From NCBI GenBank assembly GCA_964607415.1, contig CAZSKK010000001.1, positions 260,190-324,189 of the forward strand: DNA of 64,000 nt. The letters are read 5' to 3'. The stretch's first letter is position 1. Each line of letters opens with the position of its first letter. This document shows, in pieces, positions 1-64,000 of this stretch. Origin of the DNA: an uncultured Candidatus Saccharibacteria bacterium. Its GTDB lineage: Bacteria > Patescibacteriota > Dojkabacteria > J137. The translations under genes were made by a program, and so were the position numbers. The notes under the pieces are model-generated. The model saw only the letters and a program-made list of their open reading frames with translations. It made no database searches and was not told where the DNA came from.

Positions 1-456
1 AAAGCAGGACAAGCTATTTTTATACCAGATGGTAACCTTTATAGACCTGATGTAGCTATTCAAGGTATACCTAGAGGTGTTTTTATCAACCCCCTTTCGC
101 ATCCTGACTGTGGCGGATATAGTATTTCTAGGGGTTTTCTTTATTATCATAATGGTGTGGATATGGCTAGATGGCCTGGTTGTCCAATAGAAGCAGTTGC
201 TAATGGTTATGTTTATTTTGCGGGTTGGACAAACGATGGTGGTGGTTATAATGTAAGAATTGATCATGGTGGAGGAATAGTTTCTCACTATTATCATGGT
301 GATGGCACTATTTGGGTAAAAACAGGAGATCGTGTTCAACAAGGGCAACCTCTTTTGATGATGGGATGTACTGGTCTTTGTACTGGAACTCACTTACACT
401 TTAGTCTATTCAAGAATGGTGTTGCGGTAGATCCTTATGGATACGTTCCATATTAG
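1..456 (+). CDS. Peptidase M23 (LytM-type) family protein, C-terminal part; the 5' end is truncated by the window edge
   Basis: The frame is open from nt 1 with no stop, so the real start lies upstream of the window; the listed ORF begins at an internal Met. HNGVD (HxxxD) and HLHF (HxH) motifs are typical of the M23 catalytic domain. Confidence 0.7.
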   Translation, partial: KAGQAIFIPDGNLYRPDVAIQGIPRGVFINPLSHPDCGGYSISRGFLYYHNGVDMARWPGCPIEAVANGYVYFAGWTNDGGGYNVRIDHGGGIVSHYYHGDGTIWVKTGDRVQQGQPLLMMGCTGLCTGTHLHFSLFKNGVAVDPYGYVPY

Positions 457-666
457 TAGTGTAAGTTTAAGAGTTAAGAGTAAACAATAGCAACTTGACA
501 TTTAATCCTCTGATTTTAAATTCTAAATTAGAAATACTGAATTCTAAACAAGTACGAAGCACGAAAAGTAAATTAGAAAGTTTCATAATTATATTTTGTT
601 TAGAGTTTTTGATTTAATGTTTCTAATTTTTCTTAAATCTATATTTGACATTCAATATTCTAAATC

Positions 667-1965
667 ATGCGAAATACCAAAAAAGGTTTATTTTTTTATG
701 CATTTTTTCTTGTTGTAACTACCATACTTTGGTTATTTGCAAAGTATGAGCAAAGAGATTTTCTAACTGTTGAGGTATGGAATAGATATTTAGTACAAAT
801 TCTAGGATTGCTTGGAATCGTTTTTCTTACCCTAAATTTTGTTTTAGCAACCAGGTTAAAGTTTCTTGAAGAAATTTTTGGTGGGCTTGATAAACTTTAT
901 AAATACCACAAAATGTCTGGTAGAATTGGATTCACACTAATTTGGGCGCACCCCTTTTTCCAAATTGTAAAAAATTTTACAAATATAGAAATTATAAAAC
1001 TTTATTTTTTTCCAACAGGGCTTTTAGACTATACTTTGGGAATTTTGGCACTTTACACTTTTACGGTTCTGATTATTTTAACAGTCGTTGTTAAACTGCC
1101 TTATCACGTTTGGAAATACACCCATAAGTTGATGATTGTAGGGTATATTTTGGCTGCGTTTCACATTTATTTAATTAAAAGTGATGTTTCGGATTTTATT
1201 GCTTTAAGAGTATGGATTTTGGGATTAATTACGTTGGGAATTATTTCATACATTTACAAAGAATTTATTTATGTAACTTTTGGTCCGCGTTTTGACTATA
1301 CAGTTGAAAAAGTTAATATTAAAAATCCTATTACAGAAATTTATTTAAGACCCGTGTTAAAAAAAATGAAATTTGTTCCGGGCCAGTTTGCTTTTTTTTC
1401 TTTTCAAAATTCAAGAAAAGTATCGTCTGAATACCATCCGTATTCAATATCCAGTAACCCGAAAGATGAGATCTTAAGGGTTTCAGCTAAATCCCTTGGG
1501 GATCACACCTATACATTAAAGAATCTTGAAACGGGTGTAAAAGTAAGAGTATTAGGTCCTTATGGTAAATTTAGCTCTAATTTTACACATAGCTATGAGA
1601 ATGAAGTCTGGATTGCAGGAGGTATTGGAGTTACTCCTTTCCTTAGCATGTTAAATTCAATTAATGCTGAAAAAAAGATTGTATTTATTTATTCATGCAG
1701 GAATAGTGAGGAAACAGTTTATAAAGATGAAATACTAAAAAAAGTAGCAAACTTAAATAACGTTAAATTTATTTGTCACTATTCTGATTTAGAAGAATAT
1801 CTAACTGTAGAGAAAATAAAGCAACTATTAGACTTTGATATAGGTTTAAAAACCGGTATTTTTATCTGTGGCCCAAGAAAAATGATGAAAACTCTCAGTA
1901 AGCAGTTCAGGGCAGCAGGCGTTAAATCTGATAATATTATATTTGAAGATTTTGCATTAAAATAA
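667..1965 (+). CDS. Ferric-reductase/NADPH-oxidase (NOX)-like flavocytochrome: ferric reductase TM domain + FAD-binding + NAD(P)-binding domains
   Basis: Six N-terminal TM helices carry H-x13-H (HKMSGRIGFTLIWAH) and H-x12-H (HKLMIVGYILAAFH) bis-heme motifs. The C-terminal half has an FNR-like HPYSISS (FAD) motif, GPYG, and a GGIGVTPF NAD(P)-binding glycine-rich motif. The ~430 aa size is like bacterial SpNOX-type proteins. Confidence 0.7.
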   Translation: MRNTKKGLFFYAFFLVVTTILWLFAKYEQRDFLTVEVWNRYLVQILGLLGIVFLTLNFVLATRLKFLEEIFGGLDKLYKYHKMSGRIGFTLIWAHPFFQIVKNFTNIEIIKLYFFPTGLLDYTLGILALYTFTVLIILTVVVKLPYHVWKYTHKLMIVGYILAAFHIYLIKSDVSDFIALRVWILGLITLGIISYIYKEFIYVTFGPRFDYTVEKVNIKNPITEIYLRPVLKKMKFVPGQFAFFSFQNSRKVSSEYHPYSISSNPKDEILRVSAKSLGDHTYTLKNLETGVKVRVLGPYGKFSSNFTHSYENEVWIAGGIGVTPFLSMLNSINAEKKIVFIYSCRNSEETVYKDEILKKVANLNNVKFICHYSDLEEYLTVEKIKQLLDFDIGLKTGIFICGPRKMMKTLSKQFRAAGVKSDNIIFEDFALK

Positions 1966-2041
1966 GCTAATTATTTAATTAGTTGGTGGTTAATTTGTAT
2001 AGCCAATTTTATCAACTAATTAACTTTGCACCTATTAACAT

Positions 2042-2932
2042 ATGACCACAATACTTCAGGACTTAATAACAATTTTTCTTGGAATTACGGTTGAAGCATT
2101 CCCATTTTTAATTATAGGAGTGTGTTTTTCCGTTTTTGTTGAATTATTTATAAAAAGTGAGTGGATACTAAAAATAATTCCCAAAAATAGGTTCATATCT
2201 CATCCACTTATAGCTTTAATTGGAGTTTTTATGCCGGTTTGTGAATGTGGTAATGTGCCAGTAGCAAGAAGATTTTTGATGCATAAATTTACAGTTTCAC
2301 AAACAATCACCTTTTTACTTGCTGCGCCAATCATTAATCCAATTACCTTTATTTCAACATTAGAAGCATTTAACTTTGACCGTACAATTGCGCTTTATAG
2401 AGTATTGGCAGCATACATAATTGCGGTTTTACTTGGAATATTGATATCCTTCAAAAAAAATCAGGAAGATTTTTTAACGACAAATATGGTTCATGAAATT
2501 GAAATGTGTGAGCACGACCATTTACATGAGGGCAGATTTGAAAAAGGTTTAGAGGTCTTTAAAGATGAATTTTTTACAACAGCAAAGTTATTAATGATTG
2601 GCGCATTGATTGCCGCAATAACTCAAACTGTACTCCCTAGAAACATTATCGAATCTGTTGGATCTAGCCCTACTTTATCTATCCTTGCAATGTTAATTCT
2701 AGCTTTTATTGTATCTATTTGTTCAAATATTGACGCATTTTTTGCATTGGCCTATGTAAATACTTTTACAACAGGATCACTTTTAACGTTTATGGTTTTT
2801 GGTCCCATGATTGATATGAAAATTTTGACCATGTTAAAAAGTACTTTTAAAACAAAATTATTGATTTATATCACGGTAATAGTGGCTCTTATGAGTACAT
2901 TAACAGGTTTACTATTTAACTATTTTAGTTAA
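2042..2932 (+). CDS. Predicted permease, COG0701/DUF318 (ArsP_1-like) family
   Basis: Polytopic membrane protein with a CECGNVP motif and duplicated halves. Its stop overlaps the start of the next gene (TAATG), a pairing typical of COG0701 with a TIGR03943 partner. Confidence 0.55.
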   Translation: MTTILQDLITIFLGITVEAFPFLIIGVCFSVFVELFIKSEWILKIIPKNRFISHPLIALIGVFMPVCECGNVPVARRFLMHKFTVSQTITFLLAAPIINPITFISTLEAFNFDRTIALYRVLAAYIIAVLLGILISFKKNQEDFLTTNMVHEIEMCEHDHLHEGRFEKGLEVFKDEFFTTAKLLMIGALIAAITQTVLPRNIIESVGSSPTLSILAMLILAFIVSICSNIDAFFALAYVNTFTTGSLLTFMVFGPMIDMKILTMLKSTFKTKLLIYITVIVALMSTLTGLLFNYFS

Positions 2933-3696
2933 TGCCAATGGCAAAGTTTAATACAAAATCTTTTATACAATTTGTAATAATTTTTCTTTTTGGTGTTTAC
3001 ATTAGATATTTAATTATTACTAAAGGCATTGCATTTTATGTTAATCCCAGGTACTTCAACCTGATTGATGCATCAGGCATTGTTGCAGTTTTTGTCGGTT
3101 TACTTGGGATTGTCTTAGAGATAAGCAAAATTAAGGGTGGATTAAAGATTAAAAATTACAAATTAAAAATTGATCGATTAGTTCAATTTACTATTTCTAA
3201 CGCACTTATAGTTATATGCATAATCATAGGCTTTGTATTACCACCAAAGCAACTTTCAACAAGGGCAGCATCAAACAGGACCTCAAACGCTCAGGCAACA
3301 TTTGATGATAACTCAGACAACATAATTAATAGTTTTATGAGATCCTATGATACATACGATATTGCCGACTGGTTAAAATCATTTAATCGTGAACCTGATT
3401 TGACTTTATATGAAAATATTGAAGTTACTGTTAAAGGATTTGTTTTTGAATCCGATGATCTTGCTGAGGATGAGTTCTTGATTGGCAGGTTTGTAATTAG
3501 ATGCTGTGTTGTTGATGCAACTCCAGTTGGATTAGTTGTCAAAATGACAGACTGGAAAACTAAATATAAAGATGGCCAATGGCTTCAAGTTAAGGGTAAT
3601 TTTAAGATTTTTAACAATAATGATTCTAATAAGCTTTACATCGAACCAGTAGAGATTAATTTAATTGAGACACCCGATAATCCTTACATTTACTAA
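2932..3696 (+). CDS. TIGR03943/DUF1980 family protein (partner of the COG0701 permease)
   Basis: Two N-terminal TM helices plus a C-terminal soluble domain with an RCCVVDA motif. It is translationally coupled to the upstream permease. Confidence 0.55.
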   Translation: MPMAKFNTKSFIQFVIIFLFGVYIRYLIITKGIAFYVNPRYFNLIDASGIVAVFVGLLGIVLEISKIKGGLKIKNYKLKIDRLVQFTISNALIVICIIIGFVLPPKQLSTRAASNRTSNAQATFDDNSDNIINSFMRSYDTYDIADWLKSFNREPDLTLYENIEVTVKGFVFESDDLAEDEFLIGRFVIRCCVVDATPVGLVVKMTDWKTKYKDGQWLQVKGNFKIFNNNDSNKLYIEPVEINLIETPDNPYIY

Positions 3697-3700
3697 ATAT

Positions 3701-5110
3701 ATGAACATTGATTTTAATAAAATATCGATAATTTTTGCAGTAATTTTAAGTCTTTTGGTGGGCATCTTATCATGGATGCTTGAATTTTCACCTCCCAAAA
3801 TCAATAATATTCAGTTGGAAGGCAAATCTGATCAAGCAAATTTCATAAATCAAAAAATAATTATTGAATTTAACACGCCGATGAATTCTGAAAGTGTGGC
3901 TGCGAACCTTTCTATTACTCCATCGACAGAATTTGAATTGTTTTGGTCACAAACAAGTCTAAATGTATCTTTTAAAAAAGTGTTAAGTGCTTCTACAAAA
4001 TACTCCTTAAAAATATCAAAAGATGCAAAAGATATTTACAACGACAAAATCGACAAAGATTTTACCTTTGACTTCACTACAAAAGACGATTTATTGGCAT
4101 ATATTGAAAGATCTGATGATTCAACAGTTAAAAATTCAAAAATTATTCTTACAGACACTCAATTCTCTTTTAAAAATCAGTTATTTACTGGTGCCGATAT
4201 AGATTTTTTCGAATTAAATAGTGACTATCTAGTAGTTGTACAAAACCCCACCAATTCATATTCAACCTTAACTTTAAAAAATCTAAATACATTAACGGAA
4301 GAAAAAATTGAAATCGGCCAATCCAGAATTACTTTTTTAGACTTATCTCCTACTGAAAATAAATTTATTTACATAATTCAAAATGTATTTATTCAAAATA
4401 AAACTGTAATACCCAAACTTGCAAGCGAGATATTTTTGTTTGATGCATCAAATAAAAAATCCCAAAAGATAGATAATCCAGAAACTGCGGCAGATGTTTT
4501 GCAAGCATTTTTCTCACCAGATGGTAAAGGCTTGGTTATAAAAGGTTCAGATTCTGGTTATTTTTTTCAAAGTCTTATGGACAATACAGCACTAGATTTG
4601 GGAAAACATTTAGATGTAAGAGGATTTAATAGTCAAAAAAATAAGATTATGTTTATTGATGCCCCTTTTCAATCTGCCTCAGCTGCCTTTCCTTCAATAT
4701 CGACAGTTGATGGGAAAGGAACTATAGAAAATGTTACTGATGGGACAAACTATGCTATTGACCCGCAGTTCTTTTATTCTTCAGAAAAAATTGTTTTTAG
4801 TGAAAAAGTTCAAGAATTAGAAGGTACGAAGGGATTATTTGCCATAAAAACTTACGATTTGCCAACAGATGAAAAGAAAGATATTTATTTTAACAGCCAA
4901 TATAGTAGCGAGCTACCCACTCTAAGTTATGATGACAAATATGTAATTTTTGAAAAATACTCTCAAAAAGATCTTTCGTCCTTTGAGGGTTTAAGGAACT
5001 TTAGCTTTCAAAGTAAACCGTATAATGCAAACCTTGTTATCATAGATCTAACAACACTGGAGGTTATTGATAAAGGCATTAGAGGCGTGAATGCAGTTTG
5101 GGTGAGATAA
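3701..5110 (+). CDS. Hypothetical membrane-anchored/secreted protein
   Basis: Long ORF with an N-terminal hydrophobic anchor (IIFAVILSLLVGIL). The ATG at 3701 is preferred over the TTG at 3665, which would overlap the upstream gene. Confidence 0.5.
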   Translation: MNIDFNKISIIFAVILSLLVGILSWMLEFSPPKINNIQLEGKSDQANFINQKIIIEFNTPMNSESVAANLSITPSTEFELFWSQTSLNVSFKKVLSASTKYSLKISKDAKDIYNDKIDKDFTFDFTTKDDLLAYIERSDDSTVKNSKIILTDTQFSFKNQLFTGADIDFFELNSDYLVVVQNPTNSYSTLTLKNLNTLTEEKIEIGQSRITFLDLSPTENKFIYIIQNVFIQNKTVIPKLASEIFLFDASNKKSQKIDNPETAADVLQAFFSPDGKGLVIKGSDSGYFFQSLMDNTALDLGKHLDVRGFNSQKNKIMFIDAPFQSASAAFPSISTVDGKGTIENVTDGTNYAIDPQFFYSSEKIVFSEKVQELEGTKGLFAIKTYDLPTDEKKDIYFNSQYSSELPTLSYDDKYVIFEKYSQKDLSSFEGLRNFSFQSKPYNANLVIIDLTTLEVIDKGIRGVNAVWVR

Positions 5111-5201
5111 ATTAGTTCAAGTGCAAGTTCAAGTAATTTATTATTCTCAACAGCATAATATTTTGTTCGTGCCTACCTTAAACTTGAACTATTGCTAATT
5201 C

Positions 5202-5272
5202 TTGCCGGACAGGGACTCGAACCCCGATTAACTGCTCCAGAGGCAGTCGTCCTACCATTAGACGATCCGGCA
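5202..5272 (-). tRNA. tRNA-Gln (anticodon CUG)
   Basis: Reverse complement folds as a cloverleaf: acceptor TGCCGGA/TCCGGCA (U1-A72, typical of bacterial tRNA-Gln), anticodon stem ACTGC/GCAGT, loop CTCTGGA, T-arm CGGGG-TTCGAGT-CCCTG. No CCA is encoded. Confidence 0.8.
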
Positions 5273-5498
5273 TTTTATGTTTTAATGAGCGGTAGCGAAG
5301 CAAAAATATTTAAATTTATGCCGACCCGAACTTGTCTGGGGACCCTAACTAAAAATAAATTATTTCCGAAATACTTTTTGTGTCCTACTCCCTATATTCA
5401 TCGGGACTTTCGAAAATTACGAGTTTTGCTACGCTTTGCAATTAGTCATTAGATTTTAATGATTCGTCATTCAGTCGATTTTTTGGTTTTATCTGGTC

Positions 5499-5527
5499 AA
5501 TTCCTCGATTTGCCTCGGAATGACACA
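5499..5527 (-). repeat. Copy D of the dispersed 28-bp repeat (TGTCATTCCGAGGcAAATCGAGGAAT), minus orientation, near tRNA-Gln
   Basis: Near-identical to copies at 46018, 46420 and 47297; a partial second copy (cgtcattcagtcga) lies at 5464-5479. Confidence 0.7.
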
Positions 5528-5637
5528 AACAAGCTCAATAATCGACTGCTGGATTATACCAGAATAGTAATTTTTAAATAAACTCAATTTTTAAATTCTT
5601 TGAAATTATGTATTTGCATATTCGCACATTTCCAAAT

Positions 5638-6471
5638 TCAGTTTATTCCATAAGCAATACTTACAATTACAAGAAGTATCAATACATACTCACCGGCTAA
5701 TGAAGGAGTCAGAGTTTTGTGAATTACATGGTGAATTCCTGCAATAAAGATGTAAAAACAAACTGTTAGAATTAAAGTGGTTTCCAGCTGATTTAGCTCA
5801 CTTATTTTATTTAAAGCCACAAACAGTAAACCAATTATTAGTGCAGATAATAAAGAGGGAAGTAAAACTTTAAATCTTAAATGTTCCAGTTTCCATAAAA
5901 TTAGTGAATTTAGAAGTGCTGAAGCTACAAATGTATAAAGGCTTGAAGCTATTAAAAGATTATTATTTTCATTTGCCAAATTTACGAATACATTAATTGC
6001 AGTAAAAAAAATTAGAAATTTTATAATGTCATAAACATAATGTGTGTTACTCTCAGCTTTTTTTCGGTCTTCAAAATATGCTCTAATATTTGTAAATAGA
6101 ACAAAAAAACATAGAAAGGTTACCGTTAATATTGGCAAAAGAATCCCGTTCTTAAAGTTGTAATATCCAAAGCCAACCAGTGAAATATATAACGCTATTG
6201 GTAAAAACAGTTTGTTAACCGTAAATAAAAGATCTCTTTCTGCTTCTTTTATATCAAGAGCTTTGTAAGATTTTATTTGATTTGTTTGCCAAGTTACAAA
6301 AATTTCAATTATAAAAAACAAGAAGATTATTCCAGTAAACGTAATAAAATTACTTTGATTATTGTATTCGTGAAGTTCTTGAAGCGATATATAAATTCCA
6401 ATTGTTAAAGAAAGAGAGTAAAAAAAGGTCCATAAATTTTTTGCAACAAAATTTCTTAAAAAACTTAACAT
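5638..6471 (-). CDS. Hypothetical polytopic membrane protein
   Basis: ORF encoding about 7-8 hydrophobic helices; no recognisable motifs. Confidence 0.45.
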   Translation of the reverse strand: MLSFLRNFVAKNLWTFFYSLSLTIGIYISLQELHEYNNQSNFITFTGIIFLFFIIEIFVTWQTNQIKSYKALDIKEAERDLLFTVNKLFLPIALYISLVGFGYYNFKNGILLPILTVTFLCFFVLFTNIRAYFEDRKKAESNTHYVYDIIKFLIFFTAINVFVNLANENNNLLIASSLYTFVASALLNSLILWKLEHLRFKVLLPSLLSALIIGLLFVALNKISELNQLETTLILTVCFYIFIAGIHHVIHKTLTPSLAGEYVLILLVIVSIAYGIN

Positions 6472-6541
6472 TTTGGCTTCAAATTAACTTGTTATAAAGG
6501 TATGATATATTTTGTATGGGATAACTTCAAGTAATTTTTTA

Positions 6542-7624
6542 ATGAGCGCAACAAAAATTAGCTTAAAAATTTTAAATTCAAAAGCAATACTATTCATCTT
6601 TGCTATAGCAGTAATTGGGTTTAATTTTACCTTTTCGATTGATAAGATTGATGCTTCAATTGAAAACGAAGATTCAATTACAATAGAAAACTTATTAAAA
6701 CTTCACAACGATGAGAGAGAAAGTAAAGGGTTAAAACCATTAAGGTTAAACGACAAACTTTCTCTTTCTGCTCAAAATAAGGTTAAATCTATGCTTGGAG
6801 TTAATTGTTGGTCACACTATTGCCCAGAAGGAAAATCTCCGTGGAACTATTTTGAAGAATCAGGATATGAATATCAAATTGCTGGCGAAAATTTGGCTGA
6901 AGGTTTTTATGACATTAATGAAATGATGAGAGCCTGGCTTAACAGCGATTCTCACAAAGATAATATTTTAAAATCACAATTTGAAGATGTTGGCTTTGGA
7001 ATTGTAAGTGGAGATTTTCAAGGTAAAAACAATAATATTATTGTAGCAGTTCACTTTGGAACAACTAATAAAAAAGCTGCTATAGACTTAAAAACAGAAA
7101 TATTTATTGATTTTCCAAAAAATAATCAAGTATTTAGTACTGACAATTTCGAGATTAAAGGAAGAGCTATAGGCACTGAAAGTGTTTTTTTGTATTCAAA
7201 CGACACTTTTTTAGATACAGCTAAAGTTTCTGATGGAATTTTTACTTACAATGCTAAGGGATTTGAGGACGGACAATATACAATTTATGCAGAAGCGGTT
7301 CTCACAGATGATTCTAAAAATAAATCTAACTCTATTACTGTAATTGTCCGAAATACTTTAGGAAAAATAGAAGGATTATCTTCCAGTAATCTACCTATAG
7401 TGTCAACCGTATCTCCAGAAACCAAAAATTTACTAAATTTAGTATTTGCATTAGTATTTGCATTAATTTTTCTTATTGATTTCATACTACTAGAGTATAC
7501 TGACATGTTTGGAAGGCGGAAATCATTATCTCATTTTAATTTCTCAATATTTATAATTATAGCTCTTATAATAATAGTTGGTGGATTTGGCGGTCATTTA
7601 ACCGAAACTTCTGCTATTACATAA
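6542..7624 (+). CDS. CAP/SCP/PR-1 domain (YkwD-like) secreted protein with C-terminal membrane anchor
   Basis: N-terminal signal/anchor, then a CAP domain (LHNDERESKGLKPLRLNDKL...WLNSDSHKDNIL...FEDVGFGIV). C-terminal hydrophobic segment. ATG at 6542 preferred over TTG at 6512. Confidence 0.6.
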   Translation: MSATKISLKILNSKAILFIFAIAVIGFNFTFSIDKIDASIENEDSITIENLLKLHNDERESKGLKPLRLNDKLSLSAQNKVKSMLGVNCWSHYCPEGKSPWNYFEESGYEYQIAGENLAEGFYDINEMMRAWLNSDSHKDNILKSQFEDVGFGIVSGDFQGKNNNIIVAVHFGTTNKKAAIDLKTEIFIDFPKNNQVFSTDNFEIKGRAIGTESVFLYSNDTFLDTAKVSDGIFTYNAKGFEDGQYTIYAEAVLTDDSKNKSNSITVIVRNTLGKIEGLSSSNLPIVSTVSPETKNLLNLVFALVFALIFLIDFILLEYTDMFGRRKSLSHFNFSIFIIIALIIIVGGFGGHLTETSAIT

Positions 7625-7648
7625 ATATATAATTTTATTTAACGCCTT

Positions 7649-9160
7649 ATGCTAAAAGTAAAACTAATTTTGCCCTTTTTCGGTGTAAGAAACTTAAATG
7701 TTATAAAACTTTCTAAAAAAAGACCATTAATTGATAATTTGTTTAAATTAAACGTAAGTGTTTCGCAAATTATATTTTTAATATTTTTAGCTGTACTACC
7801 TTTTTCGGTTTTATTTTTTTCAAATGAAACCTACGAAACGGCTGTATTTTATGTTTTTTCAACATTAATAATAGTTCAAATAGGTCTTTTTATTAGCTCT
7901 ATCTTTTTGGGTGGAAAAAAAATGCTAATAGATCCAAAAGGCTTTGCTGTAGTTTTGGTTTTTGCTCTGTTAACAACAACATCAGCCATATCAACTGACC
8001 CACCAACCGTTGCAAACACTTTTGGCATTGATGCAATTAGGGGTATGGCAGGAGTTCTGATTATGATGATGGTTGCACTATTTTATTTAATTAATGTTAA
8101 TGTTACCGATTTTAGATTTTTAAAAAAATCAATTTTAAGCTTTGTTGCAGGTTCGATATTGTTGTCTTACTATTTTTTACTTTCAGGTAAGATAAACTTT
8201 TCAAATAGTATTTTTCTAATGACAGCATTAGTTATTGTATTTGGTACCTCTTTTTATTCTAAACGATTTAGATACATACCAGTTTTAGTTTCAGTATTTC
8301 TTTTGCTATTTTTGTATTTAAACGACATTTTTTCTATAAAACAACAAGGATTTGCAATAAGTCCTATTTTGTTAGTTTTTGCTACAGTTATCAGTTCATC
8401 TACATTATTTTTTACTTTATTAATTAAAAATAGAAACTTTTTTAATAAAAAACTATGGTCTATAGCTGAAACTAGTAATTTAACAATGGAGAGGGCTTTT
8501 CTAAAGTTTACAGATTTAATTGTATTATTGATCCCTGCTATTCTACTTTTATTATTTATTTATTTGGAAGTTGAAAAAGTTCAATTTGAAGATTTTATTT
8601 CAAATGCAGTTGATGATTTTGAAGGCGCGTGGAATGCAATAAGCTTGGATACGGTTGATTCTACAGTAAGAATAAGGAATATCGTATTTGGAATAGGTGG
8701 GGATTATTCGTTTGCAGGTAGATCTTTGTTGGCAAGTATTCTAACAGTTCAAGGAATCGTAGGGCTTTTTGCATATCTTTTGCTTTGGGTCTATTCTATA
8801 TTCTTATCACTAAAAGTAACTTTGTTGTCTTTTAGAAAAACAAATTATTATAAGCTTATACTTCCTTTTTCTTTTATTATAATATTTGTCCCTGTTTTAA
8901 GTATTTTTACATATTCTGGAATAATATTAATAATTTTGTTCTGGCTTTCACTAGGCATTTTAACTGCAAGTTATTCTATCCTGAAAAGATCAAATAAGCT
9001 TTTTTATAGTGAAAAGTATTGGCAAGTAGAAAATTTAAAATTTAGTAGTAGAGATTTAGGAAAAAACTCAACCCCAGTAAGGATAGTTTTAAGTTTAATT
9101 ACACTTGCAATCACAATTGTTTCAGTATATCTTATGATTAGTACAGTGGGAGAAGTGTAG
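7649..9160 (+). CDS. Hypothetical polytopic membrane protein (possibly O-antigen-ligase/Wzy-like)
   Basis: Over 10 predicted TM helices; family assignment is weak. Confidence 0.4.
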   Translation: MLKVKLILPFFGVRNLNVIKLSKKRPLIDNLFKLNVSVSQIIFLIFLAVLPFSVLFFSNETYETAVFYVFSTLIIVQIGLFISSIFLGGKKMLIDPKGFAVVLVFALLTTTSAISTDPPTVANTFGIDAIRGMAGVLIMMMVALFYLINVNVTDFRFLKKSILSFVAGSILLSYYFLLSGKINFSNSIFLMTALVIVFGTSFYSKRFRYIPVLVSVFLLLFLYLNDIFSIKQQGFAISPILLVFATVISSSTLFFTLLIKNRNFFNKKLWSIAETSNLTMERAFLKFTDLIVLLIPAILLLLFIYLEVEKVQFEDFISNAVDDFEGAWNAISLDTVDSTVRIRNIVFGIGGDYSFAGRSLLASILTVQGIVGLFAYLLLWVYSIFLSLKVTLLSFRKTNYYKLILPFSFIIIFVPVLSIFTYSGIILIILFWLSLGILTASYSILKRSNKLFYSEKYWQVENLKFSSRDLGKNSTPVRIVLSLITLAITIVSVYLMISTVGEV

Positions 9161-9281
9161 CTTAACAGGTTTAGAGGTTGAGAGCTAAAAAGGAAGTCAG
9201 CTCAGATCGAATGATTTTAAATATTTAACGTTAAAACGTTTCAACCTTAAAACTTTGAAACTAAAAATAATTACTTTATCT

Positions 9282-9316
9282 GCTAATAGCTATATGCTAT
9301 AGGCTAATTGCTAATA
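9282..9316. repeat. Heptamer tandem array (GCTAATA GCTATAT GCTATAG GCTAATT GCTAATA) immediately upstream of the Cys-rich protein start
   Basis: Five consecutive 7-bp units matching GCTRWWN, related to the AGCTGAT arrays at 30059 and 45252. Confidence 0.7.
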
Positions 9317-9319
9317 AAA

Positions 9320-11824
9320 ATGTCACGACAAAAAAAGATTTTAATTGGAATTCTTATTTTTCTTACTTTAATTCTTGCTGGAGTTTCAATTTACATAACC
9401 TATAAACTGACTCAAGAGGATCAAGCACCTGAGGATACAAGTGCTTCTGTGTTATGTAGTGCCTTTGATAGCTATGACTCATGTTCAAATGTTGGTGAAA
9501 TAAGATGTAACAATGGTAATGAACAAAGATGTACACGATTTTTCTGTCATGCTACCGATACAACTCAAGCTGCAAATGAAAATAGAGTTAGATGGAATAA
9601 CACAGGAAATACTTGTGGTGGGCAAGATGTTGATGATGGGGAAACCACAAATTTAAATTGTAATGGAGTTTCTTGTACTTTAACTCAATCTACTCAGTGT
9701 GCAAATGCAACAGGAACGATGTTTTATTGTCCAGGTGGCCTAGTTAATGGAAGCTGTTTAGAAAATCCAGTGTCAATTGGTACTTTTCAGCCAGGGCAAA
9801 CAGTCGATGTATCACAGTATTTTACAAGAGGTTGTGGGGGTTATCAAATTGATTTTGAAAGACAAGGTGCAGCACCAGGGTCAGCAACTTGTGGAGCTGC
9901 GACTTTTACAAATAATACCTGTTCACCTACAACTCCCCCACTTGATGGTCAGCAATGTACAAACAGTGCTGGATGTCTAATATTTTTGTGTCCTAATGGT
10001 TGTGGAACTGATGGTAGATGTCAAACAGGTGGAAGTGAAGCTGATGAAGGTGCTACTGTAGTGGTAGATCCAACCTGTTCTGGAGTAATTGGTGGAAATG
10101 GTTGTGGTCAAATCGATGAAATGACTGGTACGGACCCATTGAGTGGAACATTTTGTCAGGTTAGAGCAAACACTTGTGTGGATACTTCAACTCAAGTTTG
10201 CCAACCTGGTTGTAACGATATTTGCGCTCCAAATGCAAATAACCAACAAGGTAATTGTGCAACTGGTCAAATTTGTACCGATGTAAATGGAACAAATAGA
10301 TGTAGACTTGCAACAAATCCTACAAGTGCAACTTGCGAACCTCCAACACAACAACAGACAAGGCAAATTAGTTTTCAAGGAAACGTTTATTGTCAGGATG
10401 GTAATGGACCAGTTTATCAGATTCCAGGTGCTGTGGTTACAGCAAACATTCCTGGCCAAGGCCAATTTTATGAACAAACTAATTCAACTGGAGGTTTTCA
10501 GTTTGATAGGCAAAACTTAACTACAACAAATATGACACTACAGAATTTAAGTGTATCTTTGCCAAATGGAACCTTGCCTACAGGACAGTCTATTGCAGCA
10601 TTGGTAGGTCCTACAGCAACTAATTGTTCAACTGGTACTCAAACTGGTTGCACTGCAGGAACAGGAAATTATTGTTCTACTGGATCCGATCAGTACCAAG
10701 CTTGTACATTAAATGCGCCTCAAATTGTTAATCTTTATCAAAACTTTAACTTTAGATTTACAAACTGCAGTCCTCAACCAAATCAATGTATCGATTTAAT
10801 TGAAGGTGGAGAAGATCCAATTGATGCTGGAGTTGGTAATACTGTAAACTACACTTTACAGTATAGGTTTAATCAAGCTACTAATCCATTCCCAAATATT
10901 AGGCTTAGAGTAGGTCCTTCTGGTACACCTGTAGGAAGAGATTTCTATACGCCAGCAAATGTACTTGTTGCACCAGCAGTAATTTCAAACAATCCTTCCT
11001 ATAATCCTTCAACAGGTATATGGACTTACATATTTACTTGGGAATCTGCTGAAGTAGGTGGTGCTGATGTTGCAGATGGAACGTATGATGTAAGAGTTCT
11101 AACAGATGGTACAGGAGCAAGCGAGGTAACAACCCCTGTTGGTTGTTTGGAAACAATTACCATCACCAATGGAACAACCCAACAGCCAAACTTTCAGGTA
11201 GTTAAAGCTTCTACAAGTGTTTGTGAAGCAGATGGAGATGCTGCAATTAGTTATACTATTACCGTTACTAATATTGGACCAGTAACGGGCGTTATTGATT
11301 TTGTTGAAGACACATTAGATTCTACAGCAATCGCTTTGAACATACTTCCTACAAACATTAATCCTTCCTATGGAAGTTATTCTAATGGAAGAATTACTTG
11401 GATAGGCACTGTAGGGGATAGAACTTATACAGCTGGCCAATCTAGGAATTTTACTTACAGTTTAACTGTGCCAAGAAACAACTTGATTAGCTTTTTAAAT
11501 GGAGTTGACAATCAAGTTGAGGTTGAATTTACTACAACATCAACAAATACAAGAGTCTTCACGCTAACAACAATGTTAACTTGCTCTCTTCCTCCAATTC
11601 CATCAACAGCATTTGGAGATGATGGAGGTAGATATTTACTAATCGGTGGCATGCTAATGGTTATTGCTTTACTAATTTTCAAATTTAGATTGGGTGCTGG
11701 ATATGTAGACAAGTTAATGAATGAAGGCTTAGAATATACTTCAGAAAAGATTACTTCTTCTATGCCTTTTGAAAAAGGAATAGAAAAAAGATTAAAAAGA
11801 AAAACAGGCAAAAAGTCATACTGA
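9320..11824 (+). CDS. Large Cys-, Thr-, Asn-, Gly-, Gln-rich surface protein: N-terminal signal anchor, C-terminal TM helix and short cytoplasmic tail
   Basis: Dozens of cysteines in CxxGxC / TCGG / GCG spacing in the N-terminal ~400 aa; low-complexity T/N/Q-rich middle; C-terminal hydrophobic helix LLIGGMLMVIALLIF followed by a basic tail. Confidence 0.55.
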   Translation: MSRQKKILIGILIFLTLILAGVSIYITYKLTQEDQAPEDTSASVLCSAFDSYDSCSNVGEIRCNNGNEQRCTRFFCHATDTTQAANENRVRWNNTGNTCGGQDVDDGETTNLNCNGVSCTLTQSTQCANATGTMFYCPGGLVNGSCLENPVSIGTFQPGQTVDVSQYFTRGCGGYQIDFERQGAAPGSATCGAATFTNNTCSPTTPPLDGQQCTNSAGCLIFLCPNGCGTDGRCQTGGSEADEGATVVVDPTCSGVIGGNGCGQIDEMTGTDPLSGTFCQVRANTCVDTSTQVCQPGCNDICAPNANNQQGNCATGQICTDVNGTNRCRLATNPTSATCEPPTQQQTRQISFQGNVYCQDGNGPVYQIPGAVVTANIPGQGQFYEQTNSTGGFQFDRQNLTTTNMTLQNLSVSLPNGTLPTGQSIAALVGPTATNCSTGTQTGCTAGTGNYCSTGSDQYQACTLNAPQIVNLYQNFNFRFTNCSPQPNQCIDLIEGGEDPIDAGVGNTVNYTLQYRFNQATNPFPNIRLRVGPSGTPVGRDFYTPANVLVAPAVISNNPSYNPSTGIWTYIFTWESAEVGGADVADGTYDVRVLTDGTGASEVTTPVGCLETITITNGTTQQPNFQVVKASTSVCEADGDAAISYTITVTNIGPVTGVIDFVEDTLDSTAIALNILPTNINPSYGSYSNGRITWIGTVGDRTYTAGQSRNFTYSLTVPRNNLISFLNGVDNQVEVEFTTTSTNTRVFTLTTMLTCSLPPIPSTAFGDDGGRYLLIGGMLMVIALLIFKFRLGAGYVDKLMNEGLEYTSEKITSSMPFEKGIEKRLKRKTGKKSY

Positions 11825-11880
11825 TAAAAATTGTTAAAGTTGACATAGTTAGGTTACTTAAATCTTTTAATATAACTTTT

Positions 11881-12183
11881 ATGAAAACACTAAAAATTTT
11901 AATAACATTATTTTTATTTATAAGCTTAATTTTACCGTTTTCAGTTTTTGCCGAAGGAACAGGTGATCCAAATGCAGACCCAAACCAATTGCCTGAAGTT
12001 GTACAAGAAGGTGGAATTACCACAGAGGAATCGGAACAAATTCAAGAAGAAGCTCAAAATGAATCTAGCGAATCTACAAAAGATGATACAGAAACTTTTT
12101 TAACAGGAATTGGTGTGGGTGCTTCTCTTGGTTTGATCGTTGGAGGTGTTTTTGCCTGGGTTCTTAAAGATAAAATTCTTTAA
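11881..12183 (+). CDS. Small acidic secreted/anchored protein (signal peptide plus C-terminal TM)
   Basis: Signal-like MKTLKILITLFLFISLILPFSVFA, acidic middle, C-terminal GVGASLGLIVGGVFAWVL. Confidence 0.4.
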   Translation: MKTLKILITLFLFISLILPFSVFAEGTGDPNADPNQLPEVVQEGGITTEESEQIQEEAQNESSESTKDDTETFLTGIGVGASLGLIVGGVFAWVLKDKIL

Positions 12184-12194
12184 ACCTAATTAAA

Positions 12195-12479
12195 ATGTCT
12201 GATCTACTTTTCACCCTTGTTTTAAAAAATATTGCGTTGCCAATAGTTTTCTTTTTGATTTTAAAATCATCAATATTAGATGATGAAAATTCTTTTCTGG
12301 CTGTAGTTTTAACCTTAACTATCGTAAATATTATTCAAGTACTCCTTCAGTCCATTAGGATTCTTACCAATTCAATGATGATGAAAGGACGAAAAGTCAC
12401 AAGACTTTTAATTGCCATAGTTATTGAACTGGTAAGTGTATTAGGTTTTTGGTATTATTACCTTGCTAAATTTAATTAA
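12195..12479 (+). CDS. Small hypothetical membrane protein
   Basis: Three hydrophobic segments in 94 aa. Confidence 0.35.
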   Translation: MSDLLFTLVLKNIALPIVFFLILKSSILDDENSFLAVVLTLTIVNIIQVLLQSIRILTNSMMMKGRKVTRLLIAIVIELVSVLGFWYYYLAKFN

Positions 12480-12489
12480 TAATTAAACC

Positions 12490-13506
12490 ATGAAAACAAT
12501 TTATATTTCTGACTTACAAAAAAATCAAATTATTACAAATGAAGCATTTGTAATTGCTGAAGCAAAACGAATGGAGGATAAAAATGGAAAAACTTACTTT
12601 AATGTAACCTTAGCTGATAAAACAGGCAAAATTGAAGGCAAAATTTGGAGCGATAGCTTAGGGTCAATTGAAGTTAAAGCGATAAAAGAAGATAAAGTTG
12701 TACAAATAAGTGCAAAAGTTGATGAATATAAGGGCAAAATGCAGTTAAATGTTATGAGCTTAAATTCAGTTGATGAATCTTCATTAGAAGAATTCTTGGA
12801 ATCAAGTGAATTTAATGCCGATGAGATGTTTAAAGAAATAGAATCTGAAATTGAGAATATTAAAAATGTAAAAATAAAAAAGATGCTAAAAACAGTTATA
12901 TCTGATTCTGAGATAGGAAGAAGATTTAAGTATTGGCCCGCAGCTTCTAGCGTTCATCATGATTTTAGATCGGGACTGCTTCAGCACGTATTAGAAATGT
13001 TGAGTATCAGTAAGGGATTAATTCGATTTTACCCTGAAGTTAATTATGATATTTTAACGGCTGGAATTATAATGCATGATATTGGTAAAGTGTACGAATT
13101 GGATGCGCAAGGCATTACTGCAAGATATACAACAATTGGCTCTTTAATTGGACATATCCCTATTGGATTACAAATACTTGATAGATTTGGCAAGGATGTG
13201 TTGGATAAAAATGATTATTTCCATATTGCTCATTTGATTTTATCTCATCATGGTAGTAAAGATTTAGGCAGCCCTGTAGTTCCATCCACAGTTGAAGCTA
13301 TAATGCTCTCCAATATTGATCTTCTTTCATCTAAAGCTAGAACTGCTCAAAAAGCAACCGATTCTATTACTCAAGGAAATGAGTTTAGTGGGTTTAATCA
13401 ATGGCTTAATGGAACAAGATTATGGAAACAAGAAAATGCAGAATCCGAAATTGATGATAAAGATTTAGTAAATGATGATACTGGTGATCAACTTAGCTTA
13501 GGATAA
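12490..13506 (+). CDS. YhaM-like 3'-5' exoribonuclease (OB-fold + HD domain)
   Basis: N-terminal OB-fold-like region; HD motifs HHDF...HVLEML...IMHDIGK...HLILSHHG. Confidence 0.55.
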   Translation: MKTIYISDLQKNQIITNEAFVIAEAKRMEDKNGKTYFNVTLADKTGKIEGKIWSDSLGSIEVKAIKEDKVVQISAKVDEYKGKMQLNVMSLNSVDESSLEEFLESSEFNADEMFKEIESEIENIKNVKIKKMLKTVISDSEIGRRFKYWPAASSVHHDFRSGLLQHVLEMLSISKGLIRFYPEVNYDILTAGIIMHDIGKVYELDAQGITARYTTIGSLIGHIPIGLQILDRFGKDVLDKNDYFHIAHLILSHHGSKDLGSPVVPSTVEAIMLSNIDLLSSKARTAQKATDSITQGNEFSGFNQWLNGTRLWKQENAESEIDDKDLVNDDTGDQLSLG

Positions 13507-13515
13507 TTTATAACT

Positions 13516-14100
13516 ATGAGACTTTTTGTTGCGATATTCCCACCCAAAGAACACCTTGATTATTATAGAGATGTATTAAGAGTATTCAGCAAGCAAAAAA
13601 GAAATTTAAGACCTATTCCTGTTGATCAAACACATTTAACACTTAAATTCATTGGCAGTAATGTAAGTGAAGAGTCTAAAAATTTGATTGCTGAGCAATT
13701 ACTTGCATGGCAAGGTTCCTACCCAAAGCCAGAAATTAAAGTAAAGGCAATTAAGTTTGGCTTTGCTAATCAATCTTCACCAAGGCACCTGATTGCAGCA
13801 ATTGAAAGAAATAACGAATTAGATGAGCTTGGCAAAATGGTTCACGATGCAGTTAAAGCTCAAAAACAACGAGATACAATTAGGTGGAAAACTAAGTACT
13901 CCAGGAGTTATCATATAACCTTGGCCAAGCTAAAAGATACTGCAACAAATAGCTCTGGAAAACTTATTACTTCAAATATCAAGAATATTAAAATTCAACC
14001 ACCAAAGGCTTTTGTTCCTGATGAAATGTTTTTAATAGAAAGCTTAACTTCCAGAAGCGGAACTCCAATTTATAGAAGAATTGAAAGAATCAAGTTGTAA
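13516..14100 (+). CDS. RNA 2',3'-cyclic phosphodiesterase / 2'-5' RNA ligase (ThpR/LigT, 2H phosphoesterase)
   Basis: Two H-x-T-x motifs (HLTLKF and HITLAK) at canonical spacing. Confidence 0.7.
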   Translation: MRLFVAIFPPKEHLDYYRDVLRVFSKQKRNLRPIPVDQTHLTLKFIGSNVSEESKNLIAEQLLAWQGSYPKPEIKVKAIKFGFANQSSPRHLIAAIERNNELDELGKMVHDAVKAQKQRDTIRWKTKYSRSYHITLAKLKDTATNSSGKLITSNIKNIKIQPPKAFVPDEMFLIESLTSRSGTPIYRRIERIKL

Positions 14101-14164
14101 TTTTCAAATATCAATTTAAAGAGTTTTCAAAATGAACTGAAAATTGATACTTGTAAATTGAAAA

Positions 14165-14461
14165 TTACTTTTCAATCATCTTACTCGTTTTTATATATCC
14201 TAACTTCTCTCTTCCTTGGGTTGCATTTTTTAAAGCGTCTTTGCGTTCTAATCCTTTTGTTACAACATCTTCTTTTAAAACCTGTCCCTTATAGTCGTTC
14301 ATATTATGCTCAAACTCAATATCAGACACATCACATTCATTAACTTGAGAAACGTAATCTAAAATGCTATTAAATTCTTTTTCAAATTTATCAAGCTCCG
14401 TATCGCTAAATTGAAGCTTTGAAAGCTTAGCTATGTGTTTTATTTCGTCTTTTGTTACCAT
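14165..14461 (-). CDS. gatC: Asp-tRNA(Asn)/Glu-tRNA(Gln) amidotransferase subunit C
   Basis: 98 aa; IKHIAKLSKLQFSDTELDKFEKEFNSILDYVSQVNECDV matches the GatC pattern. Confidence 0.7.
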   Translation of the reverse strand: MVTKDEIKHIAKLSKLQFSDTELDKFEKEFNSILDYVSQVNECDVSDIEFEHNMNDYKGQVLKEDVVTKGLERKDALKNATQGREKLGYIKTSKMIEK

Positions 14462-14647
14462 AAAGAAAAGAATAATGATTTAAGAATAGTGACCTGCTAT
14501 CAGACTAGAGAAGTTAATTGGTTAGTTTGTTAACAGTTAATTAGTGAATTGAATAAATTAACATTTTACTAATTAACACTTAACTGCTCAAACCTCTAAC
14601 CTGAATTGCTGCTGTCTTACTCTCTACCTCTCTTACGCTCTAAACCT

Positions 14648-16015
14648 CTACAGCTCTATTTCCTCTTTCCAATCAGGAATATAACAATTATCAAATCCAA
14701 ATTTAGCTTTTATTTGTGATTTTAATGCCTCAGCCCTCTCCACTTCAGCATGAACTAAAAATATTCTACTTGTTTTTTCACCAAAAAAGCTGCCTAACCA
14801 TTTTAAATAATCGCTAGAATCTCCATGCGCGGAAAAGCCTTGTAGGTGATGAATCGAAGCATTTACTTTAACGTTAGTTCCACCAATATTAACAACTTTT
14901 GACCCTTCTACAAGTTCTCTACCAAGTGTTCCTTCTGCCTGAAAACCTACAAAAGCTACAGAGTTTTTATTATTTGTGAGTGCTGTCGCCAAGTGCTCCA
15001 TAATTCTACCACCATCAGCCATTCCACTTCCTGCCATAACAACAATTCCTGCTTTTTTAGAAAGCTTTAATGACTGCTTATGCTTTCTTACATATGTTAG
15101 GTTATCAAAATCAAAAAGATTCTTTTCGGTATTTTGAAGCGAGGTCATATAGATTGCAGTGATTCTTTGAGCTAATGGACTATCCAAGTAGAAAGGAATA
15201 TCATTATCTAGTTTTCCATTTTCTTTTGCTTCTCTAAAATCGTTAATAAGGGTTTGAGCCCTTTGCAACGCAAAACAAGGTATAAAAACAGATCCTCCTT
15301 TTGAAATTGTAGTCTTAATAATATCAATTAATGCAGCTACACCCTCATCTTCACTTGGGTGAATTTGTCCTCCATAAAGAGACTCCATTAAAACAATGTC
15401 TGCTTCATATTTATAGTTTGGGTCAAAGCTTTCAATTAATTTATCATTTTCACGGCCTATATCCCCAGAAAACAAGAGTTTTTTTATTTTTCCATCATCT
15501 TCAATTTCAACTTGAATAGAGGCAGCTCCAAGCACATGCCCTGCTCTAATATATTTAATTTTTATACCTTCTACAGGACTAAACTCTTCATTAAAGCTTA
15601 CCGAACGAAATTGTGAAATGGTATTCATTGCATCATCAGTATTATAAACAAGTGCGACTTTTTTAGTAAATTTGCCATAAAACATTCCTCTTTCAAAATT
15701 ACTCTCCTGAATTTTTGCTGAATCAAGTAAAAGTTCAGTACTAATTGAAATTGTATGGTTTGTTGCAAAAATTTCACCCTTAAAGCCATGTTTTACAAGT
15801 TTAGGTAACATTCCCGAATGATCAATATGTGCGTGAGTTAAAAGTGCAAAAGAAACTTCTTCTGGGTTATAAGTAAAATCTTCAAGGTTTCTAGATTCGA
15901 CGTCCGGGCCTTGAAACATTCCACAATCAACAACAAAATTTCCATGTTTAGTTTCTACATAATAATTTGAACCTGTAACTGTATGCGCAGCCCCGCAAAA
16001 TTTAATTTTAATCAT
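14648..16015 (-). CDS. beta-CASP family RNA-metabolising metallo-beta-lactamase (CPSF73/COG1236-like ribonuclease)
   Basis: HAHIDHSG (HxHxDH) MBL motif near the N-terminus, followed by beta-CASP-like region; 455 aa. Confidence 0.65.
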   Translation of the reverse strand: MIKIKFCGAAHTVTGSNYYVETKHGNFVVDCGMFQGPDVESRNLEDFTYNPEEVSFALLTHAHIDHSGMLPKLVKHGFKGEIFATNHTISISTELLLDSAKIQESNFERGMFYGKFTKKVALVYNTDDAMNTISQFRSVSFNEEFSPVEGIKIKYIRAGHVLGAASIQVEIEDDGKIKKLLFSGDIGRENDKLIESFDPNYKYEADIVLMESLYGGQIHPSEDEGVAALIDIIKTTISKGGSVFIPCFALQRAQTLINDFREAKENGKLDNDIPFYLDSPLAQRITAIYMTSLQNTEKNLFDFDNLTYVRKHKQSLKLSKKAGIVVMAGSGMADGGRIMEHLATALTNNKNSVAFVGFQAEGTLGRELVEGSKVVNIGGTNVKVNASIHHLQGFSAHGDSSDYLKWLGSFFGEKTSRIFLVHAEVERAEALKSQIKAKFGFDNCYIPDWKEEIEL

Positions 16016-16167
16016 GATTTTAGTTAAAAAAAAGTAATCACATTATGATAGCAAAAAACAGGTCTGGTTAGTAGGTAAACATGAATGCTTTCCTCTTCTT
16101 TGAGGGGAGGTTAGGGTGTGTGTTCATGCAGTACAAATTTTCCCATCATTTATAAATGCACACCTCA

Positions 16168-16188
16168 AACAGCATAAAATGCTGTTTA
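16168..16188. promoter_or_regulatory. Perfect 9-bp inverted repeat AAACAGCAT-AAA-ATGCTGTTT in the divergent RNase/rnpA intergenic region
   Basis: Read directly from sequence; a candidate operator or hairpin. Confidence 0.4.
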
Positions 16189-16211
16189 TCCCTCTCTAGA
16201 GGGGTGAATAC

Positions 16212-16220
16212 TGTTATAAT
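16212..16220 (+). promoter_or_regulatory. Extended -10 promoter element TGtTATAAT for rnpA; predicted transcript is leaderless or nearly so
   Basis: TGTTATAAT ends 6 nt before the rnpA ATG at 16227. Confidence 0.4.
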
Positions 16221-16226
16221 TGTTTT

Positions 16227-16559
16227 ATGTTTAAATCACACTTACGATTAAATCCAAAAGAAATTCCTGTGATTGCAAAGAAGGGTAAACGCTACTCAAG
16301 TGAGCTTCTGGATATAAAAATATGGTTTGATTCAAATCTTGAAAATTCACAATTTGCTATTAGCATTTCAACAAAGATTGATAAACGAGCAGTTGTTAGG
16401 AATAAAATTAAGCGAAAATTAAGAGTTGCAATACATGAATTAGAAAAAGAAAATTATTTTAAAAAAGGGAAATATCTAATCATTGTAAGAAGCGATAAGT
16501 TGAAGGAGGCTAAGAATGAGGAGTTGACGACTGCAATCAAAACAATTTTATCATTCTGA
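16227..16559 (+). CDS. rnpA: Ribonuclease P protein component
   Basis: 110 aa basic protein with RNR motif region VVRNKIKRKLR. No rpmH (L34) ORF is detectable upstream, which is unusual. Confidence 0.7.
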   Translation: MFKSHLRLNPKEIPVIAKKGKRYSSELLDIKIWFDSNLENSQFAISISTKIDKRAVVRNKIKRKLRVAIHELEKENYFKKGKYLIIVRSDKLKEAKNEELTTAIKTILSF

Positions 16560-16633
16560 AGAAAATCGAAGAATTGATAAAAATTGTCTTCTGCGTCATC
16601 TTTCGAGTTCCCCCAAGATGACACAGTTACTAC

Positions 16634-18451
16634 TTATCCAACATCCGGCTTATACGAAAGGTTTCCGCCCAAAAGAGTCCTAATATCTTTAATGTTGTGT
16701 TTAGCCATTGCCCATCTATCAAGGCCTAATCCAAAGGCATAACCTTGCCACTTGTTTGAATCAATTCCAGCCATTTGCAGAACTTTTGGATGAATAATTC
16801 CAGCACCACCCATTTCCAGCCAACCTCTGCCTTTACAAAGTGGACAACCTACCCCATGACAATTGAAGCACTGCATATCCGGACCAACACCCGGCTCAAC
16901 TTCTGGATAATATTTATTTCTATATCTTGTTACAACATCTTCACCAAGATAAGTTTTAAACAAATGCTCAATTGTAGAAATTAATTCGGCAAGGCTTACT
17001 TTTTCTTTTACAACAACAAGTTGATACTGGTGAAAAGTAAAGTGATTGCTTCTGTTAACCTTTTCGTTTCGGTAAACTCTTCCAGGCATTACTACTTTGT
17101 ATGGTGGTTCAAAAGTTTCTAAAACTCTAGCCTCAATAGAAGAAGTTTGTGTTCTTAATAAAATATTTGGTTCTTCAATAAAAATACTATCCTGTAGATC
17201 TCTAGCTGGATGGTCTAAAGGCAAATTTAATCTCTGAAAACAATATTCATCAGTTTCAATTTCAGGTCCATCCATAATGCTATAGCCTAATCTATTGAAG
17301 ATTTCATTTAACTCATTTATTGTTTGAGTTAATGGATGTATATGGCCAATTTTAGGTTTATTAAAATTTAACTGCTTCTGATCTTGAAGTAAATAAGACT
17401 TATCCTTTGATTGAAGTAAGGTTTTTTTAGCATCATTAATTTCAGCATCAATAATTGTTTTAACTTGGTTAACTTCTGCTCCATAAATTTTTCTCTTTTG
17501 TGGATCGATTTGGCTAATTTTAGACAAAGCTTCTTTTAGCACACCATCTTTACCTAAATAAGATCTCCAAAGATTTGTTAGTTCTTCTTCAGTTTTTAGT
17601 AAGCTAAGTTTTTCTTTTGCTTCAGCAATCAACGTTTTTAGTGAATCATTTGTAATTTCAACGCTTGAGCTCTTATCACTACTTGAATCTTGAATCTTAA
17701 TTCCTGAATCTATTAAGTAACTTATGGTAGTTTCATTATTTACACTTACAATATCACTAATTATTATATTTCCCACTTCAGACGTAGATTTGACGATTGT
17801 TCCTCCGTCAGCAACAGATCCAATGCCTTCAAGAGTTAACATTCTTAAAGGTTTGTTTTCAGGCAGATTTGGTTGAAGATAAATTGCTGTTTGTTTTAAC
17901 TCTTCTAAAGAAACCATTTTCCAGCTAAAGTGCATATTTTTATTAATAATTTCGTTTACTTTATCTTGAATTTTTTCTTTTACATCTGAAGGCACAATAC
18001 CTTTGTAAGTTATAAAAGGCTTTTTACCATGATCTCCTTTTTGAGGAGATAATGTATTTGGAGATAGCCCCAGCATAAAAACAGCAAAATCAATTATATG
18101 ACCTGCTGAGTGAATTTGCATATGTTTAAAACGTCTGTCCCAGTTTATGCTAGCCGTTACAACCTTACCAACCAAATCAGTCTTTTCAGTTTTAACATAA
18201 TGGCCGATTTCACCATCTTTAACTAAAACTTGATACACATCCAATTTTGTTCCATCATCTAAACTTAGTATTCCTTGATCTGTAGGTTGACCCCCTCCCA
18301 TTGGATAAAACACTGTTTTATCCAAAATGATTTTAGCTGCATCGCCTTCAGGAATTACTTCAAGAATTTTTGCTTTGGTTTCTTTTAAATATGGATCAAG
18401 TAGGTATAGTTGTTCTGTTTTCATTTGCTTTGAATTTGTACCTATTAACAT
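16634..18451 (-). CDS. pheS: Phenylalanine--tRNA ligase alpha subunit with an N-terminal AlaX-like (tRNA editing-type) domain
   Basis: C-terminal ~340 aa carry the PheS catalytic core (FQRLNLPLDHPARDLQDSIF, LLRTQTSSIEAR, GRVYRNE, FHQYQ, GLGLDRWAM) after a coiled-coil. The N-terminal ~265 aa match AlaX-M: DPYLKETKAKILEV...ILDKTVFYPMGGGQPTDQG, then HSAGH (HxxxH). The second zinc motif is degenerate (ADGGTIV instead of CGGTHV). Confidence 0.8.
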   Translation of the reverse strand: MLIGTNSKQMKTEQLYLLDPYLKETKAKILEVIPEGDAAKIILDKTVFYPMGGGQPTDQGILSLDDGTKLDVYQVLVKDGEIGHYVKTEKTDLVGKVVTASINWDRRFKHMQIHSAGHIIDFAVFMLGLSPNTLSPQKGDHGKKPFITYKGIVPSDVKEKIQDKVNEIINKNMHFSWKMVSLEELKQTAIYLQPNLPENKPLRMLTLEGIGSVADGGTIVKSTSEVGNIIISDIVSVNNETTISYLIDSGIKIQDSSSDKSSSVEITNDSLKTLIAEAKEKLSLLKTEEELTNLWRSYLGKDGVLKEALSKISQIDPQKRKIYGAEVNQVKTIIDAEINDAKKTLLQSKDKSYLLQDQKQLNFNKPKIGHIHPLTQTINELNEIFNRLGYSIMDGPEIETDEYCFQRLNLPLDHPARDLQDSIFIEEPNILLRTQTSSIEARVLETFEPPYKVVMPGRVYRNEKVNRSNHFTFHQYQLVVVKEKVSLAELISTIEHLFKTYLGEDVVTRYRNKYYPEVEPGVGPDMQCFNCHGVGCPLCKGRGWLEMGGAGIIHPKVLQMAGIDSNKWQGYAFGLGLDRWAMAKHNIKDIRTLLGGNLSYKPDVG

Positions 18452-18499
18452 TAAACTAATACTGATCTTACCAAAAACTAAGTGTTTTTGTAAGCCTGA

Positions 18500-20218
18500 T
18501 TACTTTAACTTAACATTTGAATTTAAAAACACTTTGATTTGTTTTTCAGGATTTATTTGAAAAATTTTACTCTGTTTCAAATCAAACTCAACACCACTAT
18601 CTAATTTTAAAAGCTCAGTGTCATTACTTTTACAATCATTATTTTTACAATCGATTTCCAACGAACCTGACTTGCTAAAGTCGATACCTAAAATCGTATA
18701 TTTGTTAACTAAAATGCCATCATTAACTTCGAAATTTATATCTGTAATAACTTGGTTTTTACCGGGGTCTGGAATTATGTGAAAAATTAGCACAGATCCT
18801 TTAATTTCAGGTTTTAATATTGGCTGTGTCATTCCAAGTTCAATCATTAATATACTCCTTCCTCCAGTTAATCCAGACTTAAGATTTTCACCATAATTAT
18901 TAATTGAACTTGAATTCTTTTTTAAATTGTAGTGATATCGATAAAGATCGTTGGCTGAAAATCTTTCTGACTCTAAAATAATGCGGTTAACCATGTTATC
19001 TTTTCCTAGTGTTGTTACAGGTGCAAATCTATAAAATACTAATAGAGAAAACGAATGAAAAGTTAGAAGTAAAAAGAAAGCAACAGCATTGTACTTTAGA
19101 TATTTGAGTGCCTTTACTTTATTTAAAATAAACGCAACTCCAACTGCACACACTGGAGCTAAAACGATAAAAAATCTTTGCCCAATACTATCCCCAGCCC
19201 ACCAGTTTGTCCAAAAGTTGTAAATCCCAAGTAAAAACAAGACTGGAAGTATGTAAAGTAGCCAGTCTTGTAAGTTTTTTCTTGCATATAAAAATAGACC
19301 TAACGTACCAAAAATCATTATAGGTGAATAAACAAACCACCCTCTAATATCAGAAAAAAGTAAGTTTAAAATATTGAAGTTTGATAAACTAAATCCACTA
19401 TCTCCTAGTGCAGTGTAGCCTGTTTCTAGCGCACTTCCATATGAAATGTAGTTGTAAGTTAGAAACAAAACGGAGCAAAATAATGCAGGTAGAAAAAAAT
19501 AAAACCAGGCTTTCTTTTTTAAAAATTTAAGAACATAAAAACAAATAGGTATTAATAAAACTAAATCTACAGGTCTTGTTAAAACCAGAAGTCCAGCTGC
19601 AGTTCCAGAAAAAAGTAAGTACTTGTATTCAAATATTTTCCCAAATTTTGTTAATGAGTAATAAAGCAAACTTATGCAAAAGAATTCGTATACATGTGAA
19701 TAGGAACCGTTAAACAATGAGTAACCTAAAACAAAAGATGACAAAGTTACAAAAAGTGTTGAAAGCTGGCTAATTTTATTGCTGAAATTTAAATTTCTTA
19801 AAGTTTTATAAATTAATAAAATGCTAATACTCAAAAAGAAAATTGCTGCAATTTGAATTGCAAATCCATCCGCAAAACTATGTCCATTGAAAGCTTTATA
19901 GTAGTCATTGTAAATTGTTCCGTTGTCAAAAAAATGTGCTGTAGATAAAAACGGCAGCCACAAAATTCCATTGCCAACCGTGTACTGCGTAACAAATTTA
20001 TTATCAAATTCAGAAACTCCATGACCGCCATACTCAAAATAATCCGGTGCTGCTTTGGTTACAAACGAACCATTTTCAACCATTGATTTTCCAACATGAT
20101 AATATCCATACCCATCACCCAAAATGAAAACTGAGCCAAGTACTTGGCCAATTAAAAACAAAACAAGAAAAATCAGTAAGAAATAAAAAATATTTTTCAT
20201 AAATACAGCATAGCGCAA
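18500..20218 (-). CDS. Large membrane protein, possibly GT-C fold glycosyltransferase (ArnT/PMT-like)
   Basis: About 11 TM helices in the N-terminal 400 aa, then a soluble C-terminal domain; family call is weak. Confidence 0.4.
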   Translation of the reverse strand: MRYAVFMKNIFYFLLIFLVLFLIGQVLGSVFILGDGYGYYHVGKSMVENGSFVTKAAPDYFEYGGHGVSEFDNKFVTQYTVGNGILWLPFLSTAHFFDNGTIYNDYYKAFNGHSFADGFAIQIAAIFFLSISILLIYKTLRNLNFSNKISQLSTLFVTLSSFVLGYSLFNGSYSHVYEFFCISLLYYSLTKFGKIFEYKYLLFSGTAAGLLVLTRPVDLVLLIPICFYVLKFLKKKAWFYFFLPALFCSVLFLTYNYISYGSALETGYTALGDSGFSLSNFNILNLLFSDIRGWFVYSPIMIFGTLGLFLYARKNLQDWLLYILPVLFLLGIYNFWTNWWAGDSIGQRFFIVLAPVCAVGVAFILNKVKALKYLKYNAVAFFLLLTFHSFSLLVFYRFAPVTTLGKDNMVNRIILESERFSANDLYRYHYNLKKNSSSINNYGENLKSGLTGGRSILMIELGMTQPILKPEIKGSVLIFHIIPDPGKNQVITDINFEVNDGILVNKYTILGIDFSKSGSLEIDCKNNDCKSNDTELLKLDSGVEFDLKQSKIFQINPEKQIKVFLNSNVKLK

Positions 20219-20246
20219 ATCTGTATTTCTTTAAATCCTTTTCTAC

Positions 20247-20308
20247 TAACCCCTCTCCCTTCGGGTATCTCCCCTTTAAAATAAAGGGGAGAATTAAAGA
20301 GGGGTTAT
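20247..20308. repeat. GC-rich structured intergenic element R1 (outer stem AACCCCTCT/AGAGGGGTT enclosing two hairpins)
   Basis: Inner hairpin 1 CCCTTCGGG; inner hairpin 2 TCTCCCCTTT-AAAAT-AAAGGGGAGA. It is homologous to elements at 28807 and 40628 with compensatory changes. Confidence 0.7.
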
Positions 20309-20340
20309 TAAACAACATTTTAAGTTATAATATATTGCCT

Positions 20341-23300
20341 ATGATTAACTTTGAAGCTGAGCTTAAAAAATTAAATTCCGAACAAAAACTGGCTGTTGAT
20401 ACAATCCAAGGTCCAGTTTTAGTTGTTGCAGGTCCTGGAACTGGTAAAACTCAAATGTTAGCTTTAAGAATTGCAAATATTTTAAGAACAACAGATACTA
20501 AACCTTCGAATATTCTTTGTTTAACATTTACAGAATCTGGCGTTTGGGCAATGCGTGAAAGACTTTTTAGAATAATTGGAACTGATGCTTACTTTGTTAG
20601 AATTCACACCTTTCATAGCTTTTGTAACGAAATAATTCAAACATTTCCCGAAAAATTTGCCTTTGCAAGAGAACTTAATCAACTTGATGATTTGACTAAG
20701 CTCAAAATTTTTAGGGAGATTTTGGACGATCTTGCTCAAAAAAGCGATGGCAAAGAAAAACTAAAGCTTGTTCCATTTAGTAACAAATACATGTTTTTGA
20801 ACGATATTAGTTCCAGCATTCAAACACTTAAACGTGAAGGAATTACACCTGATGAATTAAAAGAAAAAGCGGAGGTTAAACTTTCCGAATTAGAAGCTAA
20901 TCAAAAGATTAACAAAAGAACTGGAAAACCTACAGCCGATTGGCTTAGAGAAAGAGATCAAACCACTAAAAATTTTGAGCTTTTTGAAATCTATAATGCA
21001 TATAATCAAAAGTTGGTTGAAAACGGTTTATATGATTACGAAGACATGATTTTATTTGTGATTAAAAGGTTTGAGGAAGACGATCAGCTTCTAGCTTTTT
21101 ACCAAGAAAAGTTTTTGTATGTTTTGGTTGATGAGTTTCAGGATACAAATGGTGCACAAAATAAAATTTTGAAGTTACTTGGAAGCTTTGACAAAAGTCC
21201 AAACATATTTGCTGTAGGTGACGATGATCAAGCAATTTACAGGTTTCAGGGTGCAAATGTTGGAAATCTTATTGATTTTAAAAATAGCTTTGAAGACGTT
21301 AAAACAATCACTGTTACTACTAACTACAGATCTTCTCAATTGATTTTGGATCTTTCATCAAACTTAATTAAGCACAACACATTAAGACTTTCGAATATTG
21401 ATACAAGCTTAAATAAAAATTTAACTGCTGGAAACGCTATTCCAAATAAAAAAACAGAGGTTCATTCTTTTAAAGATTCCAGATCTGAAAACGAATTTAT
21501 TGCAAAAAAAATTCTCGAACTAAATTCTACTGGAGTTAAGTTTTCAGATATAGCTGTGTTATATAGAAATCATAAGGATTCTGAGGATTTAATTGATGTG
21601 CTTTTATCGGAAAAAGTTCCAATTAGACTTGCTGCAGGTAGAAATTCTTTAGATGAAAAACTTATTGATAATTTTATAACTCTACTTAAAGTAGTTCAAT
21701 ACACCGATAGCGATAGAGACTTTTTACTGTTTAAAGTTTTGTTCTTTGATTTTCTAAAATTTGAAAGAATTGATATTTTTAAAATTGTAAACTTTGCGCA
21801 TGAGAACAAAGAATCAATTTTTAATATTCTTTTGGATGGTGTAAAGCTTGAGAAATTAGGAATAAATAACATTGTTAATATTTCGGTATTACAAAATTTT
21901 GCAAGTAAAATTATAGATTGGAAAGCCGATTCCGAAAACCTAAGCTTTGCAGCCTTTATTCAAAAAATAATGTCGGAATCTGGTTTTTTAGATTATGTTT
22001 TTGGATCAGAACCATCAAACATTGAAGATATTAATTCTGTTAATTCTTTTTACGATTATATAAAATCAATCAATCGCGTAAATAAGCTTTTAAGCCTTGA
22101 ATCTTTTTTAAACGACATAAATCTTTTGAAAGAAAATAAACTTCAAGTTAGTGAAAAAGAGCTGGATGTTGATAAAGACGGAGTTAATTTAATGACAGCA
22201 CATAAATCAAAAGGATTGGAGTTTAAACACGTATTCATAATGAAATTTACTGAAAAAAGCTGGGGTGGAAAAGGCAGAAGCAAGATTATAAAGCTTCCAT
22301 TGCAAACTGCAGATGTTACGGATGAAGTAAGTAATCTTGAAGATGAACGCAGGCTTCTTTTTGTTGCAACTACAAGAGCTAAAGAGCATTTATATTTTAC
22401 GTATGCATCAGAGTATCCTTCTGGTAATACTACAACAGAGACAGGTCCTAGCATATTTATGTCTGAACTTGATGAAAAGCTGATTGAAAAGTTTAATGTT
22501 GAAAATGAAGAATTTAATATAGAACCTGTTAAAAAATTACTAAGTACTAAGCTTGGCTCACCTTATAACATTGAAGAAACTGAGTTTTTAAAACATGTAA
22601 TTGCCAAATTTAAATTGAGTGCCAGCTCATTAAATGAATATATTGAGTGCCCTTTAAAATTCAAATATAACAGACTTTTGAAAGTTCCGCACGCTAAGGA
22701 TAAAACTCTAAGCATGGGAACTGCCATTCACTTTGTAATGGAGCACTTTTATAAAAATTTAAAACTTGGTGAGCTTAAGGCTAAAGATTATTTTATATAT
22801 CAGTTCGAATGGGCTTTAAAAAAGGAACTGCTAGGTAAAGCCGAATATGAAGAAACTCTTAAAGAAGGTACACGAATTATTTCTGAGTATTATGATTATT
22901 ACGAAGGTACGTTTTTAAAACCTGCAGAAGTTGAATATGGATTTTATGGAAGAAATATTCTTTTAGAAAAAGATGGAATTGAACCAATATTACTTACAGG
23001 AAAAATCGATAGGGTTGAATATTTAAATACCAATCAAAGTTTGAATAGTTTGGACATTGATACCAGGGTTAAAATTGTAGATTACAAAACATCAAGTCCG
23101 AAGTCAAAAAACGATATTATGGGTAAAACTAAGTACTCCACGGGATCGATTTACAGACAGCTTGTTTTTTATAAACTACTTGCAGAAATTGATAACTTTT
23201 TTAGGCCTTCAACAAACTTTCCTAAATACAAAGTAGAACAAGTAGAAGTGGATTTTATTAAACCCGACAGCGGTAAATTTAAAAGAGAAGTTTTTGAAAT

Positions 23301-23433
23301 TCCAAATGAAGACGTCGAAAGTCTTAAAGAAACAATTTTTGGCATTATGACTAGAATTAGAAACTTAGAGTTTGGAGGAACAGATGAATATCCTCTTTGC
23401 GAAGAGTGTGAATATTGTAAAATGTTAAGTTAG
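20341..23433 (+). CDS. UvrD/PcrA-family helicase fused to a C-terminal PD-(D/E)XK nuclease with Cys cluster (AddA/AddB/Cas4-like)
   Basis: Walker A AGPGTGKT, motif II VLVDEFQDTN, motif III VGDDDQAIYRFQGA, TTNYRSS. C-terminus has GKIDRVE...VDYKTS nuclease motifs flanked by Cys residues (IECP; CEECEYC) in an Fe-S staple arrangement. ATG at 20341 preferred over TTG at 20335; TATAAT lies at 20326-20331. Confidence 0.75.
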   Translation: MINFEAELKKLNSEQKLAVDTIQGPVLVVAGPGTGKTQMLALRIANILRTTDTKPSNILCLTFTESGVWAMRERLFRIIGTDAYFVRIHTFHSFCNEIIQTFPEKFAFARELNQLDDLTKLKIFREILDDLAQKSDGKEKLKLVPFSNKYMFLNDISSSIQTLKREGITPDELKEKAEVKLSELEANQKINKRTGKPTADWLRERDQTTKNFELFEIYNAYNQKLVENGLYDYEDMILFVIKRFEEDDQLLAFYQEKFLYVLVDEFQDTNGAQNKILKLLGSFDKSPNIFAVGDDDQAIYRFQGANVGNLIDFKNSFEDVKTITVTTNYRSSQLILDLSSNLIKHNTLRLSNIDTSLNKNLTAGNAIPNKKTEVHSFKDSRSENEFIAKKILELNSTGVKFSDIAVLYRNHKDSEDLIDVLLSEKVPIRLAAGRNSLDEKLIDNFITLLKVVQYTDSDRDFLLFKVLFFDFLKFERIDIFKIVNFAHENKESIFNILLDGVKLEKLGINNIVNISVLQNFASKIIDWKADSENLSFAAFIQKIMSESGFLDYVFGSEPSNIEDINSVNSFYDYIKSINRVNKLLSLESFLNDINLLKENKLQVSEKELDVDKDGVNLMTAHKSKGLEFKHVFIMKFTEKSWGGKGRSKIIKLPLQTADVTDEVSNLEDERRLLFVATTRAKEHLYFTYASEYPSGNTTTETGPSIFMSELDEKLIEKFNVENEEFNIEPVKKLLSTKLGSPYNIEETEFLKHVIAKFKLSASSLNEYIECPLKFKYNRLLKVPHAKDKTLSMGTAIHFVMEHFYKNLKLGELKAKDYFIYQFEWALKKELLGKAEYEETLKEGTRIISEYYDYYEGTFLKPAEVEYGFYGRNILLEKDGIEPILLTGKIDRVEYLNTNQSLNSLDIDTRVKIVDYKTSSPKSKNDIMGKTKYSTGSIYRQLVFYKLLAEIDNFFRPSTNFPKYKVEQVEVDFIKPDSGKFKREVFEIPNEDVESLKETIFGIMTRIRNLEFGGTDEYPLCEECEYCKMLS

Positions 23434-23684
23434 GCTTCTTTTAGCACTTCAGGCAGTGTGCCTACTAAAGATTGCTCATCTAAAGGTAATGTTTCTACTT
23501 GTTGATTTAATTTATTTAAATCAATAAGTGCATCGTTACGCCTGATTTGAAAATTTTCCCAAGTTTCACCTGGTAGCCTTTCAATTATTTTAGCTTCCCA
23601 ACCTGAGCCATTGTTAGTATAAACATTCGTCATCAAAGGTATTCCTCCTAATGGTACTTCTTCAATGGATTCTGTCATTTCCAT
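23430..23684 (-). CDS. Hypothetical small protein
   Basis: 84-aa ORF co-oriented in the minus-strand gene string; no motifs. Confidence 0.3.
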   Translation of the reverse strand: MEMTESIEEVPLGGIPLMTNVYTNNGSGWEAKIIERLPGETWENFQIRRNDALIDLNKLNQQVETLPLDEQSLVGTLPEVLKEA

Positions 23685-23709
23685 GAAAATTAAAAAATAT
23701 TACAGTATT

Positions 23710-23994
23710 TTAGCTCTCTTCGTCTTTTCTAACCATGACCCAGTTACCATCCTCACCTAAAACAATTCTACCTCTTTTTTCAGTTTGAGTTGGGTATAAA
23801 TCAGGCTTCTGTATAATTCTTAAATCTGCCTCTCTCTTAAGAGCTCTAGCATTCATTGTATCTATTGCCACCTGGATACCGTTTCTTCCTAATTCATAAA
23901 GCTGTTCATCAGTTAATGCCTCATAATCTATTGATTCATCTTTCCAGCTTAGTATAAGTGGTCCTGTACCTGGCATGTTAAAAATCTGTAACAA
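23710..23994 (-). CDS. Hypothetical small protein
   Basis: 94-aa ORF co-oriented with neighbours; no motifs. Confidence 0.3.
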   Translation of the reverse strand: MLQIFNMPGTGPLILSWKDESIDYEALTDEQLYELGRNGIQVAIDTMNARALKREADLRIIQKPDLYPTQTEKRGRIVLGEDGNWVMVRKDEES

Positions 23995-24152
23995 TTAAAA
24001 AATTTAGGTGTGAGGCTTTAGGGTTTGAAGATTTTAGTTGCAAGAACTCTGTTTTCTTAAGTGTGTAATAGGAACAAAACATTTAAAAAGTTTAAGTATC
24101 AAAACTTAAATCATTCTAAACTAAGCCAAAAAAGATGACAAGGGGTTTGCTG

Positions 24153-24626
24153 CTACTTTTGGAAATCGAAAGAAAGATACTCGTATACATCTTTTGCATG
24201 GCCTTCAGGCTTTACCTTTTGCCATGACATAATAATTTTTCCAACTTCATCAATAGCATAAGTTGATCTCAATGTTCCCATATATCTCCTGCCAAACATA
24301 CTCTTTTCTACCCATATTCCAAAGGCTTCGTTTAGTTTGTGGTCAATATCAGACAACAACGTAAAGTTTAATCCATGCTTATTTATAAACTTTTGATGAG
24401 CTTTTATAGGATCAACACTTACTCCAATTATTTCGTATCCTAATTTTTTAATATCTTTGTTGTAATCTCTAAACTCACAGGCTTCAATTGTGCAGCCAGG
24501 AGTATCATCCTTTGGATAAAAATATAACACATATTTTTTACCAATTTGTTCACTCAAATCTGTCTGTGTGCCATCTAGCTTTACTAGTTTTATATTTTGA
24601 GGAACAAAATCTCCGTTTTGTAACAT
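24153..24626 (-). CDS. bcp: Thiol peroxidase / peroxiredoxin Bcp
   Basis: YFYPKDDTPGCTIEACEFRD peroxidatic-Cys motif; start placed at MLQNGDF to match Bcp N-termini. Confidence 0.85.
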   Translation of the reverse strand: MLQNGDFVPQNIKLVKLDGTQTDLSEQIGKKYVLYFYPKDDTPGCTIEACEFRDYNKDIKKLGYEIIGVSVDPIKAHQKFINKHGLNFTLLSDIDHKLNEAFGIWVEKSMFGRRYMGTLRSTYAIDEVGKIIMSWQKVKPEGHAKDVYEYLSFDFQK

Positions 24627-24633
24627 AGTTGTT

Positions 24634-24936
24634 TCATTGTTCAACATTAGAATTTATATATTGGTCATATTCATACTTGACTTCACAGAAATGGTTTTTT
24701 GTATTAGCTAGTCTTTCATCATAACCGTCGCTAAGCTCATTTTCCAGTTCAATAATGCTATTTTCAATACTAGCTATGTATGCTGAAAGTTCTAATAATT
24801 CATCATTTGAGAAATCTGGTAAATTTCTAATGGGATAATCTCCAATCAAATTTGTAATTGCATTATTAATTTCAACGATATAACCGTATAAAGCTGGATG
24901 CTCCAAATGTGTCCCTGCAGTTCTTAATTTATACAT
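24634..24936 (-). CDS. Hypothetical protein
   Basis: 100-aa ORF; no motifs. Confidence 0.3.
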   Translation of the reverse strand: MYKLRTAGTHLEHPALYGYIVEINNAITNLIGDYPIRNLPDFSNDELLELSAYIASIENSIIELENELSDGYDERLANTKNHFCEVKYEYDQYINSNVEQ

Positions 24937-24951
24937 AATTGGTATGATTTA

Positions 24952-25731
24952 CTACTTTGGTAATGGTATTAAAGCTCTAACATGCTTTTTATATTTCTGA
25001 TATTCCTTATTCTTATCATATTTCTTTTCCAGCATTGGAATTCCTGAAACTTTTATAAGCAAAAAATCTATTAGTAAAGGGCTAATTAATGCCACATAAC
25101 CAAAATCAACTGACAATGCAATTAAAAATAATCCCCACCATAGTGTTGCTTCGCCAAAATAATTTGGATGTCTTGAATATTTCCAAAGACCACTTTTCAT
25201 TATTGCATCTTTAGATACTTTTCCAGCTTTTTTCTTATTAACAAACTTAGTAAGTTCAAAATCACCTCTAACCTCAAAATAAAAGCCAAAAAGCCAAATT
25301 GATATACCTATAAAATCAACAAGGTTTAATTTTTGTAAACCTCCGTATGTATTAATCAAAACAATGCTTGATGCAATTGGAAGCATTAAAATACCTTGTA
25401 AAATAAATATTTGAAGATACGATCTAATTACAAAATTTTTACCCCAGTTTTTTCCCCAATTGGCGTATCTAAAGTCTTCGGCTTTTCCCTTATTTCTTAA
25501 AAAAATATGTATGGTAAGTCTAAATCCCCAGATACAAACTAAAACTGTTGCAACTACTTTTCGTGCATTAAAATCATCTGATGTGAAAAACGTAACTAAG
25601 GCAACTAAAGCAAATCCCAATCCCCAGAATATATCTATAATTGAATTATTTTTAAGATATAAAGCTAAAAAGAAGGCAAGGTGCATTAAAATTGCTACAG
25701 AAATTATTGCGTAAATTATTTGCAGCTCCAT
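24952..25731 (-). CDS. DUF1295 / ICMT / steroid-5-alpha-reductase-like membrane methyltransferase-family protein
   Basis: Multi-TM protein with C-terminal GLWKYSRHPNYFGEATLWWGLFLIAL signature. Confidence 0.5.
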   Translation of the reverse strand: MELQIIYAIISVAILMHLAFFLALYLKNNSIIDIFWGLGFALVALVTFFTSDDFNARKVVATVLVCIWGFRLTIHIFLRNKGKAEDFRYANWGKNWGKNFVIRSYLQIFILQGILMLPIASSIVLINTYGGLQKLNLVDFIGISIWLFGFYFEVRGDFELTKFVNKKKAGKVSKDAIMKSGLWKYSRHPNYFGEATLWWGLFLIALSVDFGYVALISPLLIDFLLIKVSGIPMLEKKYDKNKEYQKYKKHVRALIPLPK

Positions 25732-25805
25732 ATGGGCCAGTTTAAGTGTAAAAGTAAGTTTAAGAGCAAAACTTGTTATATTCTAAACTATTTTTATCAA
25801 GCTTA

Positions 25806-26219
25806 CTATTGTTCACCGTAGGGAAGATTCTTTATCCCGTCAAGCAAGGTAATTTTTGCGCTGTTGTTTTGCTTTATAATAAGGCTAAGAATGCGCTTAA
25901 TTTTCTCTGTCACTTGGTATGGTGGATACCCTTGAACCATAGTTTTTCCATATGCAAGAATTTCACCACTAACTATAAACTCTTCCGTTCCTATTTGTTC
26001 TGAAGCCCTAAGAAATCTTTTTTTGGTTTGATGAATTTCAGTCAATGAAATTCCATAATCTGAAAAGCCTTTAACAATCCATTCAAGAATTTCAGGCTCT
26101 ACAAAAGATAGACTCAACGTCAGAAAAAATTCACTTTCAATCTCTCTAACATTTAGTGTATCAGCAATTTGGTTAGGATCTTGAATTGGATAAATATCAA
26201 TACCGTCTAGGCTGGACAT
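25806..26219 (-). CDS. Hypothetical protein
   Basis: 137-aa ORF; no motifs. Confidence 0.3.
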   Translation of the reverse strand: MSSLDGIDIYPIQDPNQIADTLNVREIESEFFLTLSLSFVEPEILEWIVKGFSDYGISLTEIHQTKKRFLRASEQIGTEEFIVSGEILAYGKTMVQGYPPYQVTEKIKRILSLIIKQNNSAKITLLDGIKNLPYGEQ

Positions 26220-26285
26220 ACTAGTACCTTAAAATTTGTAGTTATAGCTATTGTAAATTATTTAGGCAAAACGTAAAAGTAAAGT

Positions 26286-26552
26286 TTATACTTCTACCGA
26301 GACATACTTTTCACAAATACCAACAATAACTGCAACATCATCCTCGCATAAATCTCTTTCTGAATTTGATGTTACTAAAAGTGATTTGAAATCTTTATAA
26401 GCAGTATTATTGAAGCTAACGTCTTCATATCCTAGAGCCTCAAGATCTTTTATTATACTTTTAGATTGGTTCTCCAGCCATACTGGAATAACAATTTTAA
26501 CGTAACCTGGAAATTCTTCGAATTTTGAATGTAATGGCATTATATTTTTCAT
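26286..26552 (-). CDS. Hypothetical protein
   Basis: 88-aa ORF, 3-nt gap to the upstream gene. Confidence 0.3.
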   Translation of the reverse strand: MKNIMPLHSKFEEFPGYVKIVIPVWLENQSKSIIKDLEALGYEDVSFNNTAYKDFKSLLVTSNSERDLCEDDVAVIVGICEKYVSVEV

Positions 26553-26555
26553 ATA

Positions 26556-26993
26556 TTAACTTTCATTTAAAGAATAAGTTTCTAAAAATTGAACAGGTGC
26601 ATTTATGATACCTCTAACATCATTTGCTACTAGTTCCAGCTTATTTTGTAAGCCTTCTTCTTGCGGATACGTACATTCAATTGTAAATATCCTTACAGGT
26701 TCATTCTGATTGTATAGAATTAGCGAATGTTCACTAAGTAGTATTTCTATACCTAATGCTTTAAGTCTTCTTTCTATGTTTGATATTGAAATAGAGGATT
26801 CAACAGGTACTTGTATCTTAATAACTAAAGCCTGTAGTAAATTCACTCCAGCAGAAAATGTTTCCCCTATTAAAATCACTTTTGCTTTATCTCCAAAAGA
26901 TTCCGCGTAAAGAGTAGCCCATGCTTCACTACTTATTTCATCTAATCTTCTATATCTCATAAAAAATGGAGGATGAGCTTCCACAAGCTTCAT
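26556..26993 (-). CDS. Hypothetical protein
   Basis: 145-aa ORF downstream of ppa in the same orientation. Confidence 0.35.
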   Translation of the reverse strand: MKLVEAHPPFFMRYRRLDEISSEAWATLYAESFGDKAKVILIGETFSAGVNLLQALVIKIQVPVESSISISNIERRLKALGIEILLSEHSLILYNQNEPVRIFTIECTYPQEEGLQNKLELVANDVRGIINAPVQFLETYSLNES

Positions 26994-27044
26994 CCTCCAT
27001 TTAAATTTAAATTAGCTTTAGTTAGGTGTTTTAAAGTTGAAACT

Positions 27045-27725
27045 CTATTTGCAGTTACATCCTTCACACTCACAATTTTCACACTCGCACTCCGCACAAT
27101 GCCCATGTTCACATTCTTCGCAATCACATTCACAATCAACTGTGTCAAGTTTTGGTGAGTATTCGCTGTCATATCTTTGTGCACATTCTTCAACAATCTT
27201 AACAGCTTCAGCAAAATCAAAGTACCCATTAACCTTGCAAGGTCCAGGTTTTTTTAAATCTTTATAATGTTCCCAGTAATAAGTTGTTTCTTTTTCAAAA
27301 TATTCACCTAAATCAGCAATAGACTTAATATGATCTACTCTTTTATCATCATTTAAAACACAAATTACTTTGTCGTCTACTTCGCCTCCATCTTCAAATT
27401 TCATTATTCCAATAATTCTTGCTTCTACTAACGATCCAGGAATTAAAGGTTCAGTAACATTTACAATTACTGCATCTAATGGATCACCATCCAAATCCCA
27501 GGTTTGAGGAATTGCTCCATATGTAAAGGGATAAACAAGCGATGAATATCCAACTCTATCAAGTTTCAAATGACCAGTTTCAGTAATTAATTCATATTTA
27601 TTTAACGTGTGTGAGTTTAATTCAACAATCACATTAATAATACTTTTTTCTTCGTTAGCAAATGGATCTACAATATGAAGTAGATTGGGCATAAAAATTG
27701 AAGGTGGTATTGGTAAGTTAGCCAT
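27045..27725 (-). CDS. ppa: Family I inorganic pyrophosphatase with a C-terminal Cys/Glu/His-rich tail
   Basis: PPase core DRVGYSSLVYPFTYGAIPQTWDLDGDPLDAVIV...EARIIGIMKFEDGGEVDDKVI; final ~30 aa are CECDCEECEHGHCAECECENCECEGCNCK. Confidence 0.8.
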   Translation of the reverse strand: MANLPIPPSIFMPNLLHIVDPFANEEKSIINVIVELNSHTLNKYELITETGHLKLDRVGYSSLVYPFTYGAIPQTWDLDGDPLDAVIVNVTEPLIPGSLVEARIIGIMKFEDGGEVDDKVICVLNDDKRVDHIKSIADLGEYFEKETTYYWEHYKDLKKPGPCKVNGYFDFAEAVKIVEECAQRYDSEYSPKLDTVDCECDCEECEHGHCAECECENCECEGCNCK

Positions 27726-27888
27726 TTTTTGAATTTAAAAATGTAAATTTATTCGTTAATTTGTTAATTTGTGCAAAGTTAATTAGGTTAGTATATTTGT
27801 GTAAGCAATTAGCCTGGAACTAATTAACTTATTAACTACTGGCTTGCCAGTCCTAAAAAGTATACAATAGTTAAGAATTATACACAAT

Positions 27889-28803
27889 ATGACTATGTCT
27901 CATTTTTCAAAAACTCAAAAATTTCTTGTTTACTTTGGCGTTGTAATTTTTATTGCAACAGTTTTTGCGGCGTTTATTTTTGCAATTCAAAGTTTTAGAA
28001 TCAAATCTTTTAAACTAATATTTGTAGAGCCAGACATAATTGTAAATACAAAAAATTCTTTAGGTGAAATAAACTCCGAAAAAAAGTTTTACTTTGGGGA
28101 AACCATAGAAACAAAAGACGTTGTAACTCAAATCAACTTCAAAAATGGTTTTATAATTTCAAATACAAAAGGATCTTTGGATCTTAAAAAAGATGATGCA
28201 AAAATTTCATTTGGGCTTTTCTTTTTTAATATTTCATCGCCATATTCTATTGTAGTAAATGAAAAACGTGTATTCTTAAATCCCGGATTTAAAGGTTTTT
28301 TTGATTCCCAAACCGAAACTTTATACACTATTGAAGGCACCGGAAGCTTTAATTCTGTTGAATTTAATGAAGATAATATTGTGCTTATTACTTCTGATAC
28401 TATTTCACAATCTGAAATTGATAGATCGATGGTTGCCAATAGCGTTAGGCTTAAGAACTTTTTAAATAATATTTCTAAGTTTGAAGCTTTAAGTAGCTTC
28501 TGGACTGATTTTTCGGCTCCTGAACTTTTTGAAATTTCTCCTGAAAATGAAGCTATACTAGGCATTCCTTTTTTAACTATAAGTATAAAAACGGAGCCTG
28601 ATATTAAAATCTCACTTTCCGATATAACTCTTGGCCAATCTGATGGGAATGGAGATTTTAGCTTTAATACTGTTCTTAAACCAGGGATTAATAATGTAAC
28701 AATTTTCTTGGATGATGAACTGCAGAATAGAAATACAGTTGAGCTTATATATATTTATGAAACGAACGCAACTTCAGGACCGGTATCTTACACTACTTTG
28801 TAA
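27889..28803 (+). CDS. Hypothetical membrane-anchored protein
   Basis: N-terminal TM (LVYFGVVIFIATVFAAFIFAI); no motifs. Confidence 0.4.
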   Translation: MTMSHFSKTQKFLVYFGVVIFIATVFAAFIFAIQSFRIKSFKLIFVEPDIIVNTKNSLGEINSEKKFYFGETIETKDVVTQINFKNGFIISNTKGSLDLKKDDAKISFGLFFFNISSPYSIVVNEKRVFLNPGFKGFFDSQTETLYTIEGTGSFNSVEFNEDNIVLITSDTISQSEIDRSMVANSVRLKNFLNNISKFEALSSFWTDFSAPELFEISPENEAILGIPFLTISIKTEPDIKISLSDITLGQSDGNGDFSFNTVLKPGINNVTIFLDDELQNRNTVELIYIYETNATSGPVSYTTL

Positions 28804-28806
28804 TAA

Positions 28807-28886
28807 ATAACCCCTCCGGCACTAAAAGTGCCACCTCCGCTTTAAAAAGGGGAGAAAGGCGCGTAGCACCAGGAGGGAGGGGTTAT
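28807..28886. repeat. GC-rich structured intergenic element R2 (ATAACCCCTCC...GGAGGGGTTAT)
   Basis: 11-bp outer stem; inner hairpins GGCAC-TAAAA-GTGCC and CTCCGCTTT-AAAAA-GGGGAG. Sits between convergent genes and probably acts as a bidirectional terminator. Confidence 0.65.
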
Positions 28887-28890
28887 TCAA

Positions 28891-29973
28891 CTACCCATTG
28901 TGCTTAAAAAGCATTATATCTCCATCTTTCACAATATATGTTTTTCCTTCTAACCTAACTTTGCCTTTTTCTTTAGATTTAACCCAACCACCAAACTCCA
29001 CAAAATCTTGCCAGAAAACTACATCTGCGGCAATAAAGTTTTTCATTATATCTGTATGAATAGCTCCAGACGCTTGTTGTGCGTTTTCACCTTGCCTGAT
29101 AGTCCAGGCCCTGACTTCTGTAGGGCCTGAGGTAAAATATGAAATCAAACCTAAATGCTTGTACGCCTCTTGAGTTAATGTTTGTAAGCCAGTTTTTTCT
29201 ATTCCTAATTCTTTCATAAATTCAGCTCTCTCATCTTCTGTCATATTTGTAAGCTCTGCCTCTGTTTGAACATCCATAGGAACTACAATATTCTCACCAA
29301 CTAATGGTTTAATTTTAGCCATAACTGCATCTTTTTCTGCATCTTTTACATTTAAAAGAAATATTACAGGTTTATCCGTTAATAAAAACATTGTTTTTCT
29401 AAGTTCTTCAACTTCTTCATTGTTTGAATGTGGAAATTCAACAGCAAGCTTTCCGTTAGATAGATGCTGCATAAAAGCTTCAATAAAATCAACAACTGGT
29501 TTCATTTTTGCGTCGGTTCTTGCAAATCCTTTAATTGAAGATTTCTTTTTTTCAACTGTTTCAATATCTTTTAAAATTAATTCTGTATTAATTAATTCTA
29601 TGTCTCTTGCTGGATCAATAGAATTTTCTACGTGAGTAATATTTGGATCCTCAAATCCTCTAACTAAATGTACGATTGCAGAAACTTCTCTGATGTTTGC
29701 TAAAAATTGATTTCCAAGTCCTTCACCACTTGCTGCACCTTTTACAAGGCCCGCTATATCAACAAATTCAACAACTGCATTTGTAATTTTTGCTGGTTTT
29801 TCAACTTCTGCAACTTTGTTTAATCTTTCATCAAAAACTGGAACAATTCCAAAGTTTGGATCGATTGTTGCAAAAGGATAATTTGCAGCTAAAACTTTTT
29901 GACTTGTTAGTGCATTAAATAATGTGGATTTACCAACATTTGGTAATCCTACAATTCCTAAAGATAGTTTCAT
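28891..29973 (-). CDS. ychF: Ribosome-binding ATPase YchF (Obg-family GTPase)
   Basis: G1 GIVGLPNVGKSTLFNALT and a C-terminal TGS domain. Confidence 0.85.
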   Translation of the reverse strand: MKLSLGIVGLPNVGKSTLFNALTSQKVLAANYPFATIDPNFGIVPVFDERLNKVAEVEKPAKITNAVVEFVDIAGLVKGAASGEGLGNQFLANIREVSAIVHLVRGFEDPNITHVENSIDPARDIELINTELILKDIETVEKKKSSIKGFARTDAKMKPVVDFIEAFMQHLSNGKLAVEFPHSNNEEVEELRKTMFLLTDKPVIFLLNVKDAEKDAVMAKIKPLVGENIVVPMDVQTEAELTNMTEDERAEFMKELGIEKTGLQTLTQEAYKHLGLISYFTSGPTEVRAWTIRQGENAQQASGAIHTDIMKNFIAADVVFWQDFVEFGGWVKSKEKGKVRLEGKTYIVKDGDIMLFKHNG

Positions 29974-30058
29974 ATATAGTCTGCTTATTCAACTTACCTC
30001 TCTGTAGCAGAGGTCGATCATGCATTTTGTTTCATGATCACGTGAGATAAATAAAATT

Positions 30059-30107
30059 AGCTGATAGCTGATAGCTGATAGCTGATAGCTGATAGCTGAT
30101 AGCTGAT
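30059..30107. repeat. Perfect tandem array (AGCTGAT)x7 in the divergent intergenic region
   Basis: 49 nt of exact 7-bp repeats; palindromes GATCATG...CATGATC and TCACGTGA lie just upstream. Confidence 0.85.
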
Positions 30108-30260
30108 ATTACATTTTAGATTACTTAGAACAATTAGTGAACTTAGATTAATTTACCAAAATGATTATAGCAGGAAATTTTAAATATATAATCAGAATAT
30201 TGCATGTCGACAGTTAATGCCGTCTCGTGCTATAATAGATTATTAGTTTATTAAAAATAT

Positions 30261-31310
30261 ATGGCCGATTTTGAAAATTCACATTCGACATACTTAATCG
30301 AAACATTAAGGGGTAACCTTACTGTTTCTGAACAGATTGAAGACCCTATTTTAATAAAACTTGCTGATGAGATTAGATCAATAGCAGATGACATTACCTT
30401 ATATTTTGATCAAAATTGTAGTAATAAGAAGGCTCCGCCTAACATTGTTTTAATTTCTGATGAACTTTTATCTGATTTTTCTGAGGTTAATAGCGGGTTA
30501 ATAAGTAAAAAAGCAAATCACACAGCATTTTATTTAGGCGACAGTACAATATTGATTAATATAACAAGAATTTTAAGTGATTTTGGATTACAAGAACATC
30601 AAATAAATAGACTGAATGAAAAATTAAGTGATGAAGACCAATTAACCCTTCTGGGACCAGATGGGAAACTTTTTTTAAAACTAAGACTTGCAATTGATTT
30701 TTTAGATCATTATGCTATTAAATTAGACGCGAGTAATGGGATACGCTCGCTATTCTCATTTAAGTGGGCTTCGTCAATAAAAAGTAAAGTATTTCATCGC
30801 AAAAATATAGGTATTGTTACTTCATTTGAAAGAGCAACTGAAAAAGGAGCTCGACCGAACTTAGATAATGCAATTTCACACAAAGACTTTTATCAAACAA
30901 ATCTTCTGAAAATATTGGGGTTAAATTTAATTCTGCCTTCAGTTTGTTCGGACACAGAACTAATGACAATTAGTACTGCAGTCTTAACAAGAATTGATGG
31001 TAATCCGAACTTCAACCTTTATAAACCAGATGAGTTTTCTGAAGAAATGAACCGAAATGGAATAAATATAAACGATATAATTGAGTTTTTAAATTCTGAG
31101 AACCCACTAGCCAATATGCTTAGAGTTAATGCATTTGAGCAGGTTGATAAGGTTTCACTAATTCAAACTTTTGCAAGAAGTATACTAAATCCAAACAAAA
31201 ACGATTCAATACTTAAAGCATATTTAATAGCTAGCACGGGAAAAATTAATAATGTTTCGCTTGAAGCCTTATTTCAATTCATATCGGCTACTAGAGATAC
31301 TGAGGGATAA
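30261..31310 (+). CDS. Hypothetical protein
   Basis: 349-aa ORF; no motifs. Confidence 0.4.
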   Translation: MADFENSHSTYLIETLRGNLTVSEQIEDPILIKLADEIRSIADDITLYFDQNCSNKKAPPNIVLISDELLSDFSEVNSGLISKKANHTAFYLGDSTILINITRILSDFGLQEHQINRLNEKLSDEDQLTLLGPDGKLFLKLRLAIDFLDHYAIKLDASNGIRSLFSFKWASSIKSKVFHRKNIGIVTSFERATEKGARPNLDNAISHKDFYQTNLLKILGLNLILPSVCSDTELMTISTAVLTRIDGNPNFNLYKPDEFSEEMNRNGININDIIEFLNSENPLANMLRVNAFEQVDKVSLIQTFARSILNPNKNDSILKAYLIASTGKINNVSLEALFQFISATRDTEG

Positions 31311-31345
31311 AGAGTAACCTTAACTTAAAAGAGGAAGTGATTGGA

Positions 31346-33856
31346 TCAATTAGAATATTTAGCTGTTTCTCGTACGCGCTCCACTTCTTGTGCTAGTAGC
31401 TCAATATACAAAGCATACCCAATCTGTGAAATATGACCGTGCTGTTTCTTACCTAACAAATCCCCTGCGCCCCTGATTTCTAAATCTTTAGATGCAATTC
31501 TGAATCCAGCGCCTAAATCCTGGTTATCAACCAAAGATTGTAAGCGCTCTAGATATTTTTTCTGAACAAATTTTTTTGTTTTATCGTTAGAAGTATCCAT
31601 CATTTCGTCTTTTTCTATTTTATAATCTTTAAGTTCTTTACCTTCATAAAACAAATAGCAAAATGCTTTTTCTGGGCTTCGCCCAACCCTGCCTCTAAGC
31701 TGATACAGCTGTGACAGCCCAAATTTATGAGCCTTATTAATTATTATTGTATTAACATTTGAAAGGTCTATTCCATTTTCAATGATAGTTGTACAAATCA
31801 AACAATCATATTTTTTTTCATAAAACTCAAACATAATTTTATCAAGTTCATCTGGATTCATTTGTCCATGAGCAAAAACAAACCTAATTTTTGGCGCAAG
31901 AGTCTCAAGTTTCTTTTTTATAGACTGAATTGTTTGAACTTCGTTATGCAAAAAATAAACCTGACCTCCACGCTGAACCTCAAATTCAATAGCCTTAATA
32001 GCCTTGTTCCAATCGTCTTTTATTATTTCGGTTTTAATAGATTGTCTGCCTTTTGGGGGAGTAGTTATAATCGAAATATTTTGAAGAGAGGACAAAGCTA
32101 AACTTAAAGTTCTTGGAATTGGCGTTGCACTAACACTTAAAACATGAACTCCGTAATTTAACTTTTTGAGTTTTTCCTTTTGAGTAACTCCAAATTTTTG
32201 TTCTTCATCTAAGATTATTAACCCAAGATTTTTAAATTCAACGTCATTACTTAAAAGTCTATGCGTTCCAATAACAATATCTACTTTGCCTTCTTTTAGT
32301 CTTTCTAAAACTTTTTTATTTTCGTAAGGTTTTTTAAATCTAGAAATGTAGTCTATTTCGATTGGAAATTCTTTAAATCTTTCCTTAAAAACTTTAAAAT
32401 GCTGCGCTGTTAATACTGTTGTAGGAGTCAAAACTGCAACTTGTAAACCCTTTTCAACAATCTTAAATGCGGCTCGCATCATAACTTCAGTTTTGCCAAA
32501 GCCTACATCCCCAACCAATAATCGATCCATAGGCTTATCTTTTACCAAATCTTCAAGAATTTCATTTGCAGACCTTATTTGATCCTCAGTTTCTTCAAAC
32601 TTAAATTCATTAACAAACTCTTTATATTCTTTTGAATCTTTCTCAAAAATCGGCTCAGCATGGGAAATTTCCCGTTTAGCATAATGTTCCAAAAGTTCCT
32701 TAGCCAAAAGCCTTACAGAAACTTTAACTTTTGACTTTAAGTGTTCCCAGGAAGCTTTTCCAAGTCTTGTTAATCTTGGATCCATGCCGCTATTTCCGAT
32801 ATATTTTGTAATTTTTTCTATTTGGTGTATAGGAACATAAAGCTCGTCGCCTTCTGCATATTTGATTAATAAATAATCTTCGGCGGTACCAAAAGATTCT
32901 TCCTGCTTCATTCCTGAATAAACCCCAACGCCGTAGTCTTCATGAACAACAAAATCACCAATTTCAATATTCCCTTCAAACTGTCTAAGTAATTTCTGAA
33001 TGTTGTTTGAATTAGATTTTTTAATTTTAGAAACAAATACAGTTCCAAAAAGCTCTCTATCAGTAAATATTGCAATTCTTTCTGACTCTGAAAGAAGTCC
33101 AGCCTGAAGTTTTGGAATATGCTTAAACTTCTTAATTTTTGTTTTGGTATATTTAGCTAAAGTTGTGTTTAATTCATCTTCATGATTAGTTTGAATTAAA
33201 ATTTCATAGCCGTTATTTTTAAGTTTTTCAATCTCTTGTTCAAATATATTTAATTTTGAAAAGAAAAGTGGTGGGAAAGTGTAGTCAGTTTCAGTGTAAT
33301 CGCAGTCTTTTGGAATTTCGTTGAGTTTGGAGGAAGTGAAGATTAAACTCTTGAAACCGGAAGATGGAAGTCGGATACCAGTAGGAGAGTTTCCAGCCTC
33401 TGACCTCTGGTATCCGATAACTACTCGTATACCACTCAGGTCATCCCCTTCATCTTTTTTATATTCAGAAATCACTAATTCATTTAAATCTTTTAACTTT
33501 CTACCCAAAATATCATCATACAAATACATTGATTCTAATTTATCTCCAAAAAACTCAAGCTTAATTGGGAAATCATAACCATATGGCCAAACCGAAACTA
33601 TATCTCCTTTTACACTAAATTCTCCTTTTTGAGTAAGTATATTTTGTCTTTCAAGAGATTTAGATAAGTTTTGAACGAAGTCAGAAAACTTTATCTCATT
33701 AGAATATAGAATATATGAGTGTTGAATGTATTCAAAAGCCTCAATGCTAAATCCTTCGGAATAGACGTGCAAGTTTTCCCCATTTATAAAAAGAGGTACC
33801 AGATGAAGGGGAGCTTTTATTATCCTAACACTTTTCATGACTATGCATTTTAACAT
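31346..33856 (-). CDS. mfd: Transcription-repair coupling factor Mfd (compact, 836 aa)
   Basis: Walker [21 protein letters not shown] box [12 protein letters not shown], helicase C motifs and TRG-like C-terminus. The N-terminal UvrB-homology module is much shortened. Confidence 0.8.
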
Positions 33857-33894
33857 GAGTACTGTAATATTTAATTAGTTAAGTAATTTAAGAA

Positions 33895-34671
33895 ATGTCT
33901 TTGTTAGTTTTTAAAGCAATTTCAGAAAATCCAAGAGAATCTTTATCGAGACGTGCGCTAGCCACTTCAATACATAATGAGCTTTCACAAATCTTTGATT
34001 CACTGCAAATCAATGACATACCTGAAATTAATATTTTAGATAGCCAAGAGGAAGATTCAGTACAAAAAGCTCTAAAACTTTTGAGTCAGTTTGATTTAGA
34101 AGAAATTAAAGATTTTATTGAGAAAATAACTGTAAAGGCAACCATTCTGCAGCTCCACACAAATGAATATAAAATTTATTTAGACAGTCTTTTTTTGCCC
34201 TTGTTAAAAGCAAAATTGTATAACGATGAGTTTAATGTCTCAGTTACAGAATCATTTAAGGGGGGAGATCTTTCCAGTAGAGCTACTTTGTTTCTTGCTA
34301 GAGCTGGTATTGTAAAGTTAAAGCAGCTTTTAAATCTAACTTTTCCAGAACTTTTGGCTATTTATAATAATAATTACGCTGCCAGCTCTTCCGCCAATAA
34401 AATTAGTGACGCTCTTCAATTAAAAGGAATGCGCTTATTGAATAGCTATGAAAGAAGGCTAACAAAATTAGACGCTCTGGGTACAAAAGGTGCAAGTTTA
34501 TGCATTTGCGCGGGAATTCTTACTCAAGAAGAATTATGGGAAAAACAATATTCTGGAGCTCAACTTCAAAAAAATCTTGCCCAATATATAGTTCATAGGA
34601 AAAGATATTTGGATCTTAAGTTCCAACAGATACCAATAGTTAAATCATGGATTAATGAAAACGAACATTAA
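33895..34671 (+). CDS. Hypothetical protein with RNAP alpha-CTD-like HhH module (paralog of 35830..36618)
   Basis: SSRATLFLARAGIVKLKQLLNLTFPELL...KISDALQLKGMRLL resembles the alpha-CTD fold pattern; shares motifs with its paralog. Confidence 0.45.
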   Translation: MSLLVFKAISENPRESLSRRALATSIHNELSQIFDSLQINDIPEINILDSQEEDSVQKALKLLSQFDLEEIKDFIEKITVKATILQLHTNEYKIYLDSLFLPLLKAKLYNDEFNVSVTESFKGGDLSSRATLFLARAGIVKLKQLLNLTFPELLAIYNNNYAASSSANKISDALQLKGMRLLNSYERRLTKLDALGTKGASLCICAGILTQEELWEKQYSGAQLQKNLAQYIVHRKRYLDLKFQQIPIVKSWINENEH

Positions 34672-34739
34672 CTTTCTAACACCTTAGAAAGCCTCTAGCC
34701 TGTATAACTTTCAGTAATACTTACTATCTTTTCTAGAAG

Positions 34740-35789
34740 TTAATTATTCCTACCTAATCTTCTTTCATTAATAAACCTTTCAATTACAATGTGTGTTATT
34801 TCTGAAAGGATTAAAAGTGAATGTAAGTAAGTTCTTCCTTCTTGTGTGTCCATACTACTAACCATAAACTTAACAAAATCTTCTCTTAATTCTTCTGGGC
34901 ATAGCAGGCATTGTAAAGGAATTTCGTACATATTCATAACATCTGCTCTGTCTAACCAAATATTGTTACCCCTTACGTGAATATCTGAAATCATTAAATT
35001 TTCAGGAATATTTACGCCAAGATTTTGGAATATATCCACTAGCCGATATGAATTTCCACTACCATCCAGTAGTAAATTTCTTAAATATTGACTGAGTTCA
35101 TTAATTATAGGATTTACTGTAATATCTCTACTTGCTTTTAAATACTTATCAAATTCCTCCTCGTTTTGTATATTTGTAAAATCAAATTCAGGATCATTTC
35201 TAACATCATCTTGATACTTGTCCCATATATTAACAATATACTGATATGTAAACCAATCTTTATTTAAAACAGCATCCCTTACTTTTTTGTTAGAAAAATA
35301 ATCATCATAGTTCTTCCTTGATTCCTGTCGTCTTTTTCTTGCATGGACAATACTGACTTCTGCTCTTTTATGAATTTCCTCATCAACAAAAGGTGAAATT
35401 TCAGCTATCAAAGCTTGAATTAGAATTTGTCTTTCTTCCTTTGTATAACCTTTATTGTATTTTTCTATGTCAGCGTCAACCTTATCTTGAATAAATTTTG
35501 CAATTGAGCTCCAAGCTTTTTCTTCAAGATTATGAGTCCAGTGGTGGCTGTATTCAGCTTTCTTATCTTCGGGAAAATTAACAAGATTTACGTACATTGT
35601 TACAAGTGTTTTGGCCTGAAAAGAAAGCTGATACTGCGCAAATGCATATGCTTTCTGATAAATCTGAAGATCCAAAGTCTTTTCTTCTTCAGGTGTTAGG
35701 TTAAATGGATTTTCTGATTGTGGAGTAACCTCACTTTCAACATCTTTGTCATTTGGCAAATTTGGTAAATTATTAAATGAATCACTCAT
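34740..35789 (-). CDS. Hypothetical protein
   Basis: 349-aa ORF flanked by the two alpha-CTD-like paralogs; no motifs. Confidence 0.4.
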   Translation of the reverse strand: MSDSFNNLPNLPNDKDVESEVTPQSENPFNLTPEEEKTLDLQIYQKAYAFAQYQLSFQAKTLVTMYVNLVNFPEDKKAEYSHHWTHNLEEKAWSSIAKFIQDKVDADIEKYNKGYTKEERQILIQALIAEISPFVDEEIHKRAEVSIVHARKRRQESRKNYDDYFSNKKVRDAVLNKDWFTYQYIVNIWDKYQDDVRNDPEFDFTNIQNEEEFDKYLKASRDITVNPIINELSQYLRNLLLDGSGNSYRLVDIFQNLGVNIPENLMISDIHVRGNNIWLDRADVMNMYEIPLQCLLCPEELREDFVKFMVSSMDTQEGRTYLHSLLILSEITHIVIERFINERRLGRNN

Positions 35790-35829
35790 ATTTAGTATAT
35801 AACTAATTAATATACTCTATTAGTAAAGT

Positions 35830-36618
35830 TTGGTGTACAATTTATCAATGGCCTTATTTGTATTTGAAGCTGCTGAACAAAATGAAGATACTCCTCTGAA
35901 CAAGTCCTATGCGCACTCCTTGTATCTTGCTCTTTCATCAGCTCTTGAGGTTACACAGTCACAGGATATATTTTTTCAAGAAATTGTAGATCAATTAACT
36001 CATGAACCTCAGTCTGCAAATGTTGTTGACGTGGCATTAAATTTACTAGTGACAAAGCTTAAATTCCCAAATAGTTCAATTTTTGATGTTTGGCGAAGAT
36101 CAAAAGAATTGGAAATATATGTTAGTCCATCTGATTTTTATAATTACTTGAGTTTAAGGGGTTTGCTTCAAAAGCCCATGGAAATAAAGGTCATAGGAAT
36201 ATCTGAGTTATTTCGTGATAATAAACTAACCTCAAGTGCTTTACAAAGAAATGGTATAGGCACTTTAAAACAGCTGATAAACTTAACCCTAACAGAGTTA
36301 GGCTCTTTAGATAGAATTGGAAAAACTAATATTCAGCATGTACTCCAAATGCTTACACCGCTAGGATATAGTCTACTTACTGAAAGTCAAAGAAAGCGAA
36401 GTAAATTAGATAAACTCGGTACCGATGGTGCGGTGTTTTCAATTAGATGTAAAATTTACAATCTGGACGATTTACTGAATTCTGAATTTTTAACTGCATA
36501 TAAAACAAATAGGAATTCTGCGAACGAACTTGGAAGATTAATGTTTGGTATGAATGAATTTGAACAATCAACTTTCATGAAAGGATGGAGAAAATTTAAT
36601 AAGCTTGACGAACAGTAA
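35830..36618 (+). CDS. Hypothetical protein with RNAP alpha-CTD-like HhH module (paralog of 33895..34671)
   Basis: LTSSALQRNGIGTLKQLINLTLTELGSLDRIGKTNIQHVLQMLTPLGYSL follows the alpha-CTD signature; N-terminus also conserved with the paralog. Confidence 0.45.
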   Translation: MVYNLSMALFVFEAAEQNEDTPLNKSYAHSLYLALSSALEVTQSQDIFFQEIVDQLTHEPQSANVVDVALNLLVTKLKFPNSSIFDVWRRSKELEIYVSPSDFYNYLSLRGLLQKPMEIKVIGISELFRDNKLTSSALQRNGIGTLKQLINLTLTELGSLDRIGKTNIQHVLQMLTPLGYSLLTESQRKRSKLDKLGTDGAVFSIRCKIYNLDDLLNSEFLTAYKTNRNSANELGRLMFGMNEFEQSTFMKGWRKFNKLDEQ

Positions 36619-39600
36619 CTATATGATCTTCTTCAACCACTGCCCCGTGTAACTTTCGGAAACATTTGAAATTTGCGCTGGAGTTCCTTCGGCAATTATT
36701 TGACCTCCTCCTTGTCCTCCCTCGGGACCTAAATCAATGATCCAATCTGCTGTTTTTATTACATCAAGATTATGCTCAATTACAATAACTGTATTTCCCC
36801 TAGCTACTAGCCCGTGTAGCACAACCAAAAGTTTTCTAACATCTTCAAAATGTAATCCTGTGGTCGGTTCGTCTAAAATATATAATGTTTTACCTGTATA
36901 TCTTTTAGATAACTCCGATGAAAGTTTAACTCTTTGTGATTCTCCACCAGAAAGTGTTGTGGCACCTTGTCCTAGCCTAATATATCCTAACCCAACATCA
37001 TTTAATGTTTGAAGTTTACTTTTAATTACTGGAACTTTATCAAAAAATTCAACAGCTTCTTCAACAGGCATATTCAAAACCTCGGAGATATTCTTACCTT
37101 TATAGTCTATTTGAAGTGTTTCTCTGTTATATCTTAAACCTTTGCATTCTTCACAAGTTACATAAACATCAGGCAAAAACTGCATCGCAATTTTAATTAC
37201 TCCAGCTCCTTCACACTTTTCACACCTTCCACCTTTAACATTGAAGCTAAATCTGCCAGATTTATAACCCCTGATTTTTGACTCTTTGGTTTGAGCAAAA
37301 ATCTCCCTTATTTGGGTAAAAACTCCAGTATAAGTTGCTGGATTTGATCTTGGTGTCCTTCCGATTGGAGATTGATCAATATCAATAATTTTATCAATGT
37401 TCTCAATTCCACGTAGTTCTTTGTAAGCACCAGGGTTATCACTAGCCCCATTTATCTGCTTTGCTAGTGCTTTATACAGCACGTCATTTACGAGTGAGGA
37501 TTTTCCTGAGCCTGAAACTCCAGTTATACTTACAAATCTACCCAATGGAATTTCCAGGTCAACGTTTTTAAGATTATTATGAGTGACGCCATAAAGCTTA
37601 ATGTAATTTCCATTAGATTTTCTAAATTCATGAATACCTATTTCTTTAAGCTCTTTTTTGATTTCAGTTATATCAATTTTTCTTTTGCCACTTAAATACT
37701 TTCCTGTGATAGATCTTTCCTGTTTTATTATGTCTTCTACATTTCCAGTAGCAACAACTTCGCCGCCGTGTTCACCTGCTAAAGGTCCTATGTCCACAAC
37801 GTAATCAGCTTTCCTTATCGTATCTTCATCATGTTCAACAACAACAACAGTGTTTCCAATATCCCTTAAATTTTCTAAGGTTTTAATCAGCCTGTCATTA
37901 TCACGCTGATGTAGGCCAATTGATGGCTCATCAAGTACATACATAACTCCAGTTAAACCTGTTCCTATTTGAGAGGCAAGCCTTATACGCTGAGATTCTC
38001 CCCCCGAAAGTGTTCTTGCAGTCCTATTTAGAGTTAAATATTCAAGTCCAACAGAGTTTAAAAAATTCAATCTTACGGCTATCTCTTTAAAAATTTGTTT
38101 ACCAATTTGCATTTCTTGCTCAGAAAGCTTATCTTCGCTAGCTAAAATTTCTGGAAAAGTAAAAAGTTCAGTAAGCACTGAACCTGCAATCTCCCCTCCT
38201 GATAGAGGATTAGGGGGAGTGTCTTCTCGGGATTGAAGTGATGTTATCCACCTGTGCGCATCTTTAATAGACATATTTCCAATATCTACAATATTTTTGC
38301 CTTCAATTGTTACGGCCAAAGCTTCTTTTTTAAGTCTGTATCCTTTGCATTCTGCGCAGGGTTTTTCAATCATGTATTGCTCAATTTCAGATCTAATATA
38401 TTCTGAATCTGTTTCGCTGTATCGTCTTAGAAGATTTGGAATTACGCCTTCAAATTCAATTTTTAGTGATCTCATTTCTCCGTTCGAATCTTCATATTCA
38501 ATGTCAAATTTTTCATTTTTGACTCCATAAAGTAAGATTTCAAGCTGCTCTTCAGGCAATTTTCCAAGAGATTTTCTTAAATCAATTTTCTTTTTTTCAG
38601 AAACTTTCTGAATTAATCTCATCGTAAATGATTTTGGGTTTTCAATAACTCTATTCCAAGGATAAATTCCACCCTCCATAACAGTTAACCTTGGATTATA
38701 AATATTTGATGGATCAATTTCTTTTATTGTGCCAAGACCATTACAAACAGGGCATGCACCAAAAGGAGAGTTAAAAGAAAAAGTGTGTGGTTCAATTTCT
38801 GAAAAAGATTGTCCTGATTCTGGATCTACTAACTTTTCAGAGTAAAAAACATCATCTGATTGGCCATCAGGAAGATTCACTAAAACTTCTCCATCTCCTA
38901 AATTAATTGAAAGCTCTATTGAATCAGTTAATCTTTTTAAAAGCTCTGAATCATCTTTTGAGTTTTTATCAATAACAAGTCTATCAATAACAAGTTCAAT
39001 ATTGTGTTTTTTAAATTTATCAAGCTTTATTTCTTCTTCAAGACTATAAACATTTCCATCAACTCTAACTCTTACAAAACCCTGAGATAAGAATCTTGAA
39101 AACAATTCTTCGTATGTTCCTTTTCTATTTTTGATTAGGGGTGCAAGTACTATTATTTTTATTGAAGATAGATCTCCCTCTCCCTTGGGAGAGGGTTGGG
39201 GTGAGGTAAACCTCATGTAGTAATTTAAAATATCATCTACAATTTGTTGAACTGTTTGTTTTTCTAATCTTCTACCTGAAATTGGACTTCTTGCATGGCC
39301 GCATCTTGCAAAAAATAATCTTAAATAATCGTAAATTTCGGTAACAGTTCCAACAGTTGAACGAGGATTGTGACCTGCAGATTTTTGATCTATTGAAATT
39401 GCTGGAGATAAACCTTCTATAAGATCCACATCAGGTTTTTCCATTAAACCCAAAAATTGCCTTGCATATGCAGACAATGATTCGACATACCTGCGCTGAC
39501 CTTCAGCATACAATGTATCAAACGCTAAAGATGATTTTCCAGAGCCTGAAAGGCCTGTAATTACCGTAAGTTTATCTTTTGGAAGATCTACGTCTATATT

Positions 39601-39654
39601 CTTAAGATTATTAGTCCTAGCACCTCTAATTTTGATTATATCCATGTGTTGCAT
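36619..39654 (-). CDS. uvrA: Excinuclease ABC subunit A
   Basis: [61 protein letters not shown], both ABC modules and zinc-finger Cys clusters. Start placed at [13 protein letters not shown]; the extra 29 codons in the ORF track lie upstream of the predicted promoter. Confidence 0.9.
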
Positions 39655-39684
39655 AACTGAGAAATGTGAAGTTTGTAACAGAAG

Positions 39685-39693
39685 ATTATAACA
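39685..39693 (-). promoter_or_regulatory. Extended -10 promoter (TGtTATAAT on minus strand) for uvrA
   Basis: Plus-strand ATTATAACA is the reverse complement of TGTTATAAT, 31 nt upstream of the chosen uvrA start. Confidence 0.4.
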
Positions 39694-39830
39694 CAGCCTC
39701 GCCCCTTTCGCATTCACGAAGACCCTCTCCTGAGACAACATATTATGCTGTAGAATGGAGCTAATAAAATCTCAATAGGCTAATATCCTGTCCTCGGGGT
39801 GGCGAGCAAAGTGAGCCGGGTGATGCTGTG

Positions 39831-40589
39831 TTACTCCACCAACAGCAGCAAATACATTGCTCCAATTCCTAAACAAAAAGCTGTAATTTCCAACGCATAT
39901 TTAAATATGCCTGATTTTTTGTGGATTTCTGGAAGTAAATCAGCCAAAGCGATGTAAATAAATTGGCCTACAACTAAGGGTACTAAATATTTTTCGGAGT
40001 TCTCAGTTACAGAACTTATTGCAACGCCTATAATCGCACCCAAAACCGCTGTTAATGCTGTCAACACATTCACAATTAATATTTTTCTTCTCCTCAGCCC
40101 TGCATATTTTAATACCCCAGCGTCTGCAAGTTCTTGTGGGATTTCGTGTAGACTTACAGCAATCGTAGTTGCTATTCCTGTTGCAGGTGCTACTGCAAAG
40201 CTTGCAGCAATTGCAAGACCATCTAAAAAATTGTGAAAAGCATCTCCTATTAAATTTACCCTAACCAACACGCTTTTATTCTTGTGCTCATGTGGGTGAT
40301 CAATTTCTTCTCTGGAATCATGGCTACAATGGAAATAGGCTTCAATTAAAAGCATTAGTATGACTCCTGTAAATATCAAAAGTGTTGTTTGATTTTCGTA
40401 ACCAAATTGTTCGATGTGCTCACCAAGTAGATGAATTAGAGCATCAGCTAAAAGACTTCCAGCTGCAAATGCAACAATCGCAGTTATAATTTTGTCCCCG
40501 GATTTTATATTTTTTAAAAGTACAAGAAGTCCTAGGAATGAAATTGAGCTTACAATTAAGGTTGCAATTAATGAGTAGATTAGTTCCAT
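39831..40589 (-). CDS. ZIP-family divalent metal transporter (ZupT-like)
   Basis: HNFLDGLAIAASF and HEIPQELADAGVL signature helices; 8 TM. Confidence 0.8.
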   Translation of the reverse strand: MELIYSLIATLIVSSISFLGLLVLLKNIKSGDKIITAIVAFAAGSLLADALIHLLGEHIEQFGYENQTTLLIFTGVILMLLIEAYFHCSHDSREEIDHPHEHKNKSVLVRVNLIGDAFHNFLDGLAIAASFAVAPATGIATTIAVSLHEIPQELADAGVLKYAGLRRRKILIVNVLTALTAVLGAIIGVAISSVTENSEKYLVPLVVGQFIYIALADLLPEIHKKSGIFKYALEITAFCLGIGAMYLLLLVE

Positions 40590-40627
40590 ATTTATTATAG
40601 TTTAGAATTAAGATGAATGATTCAAGA

Positions 40628-40694
40628 ATAACCCCTCCGGCTCTCCGAGCCACCTCCCCTTTGATTAAAGGGGAGGAATTAAAGGAGGGGTTGT
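40628..40694. repeat. GC-rich structured intergenic element R3 (ATAACCCCTCC...GGAGGGGTTGT)
   Basis: Inner hairpins GGCTC-TCC-GAGCC and CCTCCCCTTT-GATT-AAAGGGGAGG. Linker AATTAAA is identical to R1. It overlaps the last ~10 codons of the inositol-monophosphatase-like gene. Confidence 0.7.
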
Positions 40695-41459
40695 ATCTAA
40701 TATCATTCTACCAATCTTGTCAACTACTCCAGAGTTCCCAACTGCCAATATATTCATACTTTCATTTAATTTTAATGTTTCAACTTTGCACCCTGCCTTT
40801 TCGGCAATAAAGCTTCCTGCCCCAAAATCTACCAAGTTTTTTAAGTCTGAGTTATCATAAAATTTTACAAAAACTCCAGGGAATCCTAAAGATATCCAGC
40901 AAAGTGTAAGTGAATCTATACCAAAAATCCTAATTCGCATAGATTCCTCAGCAATTTTATTAATTAATTCCCCAGAATTTTTATAACTTCTTAAATCTAA
41001 AAATACTTGTGTCTGATCTAACTGATCTATTTTAGTACCATTTATTTGTTTGTTATTTAAAAAGCTTCCAGCAGAGTCGGCAAAAAACAACTCTTTTGTT
41101 GTGGGTGAATAAACAATCCCAAGAATAGTTTCATTATTATGTCTTAATGCTAAGGAAACTCCCCATAAACTCACTCCTCTTGCGTAATATTTTGTTCCAT
41201 CAATCGGATCTAAATACCAAACATATTCTTTATTATTTCTTAACAAATCAAATTCCTCTCCATAAAATCCTATTTCTGGAAAAGTTTTATTTAAAAACTT
41301 GTAAAAGCTTCTTTCTAGCTCTTTATCGATTTTTGTAACGACATCAAAATTCTCTCCTTTATATTCAAGTCCTATGTCATTTTGCAAAGCTTTAAGTGCA
41401 TAATCGCCTTGTTGAACAACAAATCTTTTCAATAGGTTGACCTGGGGTTTTGTTAACAT
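40665..41459 (-). CDS. Inositol monophosphatase family protein (SuhB/CysQ-like)
   Basis: WYLDPIDGTKYYARG (DPIDGT) metal-binding motif; the C-terminal PPLIPPL residues are encoded by repeat R3. Confidence 0.75.
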   Translation of the reverse strand: MLTKPQVNLLKRFVVQQGDYALKALQNDIGLEYKGENFDVVTKIDKELERSFYKFLNKTFPEIGFYGEEFDLLRNNKEYVWYLDPIDGTKYYARGVSLWGVSLALRHNNETILGIVYSPTTKELFFADSAGSFLNNKQINGTKIDQLDQTQVFLDLRSYKNSGELINKIAEESMRIRIFGIDSLTLCWISLGFPGVFVKFYDNSDLKNLVDFGAGSFIAEKAGCKVETLKLNESMNILAVGNSGVVDKIGRMILDTTPPLIPPL

Positions 41460-41515
41460 GAAAGTTTAAGGTAAAATGTGGTGCGTAAAAATTTTAACAT
41501 TTTTTAATTGAATGT

Positions 41516-42829
41516 ATGAATAAAGCTATTACTTTTTTTGTGGCAGGTGGAAAAGGTACCCAGCCTTTTATGGATTTATATTTAAAAAGTAAATATGATT
41601 GCCACATTGTTATAAATACAGTTGATTGGGGTGGGCATAGTGGTGTAATTGGAAGAATATTAGAAAGGCTTAATCTAAAATTTCTTCCTACAGGTGATTT
41701 AAGGAACAATATAGCAAACATACTTTTGCTTAATGGCAAAGAAGAAATAGCAAATATGCTGCAAAAACGTGTTGAAACTTTAACTGATGCACAGGTTGAA
41801 GTTAGAAAACTATGTGAAGTTAGAAAGGTTGATGATAATTTAACCTTGGGAGTTTTTGAATTTTTCAATATATACAAAAAGGGACTTGAAGAAAGCATAA
41901 AGCATGGTGAAATAGGAGAAATTGAAGGCATAAAACATAATATTGGAAACCTTTTTTTTGTAGGCATTGCCTATGCTCTTAAAAATGAAGATAGAAAATT
42001 TGGAGGGTTTAGTGCTTTGCTCTCTAAAATTAAAGAAATGGAATTAATTCCAAAAAATATTTTCTTTCATTACCTTTTTGATACACGCCTAACACTTTCA
42101 TTTCGAACTAAAGATGGGGTTATTTACTACGGTGAAGACGTCTATGATCACATCAATTCCCAGGTTGAACTTTCCACATTAAATTATATTGATCCTGAAA
42201 CAAAAATTAAGTTCTTTGATTTGAATAAACATATAATCAAACTAATTGAGGAATCTGATTTAATAATTTTCCCAACTGGGTCAGAAAGCAATTGTTATCC
42301 TGCAATAAAGATGTATGCAAAATACCTAAAGTCTAAACAAATTATAAAATTTGTAAATATTTTAGCTTTGCCCAATTCTGAAGGAATTGGTGCAGAAATG
42401 GTTTATCTTTACGGACTTGGATTAAAGCCTAAATTTCTGTTTCCAAAACCAATGGATGTTATTATAAAAGATTTAGATCCAAATACTACAAATATTTTCT
42501 TTAGAGACTTGGGAATTTACACTGCTGTCGAAGAAAAAAGACCACAATTTTATAAAGAAGCAAGAATAAAGGACAGACTCTACGATATGGCGAAGATTAA
42601 GTTATATAAGTTTCACCAAGGCCAGCAAACAGAATTGGATAATATCGTAAAAGATATTATTAAAAACATTGAACCAGTAATGGATGTTCTGGCATTCAAC
42701 AGTAACAACAAATCTACCATTGCAAATTCAATAAAAAACAAAGGTAAATATGACGTAGCTTTATTGGACAAAGGACTAAGACATGATAGAAACCAAGTAA
42801 GCAAGATTGTAGAAGATTCTTTAAAATGA
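41516..42829 (+). CDS. CofD/YvcK (UPF0052) superfamily protein, distant
   Basis: FFVAGGKGTQPFMDLYLKSK (GGTGT-like) and VDWGGHSGVIGRI (DDGGSSGRLR-like) motifs. Confidence 0.45.
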   Translation: MNKAITFFVAGGKGTQPFMDLYLKSKYDCHIVINTVDWGGHSGVIGRILERLNLKFLPTGDLRNNIANILLLNGKEEIANMLQKRVETLTDAQVEVRKLCEVRKVDDNLTLGVFEFFNIYKKGLEESIKHGEIGEIEGIKHNIGNLFFVGIAYALKNEDRKFGGFSALLSKIKEMELIPKNIFFHYLFDTRLTLSFRTKDGVIYYGEDVYDHINSQVELSTLNYIDPETKIKFFDLNKHIIKLIEESDLIIFPTGSESNCYPAIKMYAKYLKSKQIIKFVNILALPNSEGIGAEMVYLYGLGLKPKFLFPKPMDVIIKDLDPNTTNIFFRDLGIYTAVEEKRPQFYKEARIKDRLYDMAKIKLYKFHQGQQTELDNIVKDIIKNIEPVMDVLAFNSNNKSTIANSIKNKGKYDVALLDKGLRHDRNQVSKIVEDSLK

Positions 42830-43082
42830 CAACAGGTTAACCGTTGCAGCAAAAAATTTCCCTTGTTTTTTTCTGAAAAATATTTTATTCTTTGATATAT
42901 CAACTACATAAATAAACACCCTTTTATTTGTTAATATTTTCAACATCAAATCAAGCCTAATCGATTACAAACACCAAAACCCACCTTTTATAGTTATTTT
43001 CTCTGAACTAAGGCAAGAACCTGATTTAATCAAATTTACCCGTGAAGTTACCGAAAAGGTTATAGAAATTGATCAAAATTTA

Positions 43083-43502
43083 ATGCCAAATGAACAAGCG
43101 CCTTTAATTGTTAATGTTGTTGATTTTAGAAAGCTAAATATAAATCAGTCACTAATTAATAGCATTTTTGATTTGCAAAGTTCTCTGGCAGAAAATGAGC
43201 AACTTGTTAATGATTTTAAAACTTTATTTAGGTATAAAGGTGGATATTTAACTTATATTTTGCTAGATGTGACTTTGGAAGATTTAAAAGATAGCCTTGA
43301 TGCTAAACCTGCCAATCCTAAGTATCAACTTATTCTTGCGATATATGGAATACTTTCCAGTGCAAGAATTGGAGGCGGTTTTGCTAAGGAGTTTGATACA
43401 GGCGCCGACAGTGTTATAGAACAATTAAAGAAGCACCCACTTTATAGAATGAGGGATAAAAGAGCAATACTTACTAAAGGTAAAAAGAAGAATTTAATTT
43501 AA
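43083..43502 (+). CDS. Hypothetical protein, paralog A of a tandem pair; true start probably upstream near 43014
   Basis: Shares PLIVNVVDF, KGGYLTYIL, IGGGFAKEF, HPLYRMR motifs with 43885..44367. In-frame upstream codons also match the paralog N-terminus but lack an ATG. Confidence 0.5.
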   Translation: MPNEQAPLIVNVVDFRKLNINQSLINSIFDLQSSLAENEQLVNDFKTLFRYKGGYLTYILLDVTLEDLKDSLDAKPANPKYQLILAIYGILSSARIGGGFAKEFDTGADSVIEQLKKHPLYRMRDKRAILTKGKKKNLI

Positions 43503-43516
43503 ATTAAATTTAAAAT

Positions 43517-43762
43517 ATGCAAAAACCAGATGATGCGACAATGCTTAGGCTTAAAAATTTAGCTTACGTAGGAAATGCAGTTTTTAAAAACGCTAGTGAT
43601 GTTACTGGTCAGAATGATTTTTTCCTAGCAATGCAGGCTTTGCTTGATTTTGAAAAGGGAATTAATGATTTAGAGCTTGATTTTGAAACTGCTGAAGGTA
43701 TGAAAAATCTTATAAAGTACTTGAAAATTAAAATTGAAAGAAGAATGAAGGAACGACTTTAA
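43517..43762 (+). CDS. Hypothetical small protein between the tandem paralogs
   Basis: 81-aa ORF, same strand, tight spacing. Confidence 0.35.
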   Translation: MQKPDDATMLRLKNLAYVGNAVFKNASDVTGQNDFFLAMQALLDFEKGINDLELDFETAEGMKNLIKYLKIKIERRMKERL

Positions 43763-43884
43763 GAAGTTTAAAAAGAATCTCCAAACTTAAAACTGATTAC
43801 AGTACATATTAAACATAGTTTATAGCAACAAAAGTTATTGACTACAAAGATGCGTATCTATCACTAAAACTTGTACAAGTTTCA

Positions 43885-44367
43885 ATGTCACCAGGCATTG
43901 ATTTTATAGAAGTGGCTCGCATAGTCGATAAAATCCTTTCCAAACTTGACTTTACTTTAAGTTCTAACGAACTTCCACTTGTAGTTTGTGTTGCAGACTT
44001 TAGAAATATAAAGGTTAATCAAAGTTTAATAAATCAAATTGTCCGATTGACTGAATCATTAACAATTGAAGATGATGATATAGCTAATTTAGAATATATG
44101 AGCAAGTATAAAGGAGGCTTTTTAGCATATGTTATTGCCGATGACAGCCTTGAGGATTTGAAACTGAAAGCACATTCTAATCAGAATGATTTAAAATACC
44201 AGTTTTTATTAAAAGTATTCGATCTTCTTTCTGCAATGAAAGTAGGTGGTGGTTTTGCAAAAGATCTGCTCGAAGTAAAGTCTTTATTAAAAAATCATCC
44301 TCTTTATAAACTTAGAAACAACGAGACTACTTTAGCAGCAAATCCTCAGTCAAAGCTAAAATACTGA
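43885..44367 (+). CDS. Hypothetical protein, paralog B of the tandem pair
   Basis: PLVVCVADF, KGGFLAYVI, VGGGFAKDL, HPLYKLR conserved with paralog A. Confidence 0.5.
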   Translation: MSPGIDFIEVARIVDKILSKLDFTLSSNELPLVVCVADFRNIKVNQSLINQIVRLTESLTIEDDDIANLEYMSKYKGGFLAYVIADDSLEDLKLKAHSNQNDLKYQFLLKVFDLLSAMKVGGGFAKDLLEVKSLLKNHPLYKLRNNETTLAANPQSKLKY

Positions 44368-44664
44368 GTTCTTAATGCAGACTTCAAATGCACCACCTTG
44401 CCCTGTAAAGTATCCAGCTTGTTTAAATTCCTCAACAAATTTATTTTGTTTAAGTAGTTTTTGAACTAATGGTTTTACAATTCGCCCTTTCCCTGTGATT
44501 ACAAGAACTTTGGAAAAGCCAAAGTTGTATGAATCTTCCAAAAAATCAAAAAGAAGCTTTTCTATATCAAAATGTGTTAGCTCTCCAAACTCGTGATAAT
44601 CAAGTTTATCCTGAAACTGCAGGTTTTCTAGTTCAAATTGAGTCTTACTCTTAGTCTTCATCAT
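44356..44664 (-). CDS. Smr (small MutS-related) domain protein
   Basis: KVLVITGKGRIVKPLVQKLLK matches the Smr domain; start moved to MMKTKS to avoid overlap. Confidence 0.55.
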   Translation of the reverse strand: MMKTKSKTQFELENLQFQDKLDYHEFGELTHFDIEKLLFDFLEDSYNFGFSKVLVITGKGRIVKPLVQKLLKQNKFVEEFKQAGYFTGQGGAFEVCIKNSVF

Positions 44665-45223
44665 AAAGTGTATTTGGCTCGCCCACATATTTATCGGTGT
44701 TGGCCAGCTCATCTATTTTATCAGCAAGATCTACAAGCTCTTGAGGTACTGTGTCCTCTAAACCATAAAGTTTAATTGATTTAAATTCGTCATCTAGCCG
44801 TAACGAAATAGTTGTAGAAGGCAAATCAGTTATATAAGGATCAACATATTCATCATCAAGATCAAAAAAATCAACGTCTTCAAACTCGCGAATTATTTTT
44901 GTTACATTGGCTTCAGGTATTGAATAGCTTTCGTTTTTTCCAGGGCTTTGCACAAAATTTCTACCTTCAAAGATTACTTCACCCGCTTCTGTTATAGTAA
45001 CAGTGTAATCCGGACAGAAACCAAAACACGCTTGTCTATCTAGTGTTATTTCAGCCTTGTCGTAATTAGAATATTCAGAATTATCTCCAACGGAAAAATT
45101 TATGTCTGAATCAAAATCTGAATTAAATAACATCGTTGCAGCAAGAACGCAGCAACTTATAATGCAACAAAGAACAATAAAAACTACAACAAAAAATGCT
45201 AATCCTTTTGAATTTTTTTCCAT
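44651..45223 (-). CDS. Hypothetical secreted/membrane-anchored protein
   Basis: N-terminal hydrophobic anchor LAFFVVVFIVLCCIISCCVLAA. Confidence 0.4.
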   Translation of the reverse strand: MEKNSKGLAFFVVVFIVLCCIISCCVLAATMLFNSDFDSDINFSVGDNSEYSNYDKAEITLDRQACFGFCPDYTVTITEAGEVIFEGRNFVQSPGKNESYSIPEANVTKIIREFEDVDFFDLDDEYVDPYITDLPSTTISLRLDDEFKSIKLYGLEDTVPQELVDLADKIDELANTDKYVGEPNTLYDED

Positions 45224-45251
45224 AATTTCTTGTTAATGGTTAATAGTTAAT

Positions 45252-45294
45252 AGCTGATAGCTGATAGCTGATAGCTGAATTAAGCATAGCTGAT
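45252..45294. repeat. Tandem AGCTGAT heptamers (three perfect plus imperfect copies; TTAATAG units just upstream)
   Basis: AGCTGATAGCTGATAGCTGATAGCTGAA...AGCTGAT, in a divergent intergenic region. Confidence 0.8.
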
Positions 45295-45335
45295 AAACAC
45301 TCAGTTTTCAACTTGCCCCATGCTATAATTCATTT

Positions 45336-45986
45336 ATGTCGATCCCTAAACATCTTAATTTAAAAAATATATATAGGCTTTACATAATAATAACTTTCGT
45401 ACTAATGTTTATTTTGTCTATAGTTGTAAGTACTATACGAGTTGATGCGTTACTATCCTCAAGTAATAATGCCGTAACTAATTATCCACAAATAGTTTTA
45501 AGAGCTTCTGAATTTAAAACTCAAAAGCAAATTAAACAGATAAACATAACTAATTATAAAAGTTGTGACGGCAATTGGATTGATAGTGAAAAGACCGGCA
45601 GAGTGAACCTAGAAGTAACTTCTTTAAATCAGTGGGCAACAAATTCAAATCCTACAATTATTTCGGAGAGCATCCAAAATCAAAATAAGGTAATTATTGG
45701 ACATAACTATTGTCTTAATGGCAGTTGCAATTCACCCGGAACTGAGTTTTCCAGAATCATTAATCTTTCCGAAGGTGAACCTGTAAAGGTCTGCATTAAC
45801 CAAAATGAGTTTAACGGAAAAGTCTATGTGGCAAAATCTTTTTCAGAATATGATACTTACATTATGAGCGATTGGCTTAAACAGCCGAGCGTAACATTGT
45901 TTACTTCTTATGGTAATTGTAAGGATGCAGCATGCTCAGCAAGTGATAGAAGGTGGGTGATAGGAGCGGTTGAGGCGAAGAGGTAG
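45336..45986 (+). CDS. Hypothetical secreted/membrane-anchored Cys-containing protein
   Basis: N-terminal TM; no motifs. Confidence 0.4.
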   Translation: MSIPKHLNLKNIYRLYIIITFVLMFILSIVVSTIRVDALLSSSNNAVTNYPQIVLRASEFKTQKQIKQINITNYKSCDGNWIDSEKTGRVNLEVTSLNQWATNSNPTIISESIQNQNKVIIGHNYCLNGSCNSPGTEFSRIINLSEGEPVKVCINQNEFNGKVYVAKSFSEYDTYIMSDWLKQPSVTLFTSYGNCKDAACSASDRRWVIGAVEAKR

Positions 45987-46017
45987 ATAGATTATAAAAA
46001 ACCTTCATTCTAGATCC

Positions 46018-46048
46018 TGTGTCATTCCGAGGGAAATCGAGGAATACA
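46018..46048 (+). repeat. Copy A of the 28-bp repeat, left inverted repeat flanking the GIY-YIG gene
   Basis: TGTGTCATTCCGAGGGAAATCGAGGAATAC. Confidence 0.75.
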
Positions 46049-46103
46049 CTGGAAAATTTGTATTTGAGTACAATGTTAATTCTAAATATTGAGCATATAA
46101 TTA

Positions 46104-46415
46104 ATGATGCGAGAATATAAATTTTTTGTATACATACTTTTATGTGCAGATAATACCTACTATATAGGCGTAACTAATAATTTAGATAGAAGAATTAGCG
46201 AGCATAACTCTGGTGAAGTTGAAGGTTTTACAAGTTCAAGACTTCCGGTTCACTTACTTAAGTCATTCGGATTTAATGATATACGTTTAGCTATTGCATT
46301 TGAAAAACAAATTAAGAACTGGAGCAGAAAAAAGAAAGAAGCGTTAATTAATGAAGAATGGAATATTATCAGTAAGTTAGCAAAAAGGAGAACACCTAAT
46401 AAGCCACGTTCTTAG
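46104..46415 (+). CDS. GIY-YIG nuclease family protein (small, YhbQ/UPF0213-like)
   Basis: FFVYILLCADNTYYIGVTNNLDRRISEHN is a GIY-YIG core. Confidence 0.75.
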   Translation: MMREYKFFVYILLCADNTYYIGVTNNLDRRISEHNSGEVEGFTSSRLPVHLLKSFGFNDIRLAIAFEKQIKNWSRKKKEALINEEWNIISKLAKRRTPNKPRS

Positions 46416-46419
46416 TATG

Positions 46420-46448
46420 TCTCCCTCGATTTCCCTCGGGATGACATA
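46420..46448 (-). repeat. Copy B of the 28-bp repeat, right inverted repeat flanking the GIY-YIG gene
   Basis: Reverse complement TATGTCATCCCGAGGGAAATCGAGGGAGA, about 24/28 identical to copy A. Confidence 0.75.
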
Positions 46449-46618
46449 ATCTACTTAATCTTCAGCGTTAGACGCTTGATATGCATAGTGATCTAGTTCC
46501 AAGTTTGAAACGTCAATTTTTAAATCTTTTAGAATTGTAAGTTGATTGTTTATGGAAGTTTCTAGTTGTGTCATGTAGATATTTTACAATAAACTAAACG
46601 CAAGTGATGAGTTATTAT

Positions 46619-47251
46619 CTAGATTAATTCAACCTTATTATCATGAACAAATAACCCTTGTTCGTCGGTTATTGTATAAGTTCTTATCCCCTTCGCCTCA
46701 AATAGATCCTTTATATTTCGTAGCCCCGCTTGAAATTCTTCGTTTTTCCAATGTGGAATTGGAGCAAAGTCTATAACGCCTAAACCTTCATCTACTTTCT
46801 CTGGTGCCCTTTCAGGATGGTCTAACTCTTTATATGTATCAATTTCTTTATATGCAAAAATAGCTCCAGCAGATTCACCTCCGTACACAATCTTATCTTC
46901 AGCAATCAAATCTTTAATAATTTCACGACTGTTAGTTTTTTCCATCCAATAAGAGAGAATATAAGCGGTCCCACCGCTAACAAAAATAAAATCATAGTTA
47001 CCTAAAAATTCCTTAAAGTTAAAGTTTGGATCAATTCTGTATGCTCTTTCAAAGTCAAATTCTTGAAAATTAGGAAAGATTTTTTGCCACTTCTTTTCGC
47101 CTTCAATCATCCATGAAGATTTATAGGGCTTATAGTTACCAGGAGTATTGATGTACAAAAATTTTACTTCTTCTAACGGTTTATTAATGAAAGTCTTAAG
47201 TTTTTCTATATGTTTTGAACTTAGGTTTTGAGAAAAGAGGGCTAATTTCAT
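46619..47251 (-). CDS. Peptidase S51 (PepE/cyanophycinase-like) family protein
   Basis: FIFVSGGTAYILSYWM...VYGGESAGAIFAYKE matches the S51 Ser-nucleophile region. Confidence 0.45.
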   Translation of the reverse strand: MKLALFSQNLSSKHIEKLKTFINKPLEEVKFLYINTPGNYKPYKSSWMIEGEKKWQKIFPNFQEFDFERAYRIDPNFNFKEFLGNYDFIFVSGGTAYILSYWMEKTNSREIIKDLIAEDKIVYGGESAGAIFAYKEIDTYKELDHPERAPEKVDEGLGVIDFAPIPHWKNEEFQAGLRNIKDLFEAKGIRTYTITDEQGLFVHDNKVELI

Positions 47252-47296
47252 AAAGTCATTTTACAATAAAAATATGCGTCACTCGAAGAGATTCTT

Positions 47297-47328
47297 GTGT
47301 CATTCCGAGGGAAATCGAGGAATAGACA
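47297..47328 (+). repeat. Copy C of the 28-bp repeat
   Basis: TGTGTCATTCCGAGGGAAATCGAGGAATAGACA between the S51 and MBL genes. Confidence 0.75.
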
Positions 47329-47335
47329 TTAGTAA

Positions 47336-47980
47336 TTAATCTTCAACATTAAAACTCTGACCATCAAACAATTCAATAAACTGAATGTTTTGTTTTTCTA
47401 AAACCAATTTAGGAACCACAAAAGATGTGCCTCCTTGTGCTTTTAAAACTGCATCGTGAACGGGAAATGCTTTTTTAGGATTAACTTGTAGAGCATAATC
47501 TATTGCGTCAGATATCTTTACCCATGGACCTGCAACTGGCAGCGCCAACAAGTCTACCTGTTTTTCTGGAATTGTAAAAGCATCTCCAGGATAAAAAAGT
47601 TTATTATCAATAAAAAATCCTATGTTTGTAGATTGAGGAATTGTTGAATGAATTTGAGCGTGGAGTTCACCATAAGCTTCAATTGATACGTTACTAAAAG
47701 TTTTAGAATCACCATTTTTAAAAACTGTTGCTTGAATGTTTTCAACTTTAAGAAGATCCGAAACTACTTGTGTTGTATAAACAACGGCATTTGGATTATT
47801 TTTAAGAACAATTTTTAAAGATTCAATGTGCAAATGGTCAGAGTGTTCGTGAGTAATTAGGACTAGATCAATGTTTTCTAAGGCATTTTGAGCATCAGAA
47901 TAAATTCCAGGGTCAGTTAAAATCCGAAGCCCTTTGACTTCGATTAATAAACAGCAGTGAGAGAGTTTGGTTATGGTCAT
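47336..47980 (-). CDS. MBL-fold metallo-hydrolase
   Basis: LVLITHEHSDHLH (HxHxDH). Confidence 0.65.
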   Translation of the reverse strand: MTITKLSHCCLLIEVKGLRILTDPGIYSDAQNALENIDLVLITHEHSDHLHIESLKIVLKNNPNAVVYTTQVVSDLLKVENIQATVFKNGDSKTFSNVSIEAYGELHAQIHSTIPQSTNIGFFIDNKLFYPGDAFTIPEKQVDLLALPVAGPWVKISDAIDYALQVNPKKAFPVHDAVLKAQGGTSFVVPKLVLEKQNIQFIELFDGQSFNVED

Positions 47981-47990
47981 TAATTTGATC

Positions 47991-48836
47991 TTAAAGCTTT
48001 ATTCCAGCTTTATCCGATTTAATAATCAAGTAATTAATAAACGACGAACTAGAAACAAGAAAGAAACGTGCATCTTCAAACTCTAACTTATCTTTGTCTA
48101 ATAGTGAATGACGTATGCCTCCTTCCTCATTAGTGTAACCATATAATTTTTTAAATGACTCTTTAAGTGCTGGGTGAATCTCAACCTTTCCTGACTTTTC
48201 AATAATGTTGAGTGCATCTCCTAGAGTAGCTTTGACATTATTTGAAATTTTTTTACAGATAGCTTCAACAGCACTTATAGATTCCTTAATTGAGTTACGA
48301 TAGTCTGGTACATTTTTATCTGAAATTTTATCAAGAGCATTTCTTAAATGAGAAGATACGTAATTAGGTGAGCTATCAATTGCACTTTCAATCTCTTCTA
48401 TTTCTTCTTTGGAAGTAATTTCCACAATACTTTCATCAACTATCCTGTAAGCAGATAATTCCCTTTCTAAAACATTATTGCAATCATTAATGAATGTATT
48501 TACATTGTAGCCAGGATAGCGTTTTATTGTAAATTCAATAAAGTCATACGCTTCATACCATTCAAACGAAAAATAATCAGCTCTTATTCCACTATATGTA
48601 TTTTTTGTATAAAGCTCTAATGTATCTAAAGGCCTCTTAAAAAAGCCAATCCAGAGAGCCTTAAAATAAGAATGCATTCTTTCATCATAACTTAACCATT
48701 CTTCTTTTCTTAACTCCTCCCAGATATAAAGTGATAAAACATTCCATAAGCCCACCTTTAAATCATCATCCATCGATTCTTTTTGAATTATTTGCTTTGG
48801 TTCCTTTATCCCTAATCTTTGCGAAAATATTACCAT
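47991..48836 (-). CDS. AbiJ-like abortive-infection candidate (N-terminal AbiJ-NTD-like region plus Abi_C/HEPN-like C-terminus)
   Basis: N-terminus MVIFSQRLGIKEPKQIIQKESMDDDLKVGLWNVL and C-terminus ATLGDALNIIEKSGKVEIHPALKESFKKLYGYTNEEGGIRHSL resemble the Abi_C conserved block as I recall it; not verified. Confidence 0.4.
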   Translation of the reverse strand: MVIFSQRLGIKEPKQIIQKESMDDDLKVGLWNVLSLYIWEELRKEEWLSYDERMHSYFKALWIGFFKRPLDTLELYTKNTYSGIRADYFSFEWYEAYDFIEFTIKRYPGYNVNTFINDCNNVLERELSAYRIVDESIVEITSKEEIEEIESAIDSSPNYVSSHLRNALDKISDKNVPDYRNSIKESISAVEAICKKISNNVKATLGDALNIIEKSGKVEIHPALKESFKKLYGYTNEEGGIRHSLLDKDKLEFEDARFFLVSSSSFINYLIIKSDKAGIKL

Positions 48837-48956
48837 GAATTTACTTTAAGAATTTAACTTAACAATTATACCTCTTTGTGCAAAAATCTTGCCGACAAAA
48901 TTTGTATTATTACATTAAGTTTTAGGATTATGTTGAAAGAGGAAAGTTTAACCTTT

Positions 48957-48985
48957 AAGCGCCTCTTTCGAGGCGCTTTTTTAGA
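48957..48985. terminator. Hairpin AAGCGCCTC-TTTC-GAGGCGCTT followed by TTTTT (bidirectional terminator candidate)
   Basis: 9-bp GC-rich stem with a T-run on the plus strand and A-run upstream, so usable from both strands. Confidence 0.55.
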
Positions 48986-49142
48986 TTACTTCTGCTAAAT
49001 GCAAAAGGTATACAAAAAGACCTGTTGGGATTATAAACAATGCCCAACCTAGTCCAAGGCCAACTGGTGAACCCCAGCTGAACCAGGAACCCCATGCTTT
49101 CCATGGTAGATCTTCCCATTTTTTATTTTCTGTGTTTTCCAT
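48981..49142 (-). CDS. Possible small Trp-rich membrane protein (53 aa)
   Basis: ATG-initiated ORF MENTENKKWEDLPWKAWGSWFSWGSPVGLGLGWALFIIPTGLFVYLLHLAEVI ends right before the hairpin; not in the ORF track, so treat with caution. Confidence 0.3.
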   Translation of the reverse strand: MENTENKKWEDLPWKAWGSWFSWGSPVGLGLGWALFIIPTGLFVYLLHLAEVI

Positions 49143-49309
49143 TTTAAGAAAATAACAAGTAAGTAAAATATACTTGTTCTTCTGTGTTGGCCCTTCTTAT
49201 GCTGCCTCAAGGTTAAAGACAAAGAGTTTTAATCCAACAAAACAATTATAAGCCAAACTATGCGTTTGCGCTACATAGTTTTTAGCTAATGGATTTAGTA
49301 AAATTGAGT

Positions 49310-49921
49310 ATGACAATAAAGTTCATTTACTTTGATGTTGGAGGTGTTGTAATTAAAGATTTTTCCAAAACTAATAAATGGGATCAAATGCTTTCCGATC
49401 TTAATATTTCAGGCGCTAAAAAAGAAGAATTTGAAAAGCTATTTACACCTTTTGAATCTGAAGCATGTATTGGTAGAAATATTCAAGAGTTTGTTGAAAT
49501 TGCTTCCAAAGAGCTAGGAATTACTTTTCCAAAAGACTACGCTTTTTTGAATGATTTTGTAAATAGATTTGAAACCAATGAAAGCTTATGGCCAATAATT
49601 AAAAAGATACAAGAAAAATCCAAGATTGGACTACTTACAAACATGTATCCCGAAATGCTTGGATTAATTTACGAAAGAGATCTTATGCCTGCAATCGACT
49701 TTGACGTGATAATTGATTCAAGTATTATTAAATTTAGAAAACCACAAGATGAAATTTTTAAAATTGCTGAAGATTTAGCCAAGTGTAATCCTTCAGAAAT
49801 ATTATTTATTGAAAATAGTCAGATGCATATTGATGCAGCAAAACTGCGCGGTTGGCAAACTCTACTTTATGATCCCGCTGATGTAAACACCTCCAATAAA
49901 AAGCTCCAAGAAATTATTTAG
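49310..49921 (+). CDS. HAD-superfamily hydrolase
   Basis: Motif I IYFDVGGVV near the N-terminus, K-P motif III, terminal acidic motif; start chosen at MTIKF. Confidence 0.5.
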   Translation: MTIKFIYFDVGGVVIKDFSKTNKWDQMLSDLNISGAKKEEFEKLFTPFESEACIGRNIQEFVEIASKELGITFPKDYAFLNDFVNRFETNESLWPIIKKIQEKSKIGLLTNMYPEMLGLIYERDLMPAIDFDVIIDSSIIKFRKPQDEIFKIAEDLAKCNPSEILFIENSQMHIDAAKLRGWQTLLYDPADVNTSNKKLQEII

Positions 49922-50309
49922 TTTCATTCCTTAGATACTCTATTACTTTATCAATCATTGCATTTAACATTGTAATTTCGTCTTCAGTTGTAGGTTTACC
50001 ATTAAGATAGTTAAATCTGTAACTAGTAAACTTATCTATTTCCTCACAAAGAAATTCATCCGCCACTATACCTCTTCGTTTCATCAAACATAACTGAGTC
50101 ATTACCAATCCTATATTATTTCCTCGGCATTTTAGTTTTGTATAATCAATACCAGTATCCTGTGGATTACTTTCAAGAGTATGTGTATCAATTGGTGGTA
50201 TATAATCACTATATTCAACTTGAAAATTACCAAACCATTGCAGATAAAATTCAGCAGTTTGCTCTGGTCTTTTAGTTTCATAACTTTGAAGAATTCTTAA
50301 ATCATCCAT
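49914..50309 (-). CDS. Hypothetical protein
   Basis: 131-aa ORF; no motifs. Confidence 0.35.
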   Translation of the reverse strand: MDDLRILQSYETKRPEQTAEFYLQWFGNFQVEYSDYIPPIDTHTLESNPQDTGIDYTKLKCRGNNIGLVMTQLCLMKRRGIVADEFLCEEIDKFTSYRFNYLNGKPTTEDEITMLNAMIDKVIEYLRNETK

Positions 50310-50381
50310 GATCTAATTTTACTACTCAAAGTCAAGTTTAAGTTTTGAACTTATACTGCATGTATGAAGGTATTTCTGAGC

Positions 50382-50669
50382 CTACTTCTTCTTTTTCTTA
50401 GCTCCATCAAGTTTTAAAGTATTAGACTCATCTCTATGAACACCTGTAGACCCAACATGCTTATCACCAATTTGATCTCCATTTTTTATAATGTAGACAA
50501 TTGCCATTCCGTGCCCACGCCCAAGTTCAAATTCATCTTTGAGCCAGTTTAGAATTTCACCTGCCTTTGTGTTTTTATCAAAGCCTTTCTTTTTTGCTAG
50601 GGCAATTAGCTCATTTGGAGTTTTGCCAGTTTTGGCTTCTATATTGTCTAAATATGCTTGAAATGACAT
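50382..50669 (-). CDS. DUF4287 domain protein
   Basis: MSFQAYLDNIEAKTGKTPNELIALAKKKGF matches the DUF4287 N-terminus. Confidence 0.5.
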   Translation of the reverse strand: MSFQAYLDNIEAKTGKTPNELIALAKKKGFDKNTKAGEILNWLKDEFELGRGHGMAIVYIIKNGDQIGDKHVGSTGVHRDESNTLKLDGAKKKKK

Positions 50670-50684
50670 AATTCGTTTTAAAAG

Positions 50685-51059
50685 TTAATACAATTTATCT
50701 TGTCCGATTCTTTTTAAATTTGCATCCAAACTATACTTTACAATCTCTTTAATCAAATCATAAGGAATTGGATCTTTAAGTTGAAACTGCATTGTGCCCT
50801 TGCCTTTTATATACGGTTTTACTTTCTCTTCAATGTCTTTAGGAAATGATGGAATTGGATATATCCCAATGTGATTTTTAAAACCTGCTAAATAAATTAC
50901 ATATTTACCATTTAATTTAAAAACTGCTACTCCATAACTTATCGATTCCACCGTTTCTTTGGGCAACTGATTTATAATCAATTTACGAATTTTTTGGAAT
51001 TCTTTTTTTGTATTTTCAGGTAAGGAATTTTTATATTCATCAACAGTTTTAAAAGCCAT
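50685..51059 (-). CDS. DUF1801 (YdhG-like) domain protein
   Basis: MAFKTVDEYKNSLPENTKKEFQKIRKLI...ISYGVAVFKLNGK pattern. Confidence 0.5.
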   Translation of the reverse strand: MAFKTVDEYKNSLPENTKKEFQKIRKLIINQLPKETVESISYGVAVFKLNGKYVIYLAGFKNHIGIYPIPSFPKDIEEKVKPYIKGKGTMQFQLKDPIPYDLIKEIVKYSLDANLKRIGQDKLY

Positions 51060-51190
51060 GATAAATTATTAAAAAATTAAATTTAAAATTGATCAAAAAT
51101 AGCCGTATTTTATCCATAATTACATTGTACATTAACTTTATTGAATAAGAAATTTTACAGTGTTAAAATCGCAGTATATTTTTTACCTGA

Positions 51191-51604
51191 ATGCTTGTGG
51201 AAAGCAATGAGAATTTTTCCCAGATTATCAATCAGACGTCACCGTATGTTGTGGAACAATACGGAAGTTTAATAGAAAAAATGAATGAAATTGATCCAAC
51301 GGTCAGTAAGCATTTTGTTTTTATAATTGGATACGCAGATGATAATGCTGAGTTACTTAATTTGAGAGAAAAACAATACGATATTCCAACATACTTAGAC
51401 TTATCTGTACTTAAACTGACTAGTTTTATTAATGAACAAATTGAAGGACTAAGCTCAGAGCATCTCACAAAAATTGGGCAAGCAGTTTCTTTAGCAAACT
51501 TACTTGCAGAACGTCAGAAGGAATCGTTGCTTTTAGCTCAAAATGGAATGGGTACAATTTTAAACATTATAGACAGTAGTAAAGGCGATAGAAAAGAAAG
51601 CTAA
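51191..51604 (+). CDS. Hypothetical protein
   Basis: 137-aa ORF; no motifs. Confidence 0.35.
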   Translation: MLVESNENFSQIINQTSPYVVEQYGSLIEKMNEIDPTVSKHFVFIIGYADDNAELLNLREKQYDIPTYLDLSVLKLTSFINEQIEGLSSEHLTKIGQAVSLANLLAERQKESLLLAQNGMGTILNIIDSSKGDRKES

Positions 51605-51638
51605 AAAAGTTTAAACAGGTTATAATTAAATGCACTTA

Positions 51639-51725
51639 GGAGAGGTGCAAGAGTGGTTGAATTGGCAGTCCTGGAAAGACTGTGTACTCCCTGGAGTACC
51701 GCAGGTTCGAATCCTGTCCTCTCCG
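51639..51725 (+). tRNA. tRNA-Ser (anticodon GGA), class II with long variable arm
   Basis: Acceptor GGAGAGG/CCTCTCC, anticodon stem CAGTC/GACTG, loop CTGGAAA, variable arm GTACTCC-CTG-GAGTAC, T-arm GCAGG-TTCGAAT-CCTGT, discriminator G. TATAAT lies at 51621-51626. Confidence 0.85.
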
Positions 51726-51791
51726 ATTAAACTAGGCCATAATAAATATTCCTTTTCCTTCTAATAAAGAAAATCTGATAAAATAATCATC

Positions 51792-52097
51792 ATGACTAAA
51801 AAAAGTATTTCAGGTGGCACTGTCCATAAACTTTCTCCAGATTTAAAAGAAGCTTTAGCTTCTGATCCCAAAGCTTTAGAAGCATGGGAAAGTCTTACTC
51901 CACTTGCACGTAACGAATGGATTTGTTGGGTTATGTTTGTAAAAAAAGAAGAAACCAGAAAAGAACATGTTAAAAGAGTTGTATCTGAATTAAAAGAAGG
52001 CAAGCGAAGACCTTGTTGCTGGTTAGGTTGCATTCATCGAACAGATAAAAAAATAAGCCCATCAGTTCAATCAGTTTTGAACAAAAGATCCAAATAG
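51792..52097 (+). CDS. YdeI/OmpD-associated family protein
   Basis: LTPLARNEWICWVMFVKKEETRKEHVKRVVSELKEGKRRPCCW. Confidence 0.5.
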   Translation: MTKKSISGGTVHKLSPDLKEALASDPKALEAWESLTPLARNEWICWVMFVKKEETRKEHVKRVVSELKEGKRRPCCWLGCIHRTDKKISPSVQSVLNKRSK

Positions 52098-52172
52098 AGT
52101 TGCTTCAAAATTTCAACTTGTACACCTAGGCACACATTTATATAAATCAACTTACTTATTATCATCCCCGAA

Positions 52173-52544
52173 ATGGACATGCCTACTGAACCAAATCCAG
52201 ATACACAAACGAAAACAGAAAAAGAGAATGCAATTGCAAACTTGGTAATTGAATATTTTAATAATTTTTGCAGAAGTGAAGAAAGGTTTAATTTTGCTTT
52301 AAATATTACAAAGGCTAGTAATGAGAAACCTTTTCCACTACGGTTTGAAGTTCGCGAAATCTTTTATCCGATGTTTCTGATTGAATACGCAGAATTAGTC
52401 AAAAACATAAGTGGTAATAGTATTTTGGGAGTTAATGATGAATTCCCAATTTTGAAAAGTTCAACAAGTAAGCATCATAACTACAAAATAATATTTACTG
52501 TCGACCTGAAATGGGTTACAGAATTACCTCCTTTTTCATTCTGA
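52173..52544 (+). CDS. Hypothetical protein
   Basis: 123-aa ORF; no motifs. Confidence 0.35.
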   Translation: MDMPTEPNPDTQTKTEKENAIANLVIEYFNNFCRSEERFNFALNITKASNEKPFPLRFEVREIFYPMFLIEYAELVKNISGNSILGVNDEFPILKSSTSKHHNYKIIFTVDLKWVTELPPFSF

Positions 52545-52605
52545 TATAATATATTACAAATTTGTATAGCTATTACTTTAATCTTAAACTTATACTTAAA
52601 CTCGT

Positions 52606-52887
52606 ATGTATCCACTTTTTGGTAAATTTACAGCTAAACCGGAAAATAGACAAAAACTTTATTTAATCCTAAAAGAAAGTGCTAAGAGGCTTGAAGCTGA
52701 AGTAGAGGGTTGCATTTTTTACAAAGTCTATCTTGATAAAAATGATTCTGAAGCTATCTGGATTTTTGAACTTTGGGAAGACAAAAAATTCCACGATGAT
52801 TCACTTAAACTTGAAAATGTCATTAATGTAATAAAAGATGCAAAGCCTTTAATTACAGAAATAAATCATATTGATTTAAAAATATAA
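52606..52887 (+). CDS. Antibiotic biosynthesis monooxygenase (ABM) domain protein
   Basis: 93 aa; IWIFELWEDKKFHDDSLKLENV pattern of ABM/YgiN-like proteins. Confidence 0.5.
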   Translation: MYPLFGKFTAKPENRQKLYLILKESAKRLEAEVEGCIFYKVYLDKNDSEAIWIFELWEDKKFHDDSLKLENVINVIKDAKPLITEINHIDLKI

Positions 52888-52888
52888 A

Positions 52889-53236
52889 ATGAGTATAACT
52901 CATACAAAAACTTTAACCAATGGCGACAAAATTGACATTTTTAAATTAATTCAACTTCTTAAAAGTAGGCCAGTAGTTACAAAAAGTATTGATGAGCTGC
53001 CTATTCCCAACAAAAGTAAAAAAACGGGGTTTTCCCAAAAGCGATTAAAAGTAGCCGATATATCTTTCCCAATAATTATAGATAAAGATAATAATATTAT
53101 TGATGGAAGACATAGATTAGCAAAGTTAGTGAAGCAAGGTGAAGAAAAAATAAAAGTGATTATTGCAACAGATTTTGATCTAAAAAGCTGCGCAATCGTT
53201 AGTGGTAGCAAGCTGACTGATTATTCTGAAATTTAA
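52889..53236 (+). CDS. ParB-like nuclease (ParBc/sulfiredoxin-fold) domain protein
   Basis: IIIDKDNNIIDGRHRLAKL contains the ParB N-terminal DGxHR motif. Confidence 0.45.
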   Translation: MSITHTKTLTNGDKIDIFKLIQLLKSRPVVTKSIDELPIPNKSKKTGFSQKRLKVADISFPIIIDKDNNIIDGRHRLAKLVKQGEEKIKVIIATDFDLKSCAIVSGSKLTDYSEI

Positions 53237-53528
53237 TAGTTTTCTTTTTATAGTGTACTTCGGCCATGTTATAGGTTTACTTGAAATTGATGGCTATGCT
53301 CACCTAATCTTTATAGAACCTAGCTTATGCTACTTTTAAACAACTTGCCTTAAATACAACAAGTATATCTTTTAATTTTACTCTAAAGCTTTAACTCAAC
53401 AAGTTTGTATTTTCATTTTGAGAAAAAATGACAATGTATTAGAATTTAGTATGCTCAATTCGCTGACTTCAACTACCGAAGCTCAGAAATTTATCTTCAA
53501 AGTCTTTACTTTTTATTCTTTATACCCT

Positions 53529-55235
53529 ATGAGGAAAGTACCACTCAAAGCGTTTGGCGTTTTTGCCTTGACGCTGGTTCTTACTTTGTCTGGTTTTTCA
53601 ATGTTTCTAAGTAGCGTACATGCTACGCCGCTTTCAACGTTACAAGAAGATTTTGTAGACTTGGACGACTGGACAAACCTTCACGATAACCTTTATAGTT
53701 CTTCCATAAGCTCTGGTGAATTACTCTTTGCAAACATTCATAGTTTAGGTGTTGGAAAATTAGAATCTGAGTACGTAGAAGTTTCTAATTTACCCCATAC
53801 TTTAACTTACAGAACAAAAACTCAAGGTGCAAAATTTGTAAGAATTCAAGTAAAAGGGTTTGATTCTGATTTTGAACCAACTGAAGAATTTACCTGTACT
53901 GAAGAAAATCTGGAAGGAACAGTTGCGTACGATGAATATGAATGTCCGGTTACACTGTCTGAAGAGAACATAAATACTAGATATGTAAAAGTTACTATTA
54001 TGTTTAAAGCTAAAGTTCCTGGAGGGAAAACATGGTTTGATTATATTTATTTAGACGAAGATACAGTTACTGCAAAGACGTGGCAAGAATTAGGTTCAGG
54101 ATCAGCTTCATCAAACGGAATTTCTAATACTTCAACTGCATCAGAATTGTGGGGCTTGGAATATGATTCCAATGATAATCCTGTTGTAGGCTGGATAGAT
54201 ACGGATACAGGTGTAAGCCATGTTCAAAAATTTAACGGTACTAGTTGGGATGAGCTTGGAGACCCAGGAGATCAAGGTGGATATCTTGCGTTTGACTCAA
54301 ATGATGATTTATATGTAACCTGGTGGGCTCAACAATCTGGCGGTGATAACGAAATCTATGTTAAAAAGTTTGATGGAACAGATTGGGTTGATGTTGGTTC
54401 AGGTTCTGGATCAGGTGGAGGAATTAGTAATAATTCAACTGATTCAGTTGGCCCAAGAATGGTTATAGACTCGAACGATAATATTTATGTAATCTGGCAT
54501 GATGCAGATTCAGGGGATTATGAAATTTATGTAAAAAAATTTAACGGCACAAATTGGGTAGATGCTGGTACTAACTCTTCTTCAAGCGGAGGAATTAGCA
54601 ATAACGGTGGACACTCTTTCATAACTGATATAGAGCTAATGGCTGATGGTGTAACACCAGTAGCCGCATGGCAAGATCAATCAGGTGGAGGTAATAATGT
54701 TTATATGAAAAAATTTAATGGCACAAGCTGGATTGAACTTTACTCAGGCTCTGCCTCAAGTGGTGGGGTTACAGGCAGTAATCAAGCCGGCTTTAGATCA
54801 ATGGCTATTGACTTAACTGACAATATTTACATAACATGGATTGATTACAAATCTCAAGGATCTAATGAAGATATTTACGTAAAAAGATTTGATGGCAGTA
54901 ATTGGTATGAAGTTGGTACTGGTTCGGCATCAAGCTCTGGAATTGGAAATACAGGAACCACATGGGGACATGTTGATATAAATCTAGACGAAAATGGACT
55001 TCCATATGTTGCCTGGGCTGAAACAAATGGTGGTGACTTTGAAACATTTGTAAAGAGATTTGACGGAACAAGTTGGGTTAGTATTGCAGGTTCTGGAACT
55101 GGAACGGGTATTAGTAATACTTCTGCAAGATCTTCCTCACCAAGGGTTAGGATATCATCAACGGGTGTCCCTCTGGTTGCATGGATTGATGCTACACCTG
55201 GAAATGATGAAATTTTTGTAAAGTGGTATAAGTAA
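53529..55235 (+). CDS. Secreted repeat protein, probable 7-bladed beta-propeller
   Basis: Signal peptide MRKVPLKAFGVFALTLVLTLSGFSMFLSSVHA, then about seven ~55-aa repeats each with [YF]VKKF[ND]GT.W...G.GS.SSGGIS. Confidence 0.5.
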   Translation: MRKVPLKAFGVFALTLVLTLSGFSMFLSSVHATPLSTLQEDFVDLDDWTNLHDNLYSSSISSGELLFANIHSLGVGKLESEYVEVSNLPHTLTYRTKTQGAKFVRIQVKGFDSDFEPTEEFTCTEENLEGTVAYDEYECPVTLSEENINTRYVKVTIMFKAKVPGGKTWFDYIYLDEDTVTAKTWQELGSGSASSNGISNTSTASELWGLEYDSNDNPVVGWIDTDTGVSHVQKFNGTSWDELGDPGDQGGYLAFDSNDDLYVTWWAQQSGGDNEIYVKKFDGTDWVDVGSGSGSGGGISNNSTDSVGPRMVIDSNDNIYVIWHDADSGDYEIYVKKFNGTNWVDAGTNSSSSGGISNNGGHSFITDIELMADGVTPVAAWQDQSGGGNNVYMKKFNGTSWIELYSGSASSGGVTGSNQAGFRSMAIDLTDNIYITWIDYKSQGSNEDIYVKRFDGSNWYEVGTGSASSSGIGNTGTTWGHVDINLDENGLPYVAWAETNGGDFETFVKRFDGTSWVSIAGSGTGTGISNTSARSSSPRVRISSTGVPLVAWIDATPGNDEIFVKWYK

Positions 55236-55287
55236 TTTGGTATCAAGAGCGGCTCAGAAAAAATTTCTGAGCCGCTTAAATAATTGT

Positions 55288-56313
55288 TTAAGCAGCTTTT
55301 TTAGCACTAAAAGATAAATAACCCACTCCTTTATATAATTTAACAATACTGCCCCAGAATTTCTTGACTAATGTTGTTCCAGAAGTGCCATAATAATGAT
55401 TAAGTGGTTCATCAAGTGCGCCTTGATTTAAAAGATCCTGAACCATAGGCATTAATGGTCCCATATACGGCGTAAGTTCGTTAACTTGTACATCAGTAAA
55501 TCCTCCACTAACAAGTAATTCTTCCAGTTTTTCTGGCGCAATAAACCCTGGAGAAGCAAAGCCTTTTTTCATTAAAACTTTGCCCCAAAATGGTACGTTT
55601 GAAAGGTAGGGGTTTGTTCCAGCGAAAACTCCACCGGGAAGCAATGTCAATCTTGCGTTTTCAATAACTCTAGGAACATTTGTGTGCAAAAGCATCTCTT
55701 GCGCCAAAACTACATGTGCAGGTCCTAAATCAGGGTTGAAACCTTCAACACTTCCTCTTAAATATCTAATGTTACTCCTTAGTGTTATCTCAGGATCCTC
55801 AATCATCTTAGCTGCAATCTCGTTCCCTCTTGCAAGTTGTTTTGGTGAGATATCTATACCTATAAATTGACAATTAGAATAAAGGAGAGCTCCAGCTCTC
55901 TCTGCTCCACCTGCACCACATCCAAAACCCTGTATAATCATTCCATCTTGCATGCCTGAAATTTCAAATAGGTGCTTAGTTGCAGCATACTGTGCTTCTG
56001 CAGGTGTAGAATAATTTCTAAAAAAAAGTCCTACATGACTACCTGTGCAATACTCTAGCGGAACTATAACATTGCCTTCCTGTACTATTTTTTCTCTGCC
56101 AACTCCCCAAGCTGCAAGCCAAAAATCTGCAGTTGCTTCATACACTGCGGCTACATTGCCTGTAAATATTCCATTGGCTAAATTCATTAATAAGGGCTTA
56201 TTGTTTTCAGGAATATCAGTTGCTAACTCTATCTGATAGCTTATCTTTTTTAGCTTTTCTGTTGGGTTTGGATCTTCAAAAAATTCAGAATCCAAGTTTG
56301 TTTGATCACTCAT
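55288..56313 (-). CDS. Class I SAM-dependent methyltransferase
   Basis: GFGCGAGGAERAGALL motif I and IGIDIS motif II. Confidence 0.5.
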   Translation of the reverse strand: MSDQTNLDSEFFEDPNPTEKLKKISYQIELATDIPENNKPLLMNLANGIFTGNVAAVYEATADFWLAAWGVGREKIVQEGNVIVPLEYCTGSHVGLFFRNYSTPAEAQYAATKHLFEISGMQDGMIIQGFGCGAGGAERAGALLYSNCQFIGIDISPKQLARGNEIAAKMIEDPEITLRSNIRYLRGSVEGFNPDLGPAHVVLAQEMLLHTNVPRVIENARLTLLPGGVFAGTNPYLSNVPFWGKVLMKKGFASPGFIAPEKLEELLVSGGFTDVQVNELTPYMGPLMPMVQDLLNQGALDEPLNHYYGTSGTTLVKKFWGSIVKLYKGVGYLSFSAKKAA

Positions 56314-56746
56314 ATTATTTTTGTTAAAAATTAAAATCTTTTAGCTTGCTAATTAGGATGTTAGACACGTGAATAAAACTTCTACTAATAGAAGTCATTT
56401 ATATTTAAATATTTGAAAAAATTAATAAAGACCTTGTTTTGAACGGGAATGGGTGTACTTTTACTTAAATTTTTGCTTCCGTCGGTTGACATTGGATAGA
56501 CAAAAATTAAATTTATTCGATTCTATCATTTTAATATCTTTTTACAAGGACTACTCATTAATATTTTCAAAAGAACTTGTTTTAACATAAGTAATTTACT
56601 AAAAATTCGCTATTAATATTTTGTCGATAATTGTCGGAAGACTGAATATAAACCATATCTACTCAATCTAAACTTTACACCAGAAAAATTCAATCTATTT
56701 TCAGCAATAATGTATACTGTAATTGTAGTCATTAAACCTTATAACT

Positions 56747-57130
56747 ATGAAATTAAATGCTGTAGGTGTAACATCAAAAAACATTAGTAAATCAGTTGAA
56801 TTTTACAAAACTTTAGGTCTTAAATTTCCCGAATTTAAAAAAGATGATCAGCACGTTGAATCAATTTCAGAAAGCGGCTCAATAAAATTAATGATAGATA
56901 GCCCTAGCCTTATTTTTGATATAATTGGACAAACACCAGCTCCATCTAATCACTCCGCTTTTGCAATCGAATATAAAGATGCAAACGAAGTTAATAAAAT
57001 TATTAAAAATTTAAAAGAAAAAGGATTTGAAGTTTTCAAGGAGCCTTGGGATGCATTTTGGGGACAACGGTACGCAATAGTTAAAGATCCTGGTGGATAT
57101 TTAGTTGATTTATATGCTTATCAAAAATAG
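56747..57130 (+). CDS. VOC/glyoxalase/bleomycin-resistance family protein
   Basis: 127 aa; N-terminal MKLNAVGVTSKNISKSVEFYKTLGL pattern. Confidence 0.55.
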   Translation: MKLNAVGVTSKNISKSVEFYKTLGLKFPEFKKDDQHVESISESGSIKLMIDSPSLIFDIIGQTPAPSNHSAFAIEYKDANEVNKIIKNLKEKGFEVFKEPWDAFWGQRYAIVKDPGGYLVDLYAYQK

Positions 57131-57135
57131 CCAAT

Positions 57136-57726
57136 ATGTCAAACCCCAATAAAGATTTAGACTATACATTTGAAAAACAATCACTTTATGACTTTTCTAA
57201 CACCTTCGATCACCTTGTAGGAGAAAATACTGTTGAATTTATAAAAAAGTCTCTGGCCGAAATATCAGACGATCATCAAAGAGTTGTTGATTTGGGAGCA
57301 GGAGAAGGCGTTCTGTTAAGGCAAATGCAAAATGAATTGGAAAGAACCGGAATGTCAAATATTGAATTTGAAAACGTATCACTTAGAGAAATGCGCAAGG
57401 ATGCGCAAATAGCTTCAGATACGCACTGGAATATAAAATATACCCTGCAAGATGTGAATGAATGGCTAGCAAAACAACCAAATCAAAGTATTGATGTAAT
57501 AAACACGTCACATTTACTTGAGCATTTAGAAAATCCCTTACACTCAATTATTATAATGCTAACAAAATTAAAGAACGGAGGAGTTTTATTTTGCACTGCT
57601 GAATTTATGACAAATGGTGTTTCAGATAGTGACTTAAAAGAACTATTTAAAGGACTTGAATATGCAAACTTTCAGATCAATTCGAAAAAAACAGCTAATG
57701 GCTGGGCCTTTGTTATTAAAAAATGA
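57136..57726 (+). CDS. Class I SAM-dependent methyltransferase
   Basis: VVDLGAGEGVLL motif I; stop overlaps the next gene start. Confidence 0.55.
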   Translation: MSNPNKDLDYTFEKQSLYDFSNTFDHLVGENTVEFIKKSLAEISDDHQRVVDLGAGEGVLLRQMQNELERTGMSNIEFENVSLREMRKDAQIASDTHWNIKYTLQDVNEWLAKQPNQSIDVINTSHLLEHLENPLHSIIIMLTKLKNGGVLFCTAEFMTNGVSDSDLKELFKGLEYANFQINSKKTANGWAFVIKK

Positions 57727-58679
57727 TCATGTACTTATCATTGCTGGATGCTATAACTCCAATTAATCTTAAAGACGAAAAGGTAAAGTTTTTTAAAAAT
57801 AACTTCAACTATAACCCTGCTTTTGAATATAAATGGGAAAAAATTCAATTTGAACGTAATAAGTATAAAAATCCTTTTAAGCAAGGTTTAATTTATGCGG
57901 TTTTGGATCAGAATACAAATTTAATTATTGAAAATGCCAAAAGCTACTTTGGGGTTGATATAAATAAGTATAAGAAAAAAGCGCAGGAGATTATAAAAAA
58001 TACTGGATTAACTTATCTAAATCAAAATGTTGAAGACCTAGCCAATGAATTTGAAAAAGCTTTCAATTACTTTGATTTGCAAGAATATAAAGTGGAAATT
58101 GCTGATTTGCATGGATTTAATTGTAGACCTAAGACAATTACAAAAATAATGCAGATTTCTAAATATGCTAATTTAGATTTGGCTTCAATTTCTGGAACAA
58201 TTAAGCACGAAATGGTTCATGTTCTAAGACACGAAAATAAAATTTTTAATAACCTAAAAAAATCGCATGACTATTTATCCACAGAGGAAGGATTAGCTTC
58301 GTTTTTGCAGGATAAATCAGCAGATAGCGGGCTATCACTATTTCAACATGCAGCTGAATATTTAGCAACAGAGATCGCGCTTGAAGGTTCTTTTATAGAT
58401 ATTTTTAATTTTTTCCTGCAAGCTGGATTCACCAAAGACCTTGCCTGGAAAAGAGCAACTAGGCATAAATTTGGATTTAAGGATACTTCTAAACCTGGTG
58501 ATATTATCAAACCTGCAATGTACTTTTACTTTGAGAATGAGATAAAAAAACTAAATATAGATGAAATATTACGATTATTTATAGGAAAAATTTCAATAGA
58601 TGATTTGAAATATTACCCTGAATATAAAGGCAGGTTTGAGAAGGAAAAATTAATTGAATTTTTTAGTTTAATGATATAG
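57723..58679 (+). CDS. DUF1704 / QEGLA-motif family protein
   Basis: HEMVH (HExxH) plus STEEGLASF (QEGLA-like) about 40 aa downstream. Confidence 0.45.
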   Translation: MIMYLSLLDAITPINLKDEKVKFFKNNFNYNPAFEYKWEKIQFERNKYKNPFKQGLIYAVLDQNTNLIIENAKSYFGVDINKYKKKAQEIIKNTGLTYLNQNVEDLANEFEKAFNYFDLQEYKVEIADLHGFNCRPKTITKIMQISKYANLDLASISGTIKHEMVHVLRHENKIFNNLKKSHDYLSTEEGLASFLQDKSADSGLSLFQHAAEYLATEIALEGSFIDIFNFFLQAGFTKDLAWKRATRHKFGFKDTSKPGDIIKPAMYFYFENEIKKLNIDEILRLFIGKISIDDLKYYPEYKGRFEKEKLIEFFSLMI

Positions 58680-58866
58680 CAGTAAATGATTTTTAAGAAT
58701 TAATTAATTTTTCAGCTGTTAATTTGTTATTAGTAATTAGTCAATTTGACATTGTACGAAGAACTTCATGCTTGCATTTATCCAAATTATCTTATAAACT
58801 TACACATAGAAGTCCCTACCAGGGAATTAATGGTTTTATATTTTATTAGTTATTATTTAAGAATAT

Positions 58867-59241
58867 ATGGCTGAAGCAGCAACACCTTCTCCAAGTAAAA
58901 CATCTATAGGAATAGATGAAAATCTAGCAGGAGTATTAGCATACTTCTTTGCTCCACTATCAAGTATTTTGCTTATAGTAATGGAGAAAAACAGCAAGTC
59001 TGTTAAATTTCACGCATACCAATCACTTGGTCTTGTAGTAGCATGGTTTGTAATAACATTTGGATACTCATTTTCATGGTTTCTTCCAGACTTTTTGTCT
59101 TTATTAGTATCTTGCGCATTATCATTACTAGGTCTTGCTACATTCGCTTTGTGGATTTTCTTAATGTGGAAAGCTTACAACAATGAAATGTATAAACTTC
59201 CTGTAATTGGAGATTTTGCTGAAAAACAAGCAAATAAGTAA
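58867..59241 (+). CDS. Hypothetical small membrane protein
   Basis: Three TM helices in 124 aa. Confidence 0.4.
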   Translation: MAEAATPSPSKTSIGIDENLAGVLAYFFAPLSSILLIVMEKNSKSVKFHAYQSLGLVVAWFVITFGYSFSWFLPDFLSLLVSCALSLLGLATFALWIFLMWKAYNNEMYKLPVIGDFAEKQANK

Positions 59242-59273
59242 GGTTACTGTAAGAGAAATTTGACAGAATTTAA

Positions 59274-59299
59274 GAAGCTCGAGGAAATCCTCGAGCTTC
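59274..59299 (+). terminator. Hairpin GAAGCTCGAGG-AAAT-CCTCGAGCTTC then TTCACCCTATTTT
   Basis: 11-bp perfect stem 33 nt after the stop of the 58867..59241 gene. Confidence 0.5.
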
Positions 59300-59437
59300 T
59301 TCACCCTATTTTGAAAATGCTAGACTTAACTGCAATTAAAATGCATGGTTTGCCACTTAAGCATAACAAGTTCTAAGTGGAATCTTTGACTCTGCATTTT
59401 CGCCCTAAAGAAAAATATATTAATTAACTGAATCGAT

Positions 59438-59713
59438 ATGACAATATTATTAGGCGCAGTAGGAGCTACAATCATTTTGATAGCATTTGTTGCATTACAA
59501 TTACATAAGCTAAAACAATCAGACCTTAATTATCACCTATTAAATCTTATTGGTAGCATAATTCTAATAATGTACGATATTCTACTTGAAAGTCTGCCGT
59601 TCCTCACTCTAAATACTATATGGGGTATTTCAGCTCTTTTCGGCGTAATAAAAATAATAAAAACTTACAAAAATTTAAGCTTAAAAAATCATCTGAGTAG
59701 CAAAACAAGTTAG
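59438..59713 (+). CDS. Small membrane protein, LAB_N-like (tandem paralog 1)
   Basis: HLLNLIGSIILIMYDILLESLPFLTLNTIWG resembles LAB_N; paralogous to the next gene. Confidence 0.4.
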   Translation: MTILLGAVGATIILIAFVALQLHKLKQSDLNYHLLNLIGSIILIMYDILLESLPFLTLNTIWGISALFGVIKIIKTYKNLSLKNHLSSKTS

Positions 59714-59743
59714 AATAGAATAGATTACTTTTTAAGTTTTTAT

Positions 59744-59974
59744 ATGACTACTCTTGTTGGAACTTTTGGTGCTTTTCTTATTTTAATTGCTTTTATTTTG
59801 AATCAGTTTCATATATGGAAAGATACTGATTTTAAGTATGACTTACTAAATTTTTTGGGGAGTCTATTGCTGGTAACTTATGCTTTACTTTTGAAAAGTT
59901 ATCCTTTTATAATTCTAAACACTGTTTGGGGATTAATTTCGTTAAAAGACTTGATTACAAAGATAAAAAACTAA
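59744..59974 (+). CDS. Small membrane protein, LAB_N-like (tandem paralog 2)
   Basis: DLLNFLGSLLLVTYALLLKSYPFIILNTVWG; homologous to the previous gene. Confidence 0.4.
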   Translation: MTTLVGTFGAFLILIAFILNQFHIWKDTDFKYDLLNFLGSLLLVTYALLLKSYPFIILNTVWGLISLKDLITKIKN

Positions 59975-59985
59975 ACTGTTCAGAT

Positions 59986-60013
59986 AAGAGGGCTGGCAAT
60001 AGCCAGCCCTCTT
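59986..60013. terminator. Perfect 12-bp hairpin AAGAGGGCTGGC-AATA-GCCAGCCCTCTT between convergent genes
   Basis: Read from sequence; T-rich tracts on both sides. Confidence 0.5.
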
Positions 60014-60022
60014 GTATAGCAC

Positions 60023-62749
60023 TTACTCTACAACCGCAAAGTTAATTCTCTTAAATAATCTCCCTCTTATTTCTCTTAATTTTTCAATTATTGAATAATA
60101 GGCAGGGAACGCTAAGATAACCAATATAACGCTTGAAATCAAACCAAAAATTATACTAAATGCTAGACTTTCCCAGAATGGTTCGGATAAAGCAAGCGGT
60201 AGTAATCCTACAATAGTAGTTGAAGATGTAGTAGCAATTGCTCTAAATCTGGATCTAACAGCTCCTGAAATTGATTCCCTGATACCTTTCCCTTCCTTTC
60301 TTGCTTGATTTGCAAAATCCATTAGAACAATTGTATTGTTTACAACTATTCCTGCAAGACCTATTACTCCAATCATTACAAAGAAGCTTAGTGGATTGTT
60401 GGTTATAAACAAACCTGGGAATAATCCAGGGAATGTTAATGGAATAGCAAACATTACAAGCATAGGCTGTGAAAATGAGTTAAACTGAATCACTAACAGT
60501 ACATATAAAAGAATCATTGTCGCGCCAAATGCAAAGATTGCTCCATAAAAAGATTCAAGGTTTTCACTTTCCTGACCTTTGTCAAACTCAATGGAATCAT
60601 CAGTTAAGTCAAGACTTGTTAATTTACCATTATCGTATTCATTTTTTATTCTATTTTCAATATCCAGAACTATTCTCGTATCTGTAGTATTTGAAAGCTT
60701 TGCCTTAACTTGAGCAAATCTTCTTCCATTGTTTTTTGATACTGTATCTAAATCAGTTACAAGAACTTCAGTAATATCTGTATCTGTAAAATCCGTATTT
60801 TTTAAGTACATTTCAAATTCTGAAGTTGCATTTTCTAAAATTAACTGACTATCTGAATATACTTGCATAAAAAACTGATAGTCTTCTTCTGGTGGGCCAA
60901 CACTGCTTGATGCAGGCTTAATCTGAGCATCTTTGAAGTCACCAAACTCATCTTTGAGTTTTTCTGTCATTTGCTTTGAAGTTATATCCCTTTCATCAAT
61001 TGGTGTTAATTCAATTGTAAGAAAAGCGCTGCTTTCGTTACCTTCAAAATATACAGCAGATTCAATATTTTCTTCACCAATTACTTTCACTGCTTTCTCT
61101 TCAATAGATTTTGCAATTGCTTCTGCTGAATCTATTTCAGTACCAGGATAATAATTAATTGCAATATTTAGTTGTTCAGAATCTTTCACTTCTGGAAAAA
61201 TATTAAATTCAAGTTTAGATGAAAAGCTAGCTCCTAAAACAACTAGCACTAATCCTAAAATTGCAATTGCGATTGTAAGCACTTTTTTCCCAAGATAAAA
61301 GTAAATCAGTTTATAAATCTGATCTCCCAACTTTTCTATAAGTCTTCCTGGTCCAAATGCAATACTATCTATAACCTTTGAAATACCCTTGTATTTCTTG
61401 CCTTCGTTTCTTTTTAAAATAATACCAGATAAAAATGGCATTATTGTAAGAGCTGTTATCAAAGAATAAAACAAGGTTAATATAACAGTGACAGGAATTA
61501 AATAAATAAACTCTCCCAAAATACCGCTAATAAATAGCATAGGCATAAATGCAAGAACTATAGCAATTGTTCCCGAAATATCTGCAGGCCCCACCTCACT
61601 GATGGCCTCTCTTATGGCATCCGTTCTTCTTTTCCCATCTCGAAGTTTTTTCTCTATTGCCTCAATCACAACCGTACCATCGTCTACCAAAAGACCCAGA
61701 ACAAGTATCAATGCAAATAACGTGATTACATTTAGTGTATTTCCCGTTAGGTACAAAGTAATGAAGGTTAAAGACATTACAGTTGGTATAAAAATAGCAG
61801 TAACTATAGAAGTTCTCCAGCTAATAAATATGAATGCAACAATAATAACAGCTAGAATTCCTTCAAGTGCATTTTGTTCCAAAGAAGAAATTTGGTCTTT
61901 AACGGATCCAGCAAAATCTCCTCCGTATGAAACATTATAGCCATCTAGCTTACCTTGTTCTTTTAAATCATTAATTTTGTGTTGTATTGCATCTGACAAT
62001 TCAATCACTCCTACATTTTCATTTTTTCTAACAACTCCTATGCTTACTGCAGGCTCAAAAATTACTTTACCTTCTTCATTTTTATAAGCAATTCTTTGGA
62101 AACTTGATTTAAAATCAAAAGTTTCTCCATTAGAATTGGTTTCTTGTGTTATTTGCTCAATAACTTCAGCAGATAAGACTTCTGGCAACTTCTCAATTTC
62201 TTTAACAATTTCGGCTGCTTTCACCTGCTGTTCTTGTATCAAGACACCGTTTGCCGAGCTCACTGTAAAAACCATATCATTCTTTCCATCAACTGAACTT
62301 GCATTGATTGATTGATAGTTCAACTCTATATTTGCAGGCAGTTTTAGAGAACTCTGGAGTTCGTTTTTTGCAAGTTTAATACCTTCCTCTGAAGTTAAAT
62401 CAGATGAAAATGTTACAAAAAAGTAAACTCCATTTTCAGTGGTTGTTGAGCTTACTTCTTCAACTTCTGATAAATTTGCAAGCGCGAGCTCTACAGGTCT
62501 TGTAATCAATTGATCGTTTTGGTCTGGAGTTTCAACAAAACTTCTAGTTGAAATTACACCCGCTGGAAACTGAACAGATGGAAAGCCATCTCTTTGTAGA
62601 AAAACTTGATAGGACAAAAGTCCAAATATCAAAATCCCTACGAAAATAAGAAAAGTTGATCTTGCATTTTTGGCAAATGCAAGACTTGTATTTGCAATCA
62701 TCGTTCGATAAGTGCCATACTCTTTCCTATTAGTCTTGTAATTAGACAT
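60023..62749 (-). CDS. RND-superfamily efflux transporter permease (AcrB/MMPL-like)
   Basis: 908 aa, 12 TM in two 6-TM bundles with periplasmic loops; GLLVDDGTVVIEAIEKKL and GTIAIVLAFMPMLFISGILGEF blocks. Confidence 0.7.
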   Translation of the reverse strand: MSNYKTNRKEYGTYRTMIANTSLAFAKNARSTFLIFVGILIFGLLSYQVFLQRDGFPSVQFPAGVISTRSFVETPDQNDQLITRPVELALANLSEVEEVSSTTTENGVYFFVTFSSDLTSEEGIKLAKNELQSSLKLPANIELNYQSINASSVDGKNDMVFTVSSANGVLIQEQQVKAAEIVKEIEKLPEVLSAEVIEQITQETNSNGETFDFKSSFQRIAYKNEEGKVIFEPAVSIGVVRKNENVGVIELSDAIQHKINDLKEQGKLDGYNVSYGGDFAGSVKDQISSLEQNALEGILAVIIVAFIFISWRTSIVTAIFIPTVMSLTFITLYLTGNTLNVITLFALILVLGLLVDDGTVVIEAIEKKLRDGKRRTDAIREAISEVGPADISGTIAIVLAFMPMLFISGILGEFIYLIPVTVILTLFYSLITALTIMPFLSGIILKRNEGKKYKGISKVIDSIAFGPGRLIEKLGDQIYKLIYFYLGKKVLTIAIAILGLVLVVLGASFSSKLEFNIFPEVKDSEQLNIAINYYPGTEIDSAEAIAKSIEEKAVKVIGEENIESAVYFEGNESSAFLTIELTPIDERDITSKQMTEKLKDEFGDFKDAQIKPASSSVGPPEEDYQFFMQVYSDSQLILENATSEFEMYLKNTDFTDTDITEVLVTDLDTVSKNNGRRFAQVKAKLSNTTDTRIVLDIENRIKNEYDNGKLTSLDLTDDSIEFDKGQESENLESFYGAIFAFGATMILLYVLLVIQFNSFSQPMLVMFAIPLTFPGLFPGLFITNNPLSFFVMIGVIGLAGIVVNNTIVLMDFANQARKEGKGIRESISGAVRSRFRAIATTSSTTIVGLLPLALSEPFWESLAFSIIFGLISSVILVILAFPAYYSIIEKLREIRGRLFKRINFAVVE

Positions 62750-62826
62750 AAAGAAATTGTAAAAAATAATGTAAAGAAAACCTTAAAATTTTAAAACTCT
62801 AAAAATTATAAGACAATTTAGAAGAA

Positions 62827-63261
62827 TTAAGTTTTGATATAATCATTAATATTTTTAATTAAATTATCCAGTTGGTTTTCAAAAGATGAAACTTTAACCT
62901 TATTCTTGCCATTAAGAATTTTGCTTACAAATTCACCCTCCAAAAAAGTTACTAGATCCATTGCAGTTTTTTTCCCTTTTTCTGTGAGCTTAATTTTTTT
63001 AAATCTTCTATCTTCTTTTGATTCAATTGATGTTATTAAGCCTTTCTTTTCCAGGCTAAGAATAATTCTGCTCACCATTCCTTTACTTAATCCGCACCAG
63101 TTAGTTAACTGTGTTTGACTTGTATCAGGTTCCTTAAATAAACAAATAAGAATACTGAAACTTGTGTAATCAAGGCCAAATTTCTTTTTTACAAGTTCGT
63201 TTGCAAGCTTATCCATTGAATGAACAATGTTATGTAGTTTATGTGTAATAAAATCATGCAT
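62827..63261 (-). CDS. MarR-family transcriptional regulator
   Basis: winged HTH LTNWCGLSKGMVSRIILSLEKKGLITSIESKEDRRFKKIKLTEKG; directly upstream of the RND gene. Confidence 0.75.
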   Translation of the reverse strand: MHDFITHKLHNIVHSMDKLANELVKKKFGLDYTSFSILICLFKEPDTSQTQLTNWCGLSKGMVSRIILSLEKKGLITSIESKEDRRFKKIKLTEKGKKTAMDLVTFLEGEFVSKILNGKNKVKVSSFENQLDNLIKNINDYIKT

Positions 63262-63265
63262 AGAT

Positions 63266-63289
63266 AAATAGTTTACCAGTAAACTATTT
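63266..63289. promoter_or_regulatory. Palindrome AAATAGTTTAC-CA-GTAAACTATTT immediately upstream of the MarR start (candidate autoregulatory operator)
   Basis: 11-bp perfect inverted arms with 2-nt spacer, 5 nt from the start codon. Confidence 0.45.
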
Positions 63290-63887
63290 GGTTGTAAATG
63301 GAAATTTCATTATGTTGGAAAGTTAAAAGGTCTAAATTTTAAAACGTTCTAGTCTTTAAGCCTTATAACAATAGAACAAATCACAATTCTAAAATCAAGA
63401 AATCTACATTAAATAAAATTTTTCTACTCAGAATATACAATGTTGTCAGTTAAGCACTTATAAGCAAGTAAAGTTCTGTCCAAAACTTCTGGAAAACACA
63501 CCAATACTTTTACTAATATATTGAATTTTCAGTTTTTAACCTATAGTTGTAGAGTAGTTCTCAATTGTTGACAACATTTTGTCTTTCTTTTAGACTTGAA
63601 ATAGATTCAAAAGAAGAAAAGCCTCGAAACTTTTACTGCCACTTTTTAATTCAAAAAAACTGACTATTTTTTTGAATTTACAAAATTTTCAAAGAAGAAA
63701 TATAAAGGAAGACTCTGGTTATATTTTTTGCATAGAAATTGGTTCGCGTACTAAATTCTTGCTAAAAAATTCTTCCTGCAATAAATTCCATTAAAGTGAG
63801 TACGTTCTCTGTCATTATGCACGCATTTATAACTAACCTAAAGTTTTAGCTAAAAAAGCTATGTATTTTAGTTGTTAAAAACAATCA

Positions 63888-64000
63888 ATGGAAAATTTAC
63901 CTAAAGAAAACAATTGGCAAACTACAATATTGGAAAGTGCCTATAAACTTATTCCTATAATTAGTAGAATGCCAAACCTTAAAGGTTATTTTGCCGCTGC
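63888..64000 (+). CDS. Start of an ORF running off the window end (MENLPKENNWQTTILESAYKLIPIISRMPNLKGYFAA...)
   Basis: ATG at 63888 open to the window end after a 627-bp non-coding stretch. Confidence 0.3.
   Translation, partial: MENLPKENNWQTTILESAYKLIPIISRMPNLKGYFAA

Follow-up and report, generated by a model that had tools for sequence, protein, structure and literature searches.

A rare, strain-variable protein family with a central alpha-CTD-like module between mfd and uvrA

Alpha-CTD and (HhH)2 modules in described proteins

The C-terminal domain of the RNA polymerase alpha subunit (alpha-CTD) is where transcription activators and UP-element DNA chiefly dock. Its '265 determinant' comprises R265, N268, C269, G296, K298, and S299 (E. 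coli numbering), and R265 is the residue that phage T4 Alt and ModA ADP-ribosylate. Free-standing copies of this domain could be competitors, adaptors, or decoys. Copies outside RpoA do exist, among them phage proteins (BFVD A0A6J5L490; Rhodococcus phage Finch A0A2P1JY10) and multi-repeat proteins, and many of the standalone forms consist of tandem repeats or are fused to sigma-like HTH or helicase domains. In the literature searched we found neither a described function for the phage and multi-repeat proteins nor a characterised example of a standalone alpha-CTD-like protein. The same general fold class includes the (HhH)2 DNA-repair modules at the UvrC C-terminus, in RuvA domain II, and in the RAD51 N-domain, where such domains bind the DNA backbone non-specifically.

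Genes A and B and their alpha-CTD-like module

The two genes described here lie within a window of 64,000 nucleotides, the whole stretch of DNA that was analysed. The features of the locus are as follows.

31346-33856, minus strand: mfd, with Pfam domains UvrB_inter, CarD_TRCF_RID, DEAD, and Helicase_C; left conserved border of the variable islet
33895-34671, plus strand: gene A, an ORF of 258 aa, paralog of B
34228-34440, plus strand: alpha-CTD-like (HhH)2 module of A, placed by alignment with B. subtilis and E. coli alpha-CTD and by the family profile against the PDB
34672-34737, strand not assigned: relic of a uvrA 3' end after A, colinear with DNA 3' of the stops of B and B-like genes
34740-35789, minus strand: gene M, 349 aa, all-helical, sharing its strand with uvrA and mfd
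35848-36618, plus strand: gene B, 256 aa; the ORF extends upstream to a TTG at 35830 (262 aa)
36181-36375, plus strand: alpha-CTD-like (HhH)2 module of B, placed by alignment, family profile, and Foldseek
36619-39741, minus strand: uvrA, with Pfam domains UvrA_inter, UvrA_DNA-bind, and ABC_tran; right conserved border of the islet

The preliminary description had presented A and B as paralogs flanking an opposite-strand gene of no recognised family, between mfd and uvrA, and all of this stands. Pfam domains confirm the identities of Mfd and UvrA, gene M is on the minus strand and has no family match in Pfam, NCBIfam, PADLOC, or PHROGs, and A and B are 26% identical over their full length, far beyond chance (BLASTP, E=3e-13). 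Both ORFs are also where they had been placed, but the 262-aa form given for B starts at the upstream TTG. Its start is most likely the ATG at 35848, because the NCBI copy of B is 256 aa long and the N-termini of the family align from that Met (MALFVF / MSLLVF / MGLFIL). The stop codons of B and uvrA abut, the two genes being convergent. The true start of uvrA is probably an internal ATG giving 1008 aa, the length called on L001.

A and B break into a uvrA-M-mfd series that is otherwise co-directional, and relatives lack them, as would be seen if they were decaying or spurious antisense-side ORFs without function. That reading is highly improbable, however, and is effectively refuted by the selection and homology data. 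The dN/dS of B is 0.10 against its L014 ortholog, which indicates ordinary purifying selection; A and B are paralogous over their full length; a relative in L015 has a significant domain match to PF03118; and the ORFs are intact on 11-14 independent contigs, with identical copies of A on 11 contigs from several SRA samples. A consensus scan for promoters and terminators found sites no more numerous than in shuffled sequence, and the upstream regions of A and B are not similar beyond chance. We conclude that both A and B are functional accessory genes that vary between strains, and that their protein family is very rare.

Taken singly, both proteins score below the gathering threshold of Pfam PF03118 (RNA_pol_A_CTD; 23.8 bits, hmmscan), with 18.0 bits for A (E=2e-3, aa 125-158) and 14.7 bits for B (E=0.026). 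Single-protein phmmer searches of the PDB give weak E-values (0.1-1.5), yet 13 of 13 matches are RpoA. With a profile of six family sequences, 51 of the 52 PDB matches are RpoA alpha-CTD chains, the best of which, 3gfk_B (E=3e-7), is aligned over the whole domain (residues 8-76 of 79). The 270-aa protein at B's slot in the relative L015, which the family HMM ties to A and B (E=1.7e-13), matches PF03118 at 43.2 bits (E=3.4e-11, profile positions 4-67 of 67). An AF2 model of B, of moderate confidence (pLDDT 70, pTM 0.44, from a five-sequence alignment), superposes on alpha-CTD, in agreement with the alpha-CTD or HhH fold proposed earlier. The top Foldseek matches of this model are alpha-CTD chains (rmsd 0.7-3 Å, TM(target) 0.6-0.72, probability ~1), with E-values of 0.1-5 that, for so short a domain, are not significant alone; 1z3e_B fits best (rmsd 0.7 Å over 48 columns, TM(target) 0.69). 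In BFVD, phage proteins with the annotation 'RNA polymerase alpha subunit C-terminal' rank highest, the two named above being among the best structural matches.

Judged by profiles and by the predicted fold, the resemblance to alpha-CTD is true homology at the level of the family. The block had been described as C-terminal, which does not hold: it is central, at about residues 112-176/182, with ~80 residues after it. The alpha-CTD-like 'GMRL' ending likewise falls away, since in the alignment the GMRL of A lies opposite 'GLSL' of E. coli, a shift of four residues from the E. coli GMRL. The rpoA equivalog models TIGR02027 and NF003519 give A and B 13.6-17.6 bits (cutoffs 227.8 and 277), over the C-terminal ~50 positions only. 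Neither protein has an RpoA assembly domain (PF01000/PF01193) at E<=1 in Pfam or a match to a Pfam HHH family; sequence profiles match alpha-CTD alone. The full-length architecture had been thought to lie outside described families, and across Pfam, NCBIfam, PADLOC, and PHROGs we found no match beyond PF03118.

The family is very small. An exhaustive HMMER search returned 20 matches at E<=1e-3 among 1.84 billion representatives, and in only two of these, P0009 and P0015, does the similarity extend beyond the alpha-CTD module. The matches of the multi-repeat proteins P0007, P0012, P0016, and P0018 (E 1e-20 to 1e-3) are restricted to the module. The family consists of four sequence types among the 1.84 billion representatives and is confined to one lineage, with a genome of ~585 kb. 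Word-indexed homolog searches with A and B as queries returned self or nothing, and a motif scan returned nothing but an LRR protein and a generic protein combining a Zn-ribbon with alpha-CTD. No family members were found in scans of viral contigs, JGI metagenomes, and phage genomes, including a tblastn search of 50,697 phage genomes.

Each protein has four parts: an acidic helical N-domain (~105 aa, pI 4.5, net charge -7), a flexible linker of ~15-20 residues (pLDDT <50 in AF2), the alpha-CTD-derived (HhH)2 domain, and a helical C-extension of ~80 aa with the motif ER..[ST]KLD.LGT.GA. In A and B both the module (pI 9.5-10) and the C-extension (charge +3) are mildly basic; the 270-aa type and P0009 have an acidic or neutral C-extension. 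The register of the C-extension is suggestive of a second alpha-CTD/HhH copy, which was unsupported by hhalign (E=0.06, probability 0.9%).

As in RpoA, a flexible linker joins a ~65-residue (HhH)2 fold to an N-terminal domain, and the hydrophobic core and T-x-x-E-L helix cap are common to the family and alpha-CTD. Unlike RpoA, A and B have an N-domain unrelated to the assembly domain, an added C-extension, and a largely lost '265 determinant', and they score below Pfam gathering. The phage and multi-repeat alpha-CTD proteins, unlike A and B, have neither the N-domain nor the C-extension. What is new here is the joining of the alpha-CTD module to these two unfamiliar domains; the domain class itself is already known. 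Compared with the (HhH)2 modules of UvrC, RuvA, and RAD51, A and B share the fold class and the proximity to repair genes and have RAD51 N-domain complexes among the weaker Foldseek matches of the B model, but their profiles match only alpha-CTD and the G-h-G signatures of the hairpins are not shared family-wide.

The positions of the '265 determinant' read R, L, F, A, S, S in A; S, deletion, deletion, G, T, N in B; Q, N, I/A, G, V/R, K/R in the 270-aa type; and S, deletion, deletion, N, I, S in P0009. The R265 equivalent is found only in A and that of N268 only in the 270-aa type, while G296 is kept in two of the four types and K298 in none. In A, a 3-residue insertion leaves the second hairpin degenerate (NNNYAASSS for N-L-G-K-K-S). 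B keeps both hairpin glycines (N-G-I-G, R-I-G-K) and has lost the R265 and N268 equivalents by a 3-residue deletion in helix 1, the DNA-contact helix, which P0009 shares. No member conserves more than one-third of the determinant, and no hairpin or DNA-contact position is conserved across the four types. By alignment, then, the canonical UP-element DNA-contact residues are mostly lost.

These losses bear on the possibility of a role as classical DNA-binding regulators or nucleoid-associated proteins, in which A and B would read A/T-rich minor grooves as RpoA reads UP elements. The homology to alpha-CTD, the basic module, the AT-rich genome (32% G+C), the R265 equivalent in A, and the G-K of the second hairpin in B would all fit such a role. 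However, with the determinant so poorly conserved, a deletion in the DNA-contact helix of B and P0009, and an insertion that destroys hairpin 2 in A, we consider it improbable.

Our best guess, which we hold tentatively and at somewhat less than even probability, is that A and B act as a free-standing alpha-CTD mimic or adaptor, modulating transcription or a DNA transaction in a strain-specific manner; we infer this from residue conservation and architecture. The module would serve mainly as a docking surface for a partner that recognises alpha-CTD-type surfaces, because the fold and hydrophobic core are kept and the UP-element-reading residues and hairpin glycines are not. Alternatively, it may contact DNA loosely through the mildly basic alpha-CTD and C-extension. 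The acidic N-domain could supply a second interaction or self-association, in a domain-linker-alpha-CTD layout that would mirror RpoA itself, and the outcome would be strain-specific modulation and not core nucleotide excision repair or transcription-coupled repair. Two observations count against a mimic. The basic character of the module and C-extension and the two hairpin glycines of B are compatible with DNA binding, and every known family slot adjoins a DNA-repair gene (uvrA at its 3' end, a gene for a 3-methyladenine glycosylase, and secondarily mfd), which is more in keeping with a link to repair than with one to transcription.

A hypervariable islet between mfd and uvrA

In relatives, Mfd is 86-95% and UvrA 94-96% identical in amino acids, and the content of the gap between them differs in every lineage. 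L011 and L013 have the order uvrA-M-mfd and no family gene; in L011, M is alone in the gap and the three genes are co-directional. In L017, M directly abuts mfd and A is absent; the absence of A from L011 and L017 is an 873-bp indel spanning window positions 33856-34728. L015 and L028 carry a B-like gene 35% identical to B, in L015 together with M, and L028 lacks M and has an unrelated 163-aa ORFan among the replacements in its gap. L014 has a B ortholog and, in A's place, an unrelated 297-aa gene, which we rejected as a diverged family member (hhalign probability 0.3%). The slot at the uvrA 3' end holds B here and the 270-aa B-like gene elsewhere, so very divergent versions occur in different strains. 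The mfd-uvrA gap is thus a hypervariable islet between two highly conserved genes.

The preliminary description had suggested, from their location between mfd and uvrA, that A and B are DNA- or RNAP-associated accessory factors, and had proposed neighbourhood conservation and co-occurrence with mfd/uvrA as checks. Neither is seen, and the position gives no support for a reading as Mfd/UvrA accessory factors. The gap in related genomes holds M only, a B-like gene, or unrelated genes, and the family genes do not co-occur with mfd and uvrA. Because A and B are missing or exchanged in relatives at 93-96% identity in Mfd and UvrA, they are rare accessory genes and not conserved repair factors; lying between two repair genes did not predict a conserved association.

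The origin of A has left a trace. The 66 nt after its stop codon are colinear with DNA 3' of the B and B-like stop codons, and positions 34672-34737 align with the uvrA 3' ends of relatives with local scores of 26-29, compared with 8 +/- 1.5 for dinucleotide shuffles (0 of 2000 reach the observed score). The last ~10 nt of this relic (TTTTCTAGAAG) match the ancestral M-mfd spacer, a junction microhomology. A uvrA 3' relic after the A stop argues that A was copied from the uvrA-adjacent slot, and these alignments indicate that A arose by copying of a uvrA-adjacent family gene together with ~60 nt of uvrA tail into the mfd-M spacer. The copied tail and the microhomology are the only structural trace of movement: we found no meaningful direct or inverted repeats flanking A or B of the transposon-like kind, and no integrase or other mobile-element signature in the neighbourhood. 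The islet may be a tractable case both for the role of alpha-CTD mimics, here swapped between genes otherwise 94-96% conserved, and for accessory variation in tiny genomes through microhomology-mediated copying of a gene with its neighbour's tail.

Repair- and conflict-linked readings of the islet

The family might still be repair-linked in a looser sense, as accessory factors whose (HhH)2 domain binds the DNA backbone non-specifically and assists or tethers UvrA, Mfd, or an AAG-type glycosylase. In four lineages, B or a B-like gene converges on uvrA and abuts it, and A, with its uvrA relic, also began beside uvrA. The gene for P0009, the one member found at a different locus, precedes a co-directional 3-methyladenine DNA glycosylase (Pur_DNA_glyco) gene by 8 nt, and a DUF559 (Vsr-like endonuclease) gene is in the vicinity. 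This adjacency preserves a weaker link to DNA repair, and the mildly basic module and C-extension of A and B and the weaker RAD51 matches point the same way. We nonetheless regard such a role as unlikely. The gap of L011 has no family member beside 93-94% identical Mfd and UvrA, and L028 has a B-like gene and has lost M. B and the B-like protein are only 35% identical next to a 96% identical UvrA, unlike a co-evolving partner, and B and uvrA, being convergent, are not co-transcribed. The lack of any family-wide hairpin or DNA-contact residue and the acidic or neutral C-extension of the 270-aa type and P0009 also argue against it, and we found no link between UvrA and alpha-CTD in the literature searched. 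If the adjacency to repair genes holds at both loci, it could indicate that reduced genomes have a new (HhH)2 helper of their repair enzymes.

The variability of the islet raises another possibility, that the gap is a recombination hot spot for diversifying cassettes used in phage, host, or competitor conflict, for example as decoys or sensors for alpha-CTD-targeting factors. The cassettes are ~30-35% identical between flanks that are 94-96% identical; they are gained, lost, and replaced by ORFans unrelated to them, of 297 aa (L014) and 163 aa (L028); one was copied by microhomology; and the dN/dS of the B-like gene is elevated (0.50). Phages have standalone alpha-CTD proteins, the equivalent of the R265 that T4 enzymes modify is still an Arg in A, and the defence kinase PglW has an alpha-CTD-like segment (799-870) that P0015 matches (E=1.2e-5), a domain-level similarity. 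Against this, A, B, and M have no match in PADLOC-DB defence systems or PHROGs, A and B carry no enzymatic or effector domain, phage genomes and viral contigs yielded no matches, no integrase or mobile-element signature is nearby, and B evolves under ordinary purifying selection. Moreover, neighbouring ORFans such as N349 evolve equally fast, so the variability may be a general property of the non-core genes of this genome. Conflict cargo is, on balance, an unlikely explanation. A more specific version, which we consider quite improbable, is that the uvrA-3' slot is a diversifying locus of interchangeable alpha-CTD-mimic 'alleles', acting as decoys or sensors against phage or host factors that target alpha-CTD, with A a recently captured second allele. 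If true, these alleles would represent a previously undescribed RNAP-mimicry-based immunity or counter-immunity in an ultra-small genome.

The window also encodes a DUF5656 protein and many ORFans, which together with a contig of 585 kb and 32% G+C give it a CPR/Patescibacteria-like look, and the host's own RpoA is encoded outside it. The AF2 model of M (pLDDT 69) has no fold match in the PDB, and a scan of GTDB genomes with the M alignment returned one spurious match, a sigma-54 activator sharing the word YSHYWTHNL. Paralogy between M and the other 349-aa ORF of the window (30261-31310) was rejected (E=0.04 over 61 aa only). M is the older occupant of the mfd-uvrA gap, with relatives at 91, 83, 77, and 60% identity and dN/dS of 0.18-0.29.

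Genes between mfd and uvrA and the alpha-CTD homology of A and B

The six-frame ORF list gives the following genes.

31346-33856, (-): mfd (Pfam UvrB_inter, CarD_TRCF_RID, DEAD, and Helicase_C)
33895-34671, (+): A, a 258-aa ORF
34740-35789, (-): M, a 349-aa ORF
35830-36618, (+): B, a 262-aa ORF
36619-39741, (-): uvrA (Pfam UvrA_inter, UvrA_DNA-bind, and ABC_tran)

Very little DNA separates these genes, with spacers of 38 nt (mfd to A), 68 nt (A to M), ~58 nt (M to B), and 0 nt (B to uvrA). For B, the ATG at 35848 is the likeliest start and yields a 256-aa protein, as this is the length of the NCBI copy and all family members (A, B, and their relatives) align from that Met. The true start of the 1040-aa uvrA ORF is probably also an internal ATG; its first ~32 residues are not UvrA-like, and gene callers give 1008 aa on contig L001 and 994 aa on contig L011. 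Identical proteins occur at the same locus on 11-14 contigs from different sequencing runs and on a 584,792-bp NCBI contig. G+C content of the window is 32%, and many of its ORFs lack a Pfam match; another encodes a DUF5656 protein. These traits suggest a putative reduced genome of the CPR/Patescibacteria type. Mfd (31346-33856, -) is only 836 aa long (830-832 aa as called in relatives), ending ~30 residues past the helicase/RecG_dom3_C region, and has no Pfam match to the C-terminal TRCF (D7) domain at E≤1. In E. coli, D7 auto-inhibits the UvrA-binding D2 module of Mfd, so the Mfd of the window may be constitutively open.

From end to end, A and B can be aligned (26% identity, E=3e-13), so they are paralogs, as the preliminary description proposed. 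Its likening of a block in both proteins to the C-terminal domain of the RNA polymerase alpha subunit (alpha-CTD) is borne out as well. The individual scores on PF03118 (RNA_pol_A_CTD) are 18.0 bits for A and 14.7 bits for B (gathering score 23.8); the sole NCBIfam matches of either protein are the C-terminal ends of rpoA models, and all 13 matches of B among PDB sequences are RpoA chains. The 270-aa relative at the position of B in locus L015 of another strain, retrieved by the A/B profile at E=1.7e-13, scores 43.2 bits on PF03118 (E=3.4e-11, model positions 4-67 of 67). Of 52 matches of a six-sequence family profile to all PDB sequences, 51 are RpoA alpha-CTD, the best being B. subtilis 3gfk_B (E=3e-7, whole domain covered). 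Structure prediction, suggested earlier as a check on the fold, agrees: the AlphaFold2 model of B (pLDDT 70, pTM 0.44, from an alignment of only 5 sequences) has helices at 130-172 that Foldseek superposes on alpha-CTD chains, including 1z3e_B (rmsd 0.7 Å, 48 columns, TM(target) 0.69, probability 1.0), with unimpressive E-values (0.1-5) owing to the small size of the domain. Together, the L015 relative, the family profile, and the superposition firmly establish that the module is homologous to, and genuinely derived from, alpha-CTD. In a viral structure library, the top matches come from phage and carry the annotation 'RNA polymerase alpha subunit C-terminal'.

Domain architecture and rarity of the family

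The model and the alignment divide the family protein into four parts: a helical N-domain (~1-105, pLDDT ~80, pI 4.5, net charge -7), a linker of low model confidence (~109-128), the alpha-CTD-like module (pI 9.5-10, net +2 to +4), and a helical C-extension of ~80 residues (net +3 in A and B). The module is therefore central, not C-terminal as first described. The best-conserved family motif, ER..[ST]KLD.LGT.GA, sits in the C-extension and is visible even as a DNA repeat (43 nt, 72% identical). Neither N-domain nor C-extension has a family or fold match in Pfam, NCBIfam, Foldseek, or the viral structure library, and a second alpha-CTD copy is not detectable in the C-extension (hhalign E=0.06). 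The literature searched contains no description of such proteins, consistent with the initial view that this architecture is not a described family. A and B represent a variation on a known domain class, the PF03118-containing proteins, with the alpha-CTD-derived module firmly placed in a novel and undescribed three-domain architecture.

We aligned the module with the B. subtilis alpha-CTD (from the 3gfk_B search) and with the E. coli alpha-CTD. Residues that read UP elements are poorly kept; the invariant features are the hydrophobic core and Q-L-x-N-L-T-x-x-E-L, a structural helix cap. B and P0009, a 162-aa relative found by sequence search, lack three residues of the first helix of the module, and in A an insertion of three residues destroys the second hairpin. 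The GMRL of A, described earlier as an alpha-CTD-like ending, pairs with E. coli G-L-S-L, four residues before the E. coli GMRL, and is therefore coincidental.

Family residues equivalent to E. coli alpha-CTD positions
Position: A; B; 270-aa type; P0009
R265: R; S; Q; S
N268: L; deleted; N; deleted
G296: A; G; G; N
K298: S; T; V or R; I

The N-domain-linker-alpha-CTD layout follows the logic of RpoA, and the fold is conserved, but across the family the UP-reading residues and the hairpin glycines are not. For these reasons we tentatively favor a reading in which A and B would be free-standing alpha-CTD mimics or adaptors that dock onto a protein partner or touch DNA only loosely. A classical reader of A/T-tract DNA would also fit the alpha-CTD homology, and A has the R265 equivalent; with no UP-reading position kept throughout the family, this role is improbable.

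This is an extremely narrow family. When 1.84 billion cluster representatives were searched exhaustively by HMMER with the A/B profile, 20 proteins reached E≤1e-3, among which, besides B and a fragment of A, only P0015 (270 aa, B-like type) and P0009 (without N-domain) share more than the alpha-CTD module; the remainder consist of generic proteins with alpha-CTD repeats and of fusions to helicase or sigma-like HTH domains. No further members were found in viral contigs, in JGI metagenomes (searched by protein pattern and by a DNA motif specific to the family), or in 50,697 phage genomes.

A hypervariable islet and the origin of A

The mfd-uvrA gap was compared across the contigs of M relatives (91, 83, 77, and 60% identity) and the contig of P0015.

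Content of the gap in the window and in related loci
Window: mfd, A, M, B, uvrA
L014: unrelated 297-aa gene, M (91%), B (96%)
L017: M (82%) directly adjoining mfd; no A
L015: M (77%) and a 270-aa B-like gene (just 35% identity to B)
L028: mfd, novel 163-aa gene, 270-aa B-like gene, uvrA; no M
L011/L013: uvrA, M (60%), mfd, all co-directional; no family gene

Identity to the window proteins in these relatives is 86-95% for Mfd and 94-96% for UvrA, and nucleotide homology stops exactly at the mfd and uvrA ends; compared with L011 and L017, the window has A as an insertion of 873 bp (33856-34728). The gap is firmly a hypervariable islet, with A and B as strain-variable occupants between conserved genes, so position alone cannot be read as function. 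The gap content differs in every lineage and family genes do not co-occur with mfd/uvrA; the proposal, made from their location between Mfd and UvrA, that A and B are DNA- or RNA polymerase-associated accessory factors does not hold.

The 297-aa (L014 1946-2839) and 163-aa (L028 2524-3015) islet ORFans have no family match. By eye, the former contains several HhH-like segments, a relationship unsupported by profile comparison (hhalign probability 0.3% for membership in the family). A second 349-aa ORFan (30261-31310, +), between ychF and mfd, is unrelated to M (E=0.04) and only 30-31% identical to its L011/L012 counterpart (dN/dS 0.49), with YchF ~90% and Mfd 93% identical on its flanks. In this part of the window, fast-evolving ORFans and conserved core genes alternate.

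A arose by copying out of the slot next to uvrA, taking part of the uvrA tail along, and by insertion in the mfd-M spacer; this is firmly shown by the relic past its stop and by the matching last codons (AACGAACATTAA in A, GACGAACAGTAA in B). The 66 nt past the stop (34672-34737) are colinear with the DNA past the stops of B and B-like genes, which is the uvrA 3' end on the other strand. Local alignment scores to the uvrA tails of L014, L011, and L028 are 26-29, versus 8 ± 1.5 for dinucleotide shuffles (0 of 2000 at the observed score). The right junction lies in a TTTTCTRGA string common to the uvrA tail and the ancestral spacer (L011, L017), suggesting microhomology-mediated recombination. 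As the relic is ~75% identical to uvrA and the A and B proteins only ~28% to each other, the source was probably a divergent slot allele, possibly from another strain, and not B; alternatively, strong positive selection made A diverge. Upstream of A and B there is no similarity beyond chance, and no transposon-like repeats were found around them.

A and B are firmly real genes. dN/dS is 0.10 for B and its L014 ortholog, 0.18-0.29 for M, 0.50 for the B-like pair of L015 and L028, and 0.04-0.06 for mfd and uvrA, values that show the genes to be functional and contradict non-functional ORFs, a very improbable explanation. Between the window and L011, mfd and uvrA have a synonymous divergence of ~0.7, indicating gene gains and losses among fairly close relatives. 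Such turnover would suit cargo of a conflict or diversifying locus, for instance a decoy for factors targeting alpha-CTD. Searches of PADLOC and PHROGs with A, B, and M gave no match. We consider conflict cargo unlikely, and an alpha-CTD-mimic cassette that diversifies and serves in molecular conflict quite improbable.

A second locus and other genes of the window

P0009 was found in four samples, one of which (SRR35674854) also gave L013, lacking A and B. Its locus has the G+C content of the window (32%). Only 8 nt separate the gene from a downstream 3-methyladenine DNA glycosylase gene (PF02245) on the same strand, and the two are apparently co-transcribed; a DUF559 endonuclease-like gene and dprA are nearby. 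In this small repair-flavored cluster of a relative (L024 3270-5247; also L025-L027), a 133-aa ORFan and DUF559 (Vsr-like endonuclease fold) follow the AAG-type glycosylase. With P0009 beside this gene and the other slot beside uvrA, all known family slots touch a DNA-repair gene. If, as we assume, ~2-3% of genes act in repair, this one independent replicate is worth p~0.05, which is suggestive, not conclusive. A and B might accordingly be (HhH)2 helpers of neighboring repair enzymes, which, given the variable mfd-uvrA gap, we rate as rather unlikely, if somewhat less so than conflict cargo. Not all of the readings proposed for A and B exclude one another.

Elsewhere in the window, a 281-aa protein (47991-48836, -) strongly matches AbiJ_NTD4 (E=1.9e-34), a domain of abortive-infection-type defense proteins, in an otherwise minimal genome. 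PheS (16634-18451, -), with the class II core and its N-terminal domain, is unusually long (605 aa); its fused N-terminal segment matches positions 473-552 of PF01411, at the C-terminal end of this alanyl-tRNA synthetase model. Two large ORFs without a Pfam family (9308-11824, +, 838 aa; 53418-55235, +, 605 aa) coincide with the only G+C peaks of the window (0.39 versus a background of 0.31) and may mark foreign or compositionally distinct genes. A MATCAP-like protein (PF08014; 57723-58679, +) and a ferric-reductase/NOX-like membrane flavoprotein (PF01794 plus FAD/NAD domains; 667-1965, +) are unexpected inventory for a ~585-kb genome.

Follow-up and report, generated by a model that had tools for sequence, protein, structure and literature searches.

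The closest described counterpart of the locus analysed here is the nuclease-repeat pairing reported by Chenal et al. [quoted passage not shown] For SsnA of Neisseria meningitidis (NMV_0044/NMB0047), a protein of 94 aa, the target is NTS (CGTCATTCCCGCGMAVGCGGGAATCYRG), a hairpin repeat that makes up a subset of dRS3. SsnA binds this repeat solely as ssDNA and cuts a few nucleotides upstream of it; it does not act on double-stranded DNA (dsDNA), on the complementary strand or on RNA, the last of which it does not bind (PMC11893778). Cleavage is abolished by the substitutions Y6A, Y17A and E64A, and the most important base for binding is the cytosine directly after the palindrome (PMC11893778). 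The repeats lie in extragenic DNA or at gene ends, as do the copies described below, and SsnA causes a roughly five-fold drop in transformation by NTS-bearing DNA (PMC11893778). Enzymes of this family have been characterised from Neisseria, N. elongata, N. wadsworthii and Wolbachia, and 71% of the Ssn homologue genes have at least one SRM nearby, with 42% having an SRM on both sides (PMC11893778).

The repeats of this kind had been catalogued earlier as CGTC-tagged REPs, including Neisseria dRS3 and Rickettsia RPE-4/6, by Di Nocera et al. (BMC Genomics 2013; PMC3733652). In that survey the tag is often TGTC, the stems begin with A-T and T-A pairs, and the elements are located downstream of ORFs; it identified no enzyme that goes with the repeats (PMC3733652).

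The 64-kb window (the whole stretch of Dojkabacteria DNA that was analysed) contains a locus whose sequence makes it quite probably an Ssn-type single-domain GIY-YIG endonuclease together with its cognate repeats, which are tagged hairpins like the CGTC/TGTC REPs or "SRMs" (Table 1). Because the architecture matches the Ssn nuclease and repeat pairing of 2025, the locus is a new example of a known pairing; it does not represent a novel type of mobile element or of system. The support from this analysis consists of homology, catalytic residues, repeat architecture, covariation in the hairpins, and a family-wide association of gene and repeat.

Table 1. The nuclease gene, the repeat copies and a neighbouring tRNA gene in the 64-kb window
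Feature	Position	Strand	Remarks
tRNA-Gln(ctg)	5202-5272	-	
Degenerate remnant (CGTCATTCAGTCGA)	5465..5480	+	no longer folds
Solo copy, loop variant (GAGGCAAATCGA)	5496..5527	-	
Diverged copy (TATCATTCTGAAGAAAATCGAAGAAT, 5 mismatches)	16549..16574	+	ATTCT/AGAAT preserves hairpin; overlaps rnpA end
Diverged copy (TGTCATCTTGGGGGAACTCGAAAGAT, 8 mismatches)	16598..16623	-	ATCTT/AAGAT preserves hairpin
Upstream repeat copy	46018..46049	+	TGTC tag, ATTCC-GAGGGAAATCGA-GGAAT hairpin, GTGT/ACAC outer stem
GIY-YIG nuclease gene, Ssn-like, single-domain, 103 aa	46104..46415	+	
Downstream repeat copy, inverted (ATGTCATCCCGAGGGAAATCGAGGGAGACAT)	46416..46448	-	TCCC/GGGA stem, compensatory vs TTCC/GGAA
Solo copy	47296..47328	+	26-nt core identical to upstream copy

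The protein is a bare catalytic domain without a DNA-binding module. PF01541 covers residues 7-78 of its 103 aa (E=2.6e-18), and the sole other Pfam match, T5orf172 (PF10544, E=9e-4), overlaps that same stretch. The SsnA of N. gonorrhoeae, a sequence taken from the NTS-surrounded ssnA locus on a chromosome filed as a plasmid, is 44% identical to it over 78 aa in BLASTP (E=8e-14). Residues Y10, Y20 and E67, invariant in 47 relatives, align with Y6, Y17 and E64 of SsnA, and the window protein and SsnA have in common an EGFTS motif where the UPF0213 proteins have GKGAKYT. In tblastn the window protein and SsnA match at 1e-9 in a small database, and on the scale of a whole genome the value would be about 1e-9, which is borderline, just outside the threshold of 1e-10 that Chenal et al. 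applied to a genome.

The UPF0213 proteins (B. subtilis YazA, BH0048 = PDB 1zg2, EF2693 = PDB 1ywl, E. coli YhbQ) have the same small GIY-YIG fold and are 36-39% identical to the window protein, at 50-66 bits. SsnA scores 47 bits against the window protein and at most 30 bits, or nothing, against the UPF0213 proteins, and its match to PDB 1zg2 has an E-value of 0.13; the window protein itself matches 1zg2 at 6.7e-14, and an HMM of the window clade scores YazA (82 bits) and BH0048 (80 bits) above SsnA (65 bits). Because SsnA prefers the window protein, yet the clade HMM and 1zg2 tie the clade clearly to UPF0213, the window clade sits, by these sequence scores, between the two. A PDB sequence search matched UPF0213 structures only and no SsnA structure.

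The 22-nt core of the repeat, GTCATYCCGAGGSAAATCGAGG, was found at four sites in the window but never in 100 dinucleotide shuffles, and a 30-mer with up to three mismatches matches at 5498-5527(-), 46018-46047(+) and 47296-47325(+), again with no match in 100 dinucleotide-preserving shuffles; the core falls at these three sites and at 46424-46445(-). The arms around the nuclease gene (46020-46048 and 46418-46446, 29 nt each) are 90% complementary. The first-pass annotation of this DNA had described a 103-aa gene bracketed by inverted repeats, and its sequence and coordinates proved correct; the solo copies that it placed at 47297 and 5499 are, by their 30-mer and core matches, the same element as the bracketing copies, and the degenerate partial copy that it saw beside the latter is the CGTCATTCAGTCGA remnant, which spans 5465-5478(+) proper and lies tail-to-tail with the copy at 5496-5527. 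A mismatch-tolerant scan added an inverted doublet of diverged copies (16549-16623) between the convergent rnpA and pheS genes, in which both hairpins are retained by compensatory changes. The density is 4-7 copies per 64 kb, and the repeat is indeed GC-rich as had been remarked, at about 50% compared with 32% for the window.

All of the window copies lie outside coding regions or at their very end, 0-111 nt past stop codons. The upstream copy lies 32 nt past the stop of a sortase-like gene and ends 56 nt short of the GIY-YIG ATG, with its tag end facing away from the nuclease gene, and the downstream copy begins 1-3 nt past the TAG stop of that gene. The copy at 47296 is 8 nt past the stop of the MBL gene (11 nt from the end of the 30-mer, at 47325) and is situated upstream of the S51 peptidase gene, 45 nt from its start, both genes being on the minus strand, while the copy at 5496-5527 lies 111 nt downstream of a gene at 5638-6471(-) and 226 nt from tRNA-Gln.

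The ability to fold that the first-pass annotation had read from ATTCC...GGAAT extends to every full copy in the window: as ssDNA, all except the remnant at 5465-5480 are predicted to give the same hairpin. An outer stem takes in the tag (GTGT/ACAC, TGTC/GACA, ATGTC/GACAT or GTC/GAC), the inner stem is ATTCC/GGAAT, and the 12-nt "loop", GAGGGAAATCGA, is open to a reading in which G.A, A.G, G-C and G.T pairs close a GAAA tetraloop. The element can be written as TGTC + ATTCCGAGG / GAAA / TCGAGGAAT, with nine stem positions of which two are G.A. Stems that differ by compensatory changes are found within the window (TTCC/GGAA, TCCC/GGGA in the 3' copy, and TTCT/AGAA plus TCTT/AAGA in the doublet) and in a related locus, L023 (CGGT/ACCG). 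The predicted hairpin energies are modest, from -3.6 to -6 kcal/mol with z-scores of -0.75 to -2.2, and the doublet at 16549-16623 folds more strongly (dG -14.2 kcal/mol, z -4.15). The conservation of the tandem G.A motif suggests that it is a structural recognition feature.

In its overall design the locus closely resembles that of Ssn and NTS. The product consists of one GIY-YIG domain, is about 100 aa long, within the 90-110 aa or so of the Ssn family, and keeps the catalytic residues Y, Y and E; its gene is bracketed by inverted GTC-tagged hairpins, in the family's size range of 20-50 nt, with stems that start with ATTCC and end with GGAAT, so that GTCATTCC...GGAAT is common to this repeat and the Neisseria NTS; more copies are dispersed in intergenic DNA; and the pairing of gene and repeat recurs in most relatives. 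The two repeats differ in detail. The inner part of the window hairpin, GAGGGAAATCGA, is interrupted by G.A/A.G and has a GAAA loop, whereas in the NTS a CGCG stem pairs perfectly; the palindrome is followed by A or T in the window repeat and by C in the NTS; and the window tag can pair with a 3' GAC, whereas the NTS tag is unpaired. The tags point outward in the window and in most close relatives but toward the gene at the gonococcal and Methylobacterium loci. Unlike the Neisseria systems, the present one belongs to a candidate-phylum (Dojkabacteria) bacterium and has a low copy density, and its activity is predicted from sequence.

Searches with the published SRM pattern, HGTCWYN(0-2)YYVSBRHN(0-5)WNVSBRGN(0-2)RNCYNB, gave no matches in the window, where every repeat copy would need at least three substitutions to fit, and the same code found eight matches around the gonococcal ssnA ORF, seven of them exact NTS. 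The window repeat fits the description of the CGTC REPs, which have a terminal tag of the CGTC/TGTC/CCTC set, a stem of 8-9 positions, a loop of 4-5 and an extragenic position, mostly downstream of genes (PMC3733652). The likeness extends to the terminal tag (TGTC in the window), the nine-position stem starting with A-T and T-A, the short loop, the extragenic location downstream of genes and the frequent inverted dimers; the window repeat differs from the elements described there in having two non-Watson-Crick stem positions and no "CCA" tail, and CPR bacteria are not among the phyla reported in the part of that survey used here.

Evidence that gene and repeat belong together comes from relatives of the nuclease. 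The sample consisted of 80 metagenomic loci of the closest relatives along with Dojkabacteria-like loci, and 76 non-redundant cellular loci were scanned for the structural pattern tag-stem-GAG...TCGA-stem' within 200 nt of the gene, with shuffled flanks as the control. A hairpin of the same design was found at 61 of the 76 loci (80%), compared with 7 of 1520 shuffles (0.5%), and on both sides of the gene at 36 (47%), compared with none of the 1520. These counts bear out the linkage between gene and repeat that had been suspected from the window alone, for which a survey of other GIY-YIG genes had been proposed. At most loci, the best inverted repeat between the flanks consists of a GTCA or GTTC tag, a stem, (T)GAG...TCGA(A) and the complementary stem, as in TGTCACCCTGAGCTTGTCGAAGGGT and TGTCACGGTGAGGCTCTCGAACCGTAC, and the commonest layout is that of the window, with the upstream copy on the plus strand, the downstream copy on the minus strand and the tags outward. 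The stems covary: among 198 relaxed matches, 132 carry a 3-nt stem whose two sides are fully complementary, for which the chance expectation is 1/64, the matches include nine different stem triplets, and in 95% the pair that follows on the outside is also Watson-Crick. A Dojkabacteria homologue (P0002) has three copies of the same design around its gene. The association did not extend to viral-contig homologues (0 of 73 with such a hairpin) or to the UPF0213 genes of Bacillus and Listeria, which overlap trmNF and rsmI in a housekeeping operon, leaving no flanks and carrying no flanking repeats. The published SRM pattern had no match in the flanks of the 76 relatives, and the clade therefore carries a repeat class outside that pattern.

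This association also bears on the reading of the repeats as ordinary REP-like RNA or DNA structures (3'-end mRNA stabilisers, terminators or supercoiling sites) whose placement by the gene is incidental or purely regulatory. All of the copies do lie just past stop codons, between convergent or co-directional genes, and Di Nocera et al. make the case that REPs are in many instances transcribed and function as hairpins at the RNA level (PMC3733652). Such an explanation is nonetheless very unlikely, given an association with one gene family that is far above chance across phyla and absent in viral and UPF0213 homologues. Furthermore, a promoter and terminator consensus scan around the GIY-YIG gene gave nothing above shuffles, with neither a T-run nor a terminator-like site; an Rfam search at gathering and at permissive thresholds returned two tRNAs and chance-level matches, with no family for the repeat; and RNA is not bound by SsnA (PMC11893778).

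A different proposal makes the protein either a free-standing homing endonuclease of the GIY-YIG type or a nuclease that acts against phage in a defence island. GIY-YIG homing endonucleases exist, and the one NCBIfam match of the window protein is to a group I intron endonuclease model, TIGR01453; however, at 20 bits this match falls short of the model's cut-off, which is 56. The protein lacks a DNA-binding domain, and there is no intron or intein context. As for defence, a gene nearby (47991-48836) matches AbiJ_NTD4 and the PADLOC candidate PDC-S32 (1.7e-107), but the nuclease itself has no meaningful PADLOC match (E=0.0085, 13 bits), and the wider context is one of chromosomal housekeeping genes: UvrA, Mfd, an AddA-like helicase, PheS, RNase P protein and YchF. 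Either role would also leave the dispersed cognate hairpins unexplained, and the proposal as a whole can be considered extremely improbable. The homing element of the first-pass annotation is accordingly not supported by this bare 103-aa domain, and an enzyme of the I-TevI type was rejected on its size, the TIGR01453 score and the housekeeping context.

A more serious alternative is that the locus is an autonomous cassette resembling an insertion sequence (IS) or a REPtron, in which the nuclease mobilises itself and the hairpins, the flanking copies are the ends, and the solo copies and doublets are footprints or else derivatives of a non-autonomous, REPIN-like sort. With its inverted repeats the locus is built like an IS, a resemblance of repeat-flanked genes on which Chenal et al. 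themselves remarked, as a hypothesis only (PMC11893778), and CGTC REPs have no known transposase (PMC3733652). The window also contains doublets without a gene (5465-5527 and 16549-16623), with their tags outward as in the cassette, and the GIY-YIG gene is found in differing neighbourhoods among Dojkabacteria-like contigs. The exact core had no match in viral contigs and none in a CPR genome among 185,579 species representatives, but an identical 22-mer is present in Verrucomicrobia and Nitrospirae metagenome-assembled genomes (MAGs). In the Nitrospirae MAGs it is part of a larger composite element, about 170 nt long and present in multiple copies, at which contigs often end, and repeats of such a kind therefore do proliferate; no GIY-YIG gene was found near the 22-mer within the 4.4-8 kb fetched from the Nitrospirae and Verrucomicrobia MAGs.

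Several observations on the cassette itself argue against such mobility. No direct target-site duplication abuts the outer ends of the arms, where one had been suggested as a check; the TAGAT/ATCTA flanks simply extend the inverted repeat. The 430-bp cassette is present once in the window, which has no second GIY-YIG gene, and the copies elsewhere in it occur as single hairpins or as doublets of hairpins and not as cassette ends, so the earlier idea that the solo copies are footprints of the cassette is not supported. In strains with a 96-100% identical protein the gene is at the same locus; the strain with a 96%-identical protein agrees with the window in both the neighbouring genes and the repeats; and every contig with an identical S51 peptidase carries the cassette. 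The comparison of related loci that had been proposed for presence or absence of the cassette thus gave presence in all close strains, and the MITE-like cassette with terminal inverted repeats that the first-pass annotation had put forward is disfavoured on these grounds. A MITE or insertion sequence was rejected, in view of the missing flanking direct repeat, the single-copy unit and the dispersed copies that are not bounded by terminal inverted repeats.

Across 97 loci, wherever genes align at 85% nucleotide identity or more and flanks are available, the flanks are homologous too, with the exception of the pair L028/L032, which is 85% identical over 305 nt; this pair is not decisive on mobility because its alignment is confined to the gene and excludes the repeats. 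The Sphingomonad loci are syntenic (nrdR, GIY-YIG, RNA methyltransferase). None of the loci compared showed a related cassette in different surroundings whose homology stopped where the repeats end. For the S51 peptidase, homologues with 76-78% identity have unrelated neighbourhoods, and there is therefore no syntenic empty site to compare. A 466-nt indel beside the upstream repeat, seen between L081 and L070, was rejected as an element, being a small membrane-protein gene. The geometry would also be unfavourable, since with outward tags on opposite strands the predicted nicks would free no single cassette strand, unlike the excision of IS200/IS605 elements. GIY-YIG enzymes are not known to have strand-transfer activity, which likewise counts against an autonomous cassette. 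Taken together, this explanation is unlikely as an account of the present locus, although it is compatible with the Ssn reading and could describe the evolutionary origin of the Ssn system.

A related and slightly less probable proposal is that the TGTC-tagged, G.A-interrupted hairpins and the GIY-YIG nuclease form a self-propagating system like REPIN/RAYT, with the GIY-YIG enzyme in place of the tyrosine transposase and the gene-less doublets (5465-5527 and 16549-16623) as its non-autonomous offspring. The likeness to REP/RAYT systems (REPtrons, REPINs) lies in a single-copy nuclease gene between inverted copies of a dispersed hairpin, in the doublets, and in a 5' tetranucleotide tag with what would be recognition of an ssDNA hairpin. 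The differences are that the enzyme is a GIY-YIG nuclease and not an HUH/Y1 transposase, that the tag is (C/T)GTC and not GTAG, and that no transposition chemistry is known for a GIY-YIG nuclease. Membership in the REP/RAYT (REPtron) class was rejected on the enzyme and the TGTC tag, and the architecture alone is analogous. If the proposal were true, the long-missing mobilising enzyme of CGTC-type REPs would have been found, in a reduced CPR genome.

The repeats are better explained as probable ssDNA recognition sites of the nuclease than as parts of a mobile element. By homology to characterised Ssn enzymes, which are at most 44% identical to the window protein, we infer for the window nuclease cleavage of ssDNA, a cut position and a biological role, as follows. 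When repeat DNA becomes single-stranded, the strand 5'-TGTC-ATTCC-GAGGGAAATCGA-GGAAT would fold into its hairpin; the ssDNA might be incoming transforming DNA, the lagging-strand template, or an intermediate of repair or recombination. The nuclease would recognise tag and hairpin by sequence and shape and would nick a few nucleotides 5' of the tag, on the strand reading TGTCATTCC..., leaving dsDNA, RNA and the complementary strand uncut. The two bracketing copies are inverted with their tags outward, and there should therefore be one cleavable site per strand just outside the cassette; that is, the predicted nicks around the gene fall on opposite strands, just beyond its repeats. The dispersed copies, every one of which is in a 3' intergenic spacer, would be further places at which ssDNA could be cut.

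The likely effect of the Ssn-type nuclease would be to shorten or limit the recombination tracts of incoming or exposed ssDNA that bears the repeat. CPR bacteria usually encode machinery for DNA uptake; no gene for it was found among the 20 large window ORFs that were scanned.

The locus extends the Ssn nuclease-hairpin pairing described in 2025 to a Dojkabacteria genome, within the candidate phyla radiation. It also brings to light a repeat class, tag-stem-GAG...TCGA-stem', that is missed by the published SRM pattern and yet flanks about 80% of the genes of the clade. For annotation, such hairpins account for many spurious short ORFs and contig breaks. For enzyme discovery, each clade is a candidate source of an ssDNA-specific endonuclease with a new recognition sequence. 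Finally, loci of this kind bear on whether Ssn nucleases spread their own repeats.

The 22-nt core of the cassette's hairpin repeats recurs in other phyla. At seven loci of the Nitrospirae MAG B7D1T1, the core was found embedded in a larger composite element, roughly 170 nt long (CTAAGTCCATCGATTCATAAGTTCGATGAC...GCACTAAG). A further hairpin overlaps the core in this element and has the GAG...TCGA design; hairpins of this class (tag-stem-GAG...TCGA-stem') occur near most of the GIY-YIG genes related to that of the window. The composite repeat is frequently located at contig ends, which implies a high copy number. Cores identical to that of the window (GTCATTCCGAGGGAAATCGAGGAAT) were also detected at six loci from Udaeobacter/Verrucomicrobiae MAGs, which belong to a distant phylum, and no GIY-YIG gene was found near these cores within the 8 kb fetched. 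The Verrucomicrobiae cores are followed by a C (GGAATCCC), and a C likewise occupies this position in the Neisseria NTS, the hairpin repeat recognized by the single-domain GIY-YIG ssDNA nuclease SsnA. The ssnA locus used here was obtained from a chromosome filed as a "plasmid" in PLSDB. Several 2-3.7-Mb records in this collection (NZ_CP119142.1, NZ_LR743510.1 and others) are chromosomes or chromids, and one of the mislabelled "plasmids" is a Neisseria gonorrhoeae record of 2.17 Mb.

At loci from Sphingomonas, B. subtilis and Listeria, small GIY-YIG genes of both clades (that of the window protein and UPF0213) directly adjoin or overlap genes for RNA methyltransferases. The gene order is nrdR, GIY-YIG, RNA methyltransferase in Sphingomonas, and trmNF, yazA, rsmI in the Firmicutes B. 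subtilis and Listeria. Two metagenome loci, L081 and L070, differ by a 466-nt indel that immediately precedes the upstream repeat of the cassette. The product encoded by the indel is a small membrane protein, about 100 aa in length; both loci have an intact cassette.

Features of the window outside the cassette are collected in the table. The stop codon of the 39-aa ORF is separated by 7 nt from the 3' repeat (the hairpin copy downstream of the nuclease gene), and the ORF is among the genes called on several Logan contigs. Three genes away from the nuclease gene lies the AbiJ-domain gene, whose product matches the PADLOC candidate system PDC-S32 at 1.7e-107. The two heptamer arrays are spaced about 15 kb apart.

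Coding and repeat features of the window outside the cassette
Feature	Position	Strand	Remarks
GCTGATA (ATAGCTG) array	30050-30134		~5-6 units
GCTGATA (ATAGCTG) array	45222-45292		~5-6 units; divergent intergenic region, directly upstream of the sortase-like gene preceding the cassette
39-aa ORF, MTQLETSINNQLTILKDLKIDVSNLELDHYAYQASNAED	46455-46574	-	occupies the gap from the 3' repeat to the S51 peptidase gene
281-aa protein	47991-48836	-	AbiJ N-terminal domain 4 (1.9e-34)
605-aa ORF	53418-55235	+	no Pfam match
Tandem coding repeats in the 605-aa ORF	54097-55123		4-5 repeats of 171-174 nt each

The closely related strain L106 differs from the window at 21 nucleotides over 1194 nt, and 14 of these differences are crowded into the 52 nt at the 3' end of the GIY-YIG gene, adjoining the 3' repeat (L106 1116-1168; window 46364-46416). 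The repeat itself shows no difference between the two. Although the L106 contig stops within this repeat, the clustering of the differences beside it resembles the boundary of a recombination tract.
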